From the NCBI RefSeq assembly GCF_055900595.2, contig NZ_CM148325.1: a stretch of 64,000 nt of DNA. One strand, written 5' to 3'. The notes under the pieces are model-generated. The model was given only the letters and a program-made list of their open reading frames with translations. It was not told the origin of the DNA and searched no databases. Positions within the stretch are counted from its first letter, which is position 1; each line of letters begins with the position of its first letter. Of this stretch, positions 1-64,000 are shown piece after piece. The position numbers were made by a program, and so were the translations under genes.

Positions 1-282
1 AACGATCTGATAAATGCCGATATATCTCTTACCACTCCCGGTTTGTAAAGATTTCGAAAATCTAACGTTCTGAGAAGGCGTAAATCTCTGGCTACAAAAA
101 AAGCAACGGCACTATCATTTTTTAACAATGAAACAACAAATTAACCTTGTTTCGTTTTCTCCATGATTTTACCAGGAAGATTACGTAGAAAGGGTATCCT
201 GCAAGCCTGTCCTGGACTATCCTTGTCACGTCAGACACGCGTGTGTCGTTGTGCGCTTTTTTTGGGTGAAAGGAGTAAGAAA

Positions 283-993
283 ATGGCGACAGGAAAGTCC
301 TGCTCTCGCTGGTTTGCGCCTCTTGCGGCGTTATTAATGGTAGTTAGCCTGAGTGGGTGTTTTGATAAAGAAGGCGATCAGCGTAAAGCGTTTATCGACT
401 TCCTGCAGAATACAGTGATGCGTAGCGGTGAACGTCTACCAACCCTGACTGCCGATCAGAAAAAACAGTTTGGTCCTTTTGTCTCTGATTACGCGATTCT
501 GTATGGTTATTCTCAGCAGGTGAATCAGGCGATGGATTCCGGTCTGCGCCCGGTTGTAGACAGCGTTAACGCAATTCGCGTACCGCAGGATTACGTTACG
601 CAAAGCGGCCCATTGCGTGAAATGAACGGTTCTCTGGGTGTGCTGGCGCAACAGCTGCAAAATGCGAAGTTGCAGGCCGATGCTGCGCACTCTGCGCTAA
701 AACAGAGCGATGACCTGAAACCGGTCTTTGATCAGGCATTCACCAAAGTGGTAACGACGCCAGCTGATGCTTTGCAACCGTTGATTCCGGCGGCACAAAC
801 TTTCACGCAACAACTGGTGATGGTTGGAGACTACATTGCTCAGCAAGGTACTCAGGTGAGTTTTGTAGCAAATGGCATCCAGTTCCCGACTTCGCAGCAG
901 GCAAGTGAATATAACAAACTGATTGCGCCATTACCGGCACAGCATCAGGCGTTTAATCAGGCCTGGACTACAGCAGTCACTGCAACCCAATAA
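283..993 (+). CDS. yiaF: YiaF, putative lipoprotein (about 236 aa)
   Basis: ORF-track frame 163..993 trimmed to ATG 283, preceded by AGGAGT RBS; N-terminus MATGKSCSRWFAPLAALLMVVSLSGC looks like a signal peptide with lipobox Cys; recognised as E. coli YiaF. Confidence 0.85.
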   Translation: MATGKSCSRWFAPLAALLMVVSLSGCFDKEGDQRKAFIDFLQNTVMRSGERLPTLTADQKKQFGPFVSDYAILYGYSQQVNQAMDSGLRPVVDSVNAIRVPQDYVTQSGPLREMNGSLGVLAQQLQNAKLQADAAHSALKQSDDLKPVFDQAFTKVVTTPADALQPLIPAAQTFTQQLVMVGDYIAQQGTQVSFVANGIQFPTSQQASEYNKLIAPLPAQHQAFNQAWTTAVTATQ

Positions 994-1041
994 AGAGTAA
1001 AAGCCCGAGCGATTATCGGGCTTTACTTCCCGCAGTCGCGG

Positions 1042-2016
1042 TTAGTCCGCGACGTGCGGATTCACACAGTTCTTCTCAACTTTTCCCTGTAACGCATTAA
1101 TCAAATTATCCACGGCGCAGGCGGCCATGCCATAACGCGTCTCATGGGTGGCAGAACCAATATGCGGTACGGCGACGACGTTGGCCATTGAGAGCAACGG
1201 AGAATCTACGGCCAGTGGCTCTTGTTCGAATACATCCAGCCCGGCAGCGTGAATTTCCCCTTTCTGCAATGCTGCAATCAGTGCATTTTCGTCAACCACT
1301 GGACCACGTCCGGCATTAATGAAAATGGCGGAGGATTTCATTTTGGCGAATTGTTCTGCGCCAAACAGATGATGCGTTTCATCAGTTAACGGCAGGATCA
1401 GGCAAACGAAATCTGACTCTTGTAACAGTGTATCCAAATCGCAGTAGCGGGCGTTGAAGCGTTCTTCTGCTTCTTTATGGTGGCGGCGCGCGTTATAGAG
1501 GATGGGCATATTGAAGCCAAAGTGCGCACGTTGTGCCAGCGCCATGCCGATCCGTCCCATCCCGACAATGCCCAGTGTTTTATGGTGAACGTCAGTGCCG
1601 TACCAGTCCGGGCCTATGCTCGCGGTCCATTCGCCTGCTTTTACCCGTTCTGCTACCTCCACAACCCGACGAGCGGTAGACAACACCAGCGCCATCAGCG
1701 TATCGGCGACGGTTTCCGTTAATACGGTTGGCGTGTGCATCAGCAGGATTTTTCGAGCATTAAGGGCATCGACATCAAAATTGTCATAGCCTACGGAGAT
1801 CGTTGAAGTGGCCCGCAGTTTTGGCATTTTTTCCAGTAATGCGGCGTCAACGTTTTCATTTGAACCCAGCAAGCCTTCGGCGTCGGCAAAAATTGCTGCA
1901 TTTTGTTCGACGGTTTGTGGGCTGAGGTTTGCCACCTGATGAACGGTGAAATGCTCTTGCAGGCGTTGCAGTAAATCATCAGGTAAGGCTTTGTAGAGGA
2001 TAACGGACGGCTTCAT
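1042..2016 (-). CDS. ghrB: glyoxylate/hydroxypyruvate reductase B (2-ketoaldonate reductase), D-2-hydroxyacid dehydrogenase family
   Basis: ORF-track 1042..2028 trimmed to internal Met (MKPSVILYK...); NAD-binding [11 protein letters not shown] motif; length about 324 aa matches GhrB/TkrA. Confidence 0.9.
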
Positions 2017-2119
2017 TCTTCTCTCCATTCACTGATAAGGCGATCACCTTAGCCTGAAATATGATGAAGGAAAACTGAAGAATGCCAGGTGATTTTTGCA
2101 TCACCTGGCATGAAAGGGA

Positions 2120-2779
2120 TTACAGCGGGCTTAAGGTAATTTCTACACGGCGGTTTTGCGCCTTACCTTCTGCGGTGCTGTTGCTGGCGATTGGGTTAGC
2201 CGGGCCAAGGCCCTGAGTACGGATGCGGCTGGCGTCCACGCCCTGGGTGATCAACGCGCTGGCAACGGAATCCGCACGCTGCTGGGAGAGACGCATGTTC
2301 AGGTCGTGACCACCCGTGCTGTCGGTATAACCAATCACGTTAACCGCCGTTTTCGGATACTCTTTCAGCACCATTGCCACGCCGGTTAGGGTGTTAGCGC
2401 CTGCCGGTTTCAGGGTCGCGCTGCTGCTGTCGAAGGTTACATTGTTCGGCATATTGAGGATAATGTTATCCCCGCTGCGGGTTACGCTAACACCAGTGCC
2501 GCGCATTTTGTCACGTAGCTTCGCTTCCTGCACATCCATGTAATAACCAACGCCGCCGCCCAGAGCTGCACCCGCTGCTGCGCCAATCAGCGCGCCTTTA
2601 CCGCGATCTTTCTTCGAAGAAGAGAGCGCACCAATACCCGCGCCAACGAGAGAGCCCAGACCTGCGCCGATAGCAGATTTACCTGCTTCGCGTTCGCCAG
2701 TGTAAGGGTTAGTTGTGCAGCCAGATACCGCCAGAGCGCCACTCACTACGGCGGCAATAAGATAAACACGTTTCTTCAT
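2120..2779 (-). CDS. yiaD: OmpA-family outer-membrane lipoprotein
   Basis: 219-aa ORF; signal peptide with lipobox (AVSGC), Gly-rich linker, C-terminal OmpA-like peptidoglycan-binding domain (NRRVEI). Confidence 0.9.
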   Translation of the reverse strand: MKKRVYLIAAVVSGALAVSGCTTNPYTGEREAGKSAIGAGLGSLVGAGIGALSSSKKDRGKGALIGAAAGAALGGGVGYYMDVQEAKLRDKMRGTGVSVTRSGDNIILNMPNNVTFDSSSATLKPAGANTLTGVAMVLKEYPKTAVNVIGYTDSTGGHDLNMRLSQQRADSVASALITQGVDASRIRTQGLGPANPIASNSTAEGKAQNRRVEITLSPL

Positions 2780-2931
2780 TGTTAATCCTTAATAACCTTT
2801 TTATTCTTTGCCACGGGTTCCGTGGCGGGAGATTATGCCGCGTGAACATGAAGATTATTCCTGGGAATACTCGGAAATTTGTAAGTAATATTTAACTGCT
2901 CAATACATCTAATCTTTCAGGAGCCTTCGGT

Positions 2932-5265
2932 TTGGCCAACTCATCCTCACGTTATTCTGTTCTTACTGCCGCTCACTGGGGGCCCATGCTGGTTGAAACC
3001 GACGGCGAAACCGTGTTTAGCTCGCGTGGCGCGTTAGTCACAGAAATGAAAAACTCCTTGCAGAGTGCGGTTCGCGACCAGGTTCACAGCAAAACACGGG
3101 TACGATTTCCAATGGTGCGCAAGGGCTTTCTCGCGTCACCGGAAAACCCGCAAGGCATTCGTGGGCAGGATGAATTTGTTCGCGTGAGTTGGGATGAGGC
3201 GCTGGATCTCATCCATCATCAACATAAACGCATTCGTGAGGCTTATGGTCCGGCATCGATTTTTGCTGGTTCCTACGGCTGGCGTTCAAACGGCGTGCTG
3301 CATAAGGCCTCGACATTATTACAACGCTATATGGCGCTGGCAGGCGGTTATACCGGGCATCTGGGGGATTATTCGACCGGTGCAGCACAGGCGATCATGC
3401 CGTATGTCGTGGGGGGCAGCGAAGTTTATCAACAGCAAACCAGTTGGCCGCTGGTGCTGGAACATAGCGATGTCGTGGTGTTGTGGAGCGCTAACCCTCT
3501 CAATACGCTGAAAATTGCGTGGAATGCATCCGATGAGCAGGGGCTTTCTTACTTTTCCGCACTGCGTGACAGCGGGAAAAAGCTGATCTGCATTGATCCA
3601 ATGCGATCGGAAACCGTCGATTTCTTTGGCGATAAAATGGAGTGGGTGGCACCGCACATGGGCACCGATGTTGCGCTGATGCTGGGGATCGCCCATACGC
3701 TGGTGGAAAATGGCTGGCACGACGAAGCGTTTCTGGCGCGTTGCACCACAGGTTATGACGTCTTCGCCTCTTATTTGCTGGGCGAGAGTGACGGAATAGC
3801 GAAAAATGCCGAATGGGCGGCAGAAATTTGTGGGATTAACGCAGAAAAAATCCGCGAACTGGCGGCTATTTTTCATCAAAATACCACCATGCTGATGGCT
3901 GGCTGGGGAATGCAGCGCCAGCAGTTTGGTGAGCAAAAACACTGGATGATCGTCACCCTGGCAGCAATGTTAGGGCAAATCGGCACGCCTGGCGGGGGCT
4001 TTGGTCTTTCTTACCATTTTGCCAATGGTGGTAACCCTACGCGCCGCGCTGCGGTGCTTTCATCTATGCAGGGCAGCTTGCCAGGTGGCACCGATGCGGT
4101 AGATAAAATCCCCGTAGCCCGTATTGTTGAAGCTCTGGAAAACCCTGGCGGTGCATACCAACACAATGGCATGAACCGTCACTTCCCGGATATTCGTTTT
4201 ATCTGGTGGGCGGGCGGCGCCAACTTTACTCATCATCAGGATACCAATCGCCTGATTCGTGCCTGGCAAAAACCGGAGCTGGTGGTGATCTCCGAATGCT
4301 TCTGGACGGCAGCGGCGAAACACGCCGATATCGTCCTCCCTGCAACCACCTCGTTTGAGCGTAATGACCTCACCATGACCGGCGATTACAGTAATCAGCA
4401 TCTGGTGCCGATGAAGCAAGTGGTGCCTCCACGTTATGAAGCGCGTAATGATTTTGATGTCTTTGCCGAGTTGAGTGAACGTTGGGAGAAGGGCGGCTAT
4501 GCGCGGTTTACGGAAGGAAAAAGTGAGCTGCAATGGCTGGAAACGTTTTATAACGTTGCACGGCAGCGCGGGGCAAGCCAGCAGGTTGAATTGCCGCCAT
4601 TTGCTGAGTTCTGGGAAGCCAACCAGTTAATTGAGATGCCGGAAAACCCGGACAGCGAGCGGTTTATTCGCTTCGCCGATTTTCGCCGCGATCCGCAGGC
4701 GCATCCATTAAAAACCGCCAGCGGCAAGATTGAAATCTTCTCGCAGCGTATTGCCGATTACGCTTATCCGGATTGCCCTGGGCATCCAATGTGGCTGGAG
4801 CCGGACGAATGGCAGGGCAATGCCGAACCGGAACAGTTGCAGGTACTTTCTGCTCATCCGGCACATCGTCTGCACAGCCAGCTGAATTACAGTTCTCTGC
4901 GCGAATTGTACGCGGTGGCAAATCGTGAGCCTGTCACCATTCATCCTGACGATGCCCAGGCGCGCGGCATACAAGATGGCGATATTGTTCGGTTGTGGAA
5001 CGCACGCGGGCAAATTCTTGCCGGAGCGGTCATTAGCGAGGGAATTAAACCTGGCGTGATTTGCATTCATGAAGGGGCATGGCCGGATCTGGATTTAACC
5101 GCTGACGGTATTTGTAAAAACGGCGCGGTGAACGTTCTGACCAAAGATCTCCCCAGCTCGCGGCTGGGGAATGGCTGTGCGGGTAATACGGCGCTGGCAT
5201 GGCTGGAAAAATACAACGGTCCGGAACTGACACTTACAGCGTTTGAACCACCGGCCAGCTCATAA
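2932..5265 (+). CDS. bisC: biotin sulfoxide reductase, molybdopterin oxidoreductase (DMSO reductase family)
   Basis: 777-aa ORF recognised as BisC; track start is a non-ATG (TTG) codon, so the exact start is uncertain. Confidence 0.88.
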
Positions 5266-5674
5266 TCCAGGTGGGTAGTTGGGTTTCATCCTGCCATGCG
5301 CAGTCGACAATGTGAAAACCCTGCGCATGGTAAAAATCTATCGCCGGTTGATTTTTTTGATAAACCTCCAGCATCAGATGGGGATGGCGCTGCTGCACAT
5401 ACTGCATTAGCGCCTTACCAATACCGCGTCTGACGGCCTTCGGTGCGACAAACATTGCAGCCAGAAATCGGCCTTCCATAATGCTGACAAAACCGAGAAG
5501 CTTACCGTCTTCTTCCCAGACCCAGTTTTGCGCGTTGGCAAGATAGGCATCCCGCACCAGCGGAATGCAATCACGCCAGTAATTCGCTTTTATAAAGGGA
5601 TGCCCCCAGGTTGTACTTTCCAGCCACAATTCGAGGATCGCGGGGAGTTCTGAACGTTGCGCTTCCCGAATCAT
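5234..5674 (-). CDS. yiaC: GNAT-family N-acetyltransferase
   Basis: 146-aa ORF recognised as YiaC; GNAT-like motif RRGIGKALM; 3' end overlaps bisC convergently. Confidence 0.88.
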
Positions 5675-6234
5675 GGTTTATTTCCCGGATAGCAACAGCA
5701 GCCAACCACATGATCATTCACCAGCCCACATGCCTGCATAAAGGAGTAACAGATTGTGGTACCAACAAACTTAAAACCACGCTTTTTCAGGGCTTTAGAT
5801 AGAGCGTCGGAGGCGGGCGTAGATGTAGGGATTTCGCTCAACGTTGTGGCTTGTGTCACCTGTGGTTGATGATTGACAAACGACCAAACAAAGTCGGCAA
5901 ACGGTTCGCCGTTCTGTTCCATTTGCAGGTACGCTCGCGCATTACCAATAATTGCCTGAATTTTCCCGCGATGGCGGATAATCCCGGCGTCCTGTACCAG
6001 TCTTTCGACGTCCTCTTCCTGCATTGCAGCCACCTTCACCGGATCGAACTGATGAAAGCAGGCGCGATAGTTTTCGCGTTTTTTGAGGACGGTGATCCAC
6101 GATAACCCTGCTTGTTGCCCTTCAAGGCAGATCATTTCGAACAGTTTTTTACTGTCAGTTTCAGGCACGCCCCACTCATTATCATGGTAGGCAATATAAA
6201 GCGGGTCCTGACTCACCCAGCCGCAACGTTCCAT
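5671..6234 (-). CDS. tag: 3-methyladenine DNA glycosylase I
   Basis: ORF-track 5671..6471 trimmed to internal Met (MERCGWVSQDPLYIAYHDNEWGVP...), 187 aa; 4-bp overlap with yiaC start. Confidence 0.9.
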   Translation of the reverse strand: MERCGWVSQDPLYIAYHDNEWGVPETDSKKLFEMICLEGQQAGLSWITVLKKRENYRACFHQFDPVKVAAMQEEDVERLVQDAGIIRHRGKIQAIIGNARAYLQMEQNGEPFADFVWSFVNHQPQVTQATTLSEIPTSTPASDALSKALKKRGFKFVGTTICYSFMQACGLVNDHVVGCCCYPGNKP

Positions 6235-6391
6235 ACTTTCCCTCGCTATGTACCCGATCGTAAAAATTTCAGCCGCTTTTCTTGACGCATCGGTGAAAAA
6301 GTCAATATTTAATACAGGGCTACTATGCCCGATATCCTTCATACAATGACAATAATATTGCCGAATTCGGCTCTTCTCTGGAGTCGTGTTA

Positions 6392-7090
6392 ATGATCATA
6401 AAAAAAAGCGGTGGTCGCTGGCAGTTAAGCCTGCTGGCGAGCGTGGTAATCAGTGCCTTTTTTCTCAACACAGCTTACGCCTGGCAACAAGAATATATCG
6501 TTGATACGCAACCCGGACATTCCACAGAGCGCTACACCTGGGATAGCGATCATCAACCTGATTACAACGATATTCTGTCGCAACGTATTCAAAGTAGCCA
6601 AAGGGCGCTGGGACTGGAAGTCAATCTGGCGGAAGAAACCCCTGTGGATGTGACCAGCAGTATGAGTATGGGCTGGAATTTTCCTTTATATGAACAGGTT
6701 ACAACCGGCCCGGTCGCGGCATTACATTACGATGGTACAACCACCTCGATGTATAACGAGTTTGGCGACAGTACTACTACACTGACTGATCCGTTATGGC
6801 ATGCCAGCGTGAGTACCTTAGGCTGGCGTGTTGACTCCCGGCTTGGCGATCTCCGACCCTGGGCGCAAATCAGCTATAACCAGCAATTTGGCGAGAATAT
6901 CTGGAAGGCGCAATCAGGCTTAAGCCGGATGACGGCGACAAACCAGAACGGCAACTGGCTGGATGTCACGGTAGGTGCTGATATGTTGCTCAATCAAAAT
7001 ATTGCCGCCTACGCTGCGTTATCTCAGGCAGAAAATACCACGAACAATAATGACTATCTGTATACGATGGGGGTTAGTGCCAGATTTTAA
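6392..7090 (+). CDS. yhjY: YhjY, autotransporter beta-domain-like outer membrane protein
   Basis: ORF-track 6386..7090; ATG at 6392 gives 232 aa; ends in aromatic residue (…GVSARF) typical of outer-membrane beta-barrels. Confidence 0.8.
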   Translation: MIIKKSGGRWQLSLLASVVISAFFLNTAYAWQQEYIVDTQPGHSTERYTWDSDHQPDYNDILSQRIQSSQRALGLEVNLAEETPVDVTSSMSMGWNFPLYEQVTTGPVAALHYDGTTTSMYNEFGDSTTTLTDPLWHASVSTLGWRVDSRLGDLRPWAQISYNQQFGENIWKAQSGLSRMTATNQNGNWLDVTVGADMLLNQNIAAYAALSQAENTTNNNDYLYTMGVSARF

Positions 7091-7204
7091 CGTAACAGTC
7101 ACAATTAAAACCATTGAATAACAACAGTTGTGGCGATAGTGGGTGCTAACTTACCAAATAATAAATTTGGTGAATAATTGTCACGTCATTCATTCCTGAA
7201 CTAA

Positions 7205-7235
7205 GGCATTTCATTCCGTTCTGATGGCATTTCAT
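7205..7235 (+). promoter_or_regulatory. direct repeat GGCATTTCAT-N11-GGCATTTCAT upstream of yhjX (candidate YpdB response-regulator site)
   Basis: two exact 10-bp direct repeats at 7205-7214 and 7226-7235, about 85 bp upstream of the yhjX start; matches my recollection of the YpdB binding motif controlling yhjX. Confidence 0.6.
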
Positions 7236-7318
7236 GCCGTTTTTCCCCAGGCATAAAGTGCACTTCGTTATGGTTGTCAGCAGAGATTTTTCCTTTTTAT
7301 TACTGCAGGAATACTGCC

Positions 7319-8527
7319 ATGACACCTTCAAATTATCAGCGTACTCGCTGGCTGACACTCATCGGTACTATCATTACCCAGTTTGCCCTGGGGTCGGTTT
7401 ATACCTGGAGTCTGTTTAACGGCGCGCTTTCTGCCAAGCTGGGGGCTCCGGTAAGCCAGGTTGCTTTCTCTTTCGGCTTGTTAAGTCTGGGGCTGGCAAT
7501 TTCGTCTTCTGTTGCGGGCAAATTGCAAGAACGTTTTGGTGTTAAACGCGTCACTATGGCTTCCGGCATTTTGCTGGGATTAGGTTTCTTCCTGACAGCA
7601 CATTCCAACAACCTGATGATGCTGTGGTTAAGCGCCGGTGTGTTGGTTGGTCTGGCGGATGGTGCGGGCTACCTGCTGACGCTCTCAAACTGCGTGAAGT
7701 GGTTCCCGGAGCGTAAGGGACTCATCTCTGCTTTCGCTATTGGTTCTTATGGACTTGGTAGTCTGGGTTTCAAATTTATCGATACGCAACTGTTGGAAAC
7801 GGTCGGTCTGGAAAAAACCTTTGTTATTTGGGGCGCGATTGTACTGGTGATGATTATCTTTGGCGCAACGTTAATGAAAGATGCGCCGAAACAGGAAGTG
7901 AAAACCAGCAATGGTGTGGTGGAGAAGGATTACACGCTGGCAGAGTCGATGCGTAAACCGCAGTACTGGATGTTAGCAGTTATGTTCCTGACTGCCTGCA
8001 TGAGTGGCCTGTATGTGATTGGCGTGGCGAAAGATATCGCTCAAAGTCTGGCGCATCTTGATGCAATTTCCGCAGCCAATGCTGTGACGGTTATTTCCAT
8101 CGCCAACCTTTCTGGTCGTCTGGTGCTGGGCATTCTGTCTGACAAAATCGCCCGTATCCGTGTTATCACCATTGGTCAGGTCATTTCGCTGGTGGGCATG
8201 GCGGCCCTGCTGTTTGCCCCATTGAATGCAGTGACGTTCTTTGCAGCGATTGCCTGCGTGGCATTTAACTTCGGCGGCACTATCACGGTGTTCCCGTCAC
8301 TGGTCAGTGAGTTCTTCGGCCTAAATAATCTGGCAAAAAACTACGGTGTGATTTACCTCGGTTTCGGTATCGGCAGCATTTGTGGTTCGATTATCGCTTC
8401 ACTGTTTGGCGGATTCTATGTGACTTTCTACGTGATTTTCGCCCTGCTGATTCTGTCACTGGCGCTTTCTACGACGATTCGCCAGCCAGAGCAGAAAATG
8501 TTGCGTGAGGCGCATGGCTCCCTTTAA
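7319..8527 (+). CDS. yhjX: MFS transporter (oxalate/formate antiporter-like), pyruvate-inducible
   Basis: ORF-track 7274..8527 trimmed to ATG 7319 (MTPSNYQRTRWLTLIG...), 402 aa, multiple hydrophobic helices. Confidence 0.88.
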   Translation: MTPSNYQRTRWLTLIGTIITQFALGSVYTWSLFNGALSAKLGAPVSQVAFSFGLLSLGLAISSSVAGKLQERFGVKRVTMASGILLGLGFFLTAHSNNLMMLWLSAGVLVGLADGAGYLLTLSNCVKWFPERKGLISAFAIGSYGLGSLGFKFIDTQLLETVGLEKTFVIWGAIVLVMIIFGATLMKDAPKQEVKTSNGVVEKDYTLAESMRKPQYWMLAVMFLTACMSGLYVIGVAKDIAQSLAHLDAISAANAVTVISIANLSGRLVLGILSDKIARIRVITIGQVISLVGMAALLFAPLNAVTFFAAIACVAFNFGGTITVFPSLVSEFFGLNNLAKNYGVIYLGFGIGSICGSIIASLFGGFYVTFYVIFALLILSLALSTTIRQPEQKMLREAHGSL

Positions 8528-8611
8528 TGACCTGCCGCGAGCTACTGGGCTTTAGCCTTAGTGTGAATCAAACGCTTCAACGCAATGTATAAACAATGAC
8601 GCGTAAAATTT

Positions 8612-8635
8612 GGGCCAGTGAACTGGCCCTTTTTA
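8612..8635 (+). terminator. intrinsic terminator downstream of yhjX
   Basis: GGGCCAGTGAACTGGCCC hairpin followed by TTTTT. Confidence 0.7.
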
Positions 8636-8850
8636 CTGCTTTTTGTAACGCTAAAGTCTCTTTTCAAACTTGCATTTTTGTAAATTTGTGCTTCATGCAC
8701 ACTCTTTCCCCACACTTTTTCCCTTTGCTGTGGTCTACTTATTCGCGCGTGTAGATTTTACTTATCTGACTACCTCCGCACTTTTCCCCTGCCGGGCCTG
8801 AAAAGCCACAAAGCAGGGTGTTATCACCTGTTTGTCCAGGGTTTGTTTGC

Positions 8851-10542
8851 ATGAGATACATCAAATCGATTACACAGCAGAAGCTGAGCTTTTTGCTTGC
8901 AATCTATATTGGCCTTTTTATGAATGGCGCGGTTTTTTACCGCCGCTTCGGCAGCTATGCGCACGATTTTACCGTCTGGAAAGGCATTTCTGCTGTTGTT
9001 GAACTGGCCGCCACCGTACTGGTGACCTTCTTTTTACTACGTCTTCTTTCGCTATTTGGCCGCCGCAGCTGGCGAATTCTGGCATCGCTGGTGGTGCTCT
9101 TTTCCGCAGGTGCCAGCTATTACATGACCTTCCTTAATGTGGTCATTGGTTATGGCATCATCGCTTCCGTCATGACCACCGATATCGACCTGTCAAAAGA
9201 AGTTGTTGGTCTGAACTTTATTCTCTGGTTAATCGCCGTTAGCGCATTGCCTCTTATCCTTATCTGGAATAACCGCTGTCACTACACCTTGCTCCGACAA
9301 CTGCGAACCCCAGGGCAGCGTATTCGCAGCCTGGCGGTCGTCGTACTGGCAGGTATTATGGTTTGGGCACCGATTCGTTTGCTGGATATCCAGCAGAAGA
9401 AAGTGGAGAGGGCGACAGGTGTTGATTTGCCGAGTTATGGTGGCGTTGTCGCGAACTCTTATCTGCCATCAAACTGGCTTTCGGCGTTAGGTCTTTATGC
9501 CTGGGCGCGGGTCGATGAATCTTCCGATAACAATTCTCTCCTTAACCCTGCGAAGAAGTTTACGTACCAGGCTCCACAAAACGTTGATGATACATATGTC
9601 GTTTTCATTATTGGTGAAACCACGCGCTGGGATCATATGGGCATTTTCGGCTATGAACGCAATACCACACCGAAACTGGCTCAGGAGAAAAATCTGGCGG
9701 CGTTTCGTGGCTATTCTTGTGACACGGCGACCAAACTTTCTCTGCGTTGCATGTTTGTGCGTCAGGGTGGAGCAGAAGATAATCCGCAGCGCACATTAAA
9801 AGAACAGAACATTTTCGCGGTATTGAAGCAGTTAGGATTCAGTTCTGATCTCTACGCTATGCAAAGCGAAATGTGGTTCTACAGCAACACGATGGCAGAC
9901 AACATTGCTTATCGTGAGCAGATTGGTGCGGAGCCACGTAACCGTGGCAAGCCGGTAGATGATATGTTGCTGGTAGACGAAATGCGGCAATCGCTGGGGC
10001 GCAACCCGGATGGCAAGCATCTGATCATTTTGCATACCAAAGGTTCGCACTTTAACTACACCCAGCGTTACCCGCGCAGCTTTGCGCAGTGGAAGCCGGA
10101 ATGTATTGGTGTTGATAGCGGCTGTACTAAAGCGCAGATGATCAACTCCTATGACAACTCGGTGACCTATGTGGATCACTTTATCTCCAGCGTGATTGAT
10201 CAGGTTCGCGATAAGAAAGCGATTGTGTTCTACGCAGCTGACCACGGTGAGTCAATTAATGAACGCGAGCACCTGCACGGCACGCCGCGTGAACTGGCAC
10301 CGCCGGAGCAGTTCCGTGTGCCGATGATGGTCTGGATGTCAGATAAATATCTGGAAAATCCGGTCAATGCGCAGGCATTTGCGCAGCTGAAAAAAGAAGC
10401 CGACATGAAAGTGCCACGCCGTCACGTAGAGCTGTACGACACCATCATGGGTTGTCTTGGCTATACTTCACCGGATGGTGGAATTAACGAAAACAACAAC
10501 TGGTGCCACATCCCGCAGGCAAAAGAGGCAGCGGCTAACTAA
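8851..10542 (+). CDS. eptB: Kdo2-lipid A phosphoethanolamine transferase
   Basis: ORF-track 8818..10542 trimmed to ATG 8851 ([16 protein letters not shown]...), 563 aa; N-terminal membrane helices plus sulfatase-like domain. Confidence 0.9.
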
Positions 10543-10633
10543 GAAGCCTGCTGACTTTCTCGCCGATCAAAAGGCATTTTGCTATTAAGGGATTGACGAG
10601 GGCGTATCTGCGCAGTAAGATGCGCCCCGCATT

Positions 10634-10710
<77 letters not shown>

Positions 10711-10715
10711 ATTTA

Positions 10716-10744
10716 GAAAAACCAGCCTACGGGCTGGTTTTTTG
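10716..10744 (+). terminator. intrinsic terminator downstream of proK
   Basis: CCAGCCTACGGGCTGG hairpin followed by TTTTTT. Confidence 0.75.
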
Positions 10745-10859
10745 CTTTCTGCGACCTGAAGAGGATAAGAACCTCCGGGGGCAGAGAGGTTCGACTCGAG
10801 CAAAGCGAGAGAACGTTGCGTCAGCAACGGCCCGCAGGGCGAGCCACGCAGTGGCGAGT

Positions 10860-10879
10860 AATCCTCTGGCACCGACCAA
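10860..10879 (+). repeat. imperfect direct repeat (18/20) of the proK 3' end
   Basis: AATCCTCTGGCACCGACCAA versus tRNA 3' end AATCCTCTATCACCGACCAA at 10692-10711. Confidence 0.6.
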
Positions 10880-10889
10880 ATCTGAACGT

Positions 10890-10972
10890 AGGCCTGATAA
10901 GACGCGTCAGCGCCGCATCAGGCAACGGCACCGCACTTATTGTCGGATGCGGCGTGAACGCCTTATCTGACC
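10890..10972. repeat. REP/BIME-type extragenic palindromes
   Basis: AGGCCTGATAAGACGCGTCAGCGCCGCATCAGGC and GGATGCGGCGTGAACGCCTTATCTGACC resemble the E. coli REP consensus. Confidence 0.7.
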
Positions 10973-11541
10973 GACACACCACATATTTCCCTGCCAAATT
11001 TGCGCCCCACATCTCACTATCCATTAACGGATTTGTGACAGAATCCATTGTCTTTTTTTATATTTGCTTAAATCTTTTTTTGCGTTACTTATGGCTGGCG
11101 CTGGCATTTTCCGCTGTGCGTTTTAGCGTTCATGGTATTAATCGCTCAGATATCCATCTTTTCCTCAGATTTTTTTCATTAAATGCATAAAACTTAATCA
11201 CCAAATGTTGCTAAATATTAAGCTGATTGTTCTGGTTATGTTGGCGTAGCACAAATTTCTCTGCTGCAAATAGCTGTTTGAAGTTTTTTTAATCTTTGTT
11301 TGTGGATTCTCACCGTTGGTGTAAATCCCGGTTGGCTGTATTGACGTTTTCACATTCTGTTGACAGATTGTAGGTCACGAGGGGCATTTTATGGAGGATC
11401 CGCACTGTTACACTGATGTTAATTAGTACGGCATCCCCACCTCATAACGTTGACCCGACCGGGTAAAAAACAAAAAAGGTCAGGCAGCGACAACCCACTG
11501 CAAAGGGTTAAAACAACAAACATCACAATTGGAGCAGAATA

Positions 11542-13149
11542 ATGCGTATTTCCTTGAAAAAGTCAGGGATGCTGAAGCTTGGTCTCAGCCTGGTGGCTAT
11601 GACCGTCGCAGCAAGTGTTCAGGCTAAAACTCTGGTTTATTGCTCAGAAGGCTCTCCGGAAGGGTTTAACCCGCAGCTGTTTACCTCCGGCACCACCTAT
11701 GACGCCTCTTCCGTACCGCTTTATAACCGCCTGGTTGAATTTAAAATCGGCACCACTGAAGTGATTCCGGGCCTCGCTGAAAAGTGGGAAGTCAGCGAAG
11801 ACGGTAAAACCTATACCTTCCATCTGCGTAAAGGTGTGAAGTGGCATAACAACAAAGAATTCAAACCGACGCGCGAACTGAATGCCGATGACGTGGTGTT
11901 CTCGTTCGATCGTCAGAAAAACGCACAAAACCCGTACCATAAAGTTTCTGGCGGCAGCTACGAATACTTCGAAGGTATGGGCTTGCCGGAGCTGATCAGC
12001 GAAGTGAAAAAGGTGGACGACAACACCGTTCAGTTTGTGCTGACTCGCCCGGAAGCGCCGTTCCTTGCTGACCTTGCAATGGACTTCGCCTCTATTCTGT
12101 CAAAAGAATATGCTGACGCGATGATGAAAGCCGGTACGCCGGAAAAACTGGACCTCAACCCAATCGGCACCGGCCCGTTCCAGTTACAGCAGTATCAAAA
12201 AGATTCCCGTATCCGCTACAAAGCGTTTGATGGCTACTGGGGCACCAAACCACAGATCGATACGCTGGTCTTCTCTATTACCCCTGACGCTTCCGTGCGT
12301 TACGCTAAATTGCAGAAAAATGAATGCCAGGTGATGCCGTACCCGAACCCGGCAGATATCGCCCGCATGAAGCAGGATAAATCCATCAACCTGATGGAAA
12401 TGCCGGGGCTGAACGTCGGCTATCTCTCGTATAACGTGCAGAAAAAACCACTGGATGACGTGAAAGTTCGCCAGGCTCTGACCTACGCAGTGAACAAAGA
12501 CGCCATCATCAAAGCAGTTTATCAGGGCGCGGGCGTAGCAGCGAAAAACCTGATCCCACCAACCATGTGGGGCTATAACGACGACGTTCAGGACTACACC
12601 TACGATCCTGAAAAAGCGAAAGCCTTGCTGAAAGAAGCGGGCCTGGAAAAAGGCTTCTCCATCGACCTGTGGGCGATGCCGGTACAGCGTCCGTATAACC
12701 CGAACGCTCGCCGCATGGCGGAGATGATCCAGGCTGACTGGGCGAAAGTGGGCGTACAGGCCAAAATCGTTACGTATGAATGGGGTGAGTACCTCAAGCG
12801 TGCGAAAGATGGCGAGCACCAGACGGTAATGATGGGCTGGACTGGCGATAACGGGGATCCGGATAACTTCTTCGCTACCCTGTTCAGCTGCGCTGCCTCT
12901 GAACAAGGCTCCAACTACTCAAAATGGTGCTACAAACCGTTTGAAGATCTGATTCAACCGGCGCGTGCTACCGACGACCACAACAAGCGTGTTGAACTGT
13001 ACAAACAAGCACAGGTCGTGATGCACGATCAGGCTCCGGCACTGATCATCGCTCACTCCACCGTGTTTGAACCGGTACGCAAAGAAGTTAAAGGCTATGT
13101 GGTTGATCCATTAGGCAAACATCACTTCGAAAACGTCTCTATCGAATAA
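11542..13149 (+). CDS. dppA: dipeptide ABC transporter periplasmic binding protein
   Basis: 535-aa ORF with signal peptide, recognised as DppA; CA-rich leader (AACAACAAACATCACAATTGGAGCAG) just upstream matches the kind of site targeted by GcvB sRNA. Confidence 0.93.
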   Translation: MRISLKKSGMLKLGLSLVAMTVAASVQAKTLVYCSEGSPEGFNPQLFTSGTTYDASSVPLYNRLVEFKIGTTEVIPGLAEKWEVSEDGKTYTFHLRKGVKWHNNKEFKPTRELNADDVVFSFDRQKNAQNPYHKVSGGSYEYFEGMGLPELISEVKKVDDNTVQFVLTRPEAPFLADLAMDFASILSKEYADAMMKAGTPEKLDLNPIGTGPFQLQQYQKDSRIRYKAFDGYWGTKPQIDTLVFSITPDASVRYAKLQKNECQVMPYPNPADIARMKQDKSINLMEMPGLNVGYLSYNVQKKPLDDVKVRQALTYAVNKDAIIKAVYQGAGVAAKNLIPPTMWGYNDDVQDYTYDPEKAKALLKEAGLEKGFSIDLWAMPVQRPYNPNARRMAEMIQADWAKVGVQAKIVTYEWGEYLKRAKDGEHQTVMMGWTGDNGDPDNFFATLFSCAASEQGSNYSKWCYKPFEDLIQPARATDDHNKRVELYKQAQVVMHDQAPALIIAHSTVFEPVRKEVKGYVVDPLGKHHFENVSIE

Positions 13150-13186
13150 TTAAAAGCCATACAAGGTTGATGGCAAACGCAAAACT

Positions 13187-13286
13187 GCCGGATGCGCTCC
13201 GCTTATCAGGCCTACGAGAGTTCTGCAATGTATTGAGTTTGCACGATTTTGTAGGCCGGATAAGGCGTTCACGCCGTATCCGGCAT
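13187..13286. repeat. REP/BIME element in the dppA-dppB intergenic region
   Basis: inverted pair GCCGGATGCG...TTATCAGGCCTAC / GTAGGCCGGATAAGGCGTTCACGCCGTATCCGGC. Confidence 0.75.
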
Positions 13287-13456
13287 GACCAAAGCGTACT
13301 TTGTCAACAATCTGCATACCCGGTGGTGCTGTGCCTTTAAGTGCAGCGCCATCCGGCAGCAATACTTAATTCCCTGTCCTATAAGGGCGGGAATTGATTT
13401 GTGAGCAATACAGACTCGCAGTTCCAGGCTGCGGGTCACTACAGAGAATCCGGGTT

Positions 13457-14476
13457 ATGTTGCAGTTTATTCTCCGACGTTTGGGGCTCGTCATCCCCAC
13501 GTTTATCGGTATTACCCTTCTCACATTTGCCTTTGTCCACATGATCCCTGGCGATCCGGTGATGATCATGGCGGGTGAACGTGGGATCTCCCCAGAGCGT
13601 CACGCGCAATTGCTGGCAGAACTCGGCTTGGATAAACCGATGTGGCAGCAGTATCTCCATTACATTTGGGGCGTAATGCACGGTGATTTAGGCATTTCGA
13701 TGAAAAGCCGAATTCCGGTATGGGAAGAGTTCGTGCCGCGCTTCCAGGCCACGCTGGAACTTGGCGTCTGCGCAATGATTTTTGCGACCGCGGTCGGCAT
13801 TCCGGTTGGTGTGCTGGCTGCGGTTAAACGCGGTTCTATTTTCGATCATACAGCCGTTGGCCTGGCGCTGACCGGCTACTCGATGCCGATCTTCTGGTGG
13901 GGCATGATGCTGATCATGCTGGTTTCGGTGCACTGGAACCTGACGCCTGTCTCCGGTCGCGTGAGCGACATGGTATTCCTCGATGATTCCAATCCGTTAA
14001 CCGGTTTTATGCTGATCGACACCGCCATCTGGGGTGAAGACGGTAACTTTATCGATGCCGTCGCCCATATGATCCTGCCCGCCATTGTGCTGGGTACTAT
14101 CCCGCTGGCGGTCATTGTACGTATGACGCGCTCCTCGATGCTGGAAGTGCTGGGCGAGGATTACATCCGCACCGCGCGTGCCAAAGGGCTGACCCGCCTT
14201 AGGGTGATTATCGTCCATGCGCTGCGTAATGCCATGCTGCCGGTGGTGACCGTTATCGGCCTGCAGGTGGGAACATTGCTGGCAGGCGCGATTCTGACCG
14301 AAACCATCTTCTCGTGGCCAGGTCTGGGGCGCTGGTTGATTGACGCGCTGCAACGCCGCGATTATCCGGTAGTGCAGGGAGGTGTATTACTGGTGGCGAC
14401 GATGATTATCCTCGTCAACCTGCTGGTCGATCTGCTGTACGGCGTGGTGAACCCGCGTATTCGTCATAAGAAGTAA
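13457..14476 (+). CDS. dppB: dipeptide ABC transporter permease
   Basis: ORF-track 13394..14476 trimmed to ATG 13457 (MLQFILRRLGLV...), 339 aa. Confidence 0.92.
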   Translation: MLQFILRRLGLVIPTFIGITLLTFAFVHMIPGDPVMIMAGERGISPERHAQLLAELGLDKPMWQQYLHYIWGVMHGDLGISMKSRIPVWEEFVPRFQATLELGVCAMIFATAVGIPVGVLAAVKRGSIFDHTAVGLALTGYSMPIFWWGMMLIMLVSVHWNLTPVSGRVSDMVFLDDSNPLTGFMLIDTAIWGEDGNFIDAVAHMILPAIVLGTIPLAVIVRMTRSSMLEVLGEDYIRTARAKGLTRLRVIIVHALRNAMLPVVTVIGLQVGTLLAGAILTETIFSWPGLGRWLIDALQRRDYPVVQGGVLLVATMIILVNLLVDLLYGVVNPRIRHKK

Positions 14477-14485
14477 GGGGGCATC

Positions 14486-15388
14486 ATGTCACAGGTTACT
14501 GAAAATAAAGTGATTAGCGCACCGGTGCCGATGACCCCGTTACAGGAGTTCTGGCACTATTTTAAACGCAACAAAGGCGCGGTCGTCGGGCTGGTTTACG
14601 TCGTCATCGTGTTGTTTATCGCGATCTTTGCCAACTGGATTGCGCCGTATAACCCGGCGGAACAGTTCCGCGATGCACTGCTCGCCCCGCCAGCCTGGCA
14701 GGAAGGCGGCAGCATGGCGCACTTGCTTGGCACCGATGACGTAGGCCGTGATGTGCTGTCGCGGCTGATGTACGGCGCGCGCTTGTCGCTGCTGGTTGGT
14801 TGTCTGGTGGTGGTGTTGTCGCTGATTATGGGCGTTATTCTCGGCCTGATCGCCGGTTACTTTGGCGGTCTGGTTGATAACATCATCATGCGCGTGGTCG
14901 ATATCATGCTGGCGCTGCCAAGTCTGCTGCTGGCGCTTGTGTTGGTGGCTATCTTCGGCCCGTCGATTGGTAACGCCGCGCTGGCACTGACCTTTGTTGC
15001 GCTGCCGCACTATGTGCGCTTAACCCGCGCCGCCGTGCTGGTGGAGGTGAATCGAGATTACGTCACCGCGTCTCGCGTGGCGGGGGCCGGGGCGATGCGC
15101 CAGATGTTTATTAACATCTTCCCGAACTGCCTTGCGCCGCTGATTGTTCAGGCGTCGCTCGGTTTCTCTAACGCCATTCTCGATATGGCTGCTCTTGGTT
15201 TCCTCGGTATGGGGGCGCAGCCGCCAACACCGGAGTGGGGCACCATGCTCTCCGACGTATTGCAGTTCGCGCAAAGCGCCTGGTGGGTCGTAACCTTCCC
15301 CGGTCTGGCGATCCTGCTGACGGTGCTGGCATTTAACCTGATGGGTGACGGTCTGCGTGACGCGCTCGATCCCAAACTGAAGCAGTAA
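14486..15388 (+). CDS. dppC: dipeptide ABC transporter permease
   Basis: 300-aa ORF, membrane permease, in operon after dppB. Confidence 0.92.
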
Positions 15389-15398
15389 GAGGTTCGAG

Positions 15399-16382
15399 AT
15401 GGCGTTATTAAATGTAGATAAATTATCGGTGCATTTCGGCGACGAAAGCGCACCGTTCCGCGCCGTAGACCGCATCAGCTACAGCGTGAAACAAGGCGAA
15501 GTGGTCGGAATTGTGGGTGAGTCTGGCTCCGGTAAGTCGGTCAGTTCACTGGCGATTATGGGGCTGATTGATTATCCGGGCCGCGTGATGGCAGAAAAGC
15601 TGGAGTTTAACGGCCAGGATTTGCAGCGTATCTCAGAAAAAGAGCGCCGCAACCTGGTGGGCGCCGAAGTGGCGATGATCTTCCAGGACCCGATGACCAG
15701 CCTCAACCCGTGTTACACCGTAGGTTTCCAGATTATGGAAGCAATTAAGGTACATCAGGGCGGTAATAAGAGCACTCGCCGTCAGCGGGCGATTGATCTG
15801 CTGAATCAGGTCGGTATTCCCGATCCGGCATCGCGTCTGGATGTTTACCCGCATCAGCTTTCTGGCGGCATGAGCCAGCGTGTGATGATCGCCATGGCGA
15901 TTGCCTGTCGGCCAAAACTGCTGATTGCTGATGAGCCGACCACCGCGCTGGACGTGACCATTCAGGCACAAATCATCGAACTGCTGCTGGAGCTGCAGCA
16001 GAAAGAGAACATGGCGCTGGTGTTGATTACCCATGACCTGGCGCTGGTGGCGGAAGCGGCGCATAAAATCATCGTCATGTATGCAGGCCAGGTGGTGGAA
16101 ACGGGCGATGCCCACGCCATCTTCCATGCACCGCGTCATCCGTATACTCAGGCATTGCTGCGCGCGCTGCCGGAATTTGCCCAGGACAAAGAACGTCTGG
16201 CGTCATTGCCTGGCGTCGTTCCTGGCAAATACGACCGTCCGAATGGCTGCCTGCTTAACCCGCGTTGTCCCTATGCCACTGACAGATGCCGCGCTGAAGA
16301 ACCGGCGTTGAATATGCTCGCTGACGGGCGTCAGTCCAAATGCCACTACCCACTTGATGATGCCGGGAGGCCCACACTATGA
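15399..16382 (+). CDS. dppD: dipeptide ABC transporter ATP-binding protein
   Basis: 327-aa ORF; Walker A GESGSGKS and ABC signature LSGGMSQR. Confidence 0.92.
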
Positions 16383-17383
16383 GTACGCAAGAGGCCACCC
16401 TGCAACAACCGCTGTTGCAGGCTATCGACCTGAAAAAACATTATCCGGTGAAGAAAGGCATGTTCGCGCCGGAACGTCTGGTTAAAGCGCTGGACGGAGT
16501 TTCGTTCAACCTTGAACGTGGCAAAACGCTGGCGGTAGTGGGTGAATCTGGCTGCGGTAAATCGACCCTCGGTCGGCTGCTGACGATGATCGAAACACCT
16601 ACCGGCGGCGAACTGTATTACCAGGGGCAGGATCTGCTCAAGCACGATCCGCAGGCGCAGAAGTTGCGTCGGCAGAAAATCCAGATCGTCTTCCAGAATC
16701 CCTATGGCTCGCTGAATCCGCGTAAAAAAGTTGGGCAAATTCTTGAAGAGCCGCTGCTGATCAACACCAGTTTAAGCAAAGAACAGCGTCGGGAAAAAGC
16801 GTTGTCGATGATGGCGAAAGTCGGCCTGAAAACCGAGCATTACGATCGCTATCCGCACATGTTCTCCGGCGGTCAGCGTCAGCGTATCGCCATTGCCCGT
16901 GGTCTGATGCTCGACCCGGATGTGGTGATTGCCGATGAACCGGTTTCCGCGCTGGACGTCTCGGTACGTGCGCAGGTGCTGAATCTGATGATGGATTTGC
17001 AGCAGGAACTGGGGCTGTCTTATGTCTTTATCTCGCACGACCTGTCGGTGGTGGAACACATTGCTGATGAAGTGATGGTGATGTACCTGGGCCGCTGCGT
17101 GGAGAAAGGTACGAAAGACCAAATCTTCAATAATCCGCGTCATCCGTACACCCAGGCGCTGCTTTCAGCAACACCGCGTCTGAATCCGGACGATCGTCGC
17201 GAGCGCATTAAGCTCACCGGTGAACTGCCAAGCCCGCTGAATCCACCGCCGGGTTGCGCCTTCAACGCCCGCTGTCGTCGGCGCTTCGGCCCCTGCACTC
17301 AGTTACAGCCGCAGCTAAAAGACTACGGCGGTCAACTGGTAGCTTGTTTTGCTGTTGATCAGGATGAAAATCCGCAGCGGTAA
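16379..17383 (+). CDS. dppF: dipeptide ABC transporter ATP-binding protein
   Basis: 334-aa ORF; Walker A GESGCGKS and signature FSGGQRQR; 4-bp overlap with dppD. Confidence 0.92.
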
Positions 17384-17412
17384 CTCACAAAACCGGGGCC
17401 ATGCGCTCCGGT

Positions 17413-18684
17413 TTACTCAATCAGCTTCAACAGTGGCGACAAGCATAACAAAATGCCGTACAGCAGAATCATCCAGGCTTTAAACCCGCGAAGTTTTTCC
17501 AGTTGTGAGACTTTATAGATCAGGAAAAATGGAATGAGGCACGACACAATGCCATATAACGGGCTTCCCAACTGAAAGAACACCAGCACCGATACACGAA
17601 ACGAAACCCAAATCGTCAACGTAATGACGATAAAAGCGCAGATCGCCAGAGTCAGCATGCGTGAGTTAATTTTCTTGGTATCAATAATTCGGCTTAACAG
17701 ATTGAGAATAATGCCTTTAATGGCCTCGTGGAAACCGAGATAAATGCCAAAGAATGCGGTCAGTACGGCAAAGATATTCAGCACCGTAGAGGTGATATGA
17801 ATGATATGCCCAGGGATCACCTGCGCGGCCAGTGCCAGTGCCGAGATATTTTGTTCAAAGGCAGAAACGGCTTCTTCGTGGCTAATTGAGAAGGTAAACG
17901 AAAAGGCAAAAAACAGGATCACCGCGATGAGCGTGACATAACTAATTCGGTGGGTACGCAGCGCGAGCCGGGTTGCCAGTACTTTATCCGCTTCCCGTTT
18001 ACGATAGGCAATATTCATTGGGTTAAGTACCTGAATAAATACCGCAGAAAAGAAGCAAAAGGGAATGGTAAGCAGGACATCGCGGAAAAAGACGGAGGCT
18101 TGCGGGAAGGCGGTTATATTGGCGAAATTCCAGTGCGGGATCATCGCAAAACCGAACACGACGATAATCCCTACTTTGACCACCACCATTGGCCCGGAAA
18201 TCTTAAACAGTAATCGTTCACCACCAGACGCAATTGCCACCAGTACGGCGAAAATGGCGACTTTATAAAGTAGAGATTGTGAAAGATCGGCATCGGTTAA
18301 ACCGAAGGTTTTCAGGTACGAGGCGCTGTCGAAAACCACGGAGAGAGAGTAGATAAAAATCCCGTGGATAATCATCAAAAAGTAGATAACCCCGAGGAAA
18401 ATTCCCCAGTTCTTCCCCAGGTAATGACTGATAATATCGGTGTAGTCATTACAGGAATCGCTTTCAGAAAGGGTTTTTAAATAAATGTCCTGCACTACCC
18501 AGGTGGCAGGATAAGCAATGATCGCTGCGGTAATAAATACCCAAATTCCCTTCAAGCCAATTTGTACTGGCATCAGCACGGTTCCGGCACCAATCGCCAT
18601 GCCTATGCATAATAAAACCCAGCCGAAGTCGTAGCGTGTAAACGGCATTTTCTGATCGTGTTTCGGTAGTGTGTTGTGCTGCAT
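17413..18684 (-). CDS. yhjV: amino-acid transporter-like inner membrane protein (HAAAP/serine-threonine transporter family)
   Basis: ORF-track 17413..18747 trimmed to Met at 18684 ([22 protein letters not shown]...), about 423 aa, polytopic. Confidence 0.85.
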
Positions 18685-19044
18685 AAAGTCCTGTCCAGAA
18701 AGAAGTCGGCCTCGCAAAAATGAATAAACCCAGTTTCTCTTGCGCAACAGGTGGAGAAGTCGAATACGCAGTATGTAAAAAATGAGGCAATAGATTCACT
18801 GGGGAGGTCGCGAGGAGGCGCAATTCTACAAAATTGCGCATTTCACTACCAGTCTGGAGTCAGCCCGGATATGAACTGCAACTATTGCAAATAAAGAAAT
18901 TAAGCTGGAAGGTATCACGCAATGAGGAAGGTTGCCGGGTGCTGACGGTAAAAAGCAATCGTAAAATCAGCGGCAAGCCGGAAAGGTTCCGGTGAGGCGC
19001 AATGTTGCGGGGGCTTAATCCCTGGTGGCATTGGTTGCTGGAGA

Positions 19045-19112
19045 GAGAAAACCCCCGCACGTTGCAGATATTCACCTGACAACATCACGGGGGCTAATCT
19101 TGAACCTAGACC
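19045..19112 (-). ncRNA. rdlD: candidate Rdl antisense RNA, module 1 (approximate ends)
   Basis: minus-strand hairpin CGGGGG...CCCCCG (19052-19093) followed by T-run; upstream on minus strand a candidate promoter TTGTAA-17-TATTCT; about 65 nt, antisense to the ldr leader. Confidence 0.45.
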
Positions 19113-19159
19113 ACTCAAGAATAGCCGCGAAACGTTGTCATTACAACACAGGCGGCTAT

Positions 19160-19267
19160 ATGACGCTCGCAGAACTGGGCATGGCCTTCTGGCATGATTT
19201 AGCGGCTCCGGTCATCGCTGGCATTCTTGCCAGCATGATCGTGAACTGGCTGAATAAGCGGAAGTAA
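19160..19267 (+). CDS. ldrD: LdrD-type type I toxin peptide, module 1 (35 aa)
   Basis: MTLAELGMAFWHDLAAPVIAGILASMIVNWLNKRK; single TM helix with basic C-terminus; recognised as Ldr family. Confidence 0.85.
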   Translation: MTLAELGMAFWHDLAAPVIAGILASMIVNWLNKRK

Positions 19268-19317
19268 CGTGTCAGACGGGCGTCAGGCTGCCGTAATGGC
19301 AATTTGCGCCCGGACCA

Positions 19318-19349
19318 GGCCGCAGGGATAAAACTCTGCGGCCTTTTTC
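19318..19349 (+). terminator. intrinsic terminator of ldr mRNA, module 1 (equivalents at about 19801, 20285, 20768)
   Basis: GGCCGCAGGGATAAAACTCTGCGGCC hairpin followed by TTTTT. Confidence 0.75.
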
Positions 19350-19527
19350 GTAAGAAAAATGCAACGGTTGCAAGCGGATAATATTCTGCGGAATGCGCAG
19401 CACAGAGTGAAGAAGTGACGGATTCCGGAACAGAAAAACAGTCGTAGAATCAGCGGCAAGCCGGAAGGGTTCCGGTGAGGCGCAATGTTGCGGGGGCTTT
19501 ATCCCTGGTGGCATTGGGTGCTGGAGA

Positions 19528-19595
19528 GAGAAAACCCCCGCACGTTGCAGGTATGCACCTGACAACACCACGGGGGCCATTCTTGCATCCAAACA
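19528..19595 (-). ncRNA. rdlD: candidate Rdl antisense RNA, module 2 (approximate ends)
   Basis: same architecture as module 1 shifted +483 bp; hairpin arms at 19535-19540 and 19571-19576; candidate -10 (plus-strand AGAATA) at 19601-19606. Confidence 0.45.
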
Positions 19596-19642
19596 ATACA
19601 AGAATAGCCGCGAAACGTTGTCATTACAACACAGGCGGCTAT

Positions 19643-19750
19643 ATGACGCTCGCAGAACTGGGCATGGCCTTCTGGCATGATTTAGCGGCTCCGGTCATTG
19701 CTGGCATTCTTGCCAGTCTGATCGTGAACTGGCTGAATAAGCGGAAGTAA
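19643..19750 (+). CDS. ldrD: LdrD-type type I toxin peptide, module 2 (35 aa)
   Basis: MTLAELGMAFWHDLAAPVIAGILASLIVNWLNKRK (M26L relative to module 1). Confidence 0.85.
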   Translation: MTLAELGMAFWHDLAAPVIAGILASLIVNWLNKRK

Positions 19751-20011
19751 CGTGTCAGACGGGCGTCAGGCTGCCGTAATGGCAATTTGCGCCCGGACCA
19801 GGCTGCAGGGATAAAACTCTGCGGCCTTTTTCGTAAGAAAAATGCAACGGTTGCAAGCGGATAATATTCTGCGGAATGCGCAGCACAGAGTGAAGAAGTG
19901 ATGGATTTCGACGAGCAAAAATGGCCGTAGAATCAGCGGCAAGCCGGAAGGGTTCCGGTGAGGCGCAATGTTGCGGGGGGCTTTATCCCTGGTGGCATTG
20001 GTTGCTGGAGA

Positions 20012-20079
20012 GAGAAAACCCCCGCACGTTGCAGGTATGCACCTGGCAACACCACGGGGGCCATTCTTGCATCTAGACC
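20012..20079 (-). ncRNA. rdlD: candidate Rdl antisense RNA, module 3 (approximate ends)
   Basis: hairpin arms at 20019-20024 and 20055-20060; -10 complement at 20085-20090. Confidence 0.45.
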
Positions 20080-20126
20080 ATTCAAGAATAGCCGTGAAAC
20101 GTTGTCATTACAACAGAGGCGGCTAT

Positions 20127-20234
20127 ATGACGCTCGCAGAACTGGGCATGGCCTTCTGGCATGATTTAGCGGCTCCGGTCATCGCTGGCATTCTTGCCAG
20201 TCTGATCGTGAACTGGCTGAACAAGCGGAAGTAA
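20127..20234 (+). CDS. ldrD: LdrD-type type I toxin peptide, module 3 (35 aa)
   Basis: MTLAELGMAFWHDLAAPVIAGILASLIVNWLNKRK. Confidence 0.85.
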   Translation: MTLAELGMAFWHDLAAPVIAGILASLIVNWLNKRK

Positions 20235-20494
20235 CGTGTCAGACGGGCGTCAGGCTGCCGTAATGGCAATTTGCGCCCGGATCAGGCCGCAGGGATAAAA
20301 CTCTGCGGCCTTTTTCGTAAGAAAAATGCAACGGTTGCAAGCGGATAATATTCTGCGGAATGCGCAGCACAGAGTGAAGAAGTGACGGATTCCGGAACAG
20401 AAAAACAGTCGTAGAATCAGCGGCAAGCCGGAAGGGTTCCGGTGAGGCGCAATGTTGCGGGGGCTTTATCCCTGGTGGCATTGGTTGCTGGAGA

Positions 20495-20562
20495 GAGAAA
20501 ACCCCCGCATATTGCAGGTATGCACCTGACAACATCACGGGGGCCATTCTTGAACCTACACA
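20495..20562 (-). ncRNA. rdlD: candidate Rdl antisense RNA, module 4 (approximate ends)
   Basis: periodic equivalent of modules 1-3; the -10 complement here reads AGAGTA, a weaker match. Confidence 0.4.
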
Positions 20563-20609
20563 ACTCAAGAGTAGCCGCGAAACGTTGTCATTACAACACT
20601 GGCGGCTAT

Positions 20610-20717
20610 ATGACGCTCGCAGAGCTGGGCATGGCCTTCTGGCACGATTTAGCGGCTCCGGTCATTGCTGGCATTCTTGCCAGTCTGATCGTGAACTGGC
20701 TGAACAAGCGGAAGTAA
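20610..20717 (+). CDS. ldrD: LdrD-type type I toxin peptide, module 4 (35 aa)
   Basis: MTLAELGMAFWHDLAAPVIAGILASLIVNWLNKRK. Confidence 0.85.
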   Translation: MTLAELGMAFWHDLAAPVIAGILASLIVNWLNKRK

Positions 20718-20977
20718 CGTGTCGGACGAGCGTCAGGCTGCCGTAATGGCAATTTGCGCCCGGACCAGGCCGCAGGGATAAAACTCTGCGGCCTTTTTCG
20801 TAAGAAAAATGCAACGGTTGCAAGCGGATAATATTCTGCGGAATGCGCAGCACAGAGTGAAGAAGTGACGGATTCCGGAACAGAAAAACAGTCGTAGAAT
20901 CAGCGGCAAGCCGGAAGGGTTCCGGTGAGGCGCAATGTTGCGGGGGCTTAATCCCTGGTGGCATTGGTTGCTGGAGA

Positions 20978-21045
20978 GAGAAAACCCCCGCACGTTGCAG
21001 GTATGCACCTGACAACATCACGGGGGCTAATCTTGAACCCAAACA
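20978..21045 (-). ncRNA. rdlD: candidate Rdl antisense RNA, module 5 (approximate ends)
   Basis: periodic equivalent; position relative to the ldr ORF and bcsG matches the K-12 ldrD/rdlD arrangement as I recall it. Confidence 0.45.
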
Positions 21046-21092
21046 ACTCAAGAATAGCCGCGAAACGTTGTCACTACAACAGAGGCGGCTAT

Positions 21093-21200
21093 ATGACGCT
21101 CGCAGAACTGGGCATGTCCTTCTGGCATGATTTAGCGGCTCCGGTCATTGCTGGCATTCTTGCCAGTCTGATCGTGAACTCGCTGAATAAGCGGAAGTAA
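21093..21200 (+). CDS. ldrD: LdrD-type type I toxin peptide, module 5, variant (35 aa)
   Basis: MTLAELGMSFWHDLAAPVIAGILASLIVNSLNKRK; A9S and W30S relative to modules 2-4. Confidence 0.75.
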   Translation: MTLAELGMSFWHDLAAPVIAGILASLIVNSLNKRK

Positions 21201-21250
21201 CGTGTCATGCGGGCGTCAGGCTGCCGTAATGGCAATTTGCGCCCGGATCA

Positions 21251-21283
21251 GGCCGCAGGGGTGAAACTCTGCGGCCTTTTTCG
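21251..21283 (+). terminator. intrinsic terminator of ldr mRNA, module 5, abutting the bcsG stop
   Basis: GGCCGCAGGGGTGAAACTCTGCGGCC followed by TTTTT; the bcsG stop codon (minus strand) lies at 21287-21289. Confidence 0.75.
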
Positions 21284-32023: not shown

Positions 32024-35000
32024 ACATATTCACGCTTTCCCTCGGTCTGGCCGTCATGCCGATGGTCGAGGCAGCACCAACCGCTCAGCAACAGTTGCTG
32101 GAGCAAGTTCGGTTAGGCGAAGCGACCCATCGTGAAGATCTGGTGCAACAGTCGTTGTATCGGCTGGAACTTATTGATCCGAATAACCCGGACGTCGTTG
32201 CCGCCCGTTTCCGTTCTCTGTTACGTCAGGGCGATATTGATGGCGCGCAAAAACAGCTCGATCGGCTGTCGCAGTTAGCGCCGAGTTCAAATGCGTATAA
32301 ATCGTCGCGGACCACAATGTTACTTTCTACGCCGGATGGTCGTCAGGCACTGCAACAGGCAAGATTGCAGGCGACTACCGGTCATGCAGAAGAAGCTGTG
32401 GCGAGTTACAACAAGCTGTTCAACGGTGCGCCGCCGGAAGGTGACATTGCCGTCGAGTACTGGAGTACGGTGGCGAAAATTCCGGCTCGCCGTGGCGAAG
32501 CGATTAATCAGCTAAAACGCATTAATGCGGATACGCCGGGCAATACGGGCCTGCAAAACAATCTGGCGCTATTGCTGTTTAGTAGCGATCGGCGTGACGA
32601 AGGCTTTGCCGTCCTGGAACAGATGGCGAAATCGAACGCCGGACGCGAAGGGGCCTCTAAAATCTGGTACGGGCAGATTAAAGACATGCCCGTCAGCGAT
32701 GCCAGTGTGCAGGCGCTGAAAAAATATCTCTCGATCTTTAGCGATGGCGATAGCGTAGCTGCTGCGCAATCGCAACTGGCAGAACAGCAAAAACAGCTGG
32801 CCGACCCTGCTTTCCGCGCTCGTGCGCAAGGTTTAGCGGCAGTGGACTCTGGCATGGCGGGTAAAGCCATTCCCGAACTACAACAGGCAGTGCGGGCGAA
32901 CCCGAAAGACAGTGAGGCTCTGGGGGCGCTGGGCCAGGCGTATTCTCAGAAAGGCGATCGCGCCAATGCGGTGGCGAATCTGGAAAAATCCCTCGCACTG
33001 GACCCGCACAGCAGCAACAACGACAAATGGAACAGTCTGCTGAAAGTAAACCGCTACTGGCTGGCGATCCAGCAGGGTGATGCCGCGCTGAAAGCCAATA
33101 ATCCTGACCGGGCAGAACGCCTGTTCCAGCAGGCGCGCAGTGTCGATAACACCGACAGCTATGCGGTGTTGGGGCTGGGCGATGTGGCGATGGCGCGAAA
33201 AGATTATTCCGCCGCCGAACGTTATTATCAGCAGACCTTGCGTATGGACAGCGGCAACACTAACGCCGTGCGCGGGCTGGCGAATATTTACCGCCAGCAA
33301 TCGCCAGAAAAAGCAGAAGCGTTTATCGCCTCGCTCTCTGCCAGCCAGCGGCGCAGCATTGATGATATCGAACGTAGCCTGCAAAACGATCGTCTGGCAC
33401 AGCAGGCAGAGGCACTGGAAAACCAGGGCAAATGGGCGCAGGCAGCAGCACTTCAGCGGCAACGACTGGCACTGGACCCCGGCAGTGTATGGATTACTTA
33501 CCGACTTTCGCAGGATCTCTGGCAGGCCGGACAACGCAGCCAGGCCGATACGTTAATGCGCAATCTCGCGCAGCAGAAGCCGAACGACCCGGAGCAGGTT
33601 TACGCTTACGGGCTGTACCTCTCAGGTCACGACCAGGACAGAGCGGCACTGGCGCATATCAACAGCCTGCCGCGCACGCAGTGGAACAGCAATATTCAGG
33701 AGTTGGTTAATCGCCTGCAAAGCGATCAGGTGCTGGAAACCGCTAATCGCCTGCGAGAAAACGGCAAAGAGGCAGAAGCGGAAGCGATGCTGCGCCAGCA
33801 ACCGCCTTCCTCGCGTATTGATCTGACGCTGGCTGACTGGGCGCAACAACGACGTGATTACACCGCCGCCCGCACTGCATATCAGAATGTCCTGACGCGG
33901 GAGCCAACTAACGCCGATGCCATTCTTGGTCTGACGGAAGTGGATATTGCTGCCGGTGACAAAGCGGCGGCACGTAGCCAGCTGGCGAAACTGCCTGCTA
34001 CCGATAACGCCTCTCTGAACACACAGCGGCGCGTGGCGCTGGCGCAGGCGCAGCTTGGCGATACCGCAGCGGCGCAGAAGACGTTTAACAAGCTGATCCC
34101 GCAGGCAAAATCTCAGCCACCGTCGATGGAAAGCGCGATGGTACTGCGCGACGGTGCGAAGTTTGAAGCACAGGCGGGCGATCCAACGCAGGCGCTGGAA
34201 ACCTACAAAGACGCGATGGTTGCATCCGGTGTGACCACGACGCGTCCGCAGGATAACGACACCTTTACCCGGCTGACTCGTAACGACGAGAAAGATGACT
34301 GGCTGAAACGCGGCGTGCGCAGCGATGCGGCAGATCTCTACCGCCAGCAGGATCTTAACGTCACCCTCGAGCACGATTACTGGGGGTCGAGCGGCACCGG
34401 TGGTTACTCCGATCTGAAAGCGCACACTACCATGTTGCAGGTGGATGCGCCGTATTCTGACGGGCGGATGTTCTTTCGCAGTGATTTCGTCAATATGAAC
34501 GTCGGCAGTTTCTCCACGAATGCCGATGGCAAATGGGATGACAACTGGGGCACCTGTACATTACAGGACTGTAGCGGCAACCGCAGCCAGTCGGATTCCG
34601 GTGCCAGCGTGGCGGTCGGCTGGCGAAATGACGTCTGGAGCTGGGATATCGGCACCACGCCGATGGGCTTCAACGTGGTGGATGTGGTCGGCGGCATCAG
34701 TTACAGTGATGATATGGGGCCGCTGGGTTACACCGTTAACGCCCATCGTCGGCCCATTTCCAGTTCTTTGCTGGCCTTTGGCGGGCAAAAAGACTCCCCG
34801 AGCAATACCGGGAAAAAATGGGGTGGCGTGCGTGCCGACGGCGTGGGGCTAAGCCTGAGCTACGATAAAGGTGAAGCAAACGGCGTCTGGGCATCGCTTA
34901 GCGGCGACCAGTTAACCGGTAAAAATGTTGAAGATAACTGGCGCGTGCGCTGGATGACGGGCTATTACTATAAGGTCATCAACCAGAACAATCGCCGCGT

Positions 35001-35478
35001 GACAATCGGCCTGAACAACATGATCTGGCATTACGACAAAGACCTGAGTGGGTACTCACTCGGTCAGGGCGGTTACTACAGCCCGCAGGAATACCTGTCG
35101 TTTGCCATTCCGGTGATGTGGCGTGAACGGACAGAAAACTGGTCGTGGGAGCTGGGGGCGTCTGGTTCGTGGTCGCATTCGCGCACCAAAACCATGCCGC
35201 GGTATCCGCTGATGAATCTGATCCCGACTGACTGGCAGGAAGAAGCTGCGCGGCAATCCAACGATGGCGGCAGCAGTCAGGGCTTTGGCTATACGGCGCG
35301 GGCATTACTTGAGCGTCGCGTCACATCCAACTGGTTTGTCGGTACGGCAATTGATATCCAGCAAGCGAAGGATTACGCGCCCAGCCATTTCCTGCTCTAC
35401 GTACGTTATTCCGCCGCCGGATGGCAGGGTGACATGGATTTACCGCCGCAGCCGCTGATACCTTACGCCGACTGGTAA
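32005..35478 (+). CDS. bcsC: cellulose synthase outer-membrane subunit (TPR repeats plus beta-barrel)
   Basis: 1157-aa ORF with signal peptide; 19-bp overlap with the bcsZ 3' end. Confidence 0.93.
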
Positions 35479-35559
35479 GTTTTCAGATAGCGCCTCTCTT
35501 AATGCCGCTGCGATCGGGTATACTCGGGCGGCAATCTGGGATTTCCGGGGGGAGACAAT

Positions 35560-37548
35560 TTGCGCGTAAGTCGCTCGTTAACAATCAAGCAGATGGCAAT
35601 GGTGGCAGCCGTTGTCCTGGTGTTCGTTTTTATTTTTTGCACCGTTTTGCTGTTCCATCTGGTCCAGCAGAATCGCTATAACACGGCTACGCAACTGGAA
35701 AGCATTGCTCGCTCTGTCCGCGAACCCTTATCTTCTGCCATTTTGAAAGGCGATATTCCCGAAGCGGAAGCTATTCTTGCCAGCATTAAACCGGCAGGCG
35801 TGGTCAGCCGTGCCGATGTGGTGCTGCCTAACCAGTTCCAGGCGCTGCGTAAAAGTTTTATTCCAGAGCGTCCGGTGCCGGTAATGGTTACTCGCATGTT
35901 TGAGCTACCGGTGCAAATCTCGCTGGGCGTTTACTCGCTGGAACGTCCGGCAAACCCGCAGCCAATTGCCTATCTGGTGCTACAGGCGGATTCCTTCCGC
36001 ATGTATAAGTTCGTGATGAGCACCCTCTCGACGTTAGTGACCATTTACTTACTTTTGTCGTTAATATTGACGGTGGCGATTAGCTGGTGCATTAACCGCC
36101 TGATTTTGCATCCGTTACGCAATATTGCTCGTGAACTTAACGCCATCCCAGCCCAGGAGCTTGTTGGTCACCAACTGGCATTACCACGTCTGCATCAGGA
36201 CGATGAAATCGGTATGCTGGTGCGCAGTTACAACCTCAACCAGCAATTGCTGCAGCGCCATTATGAAGAACAGAACGAAAATGCGATGCGCTTCCCGGTG
36301 TCGGATTTGCCGAACAAAGCCTTGCTGATGGAGATGCTGGAGCAGGTTGTCGCGCGTAAACAAACCACCGCGCTGATGATTATCACCTGTGAAACCCTGC
36401 GTGATACTGCGGGCGTGCTGAAAGAGGCGCAACGAGAAATTCTGCTGCTGACGCTGGTGGAAAAACTCAAATCGGTACTGTCGCCACGTATGATCCTCGC
36501 GCAGATTAGTGGTTATGACTTTGCTGTCATTGCCAACGGTGTACAGGAGCCGTGGCATGCTATTACTTTAGGTCAGCAAGTGCTCACTATCATGAGCGAG
36601 CGCCTGCCGATTGAACGTATTCAACTCCGTCCGCACTGTAGCATTGGCGTGGCGATGTTCTACGGCGATCTCACCGCCGAACAGCTTTACAGTCGCGCTA
36701 TTTCTGCGGCATTTACCGCTCGCCATAAAGGTAAGAATCAGATTCAGTTCTTTGATCCGCAGCAGATGGAAGCCGCCCAACAGCGGTTGACGGAAGAGAG
36801 CGATATCCTTAATGCACTGGAAAATCATCAGTTTGCGATTTGGTTACAGCCACAGGTCGAGATGACCAGCGGTAAACTGGTCAGTGCGGAAGTGTTACTG
36901 CGTATCCAGCAACCGGATGGCAGTTGGGATCTGCCGGATGGCTTAATCGATCGCATTGAGTGCTGTGGGCTGATGGTTACCGTCGGTCACTGGGTGCTGG
37001 AAGAGTCCTGTCGACTGCTGGCTGCCTGGCAAGAGCGCGGCATTATGTTGCCCTTGTCGGTAAACCTCTCAGCGCTGCAACTGATGCACCCGAATATGGT
37101 GGCGGATATGCTGGAGCTGTTAACCCGCTATCGCATTCAGCCGGGAACGCTGATTCTGGAAGTGACAGAAAGCCGACGTATTGACGACCCTCATGCAGCG
37201 GTGGCAATCCTCCGTCCGTTGCGTAATGCCGGCGTTCGGGTGGCGCTGGATGATTTCGGCATGGGCTACGCAGGGCTGCGTCAGCTGCAGCATATGAAAT
37301 CGTTGCCAATCGACGTGTTAAAAATCGACAAAATGTTTGTTGAAGGCTTGCCGGAAGATAGCAGCATGATTGCTGCAATTATCATGTTGGCGCAAAGCCT
37401 GAACTTACAAATGATTGCCGAAGGCGTGGAGACTGAAGCACAACGCGACTGGCTGGCAAAAGCGGGCGTTGGTATTGCCCAGGGCTTCCTTTTTGCTCGC
37501 CCACTCCCTATTGAAATCTTCGAAGAGAGTTACCTGGAAGAAAAGTAG
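35560..37548 (+). CDS. pdeK: c-di-GMP phosphodiesterase PdeK (HAMP, degenerate GGDEF, EAL)
   Basis: 662-aa ORF as given in track (TTG start, exact start uncertain); EAL-domain motifs in the C-terminal half. Confidence 0.85.
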
Positions 37549-37694
37549 CTACCCCAAACTGATTACAAAACTTTAAAAAGTGCTGGTTTGTGCGAGCCAG
37601 CTCAAACTTTTTAACCTTTTTGTTTCAATTATGATCCAGGTACATTTCTGTGATGTTGTCTGGGTGTTATTTTAAGGCCGCAGGTACCCCATAA

Positions 37695-39017
<1,323 letters not shown>

Positions 39018-39031
39018 TCTCACCACTTATG

Positions 39032-39064
39032 CCCGCACTCCCTTCCCCGAGTGCGGGTGTTTGC
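39032..39064 (+). terminator. candidate intrinsic terminator after dctA
   Basis: CCCGCACTC...GAGTGCGGG hairpin followed by TGTTTGCG. Confidence 0.5.
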
Positions 39065-39236
39065 GCATAATTGACCCCTGTGCCTGAACTTACCACCTGG
39101 GTGAGTTCAGGTTTATTTCACTTCTTCCGTGACATTTTCATGTTCTTGCGGTCTAACACGAAGTGTTTTTAATGTCATTTAGACTGACCGACAACGGGCA
39201 GTTTTTTATTACCAGGATAGTTGATCAGGGGTTCAC

Positions 39237-40733
39237 ATGCAGGGCACAAAAATTCGACTTTTAGCGGGCGGTTTGCTGATGATGGCCACTGCTGGCTATG
39301 TGCAGGCAGATGCGCTCCAGCCTGATCCAGCATGGCAACAGGGGACGCTTTCCAACGGTTTACAGTGGCAAGTGCTGACCACGCCCCAGCGTCCCAGCGA
39401 TCGTGTTGAAATTCGCCTGCTGGTTAATACCGGTTCGCTCGCCGAAAGTACACAACAGAGCGGTTACAGCCACGCCATCCCTCGTATTGCGTTAACGCAA
39501 AGCGGTGGCCTTGACGCAGCACAGGCGCGTTCATTGTGGCAGCAGGGGATCGACCCTAAACGCCCGATGCCGCCGGTAATTGTCTCTTATGACACCACGC
39601 TGTTTAATCTGAGTTTGCCCAATAACCGTAACGACTTGCTGAAAGAAGCGCTCTCTTATCTGGCAAATGCCACTGGCAAACTGACTATCACGCCAGAAAC
39701 CATCAACCACGCGTTGCAAAGTCAGGACATGGTGGCAACCTGGCCTGCCGATACTAAAGAGGGCTGGTGGCGCTATCGTCTGAAAGGATCAACCTTGTTA
39801 GGTCACGATCCTGCCGATCCGCTGAAACAACCCGTTGAAGCGGAAAAGATTAAAGATTTCTATCAGAAATGGTACACCCCGGATGCAATGACGCTGCTGG
39901 TGGTGGGAAACGTGGATGCGCGCTCGGTTGTCGACCAAATCAACAAAACGTTTGGCGAACTGAAAGGCAAACGTGAAACACCGGCCCCGGTGCCGACGCT
40001 TTCTCCGCTGCGTCCTGAAGCGGTGAGTATTATGACCGATGCGGTACGTCAGGACCGGTTATCTATCATGTGGGATACGCCGTGGCAGCCAATTCGTGAA
40101 TCAGCCGCACTGCTGCGCTACTGGCGTGCGGACCTGGCCCGTGAGGCGCTGTTCTGGCACGTTCAGCAAGCGTTAAGCACCAGTAACAGCAAAGACATCG
40201 GTCTTGGATTTGACTGCCGTGTGCTGTATCTGCGTGCGCAGTGTGCCATCAACATCGAGTCACCAAACGACAAGCTGAACAGCAACCTTAATTTGGTAGC
40301 GCGTGAGCTGGCAAAGGTTCGCGATAAAGGTCTGCCGGAAGAAGAGTTCAATGCGTTAGTGGCGCAAAAGAAACTGGAGCTGCAGAAACTGTTTGCCGCC
40401 TATGCGCGAGCTGATACCGATATTTTGATGGGGCAGCGGATGCGTTCGTTGCAAAATCAGGTCGTTGATATCGCGCCGGAGCAATATCAGAAACTGCGGC
40501 AGGATTTCCTTAATAGTCTGACGGTAGAGATGTTAAATCAGGATCTGCGCCAGCAGTTGTCGAACGATATGGCGTTAATTCTTCTGCAGCCGAAAGGCGA
40601 GCCAGAATTTAACATGAAAGCGTTGCAGGCGGCCTGGGATCAAATCATGGCCCCATCTACTACTGCTGCCACAACCTCTGTTGCCACGGATGACGTACAT
40701 CCTGAAGTGACGGATATTCCACCCGCACAGTAA
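39237..40733 (+). CDS. yhjJ: M16-family zinc peptidase-like periplasmic protein
   Basis: 498-aa ORF with signal peptide, recognised as YhjJ. Confidence 0.88.
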   Translation: MQGTKIRLLAGGLLMMATAGYVQADALQPDPAWQQGTLSNGLQWQVLTTPQRPSDRVEIRLLVNTGSLAESTQQSGYSHAIPRIALTQSGGLDAAQARSLWQQGIDPKRPMPPVIVSYDTTLFNLSLPNNRNDLLKEALSYLANATGKLTITPETINHALQSQDMVATWPADTKEGWWRYRLKGSTLLGHDPADPLKQPVEAEKIKDFYQKWYTPDAMTLLVVGNVDARSVVDQINKTFGELKGKRETPAPVPTLSPLRPEAVSIMTDAVRQDRLSIMWDTPWQPIRESAALLRYWRADLAREALFWHVQQALSTSNSKDIGLGFDCRVLYLRAQCAINIESPNDKLNSNLNLVARELAKVRDKGLPEEEFNALVAQKKLELQKLFAAYARADTDILMGQRMRSLQNQVVDIAPEQYQKLRQDFLNSLTVEMLNQDLRQQLSNDMALILLQPKGEPEFNMKALQAAWDQIMAPSTTAATTSVATDDVHPEVTDIPPAQ

Positions 40734-40780
40734 TGCCTGATGGTGATGAGTTAGCACAACCATCAGGTATTTATGGATGA

Positions 40781-40816
40781 GCTGGATAGAGGGGTAACAC
40801 TTTATCCAGCCTTTTG
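40781..40816 (+). terminator. candidate intrinsic terminator after yhjJ
   Basis: GCTGGATA...TATCCAGC hairpin followed by CTTTTGC. Confidence 0.5.
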
Positions 40817-40828
40817 CATATGCTGCTT

Positions 40829-41758
40829 TTACGCCGGCATCGCCTCACGCGGGATAATCGCGCCGCGATACTGAATAACGGTACTTGCGGTCAGGTGCCC
40901 GCGTTTCGCCGCATTTTCCGCACTGCCGCCCGTCAAACGTACCGCCAGATAACCGGCACTGAAAGAGTCGCCAGCTGCGGTGGTATCGATCACTTTTTCT
41001 TTCGGCAGTTTCACCGCCGGAACATCCACTAACCCTTCGCCAGCAATGGACACCAGGCAAGAATCCGCCCCGCGTTTCACCACCACTTCTTTCACGCCCG
41101 CGTTATGGGTGCGCGCAATGACGTCTTCCACCGGCTGTTGACCCCACAGCGCGTCTTCATCGTCCAGCGTCAGGAAGGCGATATCCGTGCATTCCAGCAT
41201 TTGCTGGTACACCTGCTGTGTCTCTTCTTTGCTGGCCCACAGGCGCGGACGATAGTTATTGTCGAAAATTACTTTTCCGCCGTTGGCGCGGCATTCGCGC
41301 AGCAGGGAAAGCAGCTTTTCGCGGCTGGTCGGGCTTAAGATCGCCAGGCTAATCCCGCTCAGGTAGAGATAATCGAAACTCGCCAGCTCTTCGCAAATCG
41401 CCGCGGATTGCTCACTCTCCAGCCAGAATTTGGCGGCGGCTTCGTTACGCCAGTAGTAGAACGTACGTTCGCCGGTGCTGTCGGTTTCAATGTAGTAAAG
41501 GCCCGGCAGACGGTTTTCCATCCGTTGGGTCAGGGAAGTATCAACGTTCTCGCCGTGCCAGGCGTCCAGCATCTGCTGGCTAAAACTGTCCGTTCCCAGC
41601 GCCGTTACGTAATGAACGGTTAATGCCGCAGGATCGACCTGACGGGCGATATAGACGGAAGTGTTCAGGGTATCGCCGCCGAAACCGCGCTTAACGTCCG
41701 CGCCTTTCTCGGAAAGCTCAATCATGCATTCGCCAATCACGGCAATCTTTTTGGACAT
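40829..41758 (-). CDS. kdgK: 2-dehydro-3-deoxygluconokinase
   Basis: ORF-track 40829..42106 (425 aa) trimmed to internal Met at 41758 (MSKKIAVIGECMIELSEKG...), 309 aa, PfkB sugar-kinase family. Confidence 0.9.
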   Translation of the reverse strand: MSKKIAVIGECMIELSEKGADVKRGFGGDTLNTSVYIARQVDPAALTVHYVTALGTDSFSQQMLDAWHGENVDTSLTQRMENRLPGLYYIETDSTGERTFYYWRNEAAAKFWLESEQSAAICEELASFDYLYLSGISLAILSPTSREKLLSLLRECRANGGKVIFDNNYRPRLWASKEETQQVYQQMLECTDIAFLTLDDEDALWGQQPVEDVIARTHNAGVKEVVVKRGADSCLVSIAGEGLVDVPAVKLPKEKVIDTTAAGDSFSAGYLAVRLTGGSAENAAKRGHLTASTVIQYRGAIIPREAMPA

Positions 41759-41914
41759 AGTCGTGAACCTGATCTGTAAAAAATTAGCGTTAGTTTGCGC
41801 TGTGGTGGTTTGCTGGTCAACCATATTAAAACAGTGTTCCATTATTTTTTTGAGCCAGAACGTATTCCTGAAAGATTCCGTTGTGGCGTGGGGAAATTTA
41901 CCCCGGCCAGGCGG

Positions 41915-41941
41915 TAAAGTTCTGCCTTTGCGCGCCGATAA
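41915..41941 (+). promoter_or_regulatory. sigma-28 (FliA) class 3 flagellar promoter for pdeH
   Basis: TAAAGTTC-N11-GCCGATAA, a near-perfect match to the FliA consensus TAAAGTTT-N11-GCCGATAA, about 50 bp upstream of the pdeH ATG. Confidence 0.8.
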
Positions 41942-41989
41942 TCTTTGTCGAGTCCGGGCAGCATCACTTTTAAACACAGGACATCTTTG

Positions 41990-42757
41990 ATGATAAGGCA
42001 GGTTATCCAGCGAATAAGCAACCCTGAAGCAAGCATCGAGAGCTTGCAGGAACGGCGTTTTTGGTTGCAGTGTGAGCGTGCTTACACCTGGCAGCCGATC
42101 TATCAAACCTGCGGACGGTTAATGGCCGTGGAGCTATTAACGGTGGTCACGCATCCCTTGAACCCTTCGCAACGCCTGCCACCGGATCGCTATTTTACTG
42201 AAATCACCGTCAGCCATCGGATGGAGGTTGTGAAAGAGCAGATTGATTTGCTGGCGCAAAAAGCCGACTTCTTTGTAGAGCACGACCTGCTGGCATCGGT
42301 CAATATTGATGGTCCTACGCTCATCGCCCTGCGTCAGCAACCAAAAATCCTGCGCCAGATTGAGCGTCTTCCCTGGCTGCGTTTCGAACTGGTGGAACAC
42401 ATCCGTCTGCCGAAAGATTCAACCTTTGCCTCGATGTGTGAATTTGGCCCGCTGTGGCTGGATGATTTTGGCACCGGGATGGCAAATTTCTCTGCGCTAA
42501 GTGAAGTGCGTTATGACTACATCAAAATCGCGCGAGAACTGTTTGTGATGCTGCGTCAGTCACCGGAAGGACGCACACTCTTTTCTCAGCTTTTACATCT
42601 CATGAATCGCTATTGTCGCGGGGTGATTGTTGAGGGCGTAGAAACGCCGGAAGAGTGGCGTGATGTTCAGAACTCGCCCGCATTCGCCGCACAAGGCTGG
42701 TTTCTTTCACGCCCGGCACCGATAGAAACGCTGAATTCGGCAGTTCTGGCGCTATAA
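41990..42757 (+). CDS. pdeH: c-di-GMP phosphodiesterase PdeH (EAL domain)
   Basis: ORF-track 41945..42757 trimmed to ATG 41990 (MIRQVIQRISNPEASIESL...), 255 aa. Confidence 0.9.
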   Translation: MIRQVIQRISNPEASIESLQERRFWLQCERAYTWQPIYQTCGRLMAVELLTVVTHPLNPSQRLPPDRYFTEITVSHRMEVVKEQIDLLAQKADFFVEHDLLASVNIDGPTLIALRQQPKILRQIERLPWLRFELVEHIRLPKDSTFASMCEFGPLWLDDFGTGMANFSALSEVRYDYIKIARELFVMLRQSPEGRTLFSQLLHLMNRYCRGVIVEGVETPEEWRDVQNSPAFAAQGWFLSRPAPIETLNSAVLAL

Positions 42758-42827
42758 GCTGCCTCATTTTCTGCCTGGCTGGACTATCTTTAGGACTGGC
42801 ACAGGAAGAAATATGAGGAAGCGAATG

Positions 42828-44888
42828 ATGAGCAAGGCAGGCAAAATAACCGCTGCGATTTCAGGGACTTTCTTGTTGTTGATTGTCGTGGCGATCATTT
42901 TGATTGCAACATTTGACTGGAATCGACTCAAACCGACCATCAACCAGAAAGTCTCTGCGGAGTTGAATCGTCCATTCGCTATCCGTGGCGATCTGGGCGT
43001 GGTGTGGGAGCGGCAAAAACAAGAAACCGGCTGGCGCAGCTGGGTGCCGTGGCCTCATGTGCATGCAGAAGACATCATTCTTGGCAATCCGCCGGATATT
43101 CCCGAAGTCACAATGGTGCATTTGCCACGCGTAGAGGCAACACTGGCCCCGCTGGCGTTGCTGACCAAAACGGTCTGGCTGCCGTGGATAAAACTGGAGA
43201 AGCCCGACGCGCGTCTGATTCGTCTCTCTGAAAAGAACAATAACTGGACCTTTAATCTCGCCAATGATGACAACAAAGACATGAATGCAAAGCCGTCGGC
43301 GTGGTCGTTTCGACTGGATAATATTCTGTTCGATCAAGGGCGGATCGCTATTGATGACAAAGTAAGCAAAGCGGATCTGGAAATTTTTGTCGATCCGTTA
43401 GGCAAGCCGCTGCCGTTCAGTGAAGTTACCGGATCGAAAGGTAAAGCGGACAAAGAAAAGGTGGGCGATTACGTTTTTGGTCTGAAGGCGCAGGGACGTT
43501 ATAACGGTGAACCGCTCACGGGCAAAGGTAAAATCGGCGGTATGCTGGCACTACGCGGCGAAGGTACACCGTTTCCGGTACAGGCTGATTTCCGCTCCGG
43601 GAATACTCGCGTCGCTTTTGATGGCGTCGTGAATGACCCAATGAAGATGGGCGGTGTCGATTTACGGCTTAAATTTTCTGGCGATTCGCTGGGTGATCTC
43701 TATGAACTGACGGGCGTTCTGCTGCCCGATACCCCGCCGTTTGAAACCGATGGTCGGCTGGTCGCGAAAATCGACACTGAAAAATCGTCGGTATTTGATT
43801 ATCGAGGCTTTAATGGGCGCATTGGCGATAGTGATATCCACGGTTCTCTGATCTACACCACCGGCAAGCCACGGCCAAAACTGGAAGGTGATGTCGAATC
43901 GCGGCAATTGCGGCTGGCAGATTTAGGGCCATTGATTGGCGTTGATTCTGGAAAAGGTGCAGAAAAGTCGAAACGGTCTGAGCAGAAGAAAGGCGAAAAA
44001 AGCGTTCAGCCTGCGGGCAAAGTGCTGCCTTATGACCGCTTCGAAACCGAAAAATGGGACGTCATGGATGCCGATGTCCGCTTCAAAGGTCGGCGCATTG
44101 AACATTGTAGTAGCTTGCCGATTAGCGATCTTTCTACTCATATCATCCTCAAAAATGCTGACCTGCGCCTGCAACCGCTGAAATTTGGCATGGCAGGCGG
44201 CAGCATTGCGGCGAATATTCATCTGGAAGGTGATAAAAAACCGATGCAGGGGCGGGCAGATATTCAGGCTCGTCGGCTGAAACTGAAAGAACTGATGCCG
44301 GATGTGGAGCTGATGCAGAAGACGCTGGGGGAAATGAACGGTGACGCGGAACTACGCGGTAGCGGTAACTCGGTGGCGGCGCTTTTAGGCAACAGTAACG
44401 GCAACCTGAAACTGTTGATGAATGACGGGCTGGTGAGCCGCAACCTGATGGAGATTGTCGGCCTGAATGTTGGTAACTACATTGTCGGTGCGATATTTGG
44501 TGACGATGAGGTGCGGGTGAACTGCGCGGCAGCGAATCTGGATATTGCCAACGGTGTGGCGCGTCCGCAGATTTTTGCTTTTGATACTGAGAATGCGTTG
44601 ATCAATGTTACCGGCACGGCAAGTTTTGCTTCGGAACAGCTGGATTTAACTATCGATCCAGAAAGTAAAGGGATTCGGATTATCACACTGCGTTCGCCGC
44701 TGTATGTGCGTGGGACATTTAAAAATCCGCAGGCTGGGGTAAAAGCCGGACCGTTGATTGCTCGCGGAGCCGTCGCGGCGGCACTGGCAACGCTGGTAAC
44801 ACCGGCGGCGGCGTTACTGGCGCTGATCTCTCCTTCCGAAGGGGAGGCTAATCAGTGTCGGACGATTTTGTCGCAGATGAAGAAGTGA
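42828..44888 (+). CDS. yhjG: AsmA-family inner membrane-anchored protein
   Basis: ORF-track 42813..44888; start among the clustered ATGs 42813/42825/42828 is uncertain; about 686-691 aa with N-terminal TM anchor. Confidence 0.85.
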   Translation: MSKAGKITAAISGTFLLLIVVAIILIATFDWNRLKPTINQKVSAELNRPFAIRGDLGVVWERQKQETGWRSWVPWPHVHAEDIILGNPPDIPEVTMVHLPRVEATLAPLALLTKTVWLPWIKLEKPDARLIRLSEKNNNWTFNLANDDNKDMNAKPSAWSFRLDNILFDQGRIAIDDKVSKADLEIFVDPLGKPLPFSEVTGSKGKADKEKVGDYVFGLKAQGRYNGEPLTGKGKIGGMLALRGEGTPFPVQADFRSGNTRVAFDGVVNDPMKMGGVDLRLKFSGDSLGDLYELTGVLLPDTPPFETDGRLVAKIDTEKSSVFDYRGFNGRIGDSDIHGSLIYTTGKPRPKLEGDVESRQLRLADLGPLIGVDSGKGAEKSKRSEQKKGEKSVQPAGKVLPYDRFETEKWDVMDADVRFKGRRIEHCSSLPISDLSTHIILKNADLRLQPLKFGMAGGSIAANIHLEGDKKPMQGRADIQARRLKLKELMPDVELMQKTLGEMNGDAELRGSGNSVAALLGNSNGNLKLLMNDGLVSRNLMEIVGLNVGNYIVGAIFGDDEVRVNCAAANLDIANGVARPQIFAFDTENALINVTGTASFASEQLDLTIDPESKGIRIITLRSPLYVRGTFKNPQAGVKAGPLIARGAVAAALATLVTPAAALLALISPSEGEANQCRTILSQMKK

Positions 44889-44896
44889 TGGAAACT

Positions 44897-44993
44897 GCCG
44901 GATGCGGCGTGAACGCCTTATCCGGCCTACAAATCCTTGCGAATTCAATATATTTTATGGAAATTCAGGCCTGATAAGCGTAGCGCATCAGGC
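44897..44993. repeat. REP/BIME element between convergent yhjG and yhjE
   Basis: GCCGGATGCGGCGTGAACGCCTTATCCGGCCTAC and AGGCCTGATAAGCGTAGCGCATCAGGC. Confidence 0.8.
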
Positions 44994-45005
44994 TTTTCAC
45001 TCTTA

Positions 45006-46328
45006 TTACAACGATTGATGTCGCGTCTCATGGGTCAGCAGCAGGGCGATTAAGGTCAAGCCAGCCATCGCCGCCAGATATAACCCCACCGCACCTAACC
45101 CGTAGTTAGTCTGCAACCAGGCTGCGATATATGGTGCAACGGAAGCCCCGAGAATCGACGCTACGTTGTAAGAGAACGATGCTCCGGTGTAACGCACTTC
45201 TGTCGGGAACAGCTCTGGTAACAGCGCGCCCATCGGCCCGAAGGTCAGTCCCATCAGACTTAACCCCAGCAGCAGGAAGGCAAAAACCAGAATCGGGTTG
45301 CCAGAACCGAGCAGCGGGTTAAAGGCGAACAGCGCGAACAGGATGATCAGCGTGGTGATGATTACCATGCTTTTACGGCGACCAAAGGCATCAGCCAGTA
45401 ATCCGGCGACTGGCACCATCACGCCAAAACCAATCACTGCCATCATCAGCATCCACAATACTTCGTTACGCGGCAGGCCAAGCCCAACTGGCGCGGCGGC
45501 GGTACTAAAGGTCATTGAGTAGACCGTCATGATGTAAAACAGCGTATAGGTTGCCAGCATAATGAACGTACCCAGTACGGTTACGCGAACATGTTTGGTC
45601 AGCAGCGTACCCAGCGGGATCTTCACCTGTTTTTTCGCTTTAGCGACTTTCTCAAACACCGGTGACTCATGCAGCGACACGCGAACATACAGGCCGATAA
45701 TGACCAGCACCGCCGAGAAGATAAACGGCACCCGCCAGCCCCAGCTCATAAACTGCTCGTCGGTCAGTAGCCAGGAAAGCAGTAAGAAAGTGCCGTTGGC
45801 AAAGAAGAAGCCAATCGGTGCGCCCAGTTGCGGGAAGGAGCCATACAGTGCACGTTTGCGCGGTGGTGCGTTCTCGGTTGCCAGCAGCGCCGCTCCGCCC
45901 CATTCGCCGCCTAAGCCCAGACCCTGACCAAATCGAGCCAGTGCCAGCAGCAGCGGGGCGAAAATACCAATCGTGGCGTAACCTGGCAGCAGACCAATCA
46001 CCACGGTCGAAATCCCCATCGTTAGCAACGAGGCGACCAGCGTCGCTTTACGCCCAACGCGATCGCCAAAATGACCAAAGACGGCAGAGCCAATAGGGCG
46101 CGCGACGAAGGCGATGGCGAAGGTGGCAAGCGACTGTAGCGTTGCTGCCGTAGGATCGCCCTGCGGGAAGAAGATATGCGGAAACACAATAACGGCCGCA
46201 GTGGCGTAAATATAAAAGTCGAAGAACTCAATGGCCGTGCCAATGAGAGAGGCGACAAGGACTTTATTACGCGAGTTGATCGGCGTGTATTCTTGCTCGT
46301 GGTCGAGTGTTGTGGCTGTTGCTTGCAT
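45006..46328 (-). CDS. yhjE: MFS transporter (metabolite:H+ symporter family)
   Basis: 440-aa polytopic ORF recognised as YhjE. Confidence 0.88.
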   Translation of the reverse strand: MQATATTLDHEQEYTPINSRNKVLVASLIGTAIEFFDFYIYATAAVIVFPHIFFPQGDPTAATLQSLATFAIAFVARPIGSAVFGHFGDRVGRKATLVASLLTMGISTVVIGLLPGYATIGIFAPLLLALARFGQGLGLGGEWGGAALLATENAPPRKRALYGSFPQLGAPIGFFFANGTFLLLSWLLTDEQFMSWGWRVPFIFSAVLVIIGLYVRVSLHESPVFEKVAKAKKQVKIPLGTLLTKHVRVTVLGTFIMLATYTLFYIMTVYSMTFSTAAAPVGLGLPRNEVLWMLMMAVIGFGVMVPVAGLLADAFGRRKSMVIITTLIILFALFAFNPLLGSGNPILVFAFLLLGLSLMGLTFGPMGALLPELFPTEVRYTGASFSYNVASILGASVAPYIAAWLQTNYGLGAVGLYLAAMAGLTLIALLLTHETRHQSL

Positions 46329-46638
46329 AATCTTTTCTTATTTTTTGGCTAACGAATAGCCATATTACGCACAGCAAAAGTGATATTTCAATGTGTAACA
46401 AATCGCGGAGTTGGTCGAAAATCAGCCAAAAAGGGAATAATGTTTAAGCTGGTGATTTTTCTTCTATGAAATGCTTCACATAATTTCATAAATGGTGGAT
46501 AAAACTGGTTTTAGGTTAAATAAAAGTTACCAACTGGATTTATATGCTGGAGTAATGAGTTGGAATGAAATTGTTTGCTCCTAAGAGATGACAGAAAAGG
46601 CTCTGGGGAAGAGTTTAAGTGGTTATGTGCGCATGATA

Positions 46639-46730
46639 GCCGGATGCGATGCTGGCGCATTTTATCCGGCCTACGGGGAGCCAGGCCGAATAAATTCGTA
46701 GGCCGGATAAGGCGTTACGCTGCATCCGGC
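46639..46730. repeat. REP/BIME element between yhjE and yhjD
   Basis: GCCGGATGCGATGCTGGCGCATTTTATCCGGCCTAC and GTAGGCCGGATAAGGCGTTACGCTGCATCCGGC. Confidence 0.8.
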
Positions 46731-46735
46731 ATATT

Positions 46736-47749
46736 TTAAGACTGCGTTTTCCCCGGCATTCTCGGGTCGTCTTTGTATTCGGCGGTGGCAATCCACGCCG
46801 CGCAAAACAGCGTCAGACGAGCGAAGAAGTAGAAAAACGCCATCAGTCCCAGCACGGAGCCAAATGCTGCGCCAGACGGAGATTTCATCAGCGATGGCAG
46901 TGTGTAGGTCATCACGATTTTAATCACTTCAAAACCTATAGCAGCAAGAAATGTTCCGCGAATTAGCGCTTTTTTGCGCGGACGGTGGCGCGGCAATCGC
47001 CAAAAGATCCAGAAGAAAAGCAGATAGTTGGCGAAGATGGAAATCGCAAGACCAATCAACCGCCACGTTGGTTTCAGCCACTCAATGCTGTTCAGGTGCA
47101 GGGCGCTAATAATCATTTGCTGCGCCGAACCGGCAACCGAGGTGATCGAAAGCGTCACAATGAGCGCAATCAACAAACCTATCAGCGAAATAAAATCACG
47201 CAGATATTTAACCCAAAATTTTTCCTGATCCTGTGGCGAACGTTCCCAGACATCGCGCGATTGAGCGCGAATCGCTTCACGCAGGTTACCCATCCAGTTG
47301 ATGCCGGAATAAAGCGCCACCGCCAGGCCGACAAGCCCTACCGTCGTACGCTGTTGAACGGCGGTATTGATGGTGTTTTTCAATGTAGCTGCCAGCGTCG
47401 GATCGCTAATATTTTGCAGAATTTTGTCGAAGATATCCTGCAGCAGCATCGGATGGGAGGCCAGAACGAAACCAGCGGCGGCAAACGACACCATCAAAAT
47501 CGGAATCATCGACAAAAATGAGAAATAGGTGATAGCCGCACCAAACTGATTCCCCAGCCGATCGTTAAAGCGTTCAGTCGCGCGAATCAGGTGCGCAATA
47601 ATCGGTTGGCGTTGGACTTTTTCGGCAGTAGTGGTGACGGTTTCCAGCGCCTGGCTAACTTTGCCGCCTTTCTCGCTATTATCCAGCGGTTTAATCGGCT
47701 CGAGCTCCAGATCCTGGGTGGGACGTTTAATCTCGTTTTCCTGCGTCAT
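46736..47749 (-). CDS. yhjD: inner membrane protein (YihY/virulence-factor BrkB family)
   Basis: 337-aa polytopic ORF recognised as YhjD. Confidence 0.85.
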   Translation of the reverse strand: MTQENEIKRPTQDLELEPIKPLDNSEKGGKVSQALETVTTTAEKVQRQPIIAHLIRATERFNDRLGNQFGAAITYFSFLSMIPILMVSFAAAGFVLASHPMLLQDIFDKILQNISDPTLAATLKNTINTAVQQRTTVGLVGLAVALYSGINWMGNLREAIRAQSRDVWERSPQDQEKFWVKYLRDFISLIGLLIALIVTLSITSVAGSAQQMIISALHLNSIEWLKPTWRLIGLAISIFANYLLFFWIFWRLPRHRPRKKALIRGTFLAAIGFEVIKIVMTYTLPSLMKSPSGAAFGSVLGLMAFFYFFARLTLFCAAWIATAEYKDDPRMPGKTQS

Positions 47750-47797
47750 CCGCTCTTTTATCCTTCTGTCTTGATCATTCTTAAAAAGTATAGTCGG

Positions 47798-48697
47798 TCA
47801 GTCCAGGTACTCTTTCATTACGCCAGCCAGCCACTGCATAAACAGGTTTACACGCCGGGAAAGCTCCCGACGCTGCGGATAAACCAGCGAAAGGGAGAGC
47901 GGCTCGGCACGGTAGCCAGGTAATACTTCAATAAGCCGCCCGGCACGCAGGGCTTCGCGCACGGCAATGCGCGGGATCTGAATAATCCCCAGACCGGCAA
48001 GACCGGCGGCGAGATAGTTTTCGCTACTGTTTACCGTCAACATGCCGCCAGACTTAAACCACTGGACACCATTAACGCTGGCAACCTCAAAACCTAACGG
48101 ATGTACACCCAGGTGCGGTGTGTAACGCACTATTGCGTGTGAAGTCAGATCATCGGGGCTTTGCGGATAACCAAAGCGCGTCAGATAGTGCGGACTGGCA
48201 CAGTTGACCATGGTCAGTTTGCCGAGGGGACAGGCGATAACACCATCTTCCGATAACGCGCCAGTGCGTATCACGCAATCAAAACCATCATGAAGAATAT
48301 CTACCGGACGGTCATGGCTACTCAGTTCCAGCTCAATTCCCGGATGCTGATAGAGAAATTCCGACAGGCGCGGCAGTAACAGGCTTTTCGCGATTCCTGG
48401 TGGGATGTCGATGCGTAATTTACCGCTGATACTGGTGGCATCCTGTTGAAACAGACCGTCCAGTTCGTTGAGATTACTCAACACATCTTTTGCCCGTTGA
48501 TAATAGGTCATGCCTTCTGGCGTGAGTTTGACCCGTCGCGTGGTGCGCTGGAGAAGCTGGGTGCCAAGTTGATGTTCCAGTGCCTGTATCTGGCGCGAAA
48601 CACTTCCCTTTGGCAAAGCAAAGAAATCCGCCGCGCGGGAAAAACTTTCCAGCTCCGCGACTTTGATGAACAACTGCATTGCGTGAATTTTATCCAT
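47798..48697 (-). CDS. yhjC: LysR-family transcriptional regulator
   Basis: 299-aa ORF; N-terminal HTH (…FSRAADFFALPKGSVSRQIQALE…) typical of LTTRs. Confidence 0.85.
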   Translation of the reverse strand: MDKIHAMQLFIKVAELESFSRAADFFALPKGSVSRQIQALEHQLGTQLLQRTTRRVKLTPEGMTYYQRAKDVLSNLNELDGLFQQDATSISGKLRIDIPPGIAKSLLLPRLSEFLYQHPGIELELSSHDRPVDILHDGFDCVIRTGALSEDGVIACPLGKLTMVNCASPHYLTRFGYPQSPDDLTSHAIVRYTPHLGVHPLGFEVASVNGVQWFKSGGMLTVNSSENYLAAGLAGLGIIQIPRIAVREALRAGRLIEVLPGYRAEPLSLSLVYPQRRELSRRVNLFMQWLAGVMKEYLD

Positions 48698-49215
48698 TTC
48701 TTTGACCGATTGTTGTTCACAGCGAAACAGTAACGCGAATATCGCATTGTTTATTGTTTTTCTAACATCTAATGCCGGGTTTCACAATGTTGTCATGACG
48801 AATGTGGCGATTTCTCAGCAGGAAAAGGGGAGAATAGCTTTATGAGAACGGTGAATCCCCTTAAACAGAGTGTATTTTTCAGCGATTCCCTTTAAAGTGA
48901 ACAGAGGACGTGTTGGCTATTTGTGCTTATTTTTGTCTCATTGCCGTTTGTTATTTTTGTTTGTAGTCGCGGAATTTCATTTTTAATTGCATGCGTACTA
49001 GCCATCAATATAAGGAAATCCTCAAAATTGTTTTAAATAATGCCCTCGACATGTAATTTCAGGCGTTTAGCTGTAACTATTTATATCGGTAACTATTTTC
49101 TACGCGTCATCTCTGTAGAATGGCCACCGCCAAATGGCGAATTCTTATTTTTTCTCGCGGGTAATACCCTTCCACTACTTAAGTCTTTTTAACGTATTCA
49201 GGTGGAGATTCAGTT

Positions 49216-49818
49216 ATGCAAATAGTCATGTTTGACAGGCAGTCAATATTTATTCATGGAATGAAAATCAGTTTACAGCAACGTATTCCAGGAGTGAGTA
49301 TTCAGGGGGCCAGTCAGGCAGACGAGTTATGGCAAAAGCTGGAAAGTTACCCTGAAGCCTTAGTGATGCTCGATGGCGATCAGGATGGTGAGTTTTGCTA
49401 CTGGTTGCTGCAAAAAACCGTGGTGCAATTTCCTGAGGTTAAGGTGTTAATTACGGCGACGGATTGCAATAAACGGTGGTTACAGGAAGTTATCCATTTT
49501 AATGTGCTGGCCATTGTGCCTCGTGATTCAACCGTCGAGACATTTGCGTTGGCGGTAAATAGTGCGGCGATGGGGATGATGTTTCTGCCGGGAGACTGGC
49601 GAACGACGCCGGAAAAGGACATTAAAGATCTCAAATCGTTAAGCGCCCGCCAGCGGGAGATTTTAACCATGTTAGCGGCGGGCGAATCAAATAAAGAGAT
49701 CGGCAGGGCGCTAAATATCAGTACCGGAACGGTAAAAGCGCATCTGGAATCACTGTATCGCCGTCTGGAAGTGAAAAATCGCACCCAGGCGGCAATGATG
49801 TTAAATATCTCCTCCTGA
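49216..49818 (+). CDS. yhjB: LuxR/FixJ-family response-regulator-like protein
   Basis: 200-aa ORF; C-terminal LuxR HTH (LSARQREILTMLAAGESNKEIGRALNISTGTVKAHL). Confidence 0.85.
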   Translation: MQIVMFDRQSIFIHGMKISLQQRIPGVSIQGASQADELWQKLESYPEALVMLDGDQDGEFCYWLLQKTVVQFPEVKVLITATDCNKRWLQEVIHFNVLAIVPRDSTVETFALAVNSAAMGMMFLPGDWRTTPEKDIKDLKSLSARQREILTMLAAGESNKEIGRALNISTGTVKAHLESLYRRLEVKNRTQAAMMLNISS

Positions 49819-49868
49819 AGAGGATAATTTTACAGCCAGCAGGAAGTTAGCGGCTGGCTGTAAAAATA

Positions 49869-51548
<1,680 letters not shown>

Positions 51549-51791
51549 TTATCGGGCTTTTCTTTAAGGGTAGTCATTCGCTCCGCCTGGTGGGCGACAA
51601 AGCGTGCGGTGGATCACGTTTATTAACTTGTCAAAAAATATAACGCACTAATATCAATAGAATTTATAAAAATACGGATTCCGTGTTGTTTTTCATTTTC
51701 AGAACATTCAATCCTGCTCTCGCCGCAATCATGATATGCCATTCCTGCTCTGTATAATAGGCACAGACTATCTTATTGATAGTTTATATTC

Positions 51792-51805
51792 ATGTAATTG
51801 ATTGA
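51792..51805 (+). promoter_or_regulatory. FNR-type box upstream of ccp/yhjA
   Basis: TTGAT-TCCT-ATCAA, an exact match to the TTGAT-N4-ATCAA consensus, about 120 bp upstream of the ccp start. Confidence 0.65.
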
Positions 51806-51922
51806 TTCCTATCAAAAAGCGTATTTCCCTGTTTTTTATGATGGCTTTGTCTCGCAGAGACGTTTGCAGCATTCTGGAAAATTTTCTGGGTCACAATAAC
51901 TCACCACCGTGAGGGAAGAATA

Positions 51923-53320
51923 ATGAAAATGGTCTCACGTATTACCGCGATCGGCCTGGCTGGCGTCGCGATTTGCTATTTAGGGTTATCTGGTTATGTG
52001 TGGTACCACGATAATAAACGCAGTAAACAGGCCGATGTTCAGGCATCTGCTGTCAGTGAAAATAATCAGGTTTTAGGTTTTCTTCGCGAAAAAGGATGCG
52101 ACTATTGTCATACGCCTTCGGCAGAATTACCCGCCTATTATTATATTCCTGGCGCGAAACAGTTGATGGATTACGACATTAAGCTTGGATATAAATCTTT
52201 TAACCTCGAGGCCGTGCGTGCGGCTCTGTTGGCAGATAAACCCGTTTCGCAAAGCGATCTGAATAAGATTGAATGGGTGATGCAGTATGAAACTATGCCA
52301 CCAACGCGTTATACCGCGCTACACTGGGCGGGTAAGGTGAGTGATGAAGAGCGGGCGGAAATACTTGCCTGGATTGCAAAACAGCGCGCGGAATATTACG
52401 CCAGTAATGATACTGCTCCGGAGCATCGCAATGAACCGGTGCAGCCTATTCCGCAAAAACTACCTACCGATGCGCAAAAAGTGGCGTTGGGTTTTGCGCT
52501 GTATCATGATCCCCGTTTATCGGCTGATAGCACCATTTCATGTGCACATTGCCATGCGTTAAATGCGGGTGGCGTTGATGGTAGAAAAACGTCGATTGGT
52601 GTTGGTGGTGCCGTTGGGCCGATTAACGCACCAACGGTCTTTAACTCAGTATTTAACGTTGAGCAGTTCTGGGATGGTCGTGCGGCAACATTGCAGGATC
52701 AGGCGGGTGGACCGCCGTTGAACCCGATTGAAATGGCGTCGAAATCCTGGGACGAAATTATTGCTAAGCTGGAAAAAGATCCGCAGCTTAAAGCGCAGTT
52801 CCTCGAAGTCTATCCGCAAGGTTTCAGTGGCGAAAATATTACTGATGCTATTGCTGAATTTGAGAAAACATTAATTACGCCGGATTCCCCATTTGATAAA
52901 TGGTTGCGTGGAGATGAGAATGCGCTGACGGTGCAACAGAAAAAAGGCTATCAATTATTTAAAGATAATAAATGTGCAACTTGTCATGGTGGTATTATTC
53001 TCGGCGGACGTTCTTTCGAGCCGTTGGGGCTGAAAAAAGACTTTAACTTTGGTGAAATTACGGCGGCGGATATTGGTCGTATGAATGTTACTAAAGAAGA
53101 GCGTGATAAATTGCGTCAGAAAGTACCCGGTTTACGTAACGTTGCTTTAACGGCACCGTACTTCCATCGCGGTGACGTGCCGACGCTGGACGGGGCGGTA
53201 AAACTGATGCTGCGCTATCAGGTAGGCAAAGAGCTGCCGCAGGAGGATGTGGATGATATCGTAGCTTTCCTGCACAGTCTGAACGGGGTATATACGCCGT
53301 ATATGCAGGATAAACAATAA
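51923..53320 (+). CDS. ccp: cytochrome c peroxidase (di-/tri-haem)
   Basis: 465-aa ORF with several CxxCH haem motifs (CDYCH, CAHCH, CATCH); recognised as YhjA/Ccp. Confidence 0.9.
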   Translation: MKMVSRITAIGLAGVAICYLGLSGYVWYHDNKRSKQADVQASAVSENNQVLGFLREKGCDYCHTPSAELPAYYYIPGAKQLMDYDIKLGYKSFNLEAVRAALLADKPVSQSDLNKIEWVMQYETMPPTRYTALHWAGKVSDEERAEILAWIAKQRAEYYASNDTAPEHRNEPVQPIPQKLPTDAQKVALGFALYHDPRLSADSTISCAHCHALNAGGVDGRKTSIGVGGAVGPINAPTVFNSVFNVEQFWDGRAATLQDQAGGPPLNPIEMASKSWDEIIAKLEKDPQLKAQFLEVYPQGFSGENITDAIAEFEKTLITPDSPFDKWLRGDENALTVQQKKGYQLFKDNKCATCHGGIILGGRSFEPLGLKKDFNFGEITAADIGRMNVTKEERDKLRQKVPGLRNVALTAPYFHRGDVPTLDGAVKLMLRYQVGKELPQEDVDDIVAFLHSLNGVYTPYMQDKQ

Positions 53321-53330
53321 TTAATTTGAT

Positions 53331-53361
53331 CGCCCAAACAGGAATGTTTGGGCGATTTTTA
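53331..53361 (+). terminator. intrinsic terminator after ccp
   Basis: CGCCCAAACA GGAA TGTTTGGGCG hairpin followed by ATTTTTATT. Confidence 0.7.
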
Positions 53362-53431
53362 TTACGACAATAAAGTCTGTTTTTAATATTATCATGTTAA
53401 ATGTTTATATTATAAAAAGTCGTTTTTCTGC

Positions 53432-53451
53432 TTAGGATTTTGTTATTTAAA
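53432..53451 (+). promoter_or_regulatory. GAD box (GadX/GadW site) in the gadA promoter
   Basis: TTAGGATTTTGTTATTTAAA, the 20-bp gad box as I recall it, about 80 bp upstream of the gadA ATG. Confidence 0.75.
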
Positions 53452-53530
53452 TTAAGCCTGTAATGCCTTGCTTCCATTGCGGATAAATCCTACTTTTTTA
53501 TTGCCTTCAAATAAATTTAAGGAGTTCGAA

Positions 53531-54931
53531 ATGGACCAGAAGCTGTTAACGGATTTCCGCTCAGAACTACTCGATTCACGTTTTGGCGCAAAGGCCATTT
53601 CTACTATCGCGGAGTCAAAACGATTTCCGCTGCACGAAATGCGTGATGATGTCGCATTCCAGATTATCAATGATGAATTATATCTTGATGGCAACGCTCG
53701 TCAGAACCTGGCCACTTTCTGCCAGACCTGGGACGACGAAAACGTCCATAAATTGATGGATTTGTCGATCAACAAAAACTGGATCGACAAAGAAGAATAT
53801 CCGCAATCTGCAGCTATCGACCTGCGTTGCGTAAACATGGTTGCTGACCTGTGGCATGCGCCTGCGCCAAAAAACGGTCAGGCCGTTGGCACCAACACCA
53901 TTGGCTCTTCCGAGGCCTGTATGCTCGGCGGGATGGCGATGAAATGGCGTTGGCGCAAGCGTATGGAAGCCGCAGGCAAGCCAACGGATAAACCTAATCT
54001 GGTGTGCGGCCCGGTACAAATCTGCTGGCATAAATTCGCCCGTTACTGGGATGTGGAGCTGCGTGAAATCCCTATGCGCCCCGGTCAGTTGTTTATGGAT
54101 CCGAAACGCATGATTGAAGCCTGCGACGAAAACACCATCGGCGTGGTGCCGACTTTCGGCGTGACCTACACCGGTAACTATGAATTCCCGCAACCGCTGC
54201 ATGATGCACTGGATAAATTCCAGGCCGACACCGGTATCGACATCGACATGCACATCGACGCCGCCAGCGGTGGCTTCCTGGCACCGTTCGTTGCCCCGGA
54301 TATCGTCTGGGACTTCCGCCTGCCACGTGTGAAATCGATCAGTGCTTCAGGCCACAAATTCGGTCTGGCTCCGCTGGGCTGCGGCTGGGTTATCTGGCGT
54401 GACGAAGAAGCGCTGCCGCAGGAACTGGTATTCAACGTTGACTACCTCGGTGGTCAGATTGGCACTTTCGCCATCAACTTCTCCCGTCCGGCGGGCCAGG
54501 TAATTGCACAGTACTACGAGTTCTTGCGCCTCGGTCGTGAAGGCTATACCAAAGTACAGAACGCTTCCTACCAGGTAGCTGCCTATCTGGCAGATGAAAT
54601 CGCCAAACTGGGGCCGTATGAGTTCATCTGTACGGGTCGCCCGGACGAAGGCATCCCGGCGGTTTGCTTCAAACTGAAAGATGGTGAAGATCCGGGATAC
54701 ACCCTGTATGACCTCTCTGAACGTCTGCGTCTGCGCGGCTGGCAGGTTCCGGCTTTCACTCTCGGCGGTGAAGCCACCGACATCGTGGTGATGCGCATTA
54801 TGTGCCGTCGTGGCTTCGAAATGGACTTTGCTGAACTGTTACTGGAAGACTACAAAGCCTCCCTGAAATACCTCAGCGATCACCCGAAACTGCAGGGTAT
54901 AGCCCAGCAGAACAGCTTTAAACACACCTGA
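53531..54931 (+). CDS. gadA: glutamate decarboxylase A (PLP-dependent)
   Basis: ORF-track 53468..54931 trimmed to ATG 53531 ([23 protein letters not shown]...), 466 aa. Confidence 0.93.
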
Positions 54932-54950
54932 TAACATAATTTTGTAAAAA

Positions 54951-54995
54951 CCGAATGCCCCGACCTTAAAAAACAGGTGGGGCATTCGGTTACTT
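54951..54995 (+). terminator. candidate terminator after gadA
   Basis: CCGAATGCCCC...GGGGCATTCGG hairpin followed by TTACTTATT. Confidence 0.5.
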
Positions 54996-55299
54996 ATTAA
55001 TGCAATAATATATTGGCTGTTTATTCATCGTGTTGATAAGATATATGTTATATGAATGTTATTAAGGGTGGCGAGACCGTTTAATATCACAATAAGGGAT
55101 TATTTGCTTACTAATAATTTCCCTGCGTTTTTAACGCCTTTTTTTGTATTATAAATCCAGTTATCCAGCCCGACTATCATCACACATCATCATCCTGTTT
55201 TCCCGCTTCGTTTAAATTTATTTATCAATCAATTTGACTTAAGAGGGCGGCGTGCTACATTAATAAACAGTAATATGTTTATGTAATATTAAGCCGACT

Positions 55300-56124
55300 A
55301 TGCAATCACTACATGGTAATTGTCTAATTGCGTACGCAAGACATAAATATATTCTCACCATGGTTAATGGTGAATATCGCTATTTTAATGGCGGTGAACT
55401 GGTTTTTGCGGATGCAAGTCAAATTCAAGTGGATAAGTGTGTCGAGAATTTTGTATTAGTTTCAAGGGACACGCTTTCATTATTTCTCCCGATGCTCAAG
55501 GAGGAGGCATTAAATCTTCATGCACATAAAAAAGTTCCTTCGTTACTCGTTCATCACTGTACCAGAGATATTCCTGTTTTTCAGGAGGTTGCGCAACTAT
55601 CGCAGAATAAGAATCTGCGCTATGCAGAAATGCTCCGTAAAAGAGCATTAATCTTTGCGTTGTTATCTGTTTTCCTGGAGGACGAGCAGTTTATACCGCT
55701 GCTTCTGAACGTTTTGCAACCGAACATGCGAACACGAGTTTGTACGGTCATCAATAATAATATCGCCCATGAGTGGACATTAGCCCAAATCGCCAGCGAG
55801 CTGTTGATGAGTTCAAGCCTGTTAAAGAAAAAATTGCGCGAAGAAGGTACGTCATATTCACAGTTGCTTACTGAGTGTAGAATGCAACGTGCTTTGCAAC
55901 TTATTGTTATACATGGTTTTTCAATTAAGCGAGTTGCAGTGTCCTGTGGTTATCACAGCGTGTCGTATTTCATTTACGTTTTTCGAAATTATTATGGGAT
56001 GACGCCCACAGAGTATCAGGAGCGATCGGCACAAGGATTGCCGAACCGTGACTCGGCGGCAAGTATTGTTGCGCAAGGGAATTTTTACGGTACTAACTAT
56101 TCTGCGGAAGAAATAAGATTATAG
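55300..56124 (+). CDS. gadX: AraC-family acid-resistance regulator
   Basis: 274-aa ORF recognised as GadX. Confidence 0.9.
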   Translation: MQSLHGNCLIAYARHKYILTMVNGEYRYFNGGELVFADASQIQVDKCVENFVLVSRDTLSLFLPMLKEEALNLHAHKKVPSLLVHHCTRDIPVFQEVAQLSQNKNLRYAEMLRKRALIFALLSVFLEDEQFIPLLLNVLQPNMRTRVCTVINNNIAHEWTLAQIASELLMSSSLLKKKLREEGTSYSQLLTECRMQRALQLIVIHGFSIKRVAVSCGYHSVSYFIYVFRNYYGMTPTEYQERSAQGLPNRDSAASIVAQGNFYGTNYSAEEIRL

Positions 56125-56140
56125 TTTTTACCCAGACATA

Positions 56141-56245
56141 AAAAAAACCCGGCATAGGGGACCGGGAAGAGGATAGTCTGCCGTCTCCAGACTAATAAAC
56201 CGTTATAACACTCCCTGTTGGCACGGGAAACTTTGTGCTCTCAGT
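56141..56245 (-). ncRNA. gadY: GadY small RNA (approximate ends)
   Basis: minus-strand hairpin CCCGGTCCCCTATGCCGGG followed by an 8-T run lies about 20 nt beyond the gadX stop, matching the known GadY 3' end; the 5' end is estimated from the roughly 105-nt size I recall. Confidence 0.5.
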
Positions 56246-56491
56246 AAGTTAAATATAACTTTTACTGGAGATAAGATCAGCCATTTTTTTATAAACATAA
56301 GCTATGCGCTGTGTGAAAATATATTCTTCTTGCATTTTCTTATTATCAATTAACTGTTATGTCAAACTACTTTTTGGATAACTTTTGGTCCTACCAAATA
56401 TGGCAGTTTATGCACGAAGAAGCGGTCTGGCATCATTTCATTAGTATACTGAAATTGAAATAATCGCAGTAATGAAATATAAGGGATAGTC

Positions 56492-57220
56492 ATGACTCAT
56501 GTCTGCTCGGTGATCCTCGTTCGTCGTTCATTGGATATTCATCATGAACAGCAAAAAATATCGTTGCACAACGAAAGTATTCTACTGCTGGATAAAAATT
56601 TGGCAGACGATTTTGCGTTTTGTTCACCGGATACACGACGACTGGATATCGATGAGCTGACAGTTTGCCATTACTTACAAAATATTCGTCAGTTACCGCG
56701 CAATTTAGGGTTACATAGCAAAGACCGTTTGTTAATTAACCAGTCCCCCCCCATGCCTCTGGTGACGGCGATTTTTGATAGTTTCAATGAATCCGGGGTA
56801 AATTCGCCGATAATGAGCAAGATGCTTTACCTTTCCTGTTTATCAATGTTTTCTCATAAGAAAGAACTTATCCCCTTACTTTTCAATAGTATCAGTACTG
56901 TTTCAGGAAAAGTTGAACGCCTTATTAGCTTTGATATCGCTAAACGTTGGTATCTACGCGATATCGCGGAAAGAATGTATACCAGCGAGAGTCTCATCAA
57001 AAAAAAGTTGCAGGATGAAAATACCTGTTTCAGTAAAATATTACTCGCCTCCAGGATGTCGATGGCCAGACGATTACTCGAGTTACGTCAAATTCCTCTA
57101 CATACTATTGCAGAAAAATGTGGGTATAGCAGTACGTCGTACTTTATAAACACATTTCGACAATATTATGGTGTAACGCCACATCAGTTTGCGCAACATT
57201 CGCCAGGTACCTTTTCCTGA
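56492..57220 (+). CDS. gadW: AraC-family acid-resistance regulator
   Basis: 242-aa ORF recognised as GadW. Confidence 0.9.
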   Translation: MTHVCSVILVRRSLDIHHEQQKISLHNESILLLDKNLADDFAFCSPDTRRLDIDELTVCHYLQNIRQLPRNLGLHSKDRLLINQSPPMPLVTAIFDSFNESGVNSPIMSKMLYLSCLSMFSHKKELIPLLFNSISTVSGKVERLISFDIAKRWYLRDIAERMYTSESLIKKKLQDENTCFSKILLASRMSMARRLLELRQIPLHTIAEKCGYSSTSYFINTFRQYYGVTPHQFAQHSPGTFS

Positions 57221-57582
57221 CATATTTCGCATTTGAATATTGGTCAGGATCTCACACGTGCTTCATGTGAAACTCTTCCCTGATGATTTCTGCCGGGCTA
57301 CCGGCTAGTTCTCTTTCGCAGTATGCCATGCGGTATAGGTATTTTCAGGAGGAAAAGACTCGGCATGTTTGGGATTATTAAGCTGACAATTCATACGATT
57401 ACGGGAATGTGGGTCAGTATTGTGCTGTTCAAATTGATGACGAATGGCTGGAGTGGTTTTTACTTTCAGTGCTGTGTACTAAGCCTGGTATTCCTGACGG
57501 TTAGCTGGTTGTTGAGTGGTGAATGGTTAGCAGGAAAGAGTAAGGCTGAACCCTCACGTTCAACCTTACTCTCATTTACACG

Positions 57583-60500
57583 TTACGCTTTTTTAAAGCG
57601 GGCAAAGAGATGTTCCACTACAACGAAAAAGACTGGAACGAAGTAAATGGCCAGCACTGTTGCGGCAAACATCCCGCCCATCACGCCGGTACCTACCGCG
57701 TTTTGCGCGCCAGAACCTGCGCCGTGGCTGATTACCAGCGGCAACACGCCGAGAATAAAGGCCAGAGAGGTCATCAGGATTGGGCGTAAACGCATCCGCG
57801 CCGCTTCGATGATTGCCTCTATCGGCGTTTTCCCTTCTTTCTGCATCATCTCAACGGCAAATTCGACGATCAGGATGGCGTTCTTGGCGGAAAGCCCGAT
57901 GGTAGTCAGCAAACCAACCTGGAAGTAGACGTCATTACTTAAGCCGCGCAGATCGGTGGCCAGTAATGCGCCAACGACACCTAACGGTACAACCAACATC
58001 ACCGAGAACGGAATTGACCAGCTCTCATAAAGTGCGGCAAGGGCGAGGAACACCACGACCAGTGAAATGGCATACAGCGCGGGAGCCTGGTTTGAGGATA
58101 ACGCTTCCTGATACGACAGTCCGGTCCACGAGTAGCCGACGCCTGCCGGAAGTTTAGCGACCAGGTCTGCCATAAATTTCATAGCGTCACCGGTACTTTT
58201 CCCGGCCGCCGCTTCACCTAAAATCTCCATTGACGGGATGCCGTTGTAGCGTTCCAGTCGCGGTGAACCATAGGTCCATTCGGTAGACGAATAGGCCGAA
58301 AGCGGTGCCATCGTGCCAGAGGCGTTGCGTACATACCACTGGTTGATGTTATCCGGCAACATACGGAACGGCGTGCCTGCCTGGACATACACTTTTTTCA
58401 CCCGCCCCTGGTTGAGGAAGTCGTTCACGTAGCTGCTGCCGAAGGCGGTGGAAATTGTCTGGTTGATATCAGACAGCGTCACACCCATTGCCTCGGCTTT
58501 CGCGGCGTTGACGTTCACTTTGAACATCGGCGTATCTTCCAGTCCGTTCGGGCGTACCCCGGTGACCTGATTCGGTGATTGCGCTGCCAGTGATAATAGC
58601 TCGTTTCGCGCCTGGGTCAGTTTTTCGTGCCCTAAGTTGCCGTTGTCCAGCAGTTCCATATCAAAACCTGACGCGGTACCCAGTTCAGCCACCGCGGGTA
58701 AGTTGAACGGGAAGACGACGGCTTTATTGATACTGCTTAACGCAATCATTGCCCGCTGAATGATCGCGGTAACCGAGTTTTCCTCACCGACACGTTCAGA
58801 CCACGGTTTGAGGCTGATAAACGCCAGACCGTTGTTTTGCCCCTGGCCACTGAAGCCAAAGCCGCCAACGGTAAACACCGACTGAACATTATCTTTCTCT
58901 TTTGTCAGATAATAATCAGTCACCTGTTGCAGCACTTTCGTGGTGTTAACCATGGTTGCACCGGAAGGTAACTGCGCGGTGGTCATAAATACCCCCTGAT
59001 CCTCTTCTGGTAAGAAAGAGGTCGGCGTACGCAGGAACAGCACTGCCATCCCGGCGCAAATCAGCAGGTAGACCACCATGTAGCGACCGGTACAACGCAA
59101 CAGCGAGCGGGTGCTATCGGTATAGTGATGAGTCGATTTTTCAAACAGCGTGTTGAAGCGTGCGAACAGGGCGTTAGGTTTGTGACCGCCTTCCGGCGCG
59201 GCTTTCAGAATGGTGGCGCACAGGGCAGGGGTCAGGCTCATTGCGACAAATACTGAAAGCAGCATCGAGGAGATCAGCGTGATGGAGAACTGACGATAAA
59301 TTTCCCCGGTCGCGCCGCTCATAAAGGCCATTGGCATAAACACCGCGGAAAGCACAACGGCAATCCCGACCAGAGCGCGTTGGATTTGCCCCATGGATTT
59401 ATGCGTTGCTTCCTTCGGCGGCAGTTTATCCTCCGCTATCACGCGCTCGACGTTTTCTACCACCACGATGGCGTCATCCACCAACAACCCTATCGCCAGC
59501 ACCATCCCGAACATGGTGAGGGTGTTGATGGTGAAACCGACCGCCGACAAGATCGCAAACGTCCCGAGAATAACCACCGGTACGGCAATCGTCGGGATGA
59601 TTGTGGCACGGAAATTCTGCAAAAACAGATACATGACCAGGAAGACGAGGATGATAGCCTCAACCAGTGTTTTGAAAACTTCCTGAATAGAAATTTCGAT
59701 AAACGGCGTCGTGTCGTAAGGATAAACCGTCTTCAGACTTGCGGGGAAATAGGCTGATAGGCGGTTTAGCTCCTCTTTGACTGCCCGTGAGGTATCCAGG
59801 GCATTTGCTCCGGTAGCCAGTTTGATGGCGATCCCGGCAGCAGGTTTGCCGTTATAGCGCGCCACGGTGGAATAATCTTCCGCCCCAAGTTCGACGCGGG
59901 CGACATCACGCAGCAGCACTTGCGAGCCATCTTGCTGAACTTTCAACAGGATTTTGCCAAATTCTTCCGGCGTTTGCAGACGCGTCTGCACAATGATCGA
60001 GGCGTTCAGTTGCTGGTCTGCCGCCTGTGGCATGCCACCCAGTTGACCACCAGAAATCTGGTTGTTTTGCACCTTAATCTGGGAAATAACATCGGAAGGT
60101 ACCAGGTTGTATTTATTGAGTTTTTGCGGGTCCAGCCAGATACGCATGGCATACTCGGAACCAAAGAGTTGTACGCTACCAACGCCCGCGGTACGGCTTA
60201 GCGGGTCTTTGATATTAGACGCTACATAGTCCGCGATATCGTACTGGTTGAGACTGCCGTTATCAGAAATGAACGCCGCTACCATCAGGATATTACTGCT
60301 CGACTTATCGACGCTAATCCCCTGCTGCTGCACCGCTTCAGGTAATGAAGGCATAGCGAGTTGCAGTTTATTTTGCACCTGAACCTGCGCGATATCAGGC
60401 GATGTCCCCGTCTCAAAGGTCAGAGTGATGGAGGCATTACCCGCCGCATCGCTGGTTGAAGACATGTACATCAGGCCATCAAGCCCATTCATATTTTGCT

Positions 60501-60696
60501 CAATCACCTGAGTGACCGAGTCTTCTACCGTTTGCGCATCGGCACCCGGATAGGTTGCGCTGACGGTAATGGTTGGTGGCGCAATCTGCGGATATTGCGC
60601 AACCGGTAAGTTCATGATCGCCAGACCACCTGCAAGCATCATAATAATGGCAAGTACCCAGGCAAAAACCGGGCGATCAATAAAATAGTTAGCCAT
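57583..60696 (-). CDS. mdtF: RND multidrug efflux pump, inner-membrane transporter
   Basis: 1037-aa [27 protein letters not shown]..., AcrB family. Confidence 0.93.
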
Positions 60697-60720
60697 GAAA
60701 GTCCCCTTAAGCCTGCAACG

Positions 60721-61878
60721 TTATTGTTTCGATTCGGTGCTGGCGTTTTCCTGGCTGGAGGAAATTGCACGTGCTTTGATACCCGGATGAATACGTTGCA
60801 AACCGGAAACGATCACCCGATCGCCAGCCTGCAAACCAGAAGTGACAACCCACTGGTCGCCGATGGCTTTGCTGGCTTCAATTTCGCGTAGCTGCACGAC
60901 ATCGTCTTTATCCAGAATGAGCGCCGTTGCTTTACCCTGGGCGTTGTGGGTGACGCCTTCCTGCGGCACCAGTAATACATTCTGGCGGCTACCTTCATCC
61001 ACTAATGCCGTGACATACATGCCAGGCAGCAAGTCACCATTTGGGTTGGGGAAAATCGCCCGTAACGTCACGGAGCCCGTGGTTTCATCCACCGTCGGGT
61101 CGGAGAATTTCAGCGTGCCGGTCTGGCCGTAACGTTTACCATTTTCCAGATTGAGCTGTACTGGCGTACTGCCCTGAACCTGTTTGATTTGCCCACTGGC
61201 GACCTCTTCTTTCATGCGCAAAAAATCCTGCACCGACTGCGTGAGATCGACATAAATCGGGTCCAGACGTTGTACGGTAACCAGCGAATCTGCCTGATTA
61301 GCGGTAACGAGTGCGCCGACGGTCACCGACGATTTCCCGCTGACGCCCGTAATCGGCGAGGTGACATTTGCGTATTGCAGGTTGATCGTCGCCTGTTCAA
61401 CAGCCGCTTTGGCGACGGTGACATTGGCTTCTGCCTCATTCAGCTGGGTGCGCGCGGTGTCGTAATCCTGACGGCTAACGTAGTTGGTCTTCAGCAACGA
61501 TGCCTGGCGGTTAAAGGTGATGCGGGCATTGCTGGCGGTAGAGAGCGCTTTCGCCAGCGTGCCTTTGGCGGAGTTCAGCTCGGCCTGTAAAGGTGCAGGA
61601 TCAATCTGATACAGCGAATCGCCCTGGTTCACTTTATCGCCTTCGATAAAGTTGCGTTTAATGATAATACCGCCCACCTGAGGGCGTATCTCGGCAACTT
61701 CATAAGGAACGGTTCTACCAGGCAATTCGCTCAACACATTGACCGAACCGGGGGAGAGTGTGACGACACCGACCTCAGGCGTCATGGCGGCGGCGTTTTC
61801 CGTCGATTTGTCATCGCAGGCGGTGAGCATCGCGCCGCAGAATAACAACGGTATTAACAGTTTTCTTCTTCTGTTCAT
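60721..61878 (-). CDS. mdtE: RND efflux periplasmic adaptor (membrane fusion protein)
   Basis: 385-aa ORF with lipoprotein signal (…MLTAC), AcrA family. Confidence 0.92.
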   Translation of the reverse strand: MNRRRKLLIPLLFCGAMLTACDDKSTENAAAMTPEVGVVTLSPGSVNVLSELPGRTVPYEVAEIRPQVGGIIIKRNFIEGDKVNQGDSLYQIDPAPLQAELNSAKGTLAKALSTASNARITFNRQASLLKTNYVSRQDYDTARTQLNEAEANVTVAKAAVEQATINLQYANVTSPITGVSGKSSVTVGALVTANQADSLVTVQRLDPIYVDLTQSVQDFLRMKEEVASGQIKQVQGSTPVQLNLENGKRYGQTGTLKFSDPTVDETTGSVTLRAIFPNPNGDLLPGMYVTALVDEGSRQNVLLVPQEGVTHNAQGKATALILDKDDVVQLREIEASKAIGDQWVVTSGLQAGDRVIVSGLQRIHPGIKARAISSSQENASTESKQ

Positions 61879-62216
61879 TTTAGTCCCTGAAAATTCTTGA
61901 GATATAACGGTTCTTTAAATTGCGCGCGAGGAGAGGTATGAGGGATTTACAGACCAGCGGCATAGTGGGGTTGTCAGCCAGTAAGATGGGATGCAAGCAC
62001 AGTGATCGACATGGTGAGGTCAACGACAAAAAAAATGTTGCCGTTCTGCCAACAGTTCCTGCCAGCATTCGGGCAACGAAGGGTTCTACTGGTGGATACA
62101 CATACCAGGGGAATAAAGTCGTTTTCGCCTCTCCTTTAGTCATCACCGGGGATAATGAAATCAGCATCTGCATCCCTCTTCATGCCTGCCATCATTTTCA
62201 GTTAATTATGTCCTGA

Positions 62217-62744
62217 CTAAAAATAAGATGTGATACCCAGGGTGACGATGTCGCTCATACGTCTTAGTTTCAGCTTGTACATAATGTTGAATTTCTGAAT
62301 CTTTAATGTTTGTTGCGAAATATTGAGCGTTGACGTGATATTGCTTTCGTTTTTGTTTTTCAGAATCAGCTGCATAATTTTGAACTGATTATGTGAAAAA
62401 CATAATTGTGAATTCTTATGGGGCAAGTGTTTACCATAAGTAATCTCAAGAAGATTTTTGATACTTTCTTTGCGGCTGACAAAATAAATAGGCGCTTTAG
62501 CTTTTAGTTTACTGATGTGATAAGGTGCCAAAACAATAATTCTCTCGGCGTCTAATTTCTCCAGAAATTTAATCGCTTCTTCATCAAGGATATGGTTGTG
62601 ATAGGTATCAATGATAACCTTGAAGGGTTTATTACCTACTTTTTTGATCTCTGACAGGGAATTGATTTTTATCATTTCGTGATTATCTTTCAACTGCCAA
62701 AAGCCCTGTAAAAGAAAAGAATCTTTCGTCATGAGAAAAATCAT
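62217..62744 (-). CDS. gadE: LuxR-family acid-resistance activator
   Basis: ORF-track 62217..62822 trimmed to internal Met at 62744 (MIFLMTKDSFLLQGFWQL...), 175 aa. Confidence 0.88.
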   Translation of the reverse strand: MIFLMTKDSFLLQGFWQLKDNHEMIKINSLSEIKKVGNKPFKVIIDTYHNHILDEEAIKFLEKLDAERIIVLAPYHISKLKAKAPIYFVSRKESIKNLLEITYGKHLPHKNSQLCFSHNQFKIMQLILKNKNESNITSTLNISQQTLKIQKFNIMYKLKLRRMSDIVTLGITSYF

Positions 62745-63542
62745 AACTTGCTCCTTAGCCGTTATCGTTTCGAACATGTCATCCTTTTCATTATTTACAT
62801 CCCTGTCCGAATCGTTGTTCAATATAGTAAACGCCTATAAGAACCTTGCCCTTCGTGAACTAATACGTCTATTAACACTAATCAATACTTCAGATTTATC
62901 CATCACGCACTCCATATATTGATCCTAAGTAAAATTCCTGGTTGTTATCAGATTGTAAACTGCAAGCAAAAAATTAACGTTTGCGGATTACTGCCCAAGA
63001 ATAAGTTATCAATAACCAGTTTGTGATCTCTGAAGAATATTACTAAAGTTAAAATGTAATCCGATTTAAATATCGAGTCTCCTTGTTTCGACTTAAGCTG
63101 GCAATTGGATTGCCAGCTTTCTTTTAACGCATTGAAATTACCTGAGTAAATAACTCATTCATGTCTTCAGGTTTTTATATAGCGTCTGGAGACACGGATA
63201 TTTATGCAATGTAATCAACGCCAGTTGCAAAAAAATGAACCCGGATTACTTATTTAACCGCCCATAGCATCAACGTTTACGGAACTCTTTGTTCACTTTC
63301 CCACAGCACTTTTAAAACATTAAACCTGACTACGGAAAATATCAGCCATGATAATGTTTGAAATGGCTAATTTGCCATGCAATGAAAAAAATCAGATAAA
63401 ATTCAGTAGGTTGAAATACTCATCAGCAGGTAATTATTTCAATGATAGCGCGCAATTGATCTAAAATGCTGTGTAGCGGAGAGAGTATTAATTGGATCAT
63501 AGTCACATCAAGTGACTATGATCCAGGTGGCAATAGGGATAA

Positions 63543-64000
63543 TTATTGCTTTTTAACAAACAAACTGGCGAAGCTGAACAGGCTAGCGGCGCTAAATATC
63601 AGTTCAATTCCCACTAGTGTGGAAACCAGCGTTACAGAAACCATCGGCGTTGCACCAAGGAATATCCAGGCAATGACGATATCCAGCACACCAATAACGA
63701 GCTGTAGCCAACTGCCTTTCATTGAACGCTGACGATACCAACTCATCAGGCGAATAACTCCTGCCACACAGAACAAACCGGCAATAAATGCCGCAATGGC
63801 AAAAATGCCCAGCTCCGGTGCGCGGATGAAGAAATAGCCGATCAATAAATAGGCGACTGCGACGAGGAAACCGGATAATACCGGCCAGAAATTATGACTG
63901 CGGTTGCTGAATAGCCCGACAATAAGCGCAATGCCCGAGCAGATTAATAATGCACCCACTACTGTGCTTAAAATATCGCCAGAGACGAACGGAAAACTGA
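63543..64000 (-). CDS. hdeD: acid-resistance membrane protein HdeD (partial; 5' end beyond window edge)
   Basis: C-terminal region …VGALLICSGIALIVGLFSNRSHNFWPVLSGFLVAVAYLLIGYFF… to stop at 63543; the reading frame stays open to the window end. Confidence 0.8.
   Translation of the reverse strand, partial: SFPFVSGDILSTVVGALLICSGIALIVGLFSNRSHNFWPVLSGFLVAVAYLLIGYFFIRAPELGIFAIAAFIAGLFCVAGVIRLMSWYRQRSMKGSWLQLVIGVLDIVIAWIFLGATPMVSVTLVSTLVGIELIFSAASLFSFASLFVKKQ

Follow-up and report, generated by a model that had tools for sequence, protein, structure and literature searches.

In the window, the 64,000-nt stretch of contig NZ_CM148325.1 (RefSeq assembly GCF_055900595.2) analyzed here, five tandem copies of the known ldr/rdl (LDR-D type) type I toxin-antitoxin module lie between yhjV and bcsG; the host is E. 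coli. The ldr/rdl element itself is already known, and the present analysis concerns the short block in which its copies differ most. On the reading we prefer, which we think stands about an even chance of being correct, this block, shared between the 5' tail of the Rdl antisense RNA and the leader loop opposite it, would be a set of old, recombining haplotypes, and recognition between Rdl and ldr mRNA would be graded and partly insulated rather than organized as five orthogonal pairs. The variable block fits partial copy-specific recognition without proving it.

The five modules and their antisense RNAs

The array is assigned to ldr/rdl of the LDR-D type because of its Rfam matches, the K-12 annotation, the PGAP annotation and flanking genes that are those of K-12 LDR-D. 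TRF places it at 18951-21284 (no strand given), with a period of 483 bp and 4.8 copies, and this direct repeat unit of approximately 0.5 kb is flanked by yhjV and bcsG as ldrD/rdlD is in K-12. The array is 100% identical to that of E. coli Z0117EC0005 and others, in which five Ldr-family toxin CDS are annotated. Other E. coli strains have between 1 and 5 copies at the LDR-D locus.

Each module carries a 35-aa plus-strand ORF with the features of Ldr/Fst toxins, namely a hydrophobic sequence with a transmembrane stretch, a conserved tryptophan and a charged C-terminus. The ORFs lie at 19160-19267 in module 1 (MTLAELGMAFWHDLAAPVIAGILASMIVNWLNKRK), at 19643-19750, 20127-20234 and 20610-20717 in modules 2, 3 and 4, as given by the ORF list and the annotation of identical genomes, and at 21093-21200 in module 5, an A9S and W30S variant that is without the conserved tryptophan. 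Eight columns of the ldr ORF vary among the modules, three of them as amino-acid changes. For K-12 LdrD/RdlD it is known that Ldr is toxic and that Rdl represses Ldr synthesis (PMC4147584). Upstream of the module 1 toxin, a 25-aa leader uORF with a GAGG Shine-Dalgarno sequence occupies 19002-19079 on the plus strand, its 3' end overlapping Rdl nt 33-66. Frame +2 is open across the whole leader in all five modules and ends 37 nt inside ldr, with no canonical start codon identified in it. An intrinsic terminator of the ldr mRNA is predicted at 19317-19351 (plus strand) in module 1.

Five full-length minus-strand matches to the Rfam rdlD model (RF01813, gathering score 50), each covering model positions 1-66 and together spanning 79.7-90.4 bits, mark the Rdl antisense RNAs. 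They are located at 19046-19111 (module 1, 85.5 bits), 19529-19594 (module 2, 81.7 bits), 20013-20078 (module 3, 80.4 bits), 20496-20561 (module 4, 79.7 bits) and 20979-21044 (module 5, 90.4 bits). The 5' end of the RefSeq-annotated K-12 rdlD aligns to window position 19111, which is the 5' end of the module 1 match, and the cis-encoded RNA of approximately 66 nt begins, on the strand opposite to ldr, 48 nt upstream of the ldr ATG. From the K-12 rdlD alignment and a conserved TTGTAA-17-TATTCT promoter we infer that transcription of Rdl starts at the annotated 5' base. In module 1 the putative promoter covers 19118-19146 on the minus strand, with -10 TATTCT at 19123-19118, -35 TTGTAA at 19146-19141 and a 17-nt spacer, and its 6-nt discriminator overlaps the variable block described below. 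The promoter elements are kept across genera. A sigma-70 consensus scan of 18750-19900 called no promoter, the rdl promoter having 8 of 12 consensus matches, so both the rdl and the ldr promoters were read by eye and are putative.

In the Rfam consensus structure and in MFE folds, the first 16 nt of the 66-nt Rdl form a G/U-rich, single-stranded 5' tail, after which comes a long terminator hairpin. Among 37 distinct sequences, 99.5% of the stem cells of this hairpin pair, and all stem changes are one-sided and pair-preserving; two-sided changes are absent from these 37 sequences, so there is no formal covariation. Because the same changes would give C·A mismatches on the ldr strand, the strand whose structure is preserved is that of Rdl.

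The variable block and its predicted target loop

The first-pass annotation had proposed that the modules are almost identical except for two patches in the Rdl region, one at the Rdl 5' end and one in the loop of the terminator hairpin, and the variable strings that it listed are indeed present at these places. The clustering is real, with 15 variable columns among the 71 that comprise Rdl and the 5 nt upstream of its start vs 24 among 314 elsewhere (odds ratio 3.2, Fisher p=0.0015). The description of the modules as otherwise almost identical does not hold, as the rest of the module contains 24 of the 39 variable columns. The densest 13-nt variable window is 19103-19115 in module 1, with 7 variable columns (permutation p=0.011), and this hypervariable block occurs in the same register at 19586-19598, 20070-20082, 20553-20565 and 21036-21048 in modules 2 to 5, all on the plus strand. 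The two patches do fall in the Rdl 5' tail and stem-loop as had been described, but the block also crosses the Rdl start. Three of its 7 variable columns, 19112, 19114 and 19115, are at -1, -3 and -4 relative to the Rdl start; they are not part of the RNA and cannot affect pairing.

A block that extends from -4 to +9 comprises the discriminator and initially transcribed sequence of the rdl promoter, and might therefore set the rate or start of Rdl synthesis, or its ppGpp/DksA sensitivity, for each module. Such promoter tuning would account for variation that crosses the RNA 5' end, and positions -1, -3 and -4 do vary between the conserved -10 TATTCT and the +1 G, giving discriminators from GAGTG to GTATT. 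We nevertheless regard it as improbable, since most of the variable positions (nt 3, 4, 5, 7, 8 and 9) are inside the RNA and the upstream ones are tightly linked to these and could hitch-hike.

The second patch is mostly not an apical loop. Among its variable positions in the window, only nt 40 falls in the loop; a bulge or internal loop contains nt 27 and 33, and nt 17, 44, 51 and 52 belong to the stem, where pairing survives the changes. The apical loop itself is identical in four of the five modules. The hairpin substitutions are mostly structure-preserving polymorphism that adds little discrimination in this array.

The RNAalifold consensus of 42 distinct ldr mRNAs, like local folds, predicts the block to be the loop of a UCUUG/CAAGA hairpin in the ldr leader. 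This loop is A/C-rich and 13 nt long (11 nt in module 1 itself), its 5' two-thirds being complementary to Rdl nt 1-9; in module 1, 19103-19111 are complementary to Rdl nt 9-1, and 19112-19115 are upstream of where Rdl starts. All 37 distinct members of the family, drawn from Escherichia, Pseudocitrobacter and Kluyvera, can fold this hairpin (-3.8 to -7.2 kcal/mol). Covariation gives it no support among these 37 sequences, in which the stem is almost invariant and the test hence uninformative. Long-range 5'-3' pairing is also predicted in the ldr mRNA. The predicted loop faces the single-stranded Rdl 5' tail and, by analogy with hok/sok, is likely to be where the tail would make first contact with the leader. 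The role of the block in the start of pairing is thus assigned on structural grounds, and variation is concentrated in this putative pairing-start element, Rdl nt 3-9 and the predicted target loop, in the manner of Sib/Ibs. A YUNR U-turn was rejected as a general feature of the loop, as it is present in modules 1 and 3 and absent from modules 2, 4 and 5.

It had also been claimed that each Rdl matches its own leader perfectly and mismatches the other four where pairing starts. The first half is correct but trivial, being true by construction for any cis-encoded antisense RNA, and the second holds on average. The predicted tail duplex is -25.2 kcal/mol for cognate pairs vs a mean of -14.1 kcal/mol for non-cognate ones, with a wide, overlapping range, and the contiguous Watson-Crick run within nt 1-9 is 9 in cognate vs 2-6 in non-cognate pairs, which have 2-5 non-Watson-Crick positions in the 16-nt tail. 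Two combinations run against the claim, namely Rdl2 with ldr3, which has G·U wobbles only (tail -22.2 kcal/mol), and the Rdl5 tail with ldr1, again wobbles only (-21.9 kcal/mol). Tail nt 6-14 are common to modules 1, 4 and 5, and nt 6-32 to modules 2 and 3, suggesting that there may be two clear tail classes with finer differences at nt 3-5. Full-length non-cognate duplexes all stay very favorable (-48 to -86 kcal/mol), which led us to reject thermodynamic discrimination; any discrimination must be kinetic. The proposed diversification toward module-specific recognition therefore agrees with the hot-spot and with the weaker mean non-cognate tails but is not cleanly module by module, and identical copies occur in other strains. 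Graded insulation of co-resident modules, as in Sib/Ibs, is the best reading of the array; each Rdl would be only partly insulated from its neighbors' mRNAs. No experiment on Rdl cross-repression, cross-talk or specificity was found in the searchable literature.

Long perfect blocks are left in every non-cognate pair, as would be expected if relaxed constraint were the whole explanation. The block would then vary simply by lying outside the stems, the promoter hexamers and any selected coding frame, the paralogues would drift, and approximately 50 nt of conserved complementarity would let any Rdl repress any ldr. It is also in keeping with this explanation that the block is exactly a predicted loop whose non-complementary part is as variable as the part complementary to Rdl, that the pair-preserving stem changes are expected from purifying selection with neutral wobbles, and that identical neighboring copies are tolerated. 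Relaxed constraint does not predict that the other predicted unpaired segments of the ldr leader should be invariant, as they are, and together with the diversity data below this leads us to consider it a possible but rather doubtful account.

Diversity of the block across strains and genera

We compared 50 modules from 15 genomes, a sample that mixes paralogues with orthologues from non-random strains, so that the statistics are descriptive only. Two of 15 loci in the contig scan were irrelevant, one a chance match in Gemmatimonadota and the other a 503-bp 'Bacillus' contig, probably contamination from E. coli. Per-site diversity among the 50 modules is 0.264 in the block vs 0.029 outside it and 0.0475 at third codon positions, which makes the block approximately 9 times as diverse as the remainder of the module, 5.5 times as diverse as third codon positions and 5.8 times as diverse as the 3' UTR. 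Nine of the 13 block sites segregate with zero singletons, Tajima's D is +1.98 in the block vs -0.54 in the rest, and the 50 modules carry ten block haplotypes, each seen at least twice. The excess over third codon positions and 3' UTR, the lack of singletons with a positive Tajima's D, and a small recurrent haplotype set in place of a spread of point variants all argue against relaxed constraint. They are consistent with our preferred reading, under which the block variation would be a small set of old haplotypes and not scattered new mutation.

All four gametes are present at 33 of 105 site pairs, and four-gamete violations are also found inside the block. Together with the few recurrent haplotypes, this supports the earlier suggestion of a mosaic produced by recombination between a few variant blocks, and recombination may move block haplotypes between modules and between strains. 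The same violations show that exchange is not blocked and so speak against neutral persistence of the block, whether through a mismatch cluster that prevents gene conversion by heteroduplex rejection or through hypermutability of a TCTTGA/TCAAGA inverted-repeat loop in heavily transcribed DNA. A conserved inverted repeat does flank the block, and backbone divergence is about 2.7% throughout, regardless of patch type, both in agreement with neutral persistence. A hot-spot, however, predicts many rare variants where none of the nine segregating sites is a singleton, and the block contains both transitions and transversions with no clear mutational signature; we hold this explanation to be very unlikely. 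Concerted evolution, with backbones grouping by genome and patches by type, gave no signal in the backbone distances of 0.0267, 0.0265 and 0.0296, the first being for modules of the same genome with different patches and the second for modules of different genomes with the same patch.

Across genera the same positions vary and the core is nearly invariant; overlapping constraints from the Rdl hairpin, the rdl promoter and the ldr leader fold might keep these surroundings nearly constant. In Pseudocitrobacter the same tail alleles are found again next to toxin ORFs with only 65% identity, a recurrence that free drift under relaxed constraint should have randomized. Where tail alleles recur between genera, the upstream loop bases differ, which promoter tuning leaves unexplained. 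In a stronger version of the recognition model, the haplotypes would be ancient specificity classes kept in Escherichia, Pseudocitrobacter and Kluyvera by selection against cross-neutralization and shuffled by recombination. We think this version unlikely; were it true, LDR arrays would be a natural library of partly orthogonal pairs, each module individually 'addictive'.

The five Rdls in the window array are all distinct, and K-12 RdlB and RdlC differ by one base. Identical patches reside together in the same genome 4 times vs 9.3 expected from shuffling (p=0.023), a shortage that could simply descend from the ancestral array. Adjacent identical Rdl copies are present in 4 of 13 multi-copy arrays (SMS-3-5, EC42405, MFDS1022581 and GPEC1031), and because these four other strains carry them, strict one-to-one specificity is not required.

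Comparison with known type I systems

The closest parallel for graded insulation is Sib/Ibs, in which the recognition domains TRD1 and TRD2 belong to the variable regions and their exchange redirects the RNA to the other target (Han et al. 2010, PMC2943612). Both are multi-copy, cis-antisense type I families with near-identical copies that vary where pairing is thought to start, and the logic proposed for telling cognate from non-cognate mRNA is the same. The systems differ in that discrimination and domain swaps are experimental for Sib, whereas for Rdl discrimination is predicted from energies; in that Sib overlaps the whole ORF and Rdl only the 5' UTR; and in that the predicted discrimination by Rdl is graded, with identical copies co-existing in some strains. 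In the tandem paralogues ZorO/OrzO and ZorP/OrzP a variable stretch at the 5' end of the antitoxin RNA likewise separates the copies, the V1 region at the OrzO 5' end setting target specificity (Wen et al. 2014, PMC3919570). Orz RNAs are divergently encoded and pair over approximately 18 nt, however, whereas Rdl is cis-encoded with 66 nt of complementarity.

If the alleles set recognition, Ldr/Rdl would be the third such type I family, after Sib/Ibs and Zor/Orz, in which a few bases at the pairing start insulate the copies, which would help to account for the persistence of 1 to 5 or more near-identical toxin modules next to one another. The approximately ten alleles of a 9-nt seed would then be a compact natural set for studies of antisense target discrimination, and the loop at 19103-19115 would be the Rdl entry site, providing a handle on how Rdl represses ldr. 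Should recognition not depend on the alleles, what is left is an ordinary copy-number variant of a known repeat.

Similarity to hok/sok of plasmid R1 extends to an antisense RNA with a single-stranded 5' tail and a terminator hairpin, a long 5' UTR that contains the target at a distance from the start codon of the toxin, a putative leader frame overlapping the toxin start, and predicted long-range 5'-3' pairing in the mRNA (PMC4147584, PMC8167048). The toxin family (Ldr/Fst) is unrelated, and the YUNR U-turn is not conserved in the ldr target loop. Membership of the hok/sok family was rejected, since matches to the Rfam sok model reach 26-31 bits, below its gathering score of 59.

E. coli K-12 carries LDR-D (ldrD/rdlD) and LDR-A/B/C (Kawano et al. 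2002, as presented in PMC4147584), and an RdlD/ldrD duplex has been captured in vivo (PMC7373196). The K-12 LDR-D locus has the same order (yhjV, LDR, bcsG), the same 35-aa toxin family and an Rdl of 66 nt whose 5' end aligns to the same base, with the same promoter and terminator elements. It differs in having one copy where there are five in tandem here, and K-12 is without four of the five tail alleles of the array. Among the K-12 copies LDR-A/B/C and LDR-D, the differences fall at the same Rdl positions as in the modules of the array.

A five-copy ldr/rdl array between yhjV and bcsG

The host of the window is Escherichia coli, and the segment 18700-21400 matches several complete genomes at 100% identity, strain Z0117EC0005 for example. 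Tandem Repeats Finder reports an array at 18951-21284 (483-bp unit, 4.8 copies), flanked by yhjV (minus strand, ending at 18747) and bcsG (minus strand, 21287-22966), the same position at which K-12 has a single LDR-D module, ldrD/rdlD. Each unit carries one 35-aa ldr toxin ORF on the plus strand (ATG at 19160, 19643, 20127, 20610 and 21093) and, on the minus strand, one full-length match to the Rfam rdlD model (five matches, 79.7-90.4 bits, gathering score 50), and the 5’ end of K-12 rdlD as annotated in RefSeq aligns with 19111 in module 1. Because the repeat unit, the toxin ORFs, the Rdl model matches and the K-12 alignment agree, the array is a known type I toxin-antitoxin repeat present in five copies, with the toxin, antisense RNA model, repeat and locus of the Ldr/Rdl family. 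Complete E. coli genomes carry between 1 and 5 copies at this site.

Position of the variable columns

The first-pass annotation quoted sequence strings that are present in the window, and described the modules as almost identical except for two patches in the predicted antisense region. Over the 385 columns alignable in all five modules, 15 of 71 vary in Rdl plus the 5 nt upstream of its start and 24 of 314 in the rest of the module (odds ratio 3.2, Fisher p=0.0015). The clustering is therefore real, but its description was overstated in several parts, about 60% of the variable columns lying outside the Rdl region, and the element itself is already known. The toxin ORF has eight variable columns, three of them amino-acid-changing. 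The bcsG-proximal copy, module 5 (21093-21200), has A9S and W30S, the latter taking away the tryptophan that is a signature of the Ldr/Fst superfamily; the W30S allele also occurs in the last module of SMS-3-5, EC42405, MINF_9A and MFDS1022581, and from its sequence this terminal copy may encode an attenuated toxin.

Among 13-nt windows, variable columns are densest at 19103-19115 (7 columns, permutation p=0.011), hereafter the block. It had been placed, as a stretch of roughly 14 nt, at the Rdl 5’ end, which holds for most of it; variable columns 19112, 19114 and 19115 (three of the seven) precede the Rdl start, at -1, -3 and -4, and thus fall outside the RNA. By the Rfam consensus structure and predicted folds, Rdl consists of a 16-nt single-stranded, G/U-rich 5’ tail followed by a long terminator hairpin. 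Of the second patch, assigned to the hairpin loop, only nt 40 is in the apical loop, which is identical in modules 2-5, whereas nt 27 and 33 fall in a bulge or internal loop and nt 17, 44, 51 and 52 in the stem. We aligned 37 distinct Rdl sequences from E. coli, E. albertii, E. whittamii, Escherichia sp. E1V33, Pseudocitrobacter and Kluyvera, in which 99.5% of stem cells keep standard pairing and all stem changes are one-sided and pair-preserving (A-U to G·U, U·G to U-A, or G-C to G·U). On the ldr strand these wobbles would become C·A mismatches, so the preserved structure is that of Rdl. The other genera vary at the same positions as E. coli, and the Rdl core is almost invariant.

In the RNAalifold consensus of 42 distinct full-length ldr mRNAs, 19103-19115 is exactly the loop of a short hairpin, whose predicted stem pairs UCUUG (19098-19102) with CAAGA (19116-19120) on the ldr strand. 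The hairpin can be folded in 37 of 37 family members (6-9 bp stem, 9-13 nt A/C-rich loop, -3.8 to -7.2 kcal/mol); its stem is nearly invariant, so that it lacks covariation evidence and remains a prediction. Rdl nt 9-1 can pair with the nine 5’ bases of the loop, and the adjoining tail bases, from nt 10 onward, with the 5’ arm of the stem. That the block is the whole predicted loop would explain why it overruns the Rdl 5’ end by a few bases. On the Rdl strand the block also covers the discriminator and first transcribed bases of an inferred rdl promoter (TTGTAA-17-TATTCT), and variation that tunes this promoter and start site is an improbable alternative.

Diversity among strains and genera

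We extracted 50 D-type modules from 15 E. coli genomes. Diversity per site, which is descriptive here as paralogues and orthologues are mixed and the strains are non-random and not a population sample, is 0.264 in the block (Tajima’s D +1.98), 0.029 in the rest of the module (-0.54), 0.0475 at ldr third codon positions (+0.61) and 0.046 in the 3’ UTR (0.01). Nine of the 13 block sites segregate with no singletons, and the 21-nt patch 19095-19115 has only ten haplotypes, each seen at least twice. Arrays draw on this set: with a letter for each haplotype, the window reads A D C G B, SMS-3-5 reads A E E B F and Nissle reads A B. The loop could be the sole unconstrained stretch, varying without specificity, as would fit its position and the variation lying outside Rdl; this is rather unlikely given that block diversity is 5-9 times that of synonymous or untranslated sites, that rare variants are absent from the block and that its haplotypes recur. 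Across Rdl and its upstream bases (71 nt), all four gametes are found at 33 of 105 site pairs, some inside the block, which backs the mosaic exchange between variant blocks proposed earlier. A mutational hot-spot, or neutral persistence via heteroduplex rejection, we judge slightly less probable still than promoter tuning, since the block itself recombines and has no singletons.

The tail of a Pseudocitrobacter faecalis locus is identical to that of K-12 RdlD (GUCUAGAGUCAAGAUUAG), with an ldr ORF only 65% identical in nucleotides, and the module 3 tail is found again in a Pseudocitrobacter MAG. These E. coli-identical tail alleles adjoin approximately 65%-identical ldr ORFs in both loci and in P. 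vendiensis. Such sharing is only suggestive, involving few variable sites, yet it is unlike the prediction of free drift and points to either a restricted allele repertoire or very old alleles; that the tail and loop alleles are ancient specificity classes kept across genera by selection seems unlikely. An Rdl identical to that of module 5 on a 503-bp contig of Bacillus sp. EB106-08-02-XG196 (coverage 0.66) is almost certainly contamination of that assembly. In SMS-3-5, EC42405, MFDS1022581 and GPEC1031, adjacent modules have identical Rdl and a backbone distance of 0.008; because both Rdl and backbone agree so closely, the sequences point to array growth by recent unequal crossing-over.

Predicted Rdl/ldr recognition and leader features

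It had been proposed that the modules diversify toward module-specific recognition, each Rdl matching its own leader perfectly, a property that every cis-encoded antisense RNA has by construction. In non-cognate pairs, 3-9 of the 66 positions depart from Watson-Crick pairing, 2-5 of them in the tail. The predicted tail duplex (nt 1-16) is approximately -25 kcal/mol for cognate pairs and averages -14 for non-cognate pairs, with a wide range (-5.0 to -22.2), and the contiguous Watson-Crick run in nt 1-9 is 9 versus 2-6. Predicted discrimination is uneven: Rdl2 x ldr3 has G·U wobbles only, as does the Rdl5 tail x ldr1, and tail nt 6-14 are common to modules 1, 4 and 5 and nt 6-32 to modules 2 and 3. 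Full-length non-cognate duplexes are all predicted to be very favourable (-48 to -86 kcal/mol), which leaves kinetics as the only basis for any discrimination. In 4 of 13 multi-copy arrays of other strains, two neighbouring modules have the same Rdl, and K-12 RdlB and RdlC differ by one base, so one-to-one specificity is not required. Co-resident identical patches are rarer than under random assortment (4 observed, 9.3 expected, p=0.023), a deficit that could also come from shared ancestry of the arrays. The earlier interpretation is thus reasonable and has precedent, but the evidence favours only a graded form and not strict one-to-one recognition. We propose, with moderate confidence, that the block would be the nucleation site of the Rdl/ldr pair, that a few old block haplotypes would partially insulate co-resident modules in a graded way, and that hairpin substitutions would be mostly structure-neutral.

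The same logic has been demonstrated by experiment for Sib/Ibs, where two target-recognition domains lie in variable regions and a domain swap switches the target (PMC2943612), and for OrzO/OrzP, where the V1 region at the sRNA 5’ end sets target specificity (PMC3919570); for Rdl it is proposed by analogy, and would probably be a further example of a known principle. No paper on Rdl cross-specificity was found in the searchable literature, the primary Kawano papers being outside its reach. In vivo capture in K-12 has recovered an RNase III-dependent RdlD/ldrD duplex (PMC7373196), and by converting between genome coordinate versions we infer that it spans roughly Rdl nt 8-41. Reviews liken Ldr/Rdl architecture to hok/sok (PMC4147584, PMC8167048), and the Rdl 5’ tail similarly faces the predicted target loop of the ldr leader. 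Membership of the Rfam sok family was rejected, matches at every ldr leader on the plus strand being weak and sub-threshold (26-31 bits, gathering score 59); these weak matches, at 19009-19162 and equivalents, are consistent with a hok-like leader organisation.

A uORF whose Shine-Dalgarno is GAGG also lies in the leader; it encodes 25 aa in modules 1, 2, 4 and 5 (19002-19079 in module 1). In module 3 (19968-20234), a G6 tract instead of G5 puts its ATG in frame with ldr, so that an ORF of 88 aa runs on to the end of the toxin; of the 50 modules, 40 have a tract of five Gs, nine of six and one of four, and the tract may act as a switch prone to slippage. In the +2 frame relative to ldr, all five modules are free of stop codons between the predicted mRNA 5’ end and a point 37 nt into ldr (18970-19196 in module 1), and this is probably the ‘ldrX’ frame of the literature; no canonical start codon for it was identified in the five modules, and the variable block freely alters its amino acids. 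In predicted folds of the ldr mRNA, the 5’ leader GGCGCAAUGUUGC (18996-19008 in module 1) pairs with the 3’ UTR GGCAAUUUGCGCC (approximately 19298-19310), resembling the fold-back inhibition of hok mRNA, and AUAGCCGC (19121-19128) would sequester the ldr Shine-Dalgarno region.

What the first reader, a model, noticed from the sequence alone, without database searches (positions are those of the whole stretch)
21093..21200. Fifth Ldr copy carries two substitutions (A9S, W30S)
Modules 2-4 encode identical peptides and module 1 differs only by L26M. Module 5 encodes MTLAELGMSFWHDLAAPVIAGILASLIVNSLNKRK. The Trp near the basic C-terminal tail is replaced by Ser; aromatic residues at the membrane interface are often important for small membrane-toxin activity. 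The copy nearest bcsG may therefore be attenuated or functionally diverged, and its Rdl -35 complement also differs (GTCACT versus GTCATT).
Basis: seen in the sequence. Interest (0 to 1): 0.35.

Follow-up and report, generated by a model that had tools for sequence, protein, structure and literature searches.

The report
Common Trp-to-Ser allele of edge Ldr toxin
The fifth copy of a small membrane-toxin gene in this E. coli array really does carry two amino-acid changes, but the striking one (Trp30 to Ser) is a common natural allele found only in the copy at the edge of the array, so this is ordinary strain variation in a known toxin-antitoxin system.

Summary
The window holds five tandem ldrD/rdlD type I toxin-antitoxin modules between yhjV and bcsG. 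The bcsG-proximal ORF (21093-21200) encodes MTLAELGMSFWHDLAAPVIAGILASLIVNSLNKRK.

These are not base-call errors: eight complete E. coli genomes are 100% identical across the array, and RefSeq already lists the peptide (WP_103253593.1).

- **W30S** is an established allele. The TCG codon occurs in 337 of 5,426 complete genomes, exactly once each, and in the terminal copy in all 17 arrays inspected (2-5 copies).
- **A9S** (9 genomes) and the T>C at 21074 (8 genomes) are recent clonal additions.
- **W30** is the published Fst/Ldr signature tryptophan: W in 47 of 49 family representatives, and a 7.3-bit Pfam penalty for Ser. Position 9 is variable.

The module is otherwise intact: PxxxG motif, KRK tail, Shine-Dalgarno sequence, terminator, and the best-scoring Rdl of the five.

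Attenuation is plausible but untested. No Ldr mutagenesis is published, and the toxic Fst prototype has Val at this position.

It also breaks one pair of a conserved 5'UTR-3'UTR helix that sequesters the ribosome-binding site.

Low interest; already known kind.

The parts
18885..21286 (+). Array of five tandem ldrD/rdlD (LDR-D type) modules between yhjV (17413-18747, -) and bcsG (21287-22966, -)
   Evidence: the repeat finder gives 5 copies with spacing 483/484/483/483. Alignment A1 has 95% mean column identity. PGAP annotates five Ldr-family CDS in the identical genome NZ_CP098223.1.
20818..21286 (+). Module 5, the bcsG-proximal (edge) module
   Evidence: Alignment A1. Homology with the internal modules ends about 21285, roughly 105 nt after the W30S base.
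21093..21200 (+). ldr ORF of module 5: 35 codons plus stop; peptide MTLAELGMSFWHDLAAPVIAGILASLIVNSLNKRK
   Evidence: Pfam PF13940 Ldr_toxin scores 81.8 bits against a cut-off of 27. RefSeq accession WP_103253593.1. Nearest solved structure is K-12 LdrD, PDB 5LBJ.
21117..21119 (+). Codon 9, TCC (A9S); the variant base is T at 21117
   Evidence: A centred 55-mer is found in only 9 of 5,426 complete genomes. Position 9 is variable across the family.
21180..21182 (+). Codon 30, TCG (W30S); the variant base is C at 21181. It replaces the Fst/Ldr signature tryptophan.
   Evidence: A centred 55-mer is found in 337 of 5,426 genomes, once per genome. It is in the terminal copy in all 17 arrays inspected.
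21141..21155 (+). Codons 17-21, P-V-I-A-G: the PxxxG motif of the Fst/Ldr family, intact
   Evidence: Read from the sequence. The motif is described as essential in Fst and Lpt (PMC7472228).
21082..21085 (+). Shine-Dalgarno core GAGG, 7 nt before the ATG (modules 1, 2 and 4 have weaker cores: CAGG or CTGG)
   Evidence: Sequence; inferred function.
20979..21044 (-). rdl antisense RNA of module 5 (Rdl5)
   Evidence: Rfam RF01813 scores 90.4 bits (gathering score 50) over the full model 1-66, the best of the five copies.
21051..21079 (-). Inferred Rdl5 promoter: -10 TATTCT (21056-21051), 17-nt spacer, -35 TTGTAG (21079-21074). Other modules have TTGTAA; distant Ldr loci have TTGCAA.
   Evidence: Placed by hand from the Rfam 5' end and the sequence. 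The positions are conserved in 13 diverse loci. The consensus scan found no promoter at its threshold, so this is an inference.
21067..21077 (+). 5' strand of long-range helix H1 (GTTGTCACTAC). C21074 faces A21229, giving a C.A mismatch unique to this module.
   Evidence: MFE folds. Pair counts on 13 diverse loci.
21226..21236 (+). 3' strand of long-range helix H1, in the 3' UTR
21084..21100 (+). 5' strands of helices H2 (21084-21090, Shine-Dalgarno region) and H3 (21094-21100, start-codon region), which pair with 21219-21225 and 21212-21218
   Evidence: MFE fold. H2 is supported by covariation. H3 is predicted only.
21212..21225 (+). 3'-UTR anti-SD and anti-start strands of H3 and H2
21250..21284 (+). 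Intrinsic terminator of the ldr5 mRNA (11-bp stem followed by a T run)
   Evidence: scan_promoters_terminators.

Best explanation
Module 5 is a complete ldrD/rdlD type I toxin-antitoxin module sitting at the bcsG edge of a five-copy tandem array. Its W30S change is not a private oddity. It is an established natural allele of the terminal copy of this array, present in about 6% of complete E. coli genomes, always once per genome, and always in the bcsG-proximal copy whatever the array size (2-5 copies). The likely reason for this position-locking is inferred, not shown. The site lies only about 105 nt from the 3' boundary of the repeat. Unequal crossing-over and gene conversion shuffle the rest of the modules between positions, but they rarely carry this segment into internal copies or overwrite it. 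In the window's clone two further point mutations were added in sequence to that S30 copy: first A9S (9 genomes), then T>C at 21074 (8 genomes). Mechanistically, the peptide keeps everything known to be needed in this family: the hydrophobic helix, P17xxxG21 and the KRK tail. The module also keeps its ribosome-binding site, its terminator and a perfectly matching Rdl. It is therefore most likely still expressed, still repressed by Rdl, and still inserted into the membrane. Loss of the interfacial signature Trp probably weakens membrane anchoring and lowers toxicity without abolishing it (inferred, roughly even odds). A9S is probably neutral. The 21074 change weakens two overlapping signals by one base each: the Rdl5 -35 hexamer, and a conserved 5'UTR-3'UTR helix that sequesters the Shine-Dalgarno sequence and start codon.
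For: Shown: (1) The sequence and ORFs are as described. Eight complete genomes are 100% identical over the array. (2) The S30 codon is in 337 of 5,426 genomes, with one place each. (3) S30 is terminal in 17 of 17 arrays, across array sizes 2, 3, 4 and 5 and at least 8 different BcsG protein alleles. (4) The S30-only peptide is on at least 1,000 contigs, the S9+S30 peptide on 455, and the S9-only peptide on 2 short contigs. (5) The order of events is fixed by intermediates. The nearest relatives 2017-02-2CC and EC42405 have S30 with A9 and T21074. Strain 2020CK-00188 has S9+S30 with T21074. (6) Rdl haplotypes and the L26/M26 states are shuffled among positions in different genomes, while the last ~100 nt keep the single-copy-ldrD type. 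(7) The module is intact: Pfam 81.8 bits, Rdl5 90.4 bits, terminator present. (8) W30 is conserved and position 9 is variable. (9) The signature-Trp literature, and Fst having Val at that site while remaining toxic, come. (10) The long-range helix has 95.9% of cells paired against about 30% when slid by 1-2 columns, two compensatory pairs, and module 5 as the only broken cell at its pair. The predicted MFE goes from -186.1 to -182.2 kcal/mol with C21074.
Against: No functional data exist for any Ldr point mutant, so 'partly attenuated' is only an inference. The edge-escape explanation is inferred from position: within this genome module 5 is only modestly more diverged than the others (7 private columns against 9 for module 4). 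The terminal position of S30 was verified in 17 arrays, not in all 337. Some of those 17 are clonally related, and three were chosen because their 55-mer was imperfect. The 55-mer counts are lower bounds, since alleles with nearby differences can be missed. The Rdl promoter assignment rests on spacing and conservation; the consensus scan did not call it.
Confidence: 0.72

Rival explanations
1. The terminal copy is a decaying, effectively dead toxin gene. W30S inactivated the peptide, selection on the module relaxed, and the later A9S and 21074 changes are the first steps of erosion.
For: The signature Trp is lost, with a 7.3-bit drop. On the S30 background the sampled secondary changes are mostly non-synonymous (A9S, V18I, I22F, L23F, R34W, against 1-3 synonymous). 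R34W hits the basic tail. C21074 breaks a conserved helix pair and the -35 hexamer.
Against: The ORF is a full 35 codons in all 17 S30 arrays and is annotated as a CDS in all 40 rows listed. Rdl5 is intact and the best-scoring of the five. The N:S excess is not significant (Fisher p = 0.15 or 0.39) and the sample was biased towards variant haplotypes. Only 3 of the 24 differences between the window and its nearest relative lie in module 5. Fst-pAD1 is toxic with Val at the Trp position.
Confidence: 0.25
2. The S30 copy is adaptively diverged. It could be a milder toxin, a toxin with a different target, or a dominant-negative partner of the W30 copies, kept by selection in lineages with multi-copy arrays.
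For: The allele persists across many genetic backgrounds (at least 8 BcsG alleles) and array sizes, always as exactly one copy. LdrA and LdrD are reported to act differently despite 74% similarity (PMC8309996), so small sequence changes could matter.
Against: One copy per genome at the array edge is what recombination geometry alone predicts. S30 was in 0 of the 4 single-copy loci and 0 of the 3 multi-copy W30-terminal arrays sampled, and its frequency is only about 6%. There is no signature of positive selection and no experimental hint.
Confidence: 0.08
3. The substitutions matter at the RNA level rather than the peptide level: they tune folding of the ldr mRNA.
For: In predicted folds, C21181 pairs with G21137 and U21117 pairs with A21200. 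The ancestral bases were mostly unpaired. Predicted MFE goes from -183.3 to -185.5 to -186.1 kcal/mol. The mRNA clearly has conserved long-range structure.
Against: These are single-sequence MFE predictions on a 381-nt RNA with an assumed 5' end. The energy changes are small. The ORF-internal pairs were not tested by covariation and are not obviously conserved in ldrA.
Confidence: 0.05
4. The two differences are sequencing or assembly artefacts in a repeat.
For: Tandem 483-bp repeats are hard to assemble.
Against: Eight independent complete genomes are 100% identical over the array. A ninth carries the same ORF in a three-copy array. The exact peptide is on 455 contigs and has a RefSeq accession.
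Confidence: 0.01

Closest known systems
LdrD/RdlD of E. coli K-12 (single LDR-D module between yhjV and bcsG; LdrD NMR structure PDB 5LBJ)
   Same: Same chromosomal locus and orientation. A 35-aa peptide, identical at 31 of 35 positions. A cis-antisense Rdl of 66 nt lies opposite the 5' UTR, about 49 nt upstream of the ATG. The terminator and 3'-UTR type match the terminal module.
   Different: K-12 has one module and the window has five. The peptide differs at F3L, A9S, M26L and W30S. Module 5 has C instead of T at 21074.
RefSeq WP_000170736.1 (Ldr L26/S30 allele), for example in E. coli SMS-3-5, FDAARGOS_497, 2017-02-2CC and EC42405
   Same: W30S through the same TCG codon, the L26 background, and the terminal bcsG-proximal position in the array. 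It is the direct ancestor state of the window's copy.
   Different: It lacks A9S and has T at the position equivalent to 21074.
Fst of plasmid pAD1 (prototype of the Fst/Ldr superfamily)
   Same: A single-helix peptide with a PxxxG motif and a charged C-terminus. It naturally lacks the signature tryptophan (Val instead) and is still toxic (PMC7472228).
   Different: It comes from a Gram-positive plasmid. Its antitoxin RNA overlaps the 3' end. The replacing residue is hydrophobic Val, not polar Ser.
hok/sok fold-back inhibition and the aapA1/IsoA1 5'-3' long-distance interaction
   Same: In the predicted ldr mRNA, a 3'-UTR segment pairs with the Shine-Dalgarno and start region and with the segment just upstream. 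In hok and aapA1 the same kind of pairing keeps the full-length mRNA translationally inert (PMC8167048).
   Different: For ldr the helix is shown here only by prediction and covariation. Activation by 3' processing is not shown.

Membership tests
Ldr toxin (Pfam PF13940) of Ldr/Rdl type I TA systems | A peptide of about 35 aa matching the Ldr_toxin profile above the curated cut-off | tested here: met
   81.8 bits against a cut-off of 27, with full-length match 1-35.
Ldr toxin (Pfam PF13940) of Ldr/Rdl type I TA systems | A hydrophobic transmembrane helix containing PxxxG | tested here: met
   P17-V-I-A-G21 is intact. The motif is described in PMC7472228.
Ldr toxin (Pfam PF13940) of Ldr/Rdl type I TA systems | Superfamily signature: a conserved Trp between the transmembrane helix and the charged C-terminus | tested here: not met
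   Ser is at position 30. W is found in 47 of 49 representatives. The literature calls this a signature but not essential: the family prototype Fst-pAD1 has Val there. It therefore does not exclude membership.
Ldr toxin (Pfam PF13940) of Ldr/Rdl type I TA systems | A cluster of charged residues at the C-terminus | tested here: met
   K33-R34-K35 are present.
Ldr/Rdl type I TA module | A cis-encoded antisense Rdl RNA opposite the 5' UTR of the toxin mRNA | tested here: met
   RF01813 at 20979-21044 on the - strand, 90.4 bits against a gathering score of 50.
Ldr/Rdl type I TA module | Long direct repeat (LDR) organisation at the K-12 LDR-D locus | tested here: met
   Five 483/484-bp units lie between yhjV and bcsG. 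K-12 has one unit at the same place.
Ldr/Rdl type I TA module | The peptide is toxic on overexpression and Rdl represses that toxicity | not testable with these tools
   This needs controlled expression. Published only for K-12 LdrD and LdrA.
hok-like mRNA control (fold-back / 5'-3' long-distance interaction sequestering the SD) | A conserved pairing between the 3' UTR and the SD/start region | tested here: met
   17 pairs counted on 13 diverse Ldr loci. 95.9% of cells are paired, against 28-32% when slid by ±1-2 columns. Two pairs have compensatory changes. Module 5 has one broken pair (C21074.A21229).
hok-like mRNA control (fold-back / 5'-3' long-distance interaction sequesting the SD) | A leader ORF (ldrX) coupled to toxin translation, and activation by 3' processing | tested here: inconclusive
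   ldrX is described in reviews, but I could not identify it unambiguously. Candidate upstream ORFs are 20935-21012, 21068-21130 and an in-frame ATG at 21003. Processing cannot be tested here.

The most novel reading that the evidence does not exclude
The terminal S30 copy is a naturally attenuated or functionally shifted Ldr toxin that has lost the superfamily signature tryptophan yet is kept intact at the array edge in about 6% of E. coli. In the window's clone, the later mutation at 21074 loosens both the Rdl5 promoter and the mRNA fold-back helix. That mutation would be tolerated only because the peptide is weak. If so, these strains are ready-made natural mutants for defining what the signature Trp and the 5'-3' helix do in Ldr systems.
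Probability: 0.2. Interest if true: 0.4.

Novelty: already known. Interest (0 to 1): 0.2.

Why it matters
The practical value is modest. No mutagenesis of any Ldr toxin has been published, and the role of the Fst/Ldr signature tryptophan is unknown. A common natural W30S allele, with isogenic W30 copies a few hundred bases away in the same array, gives a cheap first experiment. The position-locking of the allele is a clean small example of how edge copies of tandem gene arrays escape homogenisation. The covariation-supported 5'UTR-3'UTR helix supports the long-assumed hok-like control of ldr mRNAs, and gives a natural single-base variant (C21074) to test it. None of this changes what the locus is: a known type I toxin-antitoxin array with ordinary strain-level variation.

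Tried and rejected
- **Homologue search:** I used the 50%-identity representative search instead.
- **NCBIfam:** no model matched any Ldr variant.
- **Promoter scan:** the consensus scan found no sigma-70 site in module 5. The Rdl promoter was therefore placed by hand from the Rfam 5' end and remains an inference.
- **Mis-centred 55-mer:** my first 55-mer for the -35 base was off by one, because the variant is at 21074, not 21075. Copies with T were also hit. Only the exact-match band (8 genomes) is usable from that call.
- **Inaccessible papers:** Kawano 2012 (RNA Biol) and Masachis & Darfeuille 2018 are not held. Kawano 2002 and Pulido et al. on LdrD were also not found. I could not check the published ldrX coordinates, the published Rdl promoter, or whether the fold-back helix is already described for ldr.
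- **Relaxed selection on S30 copies:** the N:S comparison (5:1 or 5:3 against 7:8) is not significant (p = 0.15 or 0.39) and the sample is biased. I rejected it as evidence.
- **Excess change in module 5:** only 3 of the 24 differences from the nearest relative are in module 5, so there is no excess in the window's lineage.
- **Edge copies more diverged within this genome:** the effect is only modest. The edge-escape argument rests on the population data instead.
- **Compensating mutations:** the three module-5 mutations do not pair with each other in the predicted folds.

Full report
**What is there**

The window is E. coli chromosome. Between yhjV (17413-18747, - strand) and bcsG (21287-22966, - strand) lie five tandem copies of a unit of about 483 bp, with spacing 483/484/483/483.

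Each unit carries a 35-codon ldr ORF on the + strand and an Rfam rdlD (RF01813) match on the - strand. The ORFs are at 19160-19267, 19643-19750, 20127-20234, 20610-20717 and 21093-21200.

Modules 2-4 encode MTLAELGMAFWHDLAAPVIAGILASLIVNWLNKRK. Module 1 has M26. Module 5 has S9 (GCC>TCC, T at 21117) and S30 (TGG>TCG, C at 21181), as shown.

PGAP annotates the same five genes in an identical genome. The module 5 product there is WP_103253593.1. K-12 has a single ldrD at this locus.

**Not an error**

Eight complete E. coli genomes are 100% identical over 18700-21400. A ninth, 2020CK-00188, carries the same ORF as the last of three copies. The exact peptide is on 455 contigs of the public protein collection.

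**How common the three module-5 changes are**

I used 55-nt queries centred on each variant base. Megablast's 28-nt exact word then has to include that base.

- The S30 codon is present in 337 of 5,426 complete genomes, always on the chromosome and always exactly once.
- The S9 codon is present in 9 genomes.
Its exact-match class contains only the 8 genomes identical to the window.

In the protein collection, the S30-only peptide is on at least 1,000 contigs (the cap). S9+S30 is on 455 contigs. S9-only is on 2 short contigs.

Intermediates fix the order of events:

- The nearest relatives, 2017-02-2CC and EC42405, have five copies and the same BcsG allele. Their last copy is S30 with A9 and T21074.
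- 2020CK-00188 has S9+S30 with T21074.

So W30S is old, A9S is recent, and T21074C is the most recent.

**Position-locking**

I fetched the locus from 23 database genomes (L001-L018 and L031-L035). Array size ranges from 1 to 5:

- One copy: K-12, O157:H7 G5295, N17 and FAH.
- Up to five copies elsewhere.

In all 17 arrays that carry S30 (16 records plus the window), it is the bcsG-proximal copy and is always on an L26 background. These arrays have 2, 3, 4 or 5 copies and at least 8 different BcsG protein alleles. Arrays whose terminal copy is W30 have M26 there.

Upstream parts of the modules behave differently. The Rdl 5' haplotypes, a G5/G6 run and the L26/M26 states occur in a few recurrent types that are shuffled among positions in different genomes. 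This indicates frequent recombination or gene conversion.

The S30 base is about 105 nt from the end of repeat homology. The segment after it is of the single-copy-ldrD type. An exchange would have to fall inside that short, imperfectly homologous tail to move S30 inward or to overwrite it.

I therefore read S30 as an old allele locked to the array edge. This is an inference from geometry. Within this genome module 5 is only modestly more diverged than its neighbours.

**What the residues are**

[quoted passage not shown] 2010, PMC2887945; Weaver 2020, PMC7472228).

- Against Pfam PF13940, the W30/L26 peptide scores 90.7 bits, S30 scores 83.4 and S9+S30 scores 81.8.
- Of the 64 family representatives at 50% identity, 49 cover position 30. 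Of these, 47 have W and 2 have R.
- Position 9 is A, V, T, I, L, S or M.
- From memory of the Wimley-White interfacial scale, Trp to Ser costs about 2 kcal/mol and Ala to Ser about nothing.

Several facts argue against a drastic effect. The toxic Fst-pAD1 prototype has Val at the Trp position. The features shown by mutagenesis to be essential in Fst and Lpt (helix hydrophobicity and the P and G of PxxxG) are intact here as P17-V-I-A-G21.

A 2021 review states that mutagenesis of LdrD remains to be done (PMC8309996). I found none. The closest solved structure is K-12 LdrD, PDB 5LBJ, identical at 31 of 35 positions.

**Is the module otherwise functional?**

- The ORF is a full 35 codons in all 17 S30 arrays, and PGAP annotates it as a CDS in all 40 listed rows.
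- Rdl5 (20979-21044) matches the full Rfam model at 90.4 bits, the best of the five copies.
- The Shine-Dalgarno core is GAGG.
- A terminator follows at 21250-21284.

Secondary changes seen on the S30 background are mostly non-synonymous: A9S, V18I, I22F, L23F and R34W. The contrast with W30 copies is not significant (p = 0.15 or 0.39). My sample was also biased towards imperfect hits.

Only 3 of the 24 differences between the window and its nearest relative fall in module 5. Decay is therefore possible but not indicated.

**The base at 21074**

Taking the Rdl5 5' end at 21044 (K-12 annotation is consistent within 1 nt), the promoter reads as follows:

- -10 is TATTCT (21056-21051).
- The spacer is 17 nt.
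- -35 is TTGTAG (21079-21074).

The other modules have TTGTAA, and distant Ldr loci have TTGCAA. The consensus scan did not call this promoter, so the assignment is inferred.

The same base has a second role. Folding the putative mRNA predicts that 3'-UTR sequence pairs with three 5' segments:

- **H1:** the segment just upstream of the SD, 21067-21077 with 21226-21236.
- **H2:** the SD region, 21084-21090 with 21219-21225.
- **H3:** the start codon region, 21094-21100 with 21212-21218.

The same arrangement is predicted for K-12 ldrA, ldrB and ldrC.

I collected distant Ldr loci, with peptides 51-71% identical, and aligned the two UTR segments of 13 distinct sequences. For H1 plus H2:

- 95.9% of cells form standard pairs, against 28-32% when the partner is slid by one or two columns.
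- Eight pairs vary on one side only (GC/GU or UA/UG).
- Two pairs show compensatory double changes (AU to GC, and GC to AU).
- The only broken cell at pair 33/85 is window module 5 (C21074.A21229).

The predicted MFE rises from -186.1 to -182.2 kcal/mol with C21074.

This looks like the fold-back inhibition of hok and the 5'-3' long-distance interaction of aapA1 (PMC8167048; T1TAdb). I did not find it described for ldr in the accessible literature. The most relevant reviews (Kawano 2012; Masachis & Darfeuille 2018) were not available.

**Verdict**

The finding is real. It is explained as ordinary allelic variation in a known type I toxin-antitoxin array.

The interesting residue change (W30S) is a common, edge-locked allele that is already in RefSeq. 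The other two changes are clonal.

Whether S30 attenuates the toxin cannot be decided computationally. I put it at roughly even odds for partial attenuation, and about one in four for an effectively dead, eroding copy.

Noticed in passing
window 21067-21100 with 21212-21236 (and the equivalent positions in modules 1-4; loci L019-L030): A long-range 5'UTR-3'UTR pairing in ldr mRNAs sequesters the Shine-Dalgarno sequence and start codon. It is conserved from LdrD to peptides only about 51-71% identical. On 13 loci, 95.9% of cells are paired and two pairs show compensatory changes. I did not find it described for ldr in the literature I could reach.
   Followed up: yes
window 19968-20234 (module 3; G run near 19975-19981): Module 3 is 484 nt long because of one extra G in a G run. 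This puts the conserved upstream small ORF (ATG at 19968; the 25-aa ORF MLRGL..., for example 20935-21012 in module 5) in frame with ldr, giving an 88-aa ORF. The G5/G6 variant recurs in modules of many other genomes. Its effect on any leader-ORF (ldrX) coupling is unknown.
   Followed up: partly
window 19046-19111, 19529-19594, 20013-20078, 20496-20561, 20979-21044 (- strand): The five Rdl RNAs differ mainly in their 5' single-stranded part, falling into a few discrete haplotypes (for example GUUUGGGUUCAAGAUUAGCC against GUUUGGAUGCAAGAAUGGCC). The same haplotypes occur at different array positions in other genomes. This suggests mosaic gene conversion, and possibly cognate-pair specificity as in Sib/Ibs.
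   Followed up: partly
yhjV-bcsG intergenic region; loci L001-L018 and L031-L035: The copy number of the LDR-D array varies from 1 (K-12, O157:H7, N17, FAH) to 5 among complete E. coli genomes. Within the S9+S30 clone it varies between 3 and 5 copies.
   Followed up: partly
L023 214-321 and L024 358-465 (wastewater and other metagenome contigs): A distant Ldr clade (MTLAQLGLVLWDDLAAPVIAGILVSIIVSRMDNRK) has Arg instead of the signature Trp, while related representatives keep W. This is a second, independent natural loss of the signature residue.
   Followed up: no
an internal Ldr copy in one sampled E. coli array; same peptide as P0013: An internal copy encodes MTLAELGMAFWHDLAASVIAGILASLIVNWLNKRK, that is P17S. 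The change is in the PxxxG proline reported as essential in Fst and Lpt. The peptide is on 12 contigs. It is another natural variant at a functionally critical position.
   Followed up: no
window 21003-21092: An ATG at 21003, inside the Rdl-complementary region, is in frame with ldr5 with no intervening stop (a potential 65-aa form). The same holds in modules 2-4 and in K-12 ldrD. Module 1 has ATT there, and ldrA has no such ATG. Its relation to the published ldrX could not be checked.
   Followed up: no
L035 1-1014 (E. coli DFL.5): In one S30 genome, yhjV next to the array is truncated by an IS1 insertion.
   Followed up: no

Follow-up and report, generated by a model that had tools for sequence, protein, structure and literature searches.

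[quoted passage not shown] Its gadA-hdeD part in K-12 MG1655 corresponds to b3517-b3511 (NC_000913.3, 3,656,995-3,667,580). The segment described here, positions 53321-64000 of the window (the whole stretch of 64,000 nucleotides analyzed), was colinear with b3517-b3511 in the opposite orientation with 96.4% nucleotide identity, and the alignment contained no indels inside the coding sequences. The gene content and order, gadA-gadX-gadW / mdtF-mdtE-gadE-hdeD beside ccp-treF, agreed with the K-12 and RefSeq annotation. In a megablast search, the 10,680-base segment was matched in 5,425 of 5,426 complete E. coli genomes, and the annotation of the matched genomes read gadA, gadX, gadW, mdtF, mdtE, gadE, and hdeD. 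These results indicated that 53321-64000 is the intact gadA-side half of the E. coli AFI together with its known regulatory signals (a probability of approximately 0.97). Only one half of the island is concerned: hdeA, hdeB, and yhiD, plus dctR and slp in K-12, all lie past window position 64000. The assignment of gadA, gadX, gadW, mdtEF, gadE, and hdeD to the known AFI, already made in a first-pass annotation of this DNA, was borne out by K-12/RefSeq annotation, Rfam, NCBIfam, and the literature.

The allele itself is rare: at least 99% identity to the segment was found in only 8 of the 5,426 complete genomes, and 2 nt separated it from strain Z0117EC0005 and from NZ_CP098223.1. The rest of the 64-kb window was equally diverged from K-12 (95.8-97.0% identity), so the distance of the segment from K-12 reflects divergence of the lineage rather than a foreign origin of the island. 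The segment was bounded on its left by the intrinsic terminator of ccp (yhjA) at 53328..53357 (+; a 13-bp stem and T-run); ccp itself occupied 51923-53320, and its protein was 99.4% identical to that of K-12.

Six complete ORFs (gadA, gadX, gadW, mdtF, mdtE, and gadE) had the same lengths as in K-12 and no internal stops. Their dN/dS values against K-12 were 0.00-0.15 for gadA, gadW, and gadX, and 0.00-0.06 for gadE, mdtE, and mdtF. The NCBIfam equivalog or subfamily cut-offs were exceeded by GadA, GadX, MdtE, HdeD, and MdtF, and the Pfam cut-offs by GadE and GadW. gadA (53531-54931, +) encoded glutamate decarboxylase A of 466 aa with 100% protein identity to K-12 GadA (TIGR01788: 693 bits, cut-off 380), all 51 nucleotide differences being synonymous. 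Just past its stop codon, a hairpin at 54949..54991 (+; -29.6 kcal/mol, z -6.7) probably marks the gadA 3' end or a partial terminator before gadX; the K-12 counterpart folds equally stably (-28.9), though the top of its stem differs in sequence. The AraC-family regulators were GadX (55300-56124, +; an activator of 274 aa, 94.9% identical to K-12 with 14 aa differences; NCBIfam NF007432: 592 bits, cut-off 500) and GadW (56492-57220, +; 242 aa, 97.5% identical; Pfam HTH_18: 50.8, cut-off 33.6). On the opposite strand, the RND multidrug efflux permease MdtF (57583-60696, -; 1037 aa, 99.7% identical; TIGR00915: 1704 bits, cut-off 940) and the periplasmic adaptor of the pump, MdtE (60721-61878, -; 385 aa, 99.0% identical), were encoded. 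The match of MdtE to NF007362 (873 bits, cut-off 738) covered 1-385 of 385 residues, which disfavours the shorter 370-aa start given by PGAP in NZ_CP098223.1. The LuxR-family master activator GadE (62217-62744, -; 175 aa; Pfam GerE: 26.3, cut-off 23.5) was 100% identical to the K-12 protein with 8 synonymous changes, and the GC content of gadE was 0.337. The earlier claim that all components are intact held for these six genes. It did not hold within the window for hdeD (63543 to beyond 64000, -), of which only the C-terminal 152 of 190 codons were contained, since the gene passes the window end; its frame was open up to the edge, profile positions 41-190 of NF007577 were covered (241 bits, cut-off 189), and a full-length hdeD was present at the same place in the near-identical NZ_CP098223.1.

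A GAD box, the predicted GadE/RcsB heterodimer site for gadA activation, was found at 53432-53451 (+), where the first-pass annotation had placed it. The query was the 20-mer TTAGGATTTTGTTATTTAAA, which we take to be the GAD box consensus; the match was exact (20/20) and the only one in 64 kb even when 3 mismatches were allowed, and 0 of 100 shuffled controls contained a match. The 20-mer had 0 occurrences in the text of PMC2887963. The identical 20 bases were present upstream of K-12 gadA and K-12 gadB alike, and binding of the GadE/RcsB heterodimer has been shown for this K-12 sequence (PMC2887963). The box was followed, after 16 bp, by the -35 hexamer TTGCTT (53468-53473), a 17-bp spacer, and TACTTT (53491-53496); the spacing to the -35 hexamer was the same as that described (PMC2887963). 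The gadA start site would lie at approximately 53504, with the GAD box centered at approximately -62.5. The entire stretch of 53400-53599 was 100% identical to K-12.

K-12 gadA and gadB are 97.8% identical, and at 48 sites within nt 270-1371 the two agreed with each other and differed from the window, which shows gene conversion between the paralogues. The decarboxylase locus might on these grounds be taken for a gadBC paralogue or a gadA/gadB hybrid rather than gadA within the AFI; however, gadA-specific alleles were found in the first 245 nt and at the last two informative sites, the window matched gadA at 28 sites and gadB at 3, and the 210-bp upstream region was 98.6% identical to that of gadA compared with 47.6% for gadB. 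In addition, the flanking genes were ccp and gadX, not gadC and pqqL. The chance of a paralogous or hybrid origin is, in our estimation, negligible, and the gadBC-paralogue reading was refuted by synteny together with the gadA-specific 5' signature.

Three sRNA genes were located in the segment. A GadY-type antisense terminator overlapping the gadX 3' UTR at about 56141, as noted in the first-pass annotation, proved to belong to GadY itself (56140-56245, -): the terminator spanned 56140-56166, with a T8 run at 56140-56147 and a stem at 56148-56166. This cis-antisense Hfq-binding sRNA of the gadX-gadW spacer matched Rfam RF00122 at 56135-56248 (-) over the full model (1-114; 150 bits, E 1.6e-32, gathering score 45), including all three stems and the terminator. 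It lay 16 nt past the stop codon of gadX (which ends at 56124) on the opposite strand, the canonical position, and was identical to K-12 GadY at 106 of 106 nt, compared with 21 differences over the remaining 261 spacer nt (Fisher P 0.0009). In cryptic Escherichia clades, GadY was 97-99% identical and the remainder of the spacer 75-83%. The K-12 annotations of gadF (b4718) and arrS (b4704) also mapped to the segment, each with 0 differences. GadF (Rfam ES205; 62028-62118, -) is processed from the gadE 3' UTR, with a function described previously (PMC5145812), and matched RF02754 at 62028-62099 (105 bits, cut-off 86). ArrS (63056-63125, +), antisense to the long gadE 5' UTR, contained a terminator-like 11-bp stem (terminator at 63095-63119; fold z -3.35) and was 96-97% identical in cryptic clades; no Rfam match to it was obtained in the covariance-model search. 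Over the 267 nt of GadY, ArrS, and GadF combined, the sequence did not differ from K-12 at all, compared with 65 differences in the other 1,236 spacer nt (P 3e-6), and the three sRNAs were 86-99% identical in cryptic clades with flanks of about 70-83%. ArrS and GadF, both known sRNAs, were absent from the list in the first-pass annotation.

The hdeD-gadE spacer (62745-63542, -), the gadE control ("sensory integration") region, had been described from its letters as about 800 bp long and AT-rich; it was exactly 798 bp with a GC content of 0.357. This length and the start-site positions agreed with the published region (PMC3708157), whose gadE start sites mapped to 62868 (T1, -124), 63061/63068 (T2, -317/-324), and 63310 (T3, -566). 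No differences from K-12 were found within -45..+5 of T1, T2, and T3, and the section from -230 to -634 contained 2 differences compared with 29 in the remainder (P 1e-7). The spacer between gadA and gadX was strongly diverged: 88.6% identity to K-12 as a whole, 85-88% in 100-nt windows of its distal part, and 80-90% identity of this distal part to 4,641 of 5,409 genomes. GadX was the fastest-evolving protein of the segment, with 5 of its 14 substitutions within the last 30 residues. Together with the rarity of the allele, these features could indicate a decaying or rewired island in which regulators were mis-called as intact. On the other hand, no stops or frameshifts were present, and the dN/dS of gadX (0.10-0.17) indicated purifying selection. 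The spacer divergence of about 11% was close to the synonymous divergence of the neighbors (dS 0.16-0.18 against K-12) and hence looks nearly neutral, with nothing special about it; the 100 bp adjoining gadX, which include a promoter-like site (TTGACT-16-TACATT, 55234-55261), were conserved, as were all known promoters and sRNAs. An alignment-based search for a disrupted or missing regulator, the finding that would have contradicted the first-pass annotation, returned none: GadE (175 aa), GadX (274 aa), and GadW (242 aa) were all full-length. Decay or rewiring is accordingly judged very improbable. Within an intact island, quantitative regulation could still differ from that of K-12, given the 14 changes in GadX and the diverged distal gadA-gadX spacer.

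The identity, order, and intactness of the genes were observed directly, as was the fact that the cis-elements and sRNA genes are present and exactly conserved. From sequence identity, we infer expression and action as in K-12, for which the following steps are established. Transcription of gadE would proceed from several promoters in the AT-rich 798-bp region that lies downstream of hdeD and is silenced by H-NS, and mdtEF would be co-transcribed with gadE. GadE and RcsB would together bind the GAD box, centered some 63 bp ahead of the gadA start site, to switch on glutamate decarboxylase, with the AraC-type GadX and GadW providing input to gadA and gadE. Pairing of the antisense sRNA GadY with the gadX 3' UTR would raise gadX mRNA levels, and further post-transcriptional control would come from ArrS, which is antisense to the long leader of gadE, and from GadF, which is cut out of the 3' UTR of gadE.

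The segment is ordinary and already known, the latter as the first-pass annotation had stated and as annotations, profile matches, and the literature upheld; the sole new lead is an ORF between gadW and mdtF (ORF93; 57365-57646, +), which that annotation had overlooked. Over its last 64 nt, ORF93 ran antisense to the 3' end of mdtF. It corresponds to complement 3663464..3663745 in K-12 and is without annotation in K-12, NZ_CP098223.1, and most RefSeq genomes. The open frame, an AGGAGG sequence, and the ATG were conserved in 5 Escherichia lineages; the homologue in E. fergusonii (54 aa) began with GTG 19 nt after the gadW orthologue, and no clear RBS was seen for it. The dN/dS of ORF93 was 0.07-0.25 (binomial P 1.4e-9 to 0.003), the lowest among all six frames (0.15-12 in the others), and variable columns were distributed over the codon positions as 19/7/35. 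In standard log-phase data sets, expression of the AFI is poor. No match to ORF93 was obtained in one ribosome-profiling supplement, and the peptide was not found in literature text.

A non-coding element (the gadW or mdtF 3' UTR/terminator region, or an sRNA) in place of a protein gene would fit with the missing annotation, the lack of any Pfam or NCBIfam match, the long Shine-Dalgarno to ATG spacing (12 nt), the frameshift-variable tail overlapping mdtF, and the lowish dN/dS of the antisense mirror frame (0.15-0.5). We regard this as unlikely, though not strongly so: the codon periodicity and the dN/dS ranking argue against it, the frame was open in K-12, in three genomes of cryptic clades, and in E. 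fergusonii, in which GadW is just 62% identical, and the motif GWSGF-F-CC was invariant. Furthermore, two neighboring control ORFs of the same size had no such coding signal, and no Rfam family matched the region. ORF93 is a tentative candidate, at somewhat below even odds, for one more AFI gene. Its product would be a small inner-membrane protein, conserved throughout the genus, with approximately 55 aa of core sequence (residues 1-57 here), two helices, the GWSGF-F-CC motif, and a variable tail. ORF93 lies directly downstream of gadW and is probably co-transcribed with that gene, and the candidate protein may work beside MdtEF or HdeD in the physiology of acid resistance or efflux. If ORF93 is translated, the list of AFI genes would grow by one, at a locus dissected for 25 years.

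The finding re-identifies a locus that ranks among the best-studied regulatory loci of E. coli and shows that it is intact in a rare lineage. The segment may serve as a positive control, the coordinates in the first-pass annotation having been exact to the base, and as a small set of data for phylogenetic footprinting: conservation far above that of synonymous sites was seen in the three sRNAs, in the gadA promoter, and in the core of the gadE control region, whereas the distal gadA-gadX spacer drifted at about the neutral rate.

Among other Escherichia, the AFI loci of cryptic clades, E. marmotae, and E. fergusonii (L005, L007, L008, and L010) kept the order gadW, small ORF, mdtF, mdtE, gadE, and hdeD, and were 85-89% identical. 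Upstream of gadE, these loci were missing about 100 bp in the section between ArrS and P3; ccp was absent from L005 and L007, and E. fergusonii had neither gadA nor gadX at the gadW-hdeD locus. On the far side of the AFI in NZ_CP098223.1, hdeA, hdeB, and yhiD were followed by heme-uptake (chu/shu) / heme ABC transporter genes, whereas K-12 carries dctR-slp there. Compared with K-12, the AFI in the window was alike in genes, order, orientations, and lengths, with spacer lengths within 1-2 nt; the nucleotide divergence of 3.6% was almost entirely synonymous or located in distal spacers, and amino acid changes were limited to GadX (14), GadW (6), MdtE (4), and MdtF (3).

[quoted passage not shown] This region was present in 5,425 of 5,426 complete E. 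coli genomes (megablast), with gadA, gadX, gadW, mdtF, mdtE, gadE, and hdeD annotated at the matches, and was colinear, in reverse orientation, with K-12 MG1655 3,656,995-3,667,580 (96.4% identity; indels of single bases, in spacers only). The earlier gene calls were thus borne out by the K-12 alignment, RefSeq annotation, and family models; the island had been placed almost to the base, although only half of it lies within the window. The upstream 51 kb showed the same divergence from K-12 as the AFI segment (95.8-97.0% identity), and a foreign or odd allele of the island was ruled out because the remaining window is equally far from K-12. Only 8 of the 5,426 genomes matched the segment at 99% identity or more; together with the whole-window divergence, this points to a rare, fairly deep-branching E. 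coli lineage as the source. The nearest genome, NZ_CP098223.1 (dog, South Korea), differed at 2 positions over the AFI segment; in this relative, chu/shu heme-uptake genes come after yhiD.

Six genes were complete, each as long as in K-12, beginning with ATG and uninterrupted by stop codons: gadA (53531-54931, +), gadX (55300-56124, +), gadW (56492-57220, +), mdtF (57583-60696, -), mdtE (60721-61878, -), and gadE (62217-62744, -). The claim that all components are intact therefore held for these six, including the regulators GadE, GadX, and GadW, for which a disrupted or missing gene had been the point to check; it did not extend to hdeD (63543 to beyond the window end, -), of which 152 of 190 codons lie in the window. 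An ORF listing gave hdeD as 63543-63959 (138 aa), but a premature stop was ruled out: translation shows an uninterrupted frame as far as the window edge, and the short ORF is a listing artefact because the listing begins at the first in-window start codon. In NZ_CP098223.1, hdeD is full-length. GadA and GadE were identical to the K-12 proteins (51 and 8 synonymous changes, respectively), and 3, 4, and 6 residues differed in MdtF, MdtE, and GadW; in GadX 14 residues were changed, 5 of them within the last 30. Curated NCBIfam cut-offs were exceeded for TIGR01788, NF007432 (GadX), NF007362 (MdtE), NF007577 (HdeD), and the RND permease subfamily, as were Pfam cut-offs for GerE in GadE and HTH_18 in GadW. 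PGAP places the mdtE start later in NZ_CP098223.1 (370 aa); the 385-aa form, as annotated in K-12, spans the whole MdtE equivalog model (1-385/385).

The GAD box previously marked upstream of gadA, TTAGGATTTTGTTATTTAAA, was an exact match at 53432-53451 and the only one in the 64 kb, even with up to 3 mismatches; shuffled sequences gave none. A 16-bp gap separates it from TTGCTT (53468-53473) downstream, with TACTTT after a further 17 bp, and 53400-53599 is K-12 sequence throughout. The published box, shown to bind the GadE/RcsB heterodimer, has that 16-bp distance to the -35 element downstream of it and is centred at -63 relative to the start site (PMC2887963). Relative to K-12 gadA and gadB, the first 245 nt of the gene and its upstream region had a gadA-specific signature (the first 245 nt being gadA-specific in both strains); since ccp and gadX also flank it, the decarboxylase gene was assigned as gadA. 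E. marmotae and Escherichia sp. E2593 are without ccp (window 51923-53320) between treF and gadA. At 48 sites within nt 270-1371, K-12 gadA equals K-12 gadB and both differ from the window gadA, a pattern characteristic of within-lineage gene conversion between gadA and gadB. Bergholz et al. are said to have reported concerted evolution between these paralogues in 2007.

Directly 3' of the gadA stop codon, a hairpin at 54949-54991 (-29.6 kcal/mol, z -6.7) differs from K-12 at the stem top, where the changes are paired and leave the helix intact, and a T-run follows on the minus strand. The gadA-gadX spacer beyond it was an outlier: 88.6% identity to K-12 and 80-90% to 4,641 genomes. A special hypervariable element was ruled out, since this divergence approximates that at synonymous sites (about 0.16-0.18 per site against K-12 in gadA, gadX, and gadW, our background for conservation). 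The spacer thus appears to diverge at a roughly neutral rate, and constraint looks confined to the hairpin beside gadA and the 100 bp nearest gadX (97% conserved).

The small RNAs were far more constrained. GadY was found at 56135-56248 (-) by Rfam RF00122 (150 bits; gathering score, 45), and gadY as annotated in K-12 corresponds to 56140-56245 without a single difference. Its terminator (stem 56148-56166, T-run 56140-56147), earlier placed at about 56141, was correctly located, with its end 16 nt beyond the stop codon of gadX. GadY action reportedly involves base-pairing with the gadX 3' UTR and RNase III processing, as Opdyke et al. are said to have found in 2004 and 2011. Two further small RNAs, annotated in K-12 and identical here, were missing from the first-pass list, yet are already known: ArrS (63056-63125, +), antisense to the long gadE leader, and GadF (62028-62118, -) in the gadE 3' UTR (Rfam ES205, 105 bits); the roles of both have been described (PMC5145812). 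Across the three, 0 of 267 nt differed from K-12, compared with 65 of 1,236 nt in the remaining spacer (Fisher P 3e-6); in three cryptic-clade genomes, one of them E. marmotae, they were 86-99% identical, with flanking spacer at about 70-83%. A weak Rfam match to a Tetrahymena snoRNA at 63433-63544, spanning the hdeD terminator hairpin, was rejected as chance (26 bits, well under the cut-off of 100; E 0.99).

The AT-rich gadE control region, put earlier at about 800 bp, is the hdeD-gadE spacer 62745-63542 (exactly 798 bp, GC 0.357), equal in length to the "unusually long gadE promoter" of PMC3708157. The start sites published there (T1, T2, and T3; -124, -324/-317, and -566) map to 62868, 63068/63061, and 63310, with 0 differences from K-12 within 45 bp upstream of each. 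Of the 31 differences in the whole region, only 2 fell between -230 and -634 and the other 29 outside that interval (P 1e-7); 19 of them sit in the 165 bp adjoining hdeD. At three cryptic-clade loci (L005, L007, and L008, compared with window 63135-63261), about 100 bp between ArrS and the T3 promoter are absent.

Because of its identity with K-12, the AFI segment should function as published for that strain. H-NS would silence gadE and several promoters would activate it; GadE/RcsB at the GAD box would then activate gadA, with GadX and GadW as extra input to gadA and gadE. GadY would act on the gadX(-gadW) mRNA, an effect on gadX mRNA described as positive (PMC4574537), ArrS and GadF would act in cis and in trans (PMC5145812), and mdtEF would be co-transcribed from the gadE promoter (PMC3708157).

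The convergent gadW-mdtF spacer (362 bp) was 97.8% identical to K-12, and 95-99% in 5,400 of 5,414 genomes, which is more conservation than a neutral spacer would show. The last 64 nt of ORF93 (57365-57646, +) overlap, in antisense, the 3' end of mdtF; the ORF is absent from the annotations of K-12 and NZ_CP098223.1. Its ATG and an AGGAGG (57347-57352), at a long Shine-Dalgarno spacing of 12 nt, were invariant in the window, K-12, E. marmotae CP025979, Escherichia sp. E2593, and GCA_013066125. The dN/dS values (Nei-Gojobori) were 0.09, 0.19, 0.07, and 0.25 (highest dS, 0.92; lowest binomial P, 1.4e-9), and variable columns by codon position numbered 19/7/35. The other five frames gave dN/dS of 0.15-12, and two neighbouring ORFs of similar size, used as negative controls, showed no such coding signal. 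The 43 homologues retrieved from databases retained the first 55-57 residues, with frameshifts altering the tail. A 54-aa version in E. fergusonii (49% identity, motif GWSGF-F-CC) begins 19 nt after the gadW orthologue, convergent with mdtF; GadW identity in that species is only 62%.

These results suggested, at a probability of roughly three in four, that ORF93 is a real coding gene; that it is both real and undescribed is slightly less likely than not. No Pfam or NCBIfam family was matched, a profile search brought up, among 1.84 billion representative proteins, Escherichia sequences and fragments alone, with no relatives outside the genus, and the literature searched (peptide string, keywords, and one ribosome-profiling supplement) contained no mention of it. 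The product has a basic tail in addition to its two hydrophobic helices, and ORF93 is a candidate for a small membrane protein encoded in the AFI; its AlphaFold model has three helices at low confidence (pLDDT 64). A GC hairpin at 57292-57305 (+; GCCGG-loop-CCGGC), 72 nt after the gadW stop codon, keeps its stem across Escherichia lineages while the loop varies, and may be a gadW attenuator or a terminator upstream of ORF93.

Two ORFs of more than 90 codons in the gadE-mdtE spacer are probably not genes. The PGAP "hypothetical protein" at 61938-62216 (+) was rejected on dN/dS of 0.4-1.35 and no codon periodicity, and ORF97 (61883-62173, -), called by gene finders in cryptic clades, on variable columns of 23/23/29 and dN/dS of 0.36-1.0; the latter most probably amounts to no more than GadF and the mdtE leader.

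Elsewhere in the window, 19046-21200 holds five tandem ldr/rdl type I toxin-antitoxin units with a period of about 483 bp, each copy with a 35-aa Ldr ORF and an Rfam rdlD match (80-90 bits). At this locus, K-12 has one ldrD/rdlD, compared with the five copies found here.

What the first reader, a model, noticed from the sequence alone, without database searches (positions are those of the whole stretch)
57323..57646. Candidate small membrane-protein ORF downstream of gadW overlapping the mdtF 3' end (weak)
An AGGAGG Shine-Dalgarno at 57347-57352 is followed 12 nt later by ATG 57365, opening a 93-codon ORF (MFGIIKLTIHTITGMWVSIVLFKLMTNGWSGFYFQCCVLSLVFLTVSWLL…) with two hydrophobic segments. Against it: the spacing is on the long side, the ORF runs through a strong palindrome (AGAGTAAGGCTGAACCCTCACGTTCAACCTTACTCT, about 57533-57568) that is probably the convergent gadW/mdtF terminator, its last 21 codons are antisense to mdtF, and I do not recall an annotated gene here. 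Most likely it is spurious, but the strong SD makes it worth one look.
Basis: seen in the sequence. Interest (0 to 1): 0.2.

Follow-up and report, generated by a model that had tools for sequence, protein, structure and literature searches.

The report
Acid-induced small membrane protein sORF15
The flagged 93-codon ORF between gadW and mdtF is a real, already published (2023, "sORF15") acid-induced small membrane-protein gene of E. coli that reference annotation still omits, and cross-species comparison here shows its two-helix core is under purifying selection.

Summary
In detail: AGGAGG at 57347-57352, ATG at 57365, a 93-codon ORF to 57646, two hydrophobic segments, a palindrome inside it (really 57537-57572) and a 64-nt antisense overlap with mdtF. 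The ORF is the window's copy of sORF15 of Schumacher et al. 2023 (PMC10746267; NC_000913.3:3663464-3663745, minus strand). They found it by Ribo-seq in the gadW 3' UTR, report about 18-fold induction at pH 4.4, and detected it as a FLAG fusion. RefSeq K-12 and PGAP leave the interval unannotated.

New here: the frame is intact, with no indel in 57365-57582, in 11 E. coli and 6 divergent Escherichia lineages. dN/dS is 0.07-0.28 (gadW 0.06-0.11), against 0.3-3.4 in the other sense frames. The wobble-sharing antisense frame has conserved stops. E. fergusonii has a syntenic 54-aa ortholog (49% identity over 41 residues) that ends right after the second helix. The conserved unit is therefore a ~52-aa two-TM hairpin with an invariant GWSGF-F-CC motif; the basic tail that runs through the mdtF terminator hairpin and into mdtF varies between lineages. 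No homolog was found outside Escherichia. Function is unknown. Already known; modest interest.

The parts
57365..57646 (+). sORF15 coding sequence, 93 aa, ATG to TAA
   Evidence: Reading of the sequence. It matches the K-12 sORF15 of PMC10746267 Table S7 (NC_000913.3:3663464-3663745, minus strand) apart from R79C. The frame is intact in 11 E. coli and 6 divergent Escherichia lineages.
57339..57357 (+). Conserved translation-initiation block GTATTTTCAGGAGGAAAAG, containing the SD AGGAGG at 57347-57352
   Evidence: Invariant in all 8 lineages aligned, while the upstream spacer 57221-57339 falls to 74-76% identity in the most divergent ones. The published FLAG construct with only 15 native nt upstream of the ATG yielded protein.
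57365..57520 (+). Conserved two-helix core, residues 1-52: TM1 about 57374-57439, loop and motif NGWSG 57443-57457, TM2 57458-57514
   Evidence: Hydropathy. AF2 helices at residues 2-26 and 31-58. omega 0.00-0.22 over codons 1-57. The 54-aa E. fergusonii ortholog covers exactly this part, 20/41 identical. Invariant G28 W29 S30 G31 F32 F34 C36 C37.
57521..57646 (+). Basic C-terminal tail, residues 53-93 (11 K/R against 2 D/E over residues 51-93); variable between lineages
   Evidence: Absent in E. fergusonii. Replaced by another frame in Escherichia sp. E2593 and in minority E. coli alleles of 76 and 54 aa. Residues 73-93 are antisense to mdtF with shared wobble positions, so their conservation is not independent evidence.
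57537..57572 (-). Conserved hairpin inside the ORF; most likely the intrinsic terminator of mdtF (gadE-mdtEF operon)
   Evidence: 16 perfect base pairs in the mdtF-sense RNA, followed by UUCCUGCU. In the gadW-sense RNA there is a C.A mismatch and no U-tract. L015 has the compensatory pair 57541 T>C with 57568 A>G. The loop is variable and the stem conserved.
57583..57646 (.). 64-nt overlap of the sORF15 3' end with the 3' end of mdtF (opposite strands, shared third codon positions)
   Evidence: Coordinates. Every substitution seen here falls on the shared wobble position.
56492..57220 (+). gadW, the upstream gene whose transcript is reported to carry sORF15 in its 3' UTR
   Evidence: Annotation transfer from K-12 and other genomes. 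The paper places sORF15 in the gadXW transcriptional unit. No promoter-like site was found on the + strand in 56900-57900.
57583..60696 (-). mdtF, a convergent RND efflux permease gene

Best explanation
The ORF 57365-57646 is the window's allele of sORF15, a protein-coding gene for a small inner-membrane protein at the 3' end of the gadXW transcription unit of the Escherichia acid fitness island.

Shown, by the cited paper in K-12: ribosome footprints cover the ORF. Footprints and RNA rise about 16-18-fold at pH 4.4 with unchanged translation efficiency. The native initiation region drives synthesis of a FLAG-tagged product from a plasmid.

Shown here: the SD-ATG block and the reading frame are conserved across Escherichia. 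Substitutions are biased to synonymous sites to the same degree as in gadW. E. fergusonii has a syntenic ortholog.

Inferred:
- The gene is transcribed by read-through from gadW, so it is induced with the Gad regulon.
- The product inserts as a helical hairpin (TM1 about residues 4-25, TM2 about 32-50). A six-residue periplasmic turn carries the invariant (N/H)GWSG motif, and both termini are cytoplasmic (positive-inside rule; the tail has 11 K/R).
- The functional unit is the ~52-residue two-helix core. The tail exists because, in the E. coli/E. marmotae lineage, the frame runs on through the mdtF terminator hairpin into the antisense of mdtF, where shared wobble positions keep it open.

Most speculative step: like other bacterial small membrane proteins, it probably acts by binding and modulating a larger membrane protein under acid stress. 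The convergent neighbour MdtF (an RND pump) and the antiporter GadC are the obvious candidates.
For: Identity with sORF15:
- Coordinates and sequence match Table S7. I derived the coordinate map independently.
- Published values: Ribo-seq log2FC 4.21 (padj 1e-38), RNA log2FC 4.03, TE log2FC 0.27; western blot of pBAD24-sORF15:3xFLAG; DeepTMHMM predicts two TM helices.

Selection:
- NG86 omega over 57365-57580 is 0.07-0.28 in seven comparisons (for example L019 25 synonymous/11 nonsynonymous, L015 23/15). gadW gives 0.06-0.11. The other two sense frames give 0.3-3.4.
- Relocation null p values: 5e-5 (L019), 1e-4 (L015), 0.003 (L012), 0.008 (L017).
- Variable columns by codon position are 22/10/38, chi-square p = 2e-4.
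- No indel falls in 57365-57582 in any lineage, whereas the upstream spacer has several, including an 11-nt deletion.
- The antisense frame that shares wobble positions has conserved stops in all lineages.

E. fergusonii ortholog:
- P0083, 54 aa, lies between the GadW ortholog (62% identity) and the MdtF ortholog (93%).
- 20/41 identical, BLASTP E 3e-13; hmmsearch E 9e-7 against 1.84 billion proteins.
- Codon-position differences are 22/9/35 of 49; dN is 0.39 with dS saturated. The only alignable DNA in the whole intergenic region is the 22 nt that encode NGWSGFY.

Topology and abundance:
-.
- The K-12 and window alleles each occur on at least 1000 contigs.
Against: - No function, phenotype or chromosomal-level protein detection is published in the library searched. 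The western blot used an arabinose-induced plasmid.
- SD-to-ATG spacing of 12 nt is long. The E. fergusonii ortholog has a GTG start and no recognisable SD.
- The ORF runs through a stable hairpin (about -23 kcal/mol in a 76-nt context that also includes a second small hairpin) and its stop lies 74 nt beyond it. If gadW transcripts end or are trimmed at the hairpin, the message has no stop codon. I found no 3'-end mapping data for this locus.
- TM1 is only marginally hydrophobic (1.68) and AF2 confidence is low (pLDDT 62.9).
- Disrupted alleles exist in a minority of strains: an IS3 insertion, and 46-aa and 54-aa truncations.
- The lineages used for dN/dS share branches, so the pairwise p values are not independent.
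- The partner-binding step has no direct evidence.
Confidence: 0.82

Rival explanations
1. The ORF is spurious. Ribosomes load by chance on an SD-like sequence in the gadW 3' UTR. The footprints are translational noise, and the sequence is conserved for other reasons (a 3' UTR regulatory element, the mdtF terminator, mdtF itself).
For: - SD-ATG patterns and ORFs of this length are at chance frequency in the window.
- RefSeq and PGAP do not call the gene.
- Pfam and NCBIfam give no hit.
- The tail's conservation is indeed explained by mdtF and the hairpin.
- sORF14, found next door in the same study, is not conserved, so footprints alone are weak evidence.
Against: - Frame-specific excess of synonymous change and the 22/10/38 codon-position pattern in the part that overlaps nothing.
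- No indels there, in contrast to the upstream spacer.
- The SD block is invariant.
- The E. fergusonii ortholog keeps the frame at 55% nucleotide identity, where the rest of the spacer is unalignable.
Confidence: 0.05
2. The selected function is an RNA one, with translation incidental or merely regulatory. The 3' part of the gadW transcript is complementary to the 3' end and terminator of the convergent mdtF transcript. It would act as a cis-antisense or 3'-UTR-derived regulator, for example through RNase III processing as with GadY and gadXW.
For: - The convergent transcripts must overlap by at least the hairpin plus 64 nt.
- The hairpin shows a compensatory change and wobble-compatible changes.
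- This locus already uses antisense RNA control: GadY lies at 56135-56248.
- Both operons are acid-induced (established knowledge of the Gad regulon).
Against: - RNA-level selection does not produce a three-periodic substitution pattern or low omega in one frame only over 57365-57536, which lies upstream of the overlap and the hairpin.
- In E. fergusonii the ORF is kept but the hairpin sequence and the overlap are different or absent.
- No Rfam family matches.
- This reading can coexist with a coding function (a dual-function mRNA) but cannot replace it.
Confidence: 0.08
3. It is a type I toxin-like or membrane-perturbing small hydrophobic peptide, not a specific partner-binding modulator.
For: - Small, hydrophobic, restricted to one genus, no detectable family.
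- Its 3' end is covered by an antisense transcript (mdtF).
- Disrupted alleles occur in some strains.
Against: - It is conserved at a fixed syntenic position within a stress regulon rather than being multicopy or mobile: median one place per genome.
- The authors induced it from pBAD for 1 h and recovered protein; the passages I read mention no toxicity.
- No dedicated antitoxin sRNA or promoter is evident.
- Purifying selection is comparable to gadW.
Confidence: 0.05

Closest known systems
sORF15 of E. coli K-12 (Schumacher et al. 2023, mSystems 8:e01037-23, PMC10746267)
   Same: It is the same gene: same position between gadW and mdtF, same start, stop and SD, and 92 of 93 residues identical (R79 here, C79 in K-12)..
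   Different: Only the allele differs. This window's lineage also has an extra in-frame upstream ATG at 57323 that other strains lack. The paper reports homologs of over 80% identity only and names other genera. Here the family is traced to E. marmotae, cryptic clades and a 54-aa E. fergusonii ortholog, and no credible member was found outside Escherichia/Shigella.
AcrZ, the 49-aa accessory protein of the AcrB RND pump (established knowledge)
   Same: A small inner-membrane protein encoded in a stress regulon, near or co-regulated with an RND permease. This is the best precedent for the idea that sORF15 modulates MdtF.
   Different: AcrZ has one TM helix and sORF15 has two. There is no sequence similarity: no Pfam family, AcrZ included, matched at E up to 10. 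AcrZ is not adjacent to acrB. Binding of sORF15 to MdtF is untested.
Small membrane-protein modulators of transporters and sensors in enterobacteria (MgtS, MgrB, KdpF, SgrT; established knowledge)
   Same: Size class, membrane location, stress-specific induction, and absence from automated annotation until ribosome profiling.
   Different: No homology to any of them. No partner or phenotype is known for sORF15.
HdeD, the acid-resistance inner-membrane protein of the same island (DUF308)
   Same: A membrane protein of the acid fitness island, induced with the Gad regulon. It is present in the syntenic E. fergusonii locus.
   Different: HdeD is about 190 aa, has multiple TM helices and belongs to a Pfam family. 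sORF15 is an orphan two-TM hairpin.

Membership tests
sORF15 (Schumacher et al. 2023) | Located at NC_000913.3:3663464-3663745 (minus strand) with the published nucleotide and protein sequence | tested here: met
   The window-to-K-12 coordinate map gives exactly these coordinates. The K-12 translation equals the Table S7 sequence. The window allele differs by R79C.
sORF15 (Schumacher et al. 2023) | Ribosome footprints across the ORF, induced at pH 4.4 | not testable with these tools
   Taken from the paper for K-12 (log2FC 4.21, padj 1e-38). No raw profiling data are available here, and none exist for the window's strain.
sORF15 (Schumacher et al. 2023) | Two predicted transmembrane helices | tested here: met
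   Kyte-Doolittle peaks of 1.68 and 1.95. AF2 helices at residues 2-26 and 31-58, at low confidence.
Protein-coding gene under purifying selection | dN/dS well below 1 in this frame and not in the alternative frames | tested here: met
   omega 0.07-0.28 against 0.3-3.4. Relocation-null p down to 5e-5. The wobble-sharing antisense frame is excluded by conserved stops.
Protein-coding gene under purifying selection | Frame and start conserved in syntenic orthologs of other species | tested here: met
   Six divergent Escherichia lineages and E. fergusonii. The start in E. fergusonii is GTG and the C-terminal tail is not conserved.
AcrZ-like RND pump accessory protein | Sequence membership of the AcrZ family | tested here: not met
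   No Pfam or NCBIfam family matched at E up to 10.
AcrZ-like RND pump accessory protein | Physical binding to the RND permease and an effect on its substrate range | not testable with these tools
   Needs co-purification or two-hybrid assays and efflux assays.
Intrinsic (rho-independent) terminator at 57537-57572 | Stable stem-loop followed directly by a U-rich tract, on the strand transcribed | tested here: met
   Met on the minus (mdtF) strand: a perfect 16-bp stem followed by UUCCUGCU. Not met on the plus (gadW/sORF15) strand: C.A mismatch, followed by CAUUUACACG.
Type I toxin-antitoxin small hydrophobic toxin | Dedicated cis-antisense or divergent sRNA antitoxin, and toxicity on overexpression | tested here: inconclusive
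   No Rfam sRNA in the interval and no promoter-like site. Toxicity was not assayed here. The passages I read of the paper's 1-h pBAD induction mention none.

The most novel reading that the evidence does not exclude
The conserved ~52-residue two-helix core of sORF15 is a dedicated accessory subunit of an acid-resistance membrane machine. The candidates are the MdtEF-TolC pump encoded convergently (an AcrZ-like role with a different fold) or the GadC antiporter. The E. coli tail is a recent C-terminal extension, created by overprinting onto the mdtF terminator and the antisense of mdtF. That arrangement would also couple sORF15 translation to convergent mdtF transcription.
Probability: 0.2. 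Interest if true: 0.55.

Novelty: already known. Interest (0 to 1): 0.3.

Why it matters
The gene is missing from RefSeq K-12 and from every PGAP annotation sampled, even though it sits inside one of the most studied stress loci of E. coli. The published evidence rested on ribosome profiling and a plasmid-borne tagged construct. The comparative evidence here (frame-specific purifying selection and an E. fergusonii ortholog) supports annotating it.

The analysis also narrows where function should be sought: the two-helix core and the GWSGF-F-CC motif, not the tail. It flags an unresolved design problem, an ORF that must be read through the neighbouring gene's terminator hairpin. If the protein turns out to modulate MdtEF or GadC, it would add a component to the acid-resistance and efflux network. 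As a finding from this scan it is a rediscovery, not a discovery.

Tried and rejected
- Pfam and NCBIfam scans of the 107-aa version: no family at E up to 10.
- Rfam scan of 56000-57800 at E up to 1: only GadY plus two chance-level hits inside gadW; nothing in the gadW-mdtF interval.
- 3'-end mapping: the supplements of Adams et al. 2021 held here contain no entry for gadW or coordinates beginning 36634 or 36635, so the position of the transcript's 3' end relative to the hairpin stays open. A literature search for Term-seq with gadW gave nothing relevant.
- Follow-up literature on sORF15: none for E. coli in the held library.
- The upstream start ATG 57323 (107 aa) was rejected. It is TTG in all other lineages, the upstream region has indels, and a 15-nt native leader sufficed for expression.
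- The antisense frame with equally low omega was rejected because it has conserved stops.
- P0028 (72% identity) was rejected as a divergent homolog. Its differences are all of the C-to-T type at the codon level (T to I/M, A to V, P/S to L/F), so I infer that it comes from a bisulfite-converted or similarly damaged read set.
- The GadW-anchored scan of 100,044 species genomes used exact peptide words and missed E. fergusonii, so it cannot be read as proof of absence in E. albertii or elsewhere.
- An mdtF control line was misaligned by one codon and is not used.
- Fold search was not run, because the AF2 model is of low confidence (pLDDT 62.9).
Full report
**Locus.** The window carries the E. 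coli acid fitness island in reverse orientation relative to K-12.
- gadX is at 55300-56124 (+), GadY at 56135-56248 (-), gadW at 56492-57220 (+) and mdtF at 57583-60696 (-).
- The finding lies in the 362-bp gadW-mdtF gap and runs 64 nt into the 3' end of mdtF.

**Observation.**
- AGGAGG is at 57347-57352 and ATG at 57365, 12 nt later.
- The ORF has 93 codons and ends with TAA at 57644-57646.
- It has two hydrophobic segments and a 21-codon antisense overlap with mdtF.
- It contains a 36-nt palindrome, which lies at 57537-57572 rather than 57533-57568.
It is TTG in ten other E. coli and in all divergent lineages.
- In a single genome none of this exceeds chance. The SD-ATG pattern occurs 3 times against 3.4 expected. 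There are 75 ATG-ORFs of at least 93 codons in the window. An obviously spurious 93-aa ORF lies immediately downstream.

**Annotation.**
- RefSeq K-12 MG1655 has no feature in the gap. PGAP annotates only mdtF under the query in all 40 genomes sampled from 5,415 matching records.
- Pfam and NCBIfam give no match.
- The exact protein is nevertheless present on at least 1000 contigs for both the K-12 and the window alleles. GenBank and TrEMBL label it hypothetical or uncharacterised in E. coli, Shigella flexneri and S. boydii, and a more divergent cluster carries the same label in E. marmotae.

**It is already published.** Schumacher et al. 2023 (mSystems 8:e01037-23, PMC10746267) profiled ribosomes in K-12 at pH 7.6, 5.8 and 4.4.
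- By inspecting the gadW 3' UTR by hand, they found sORF15 (93 aa) at NC_000913.3:3663464-3663745 on the minus strand. These are the coordinates I had derived from the window-to-K-12 map, and the sequence is identical to the K-12 translation.
- At pH 4.4 versus 7.6 they report RPF log2FC 4.21 (padj 1e-38), RNA log2FC 4.03 and unchanged translation efficiency.
- They describe constant coverage across the ORF, two TM helices by DeepTMHMM, and a band for pBAD24-sORF15:3xFLAG carrying 15 nt of native leader.
- No function was shown. They suggest an association with GadC or MdtF.
- I found no later E. coli work on it in the held library.

**Comparative test (new here).**
- Sample: ten further E. 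coli loci from across the identity ranking, and six divergent lineages. The divergent lineages are Escherichia sp. MOD1-EC7003, E. coli SCPM-O-B-8794, E. coli E69, Escherichia sp. E1V33, E. marmotae CP025979 and Escherichia sp. E2593.
- The frame from ATG 57365 is open in all of them.
- No indel falls in 57365-57582, whereas the 144-nt spacer upstream has several, including an 11-nt deletion.
- The block GTATTTTCAGGAGGAAAAG is invariant, while the rest of the spacer falls to 74-76% identity.
- Nei-Gojobori omega over the 72 codons that overlap nothing is 0.07-0.28. L019 has 25 synonymous and 11 nonsynonymous changes with dS 0.92; L015 has 23 and 15. The same loci give 0.06-0.11 for gadW and 0.01-0.02 for mdtF. 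The two other sense frames give 0.3-3.4.
- Relocating the observed substitutions to random positions of the same base gives a null synonymous fraction of about 0.31, against 0.53-0.72 observed. The p values are 5e-5, 1e-4, 0.008 and 0.003 for L019, L015, L017 and L012.
- Variable columns by codon position are 22/10/38 (p = 2e-4).
- The antisense frame that shares wobble positions shows a similarly low omega, as it must. It is the read-through frame of mdtF and has conserved stops in every lineage.
- These comparisons share branches, so the p values are not independent. The direction is the same in every lineage.

**Contrast.** sORF14 (57267-57308), reported in the same paper, fails the same test. 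Its start is lost in two lineages, its length ranges from 6 to 33 aa, and indels disrupt it.

**Remote homology.**
- An exhaustive profile search of 1.84 billion representative proteins returned 19 hits. All are fragments or frameshift chimeras of the Escherichia protein except one, P0083 (54 aa, E 9e-7).
- P0083 is from E. fergusonii ATCC 35469 and is syntenic. It lies 20 nt downstream of a GadW ortholog (62% identity) and upstream of convergent mdtF (93% identity), mdtE, gadE and hdeD.
- It shares 20 of 41 residues with the window protein (BLASTP E 3e-13).
- At 55% nucleotide identity, differences by codon position are 22/9/35 of 49 codons. dN is 0.39 with dS saturated. The only piece of the whole intergenic region that blastn can still align is the 22 nt encoding NGWSGFY.
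- The E. fergusonii ORF stops right after the second helix, before an unrelated GC hairpin, and does not overlap mdtF.
- A second profile search including it found no other genus.
- The paper's hits in Vibrio, Klebsiella, Salmonella and Enterococcus at over 80% identity are therefore most simply mislabelled or contaminated records. This is an inference. It fits the UniRef cluster of the window allele, which has a Gammaproteobacteria-level common ancestor for sequences 100% identical.

**Anatomy of the protein.**
- Invariant residues across all lineages, E. fergusonii included, are M1, I5, K6, T13, V17, V20, L21, L24, G28, W29, S30, G31, F32, F34, C36, C37, L41 and L44.
- AF2 gives helices at 2-26, 31-58 and 65-87 at low confidence (pLDDT 62.9).
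- Residues 51-93 carry 11 K/R against 2 D/E. By the positive-inside rule this puts the C-terminus, and hence also the N-terminus, in the cytoplasm, with the short GWSG turn in the periplasm (inference).

**The tail is not part of the conserved unit.**
- It is missing in E. fergusonii.
- It is replaced by another frame in Escherichia sp. E2593 through a T6-to-T7 change, which also lengthens MdtF to 1043 aa.
- It is replaced or truncated in minority E. coli alleles of 76 and 54 aa.
- The last 21 codons are conserved only because they are the antisense of mdtF with coincident wobble positions.

**The hairpin.**
- In the mdtF-sense RNA the palindrome forms 16 perfect pairs followed by UUCCUGCU, and the pattern scan flags it as terminator-like. 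In the gadW/sORF15-sense RNA it has a C.A mismatch and no U-tract.
- Across lineages the loop varies while the stem is kept. There is one compensatory pair in L015 (57541 T>C with 57568 A>G, both synonymous in sORF15), and one change in L019 that is G.U-compatible only on the mdtF strand.
- I read it as the mdtF terminator, which the sORF15 frame happens to traverse.
- Whether gadW-sORF15 transcripts extend past it to the stop codon at 57644 is not known. The one 3'-end data set I could query has no entry for this locus.

**Mechanism, with its status.**
- Shown: the ORF is translated and acid-induced (paper); the frame is under purifying selection and has a syntenic ortholog (here).
- Inferred: expression is by read-through from gadW. 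No promoter-like site was found on the + strand, the RNA fold change is of similar magnitude to GadW's reported fold change of 3.03, and the paper places it in the same transcriptional unit. Also inferred: an N-in/C-in helical hairpin, and that the functional unit is the core.
- Speculative: modulation of a larger membrane protein such as MdtF or GadC, by analogy with AcrZ, MgtS and similar small proteins. It is not a sequence member of any of those families.

**Verdict.** The object is an already published, still unannotated small membrane-protein gene of unknown function.

Noticed in passing
window 57267-57308 (+): sORF14 (13 aa, GTG start), reported with sORF15 in PMC10746267 as a high-confidence candidate, is not conserved. 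The start is GTA in two lineages, the length ranges from 6 to 33 aa, the stop is lost, and indels disrupt it.
   Followed up: yes
window 57292-57305 (+), with tail to about 57319: A small GC stem GCCGG/CCGGC followed by UAGUUCUCUUUCGC lies 72 nt after the gadW stop. The stem is kept and the loop varies in most lineages; it is partly deleted in L012. The pattern scan flags it as terminator-like. It could be a weak gadW terminator or attenuator that sets how much transcript reaches sORF15.
   Followed up: partly
L019 (Escherichia sp. E2593, PDII01000009.1) 625-1353 and 1501-1791: In this genome gadW is split into 168-aa and 74-aa pieces by a frameshift, yet the small ORF is intact. A T7 run in place of T6 gives the ORF a different tail and makes MdtF 1043 aa. 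I could not tell whether these are real changes or assembly errors.
   Followed up: partly
L003 (E. coli SW070912, NZ_CM129860.1) 3279-4507; corresponds to window ~57487: An IS3-family element is inserted inside the small ORF, within the second helix, in one wastewater isolate.
   Followed up: no
window 57323: This window's lineage (only 15 of 5,415 records are at least 99% identical over the interval) has ATG where other E. coli have TTG. This creates a possible 107-aa N-terminally extended form that has no SD and is not conserved.
   Followed up: yes
proteins P0024, P0032, P0034, P0036 (76 aa), P0039 (54 aa), P0087 (46 aa): Minority E. coli alleles carry frameshifts. The 76-aa (after residue ~57) and 54-aa forms keep the two-helix core and lose or replace the tail. 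The 46-aa form breaks the second helix. Some come from complete genomes.
   Followed up: partly
protein P0028 (Logan assemblies, 30 contigs): A 72%-identical 'homolog' whose differences are all consistent with C-to-T conversion at the DNA level. It looks like an assembly of bisulfite-treated or deaminated reads rather than a divergent gene.
   Followed up: no
PMC10746267 Fig. S9C; UniRef cluster A0A0J2E9I0_ECOLX: The paper lists homologs of over 80% identity in Vibrio, Klebsiella, Salmonella and Enterococcus. Profile searches of 1.84 and 5.8 billion proteins, and a GadW-anchored scan of 100,044 species genomes, found the gene only in Escherichia/Shigella. Those records are probably mislabelled or contaminated.
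   Followed up: partly
L020 (E. fergusonii CU928158.2) 6169-6184: In E. fergusonii the mdtF terminator is a different hairpin, GGCCGGTTTCCCGGCC, with a U-rich tail on the mdtF strand. It resembles the small GC stem that in E. coli lies upstream of sORF15 (57292-57305). This hints at a rearrangement of the spacer.
   Followed up: no
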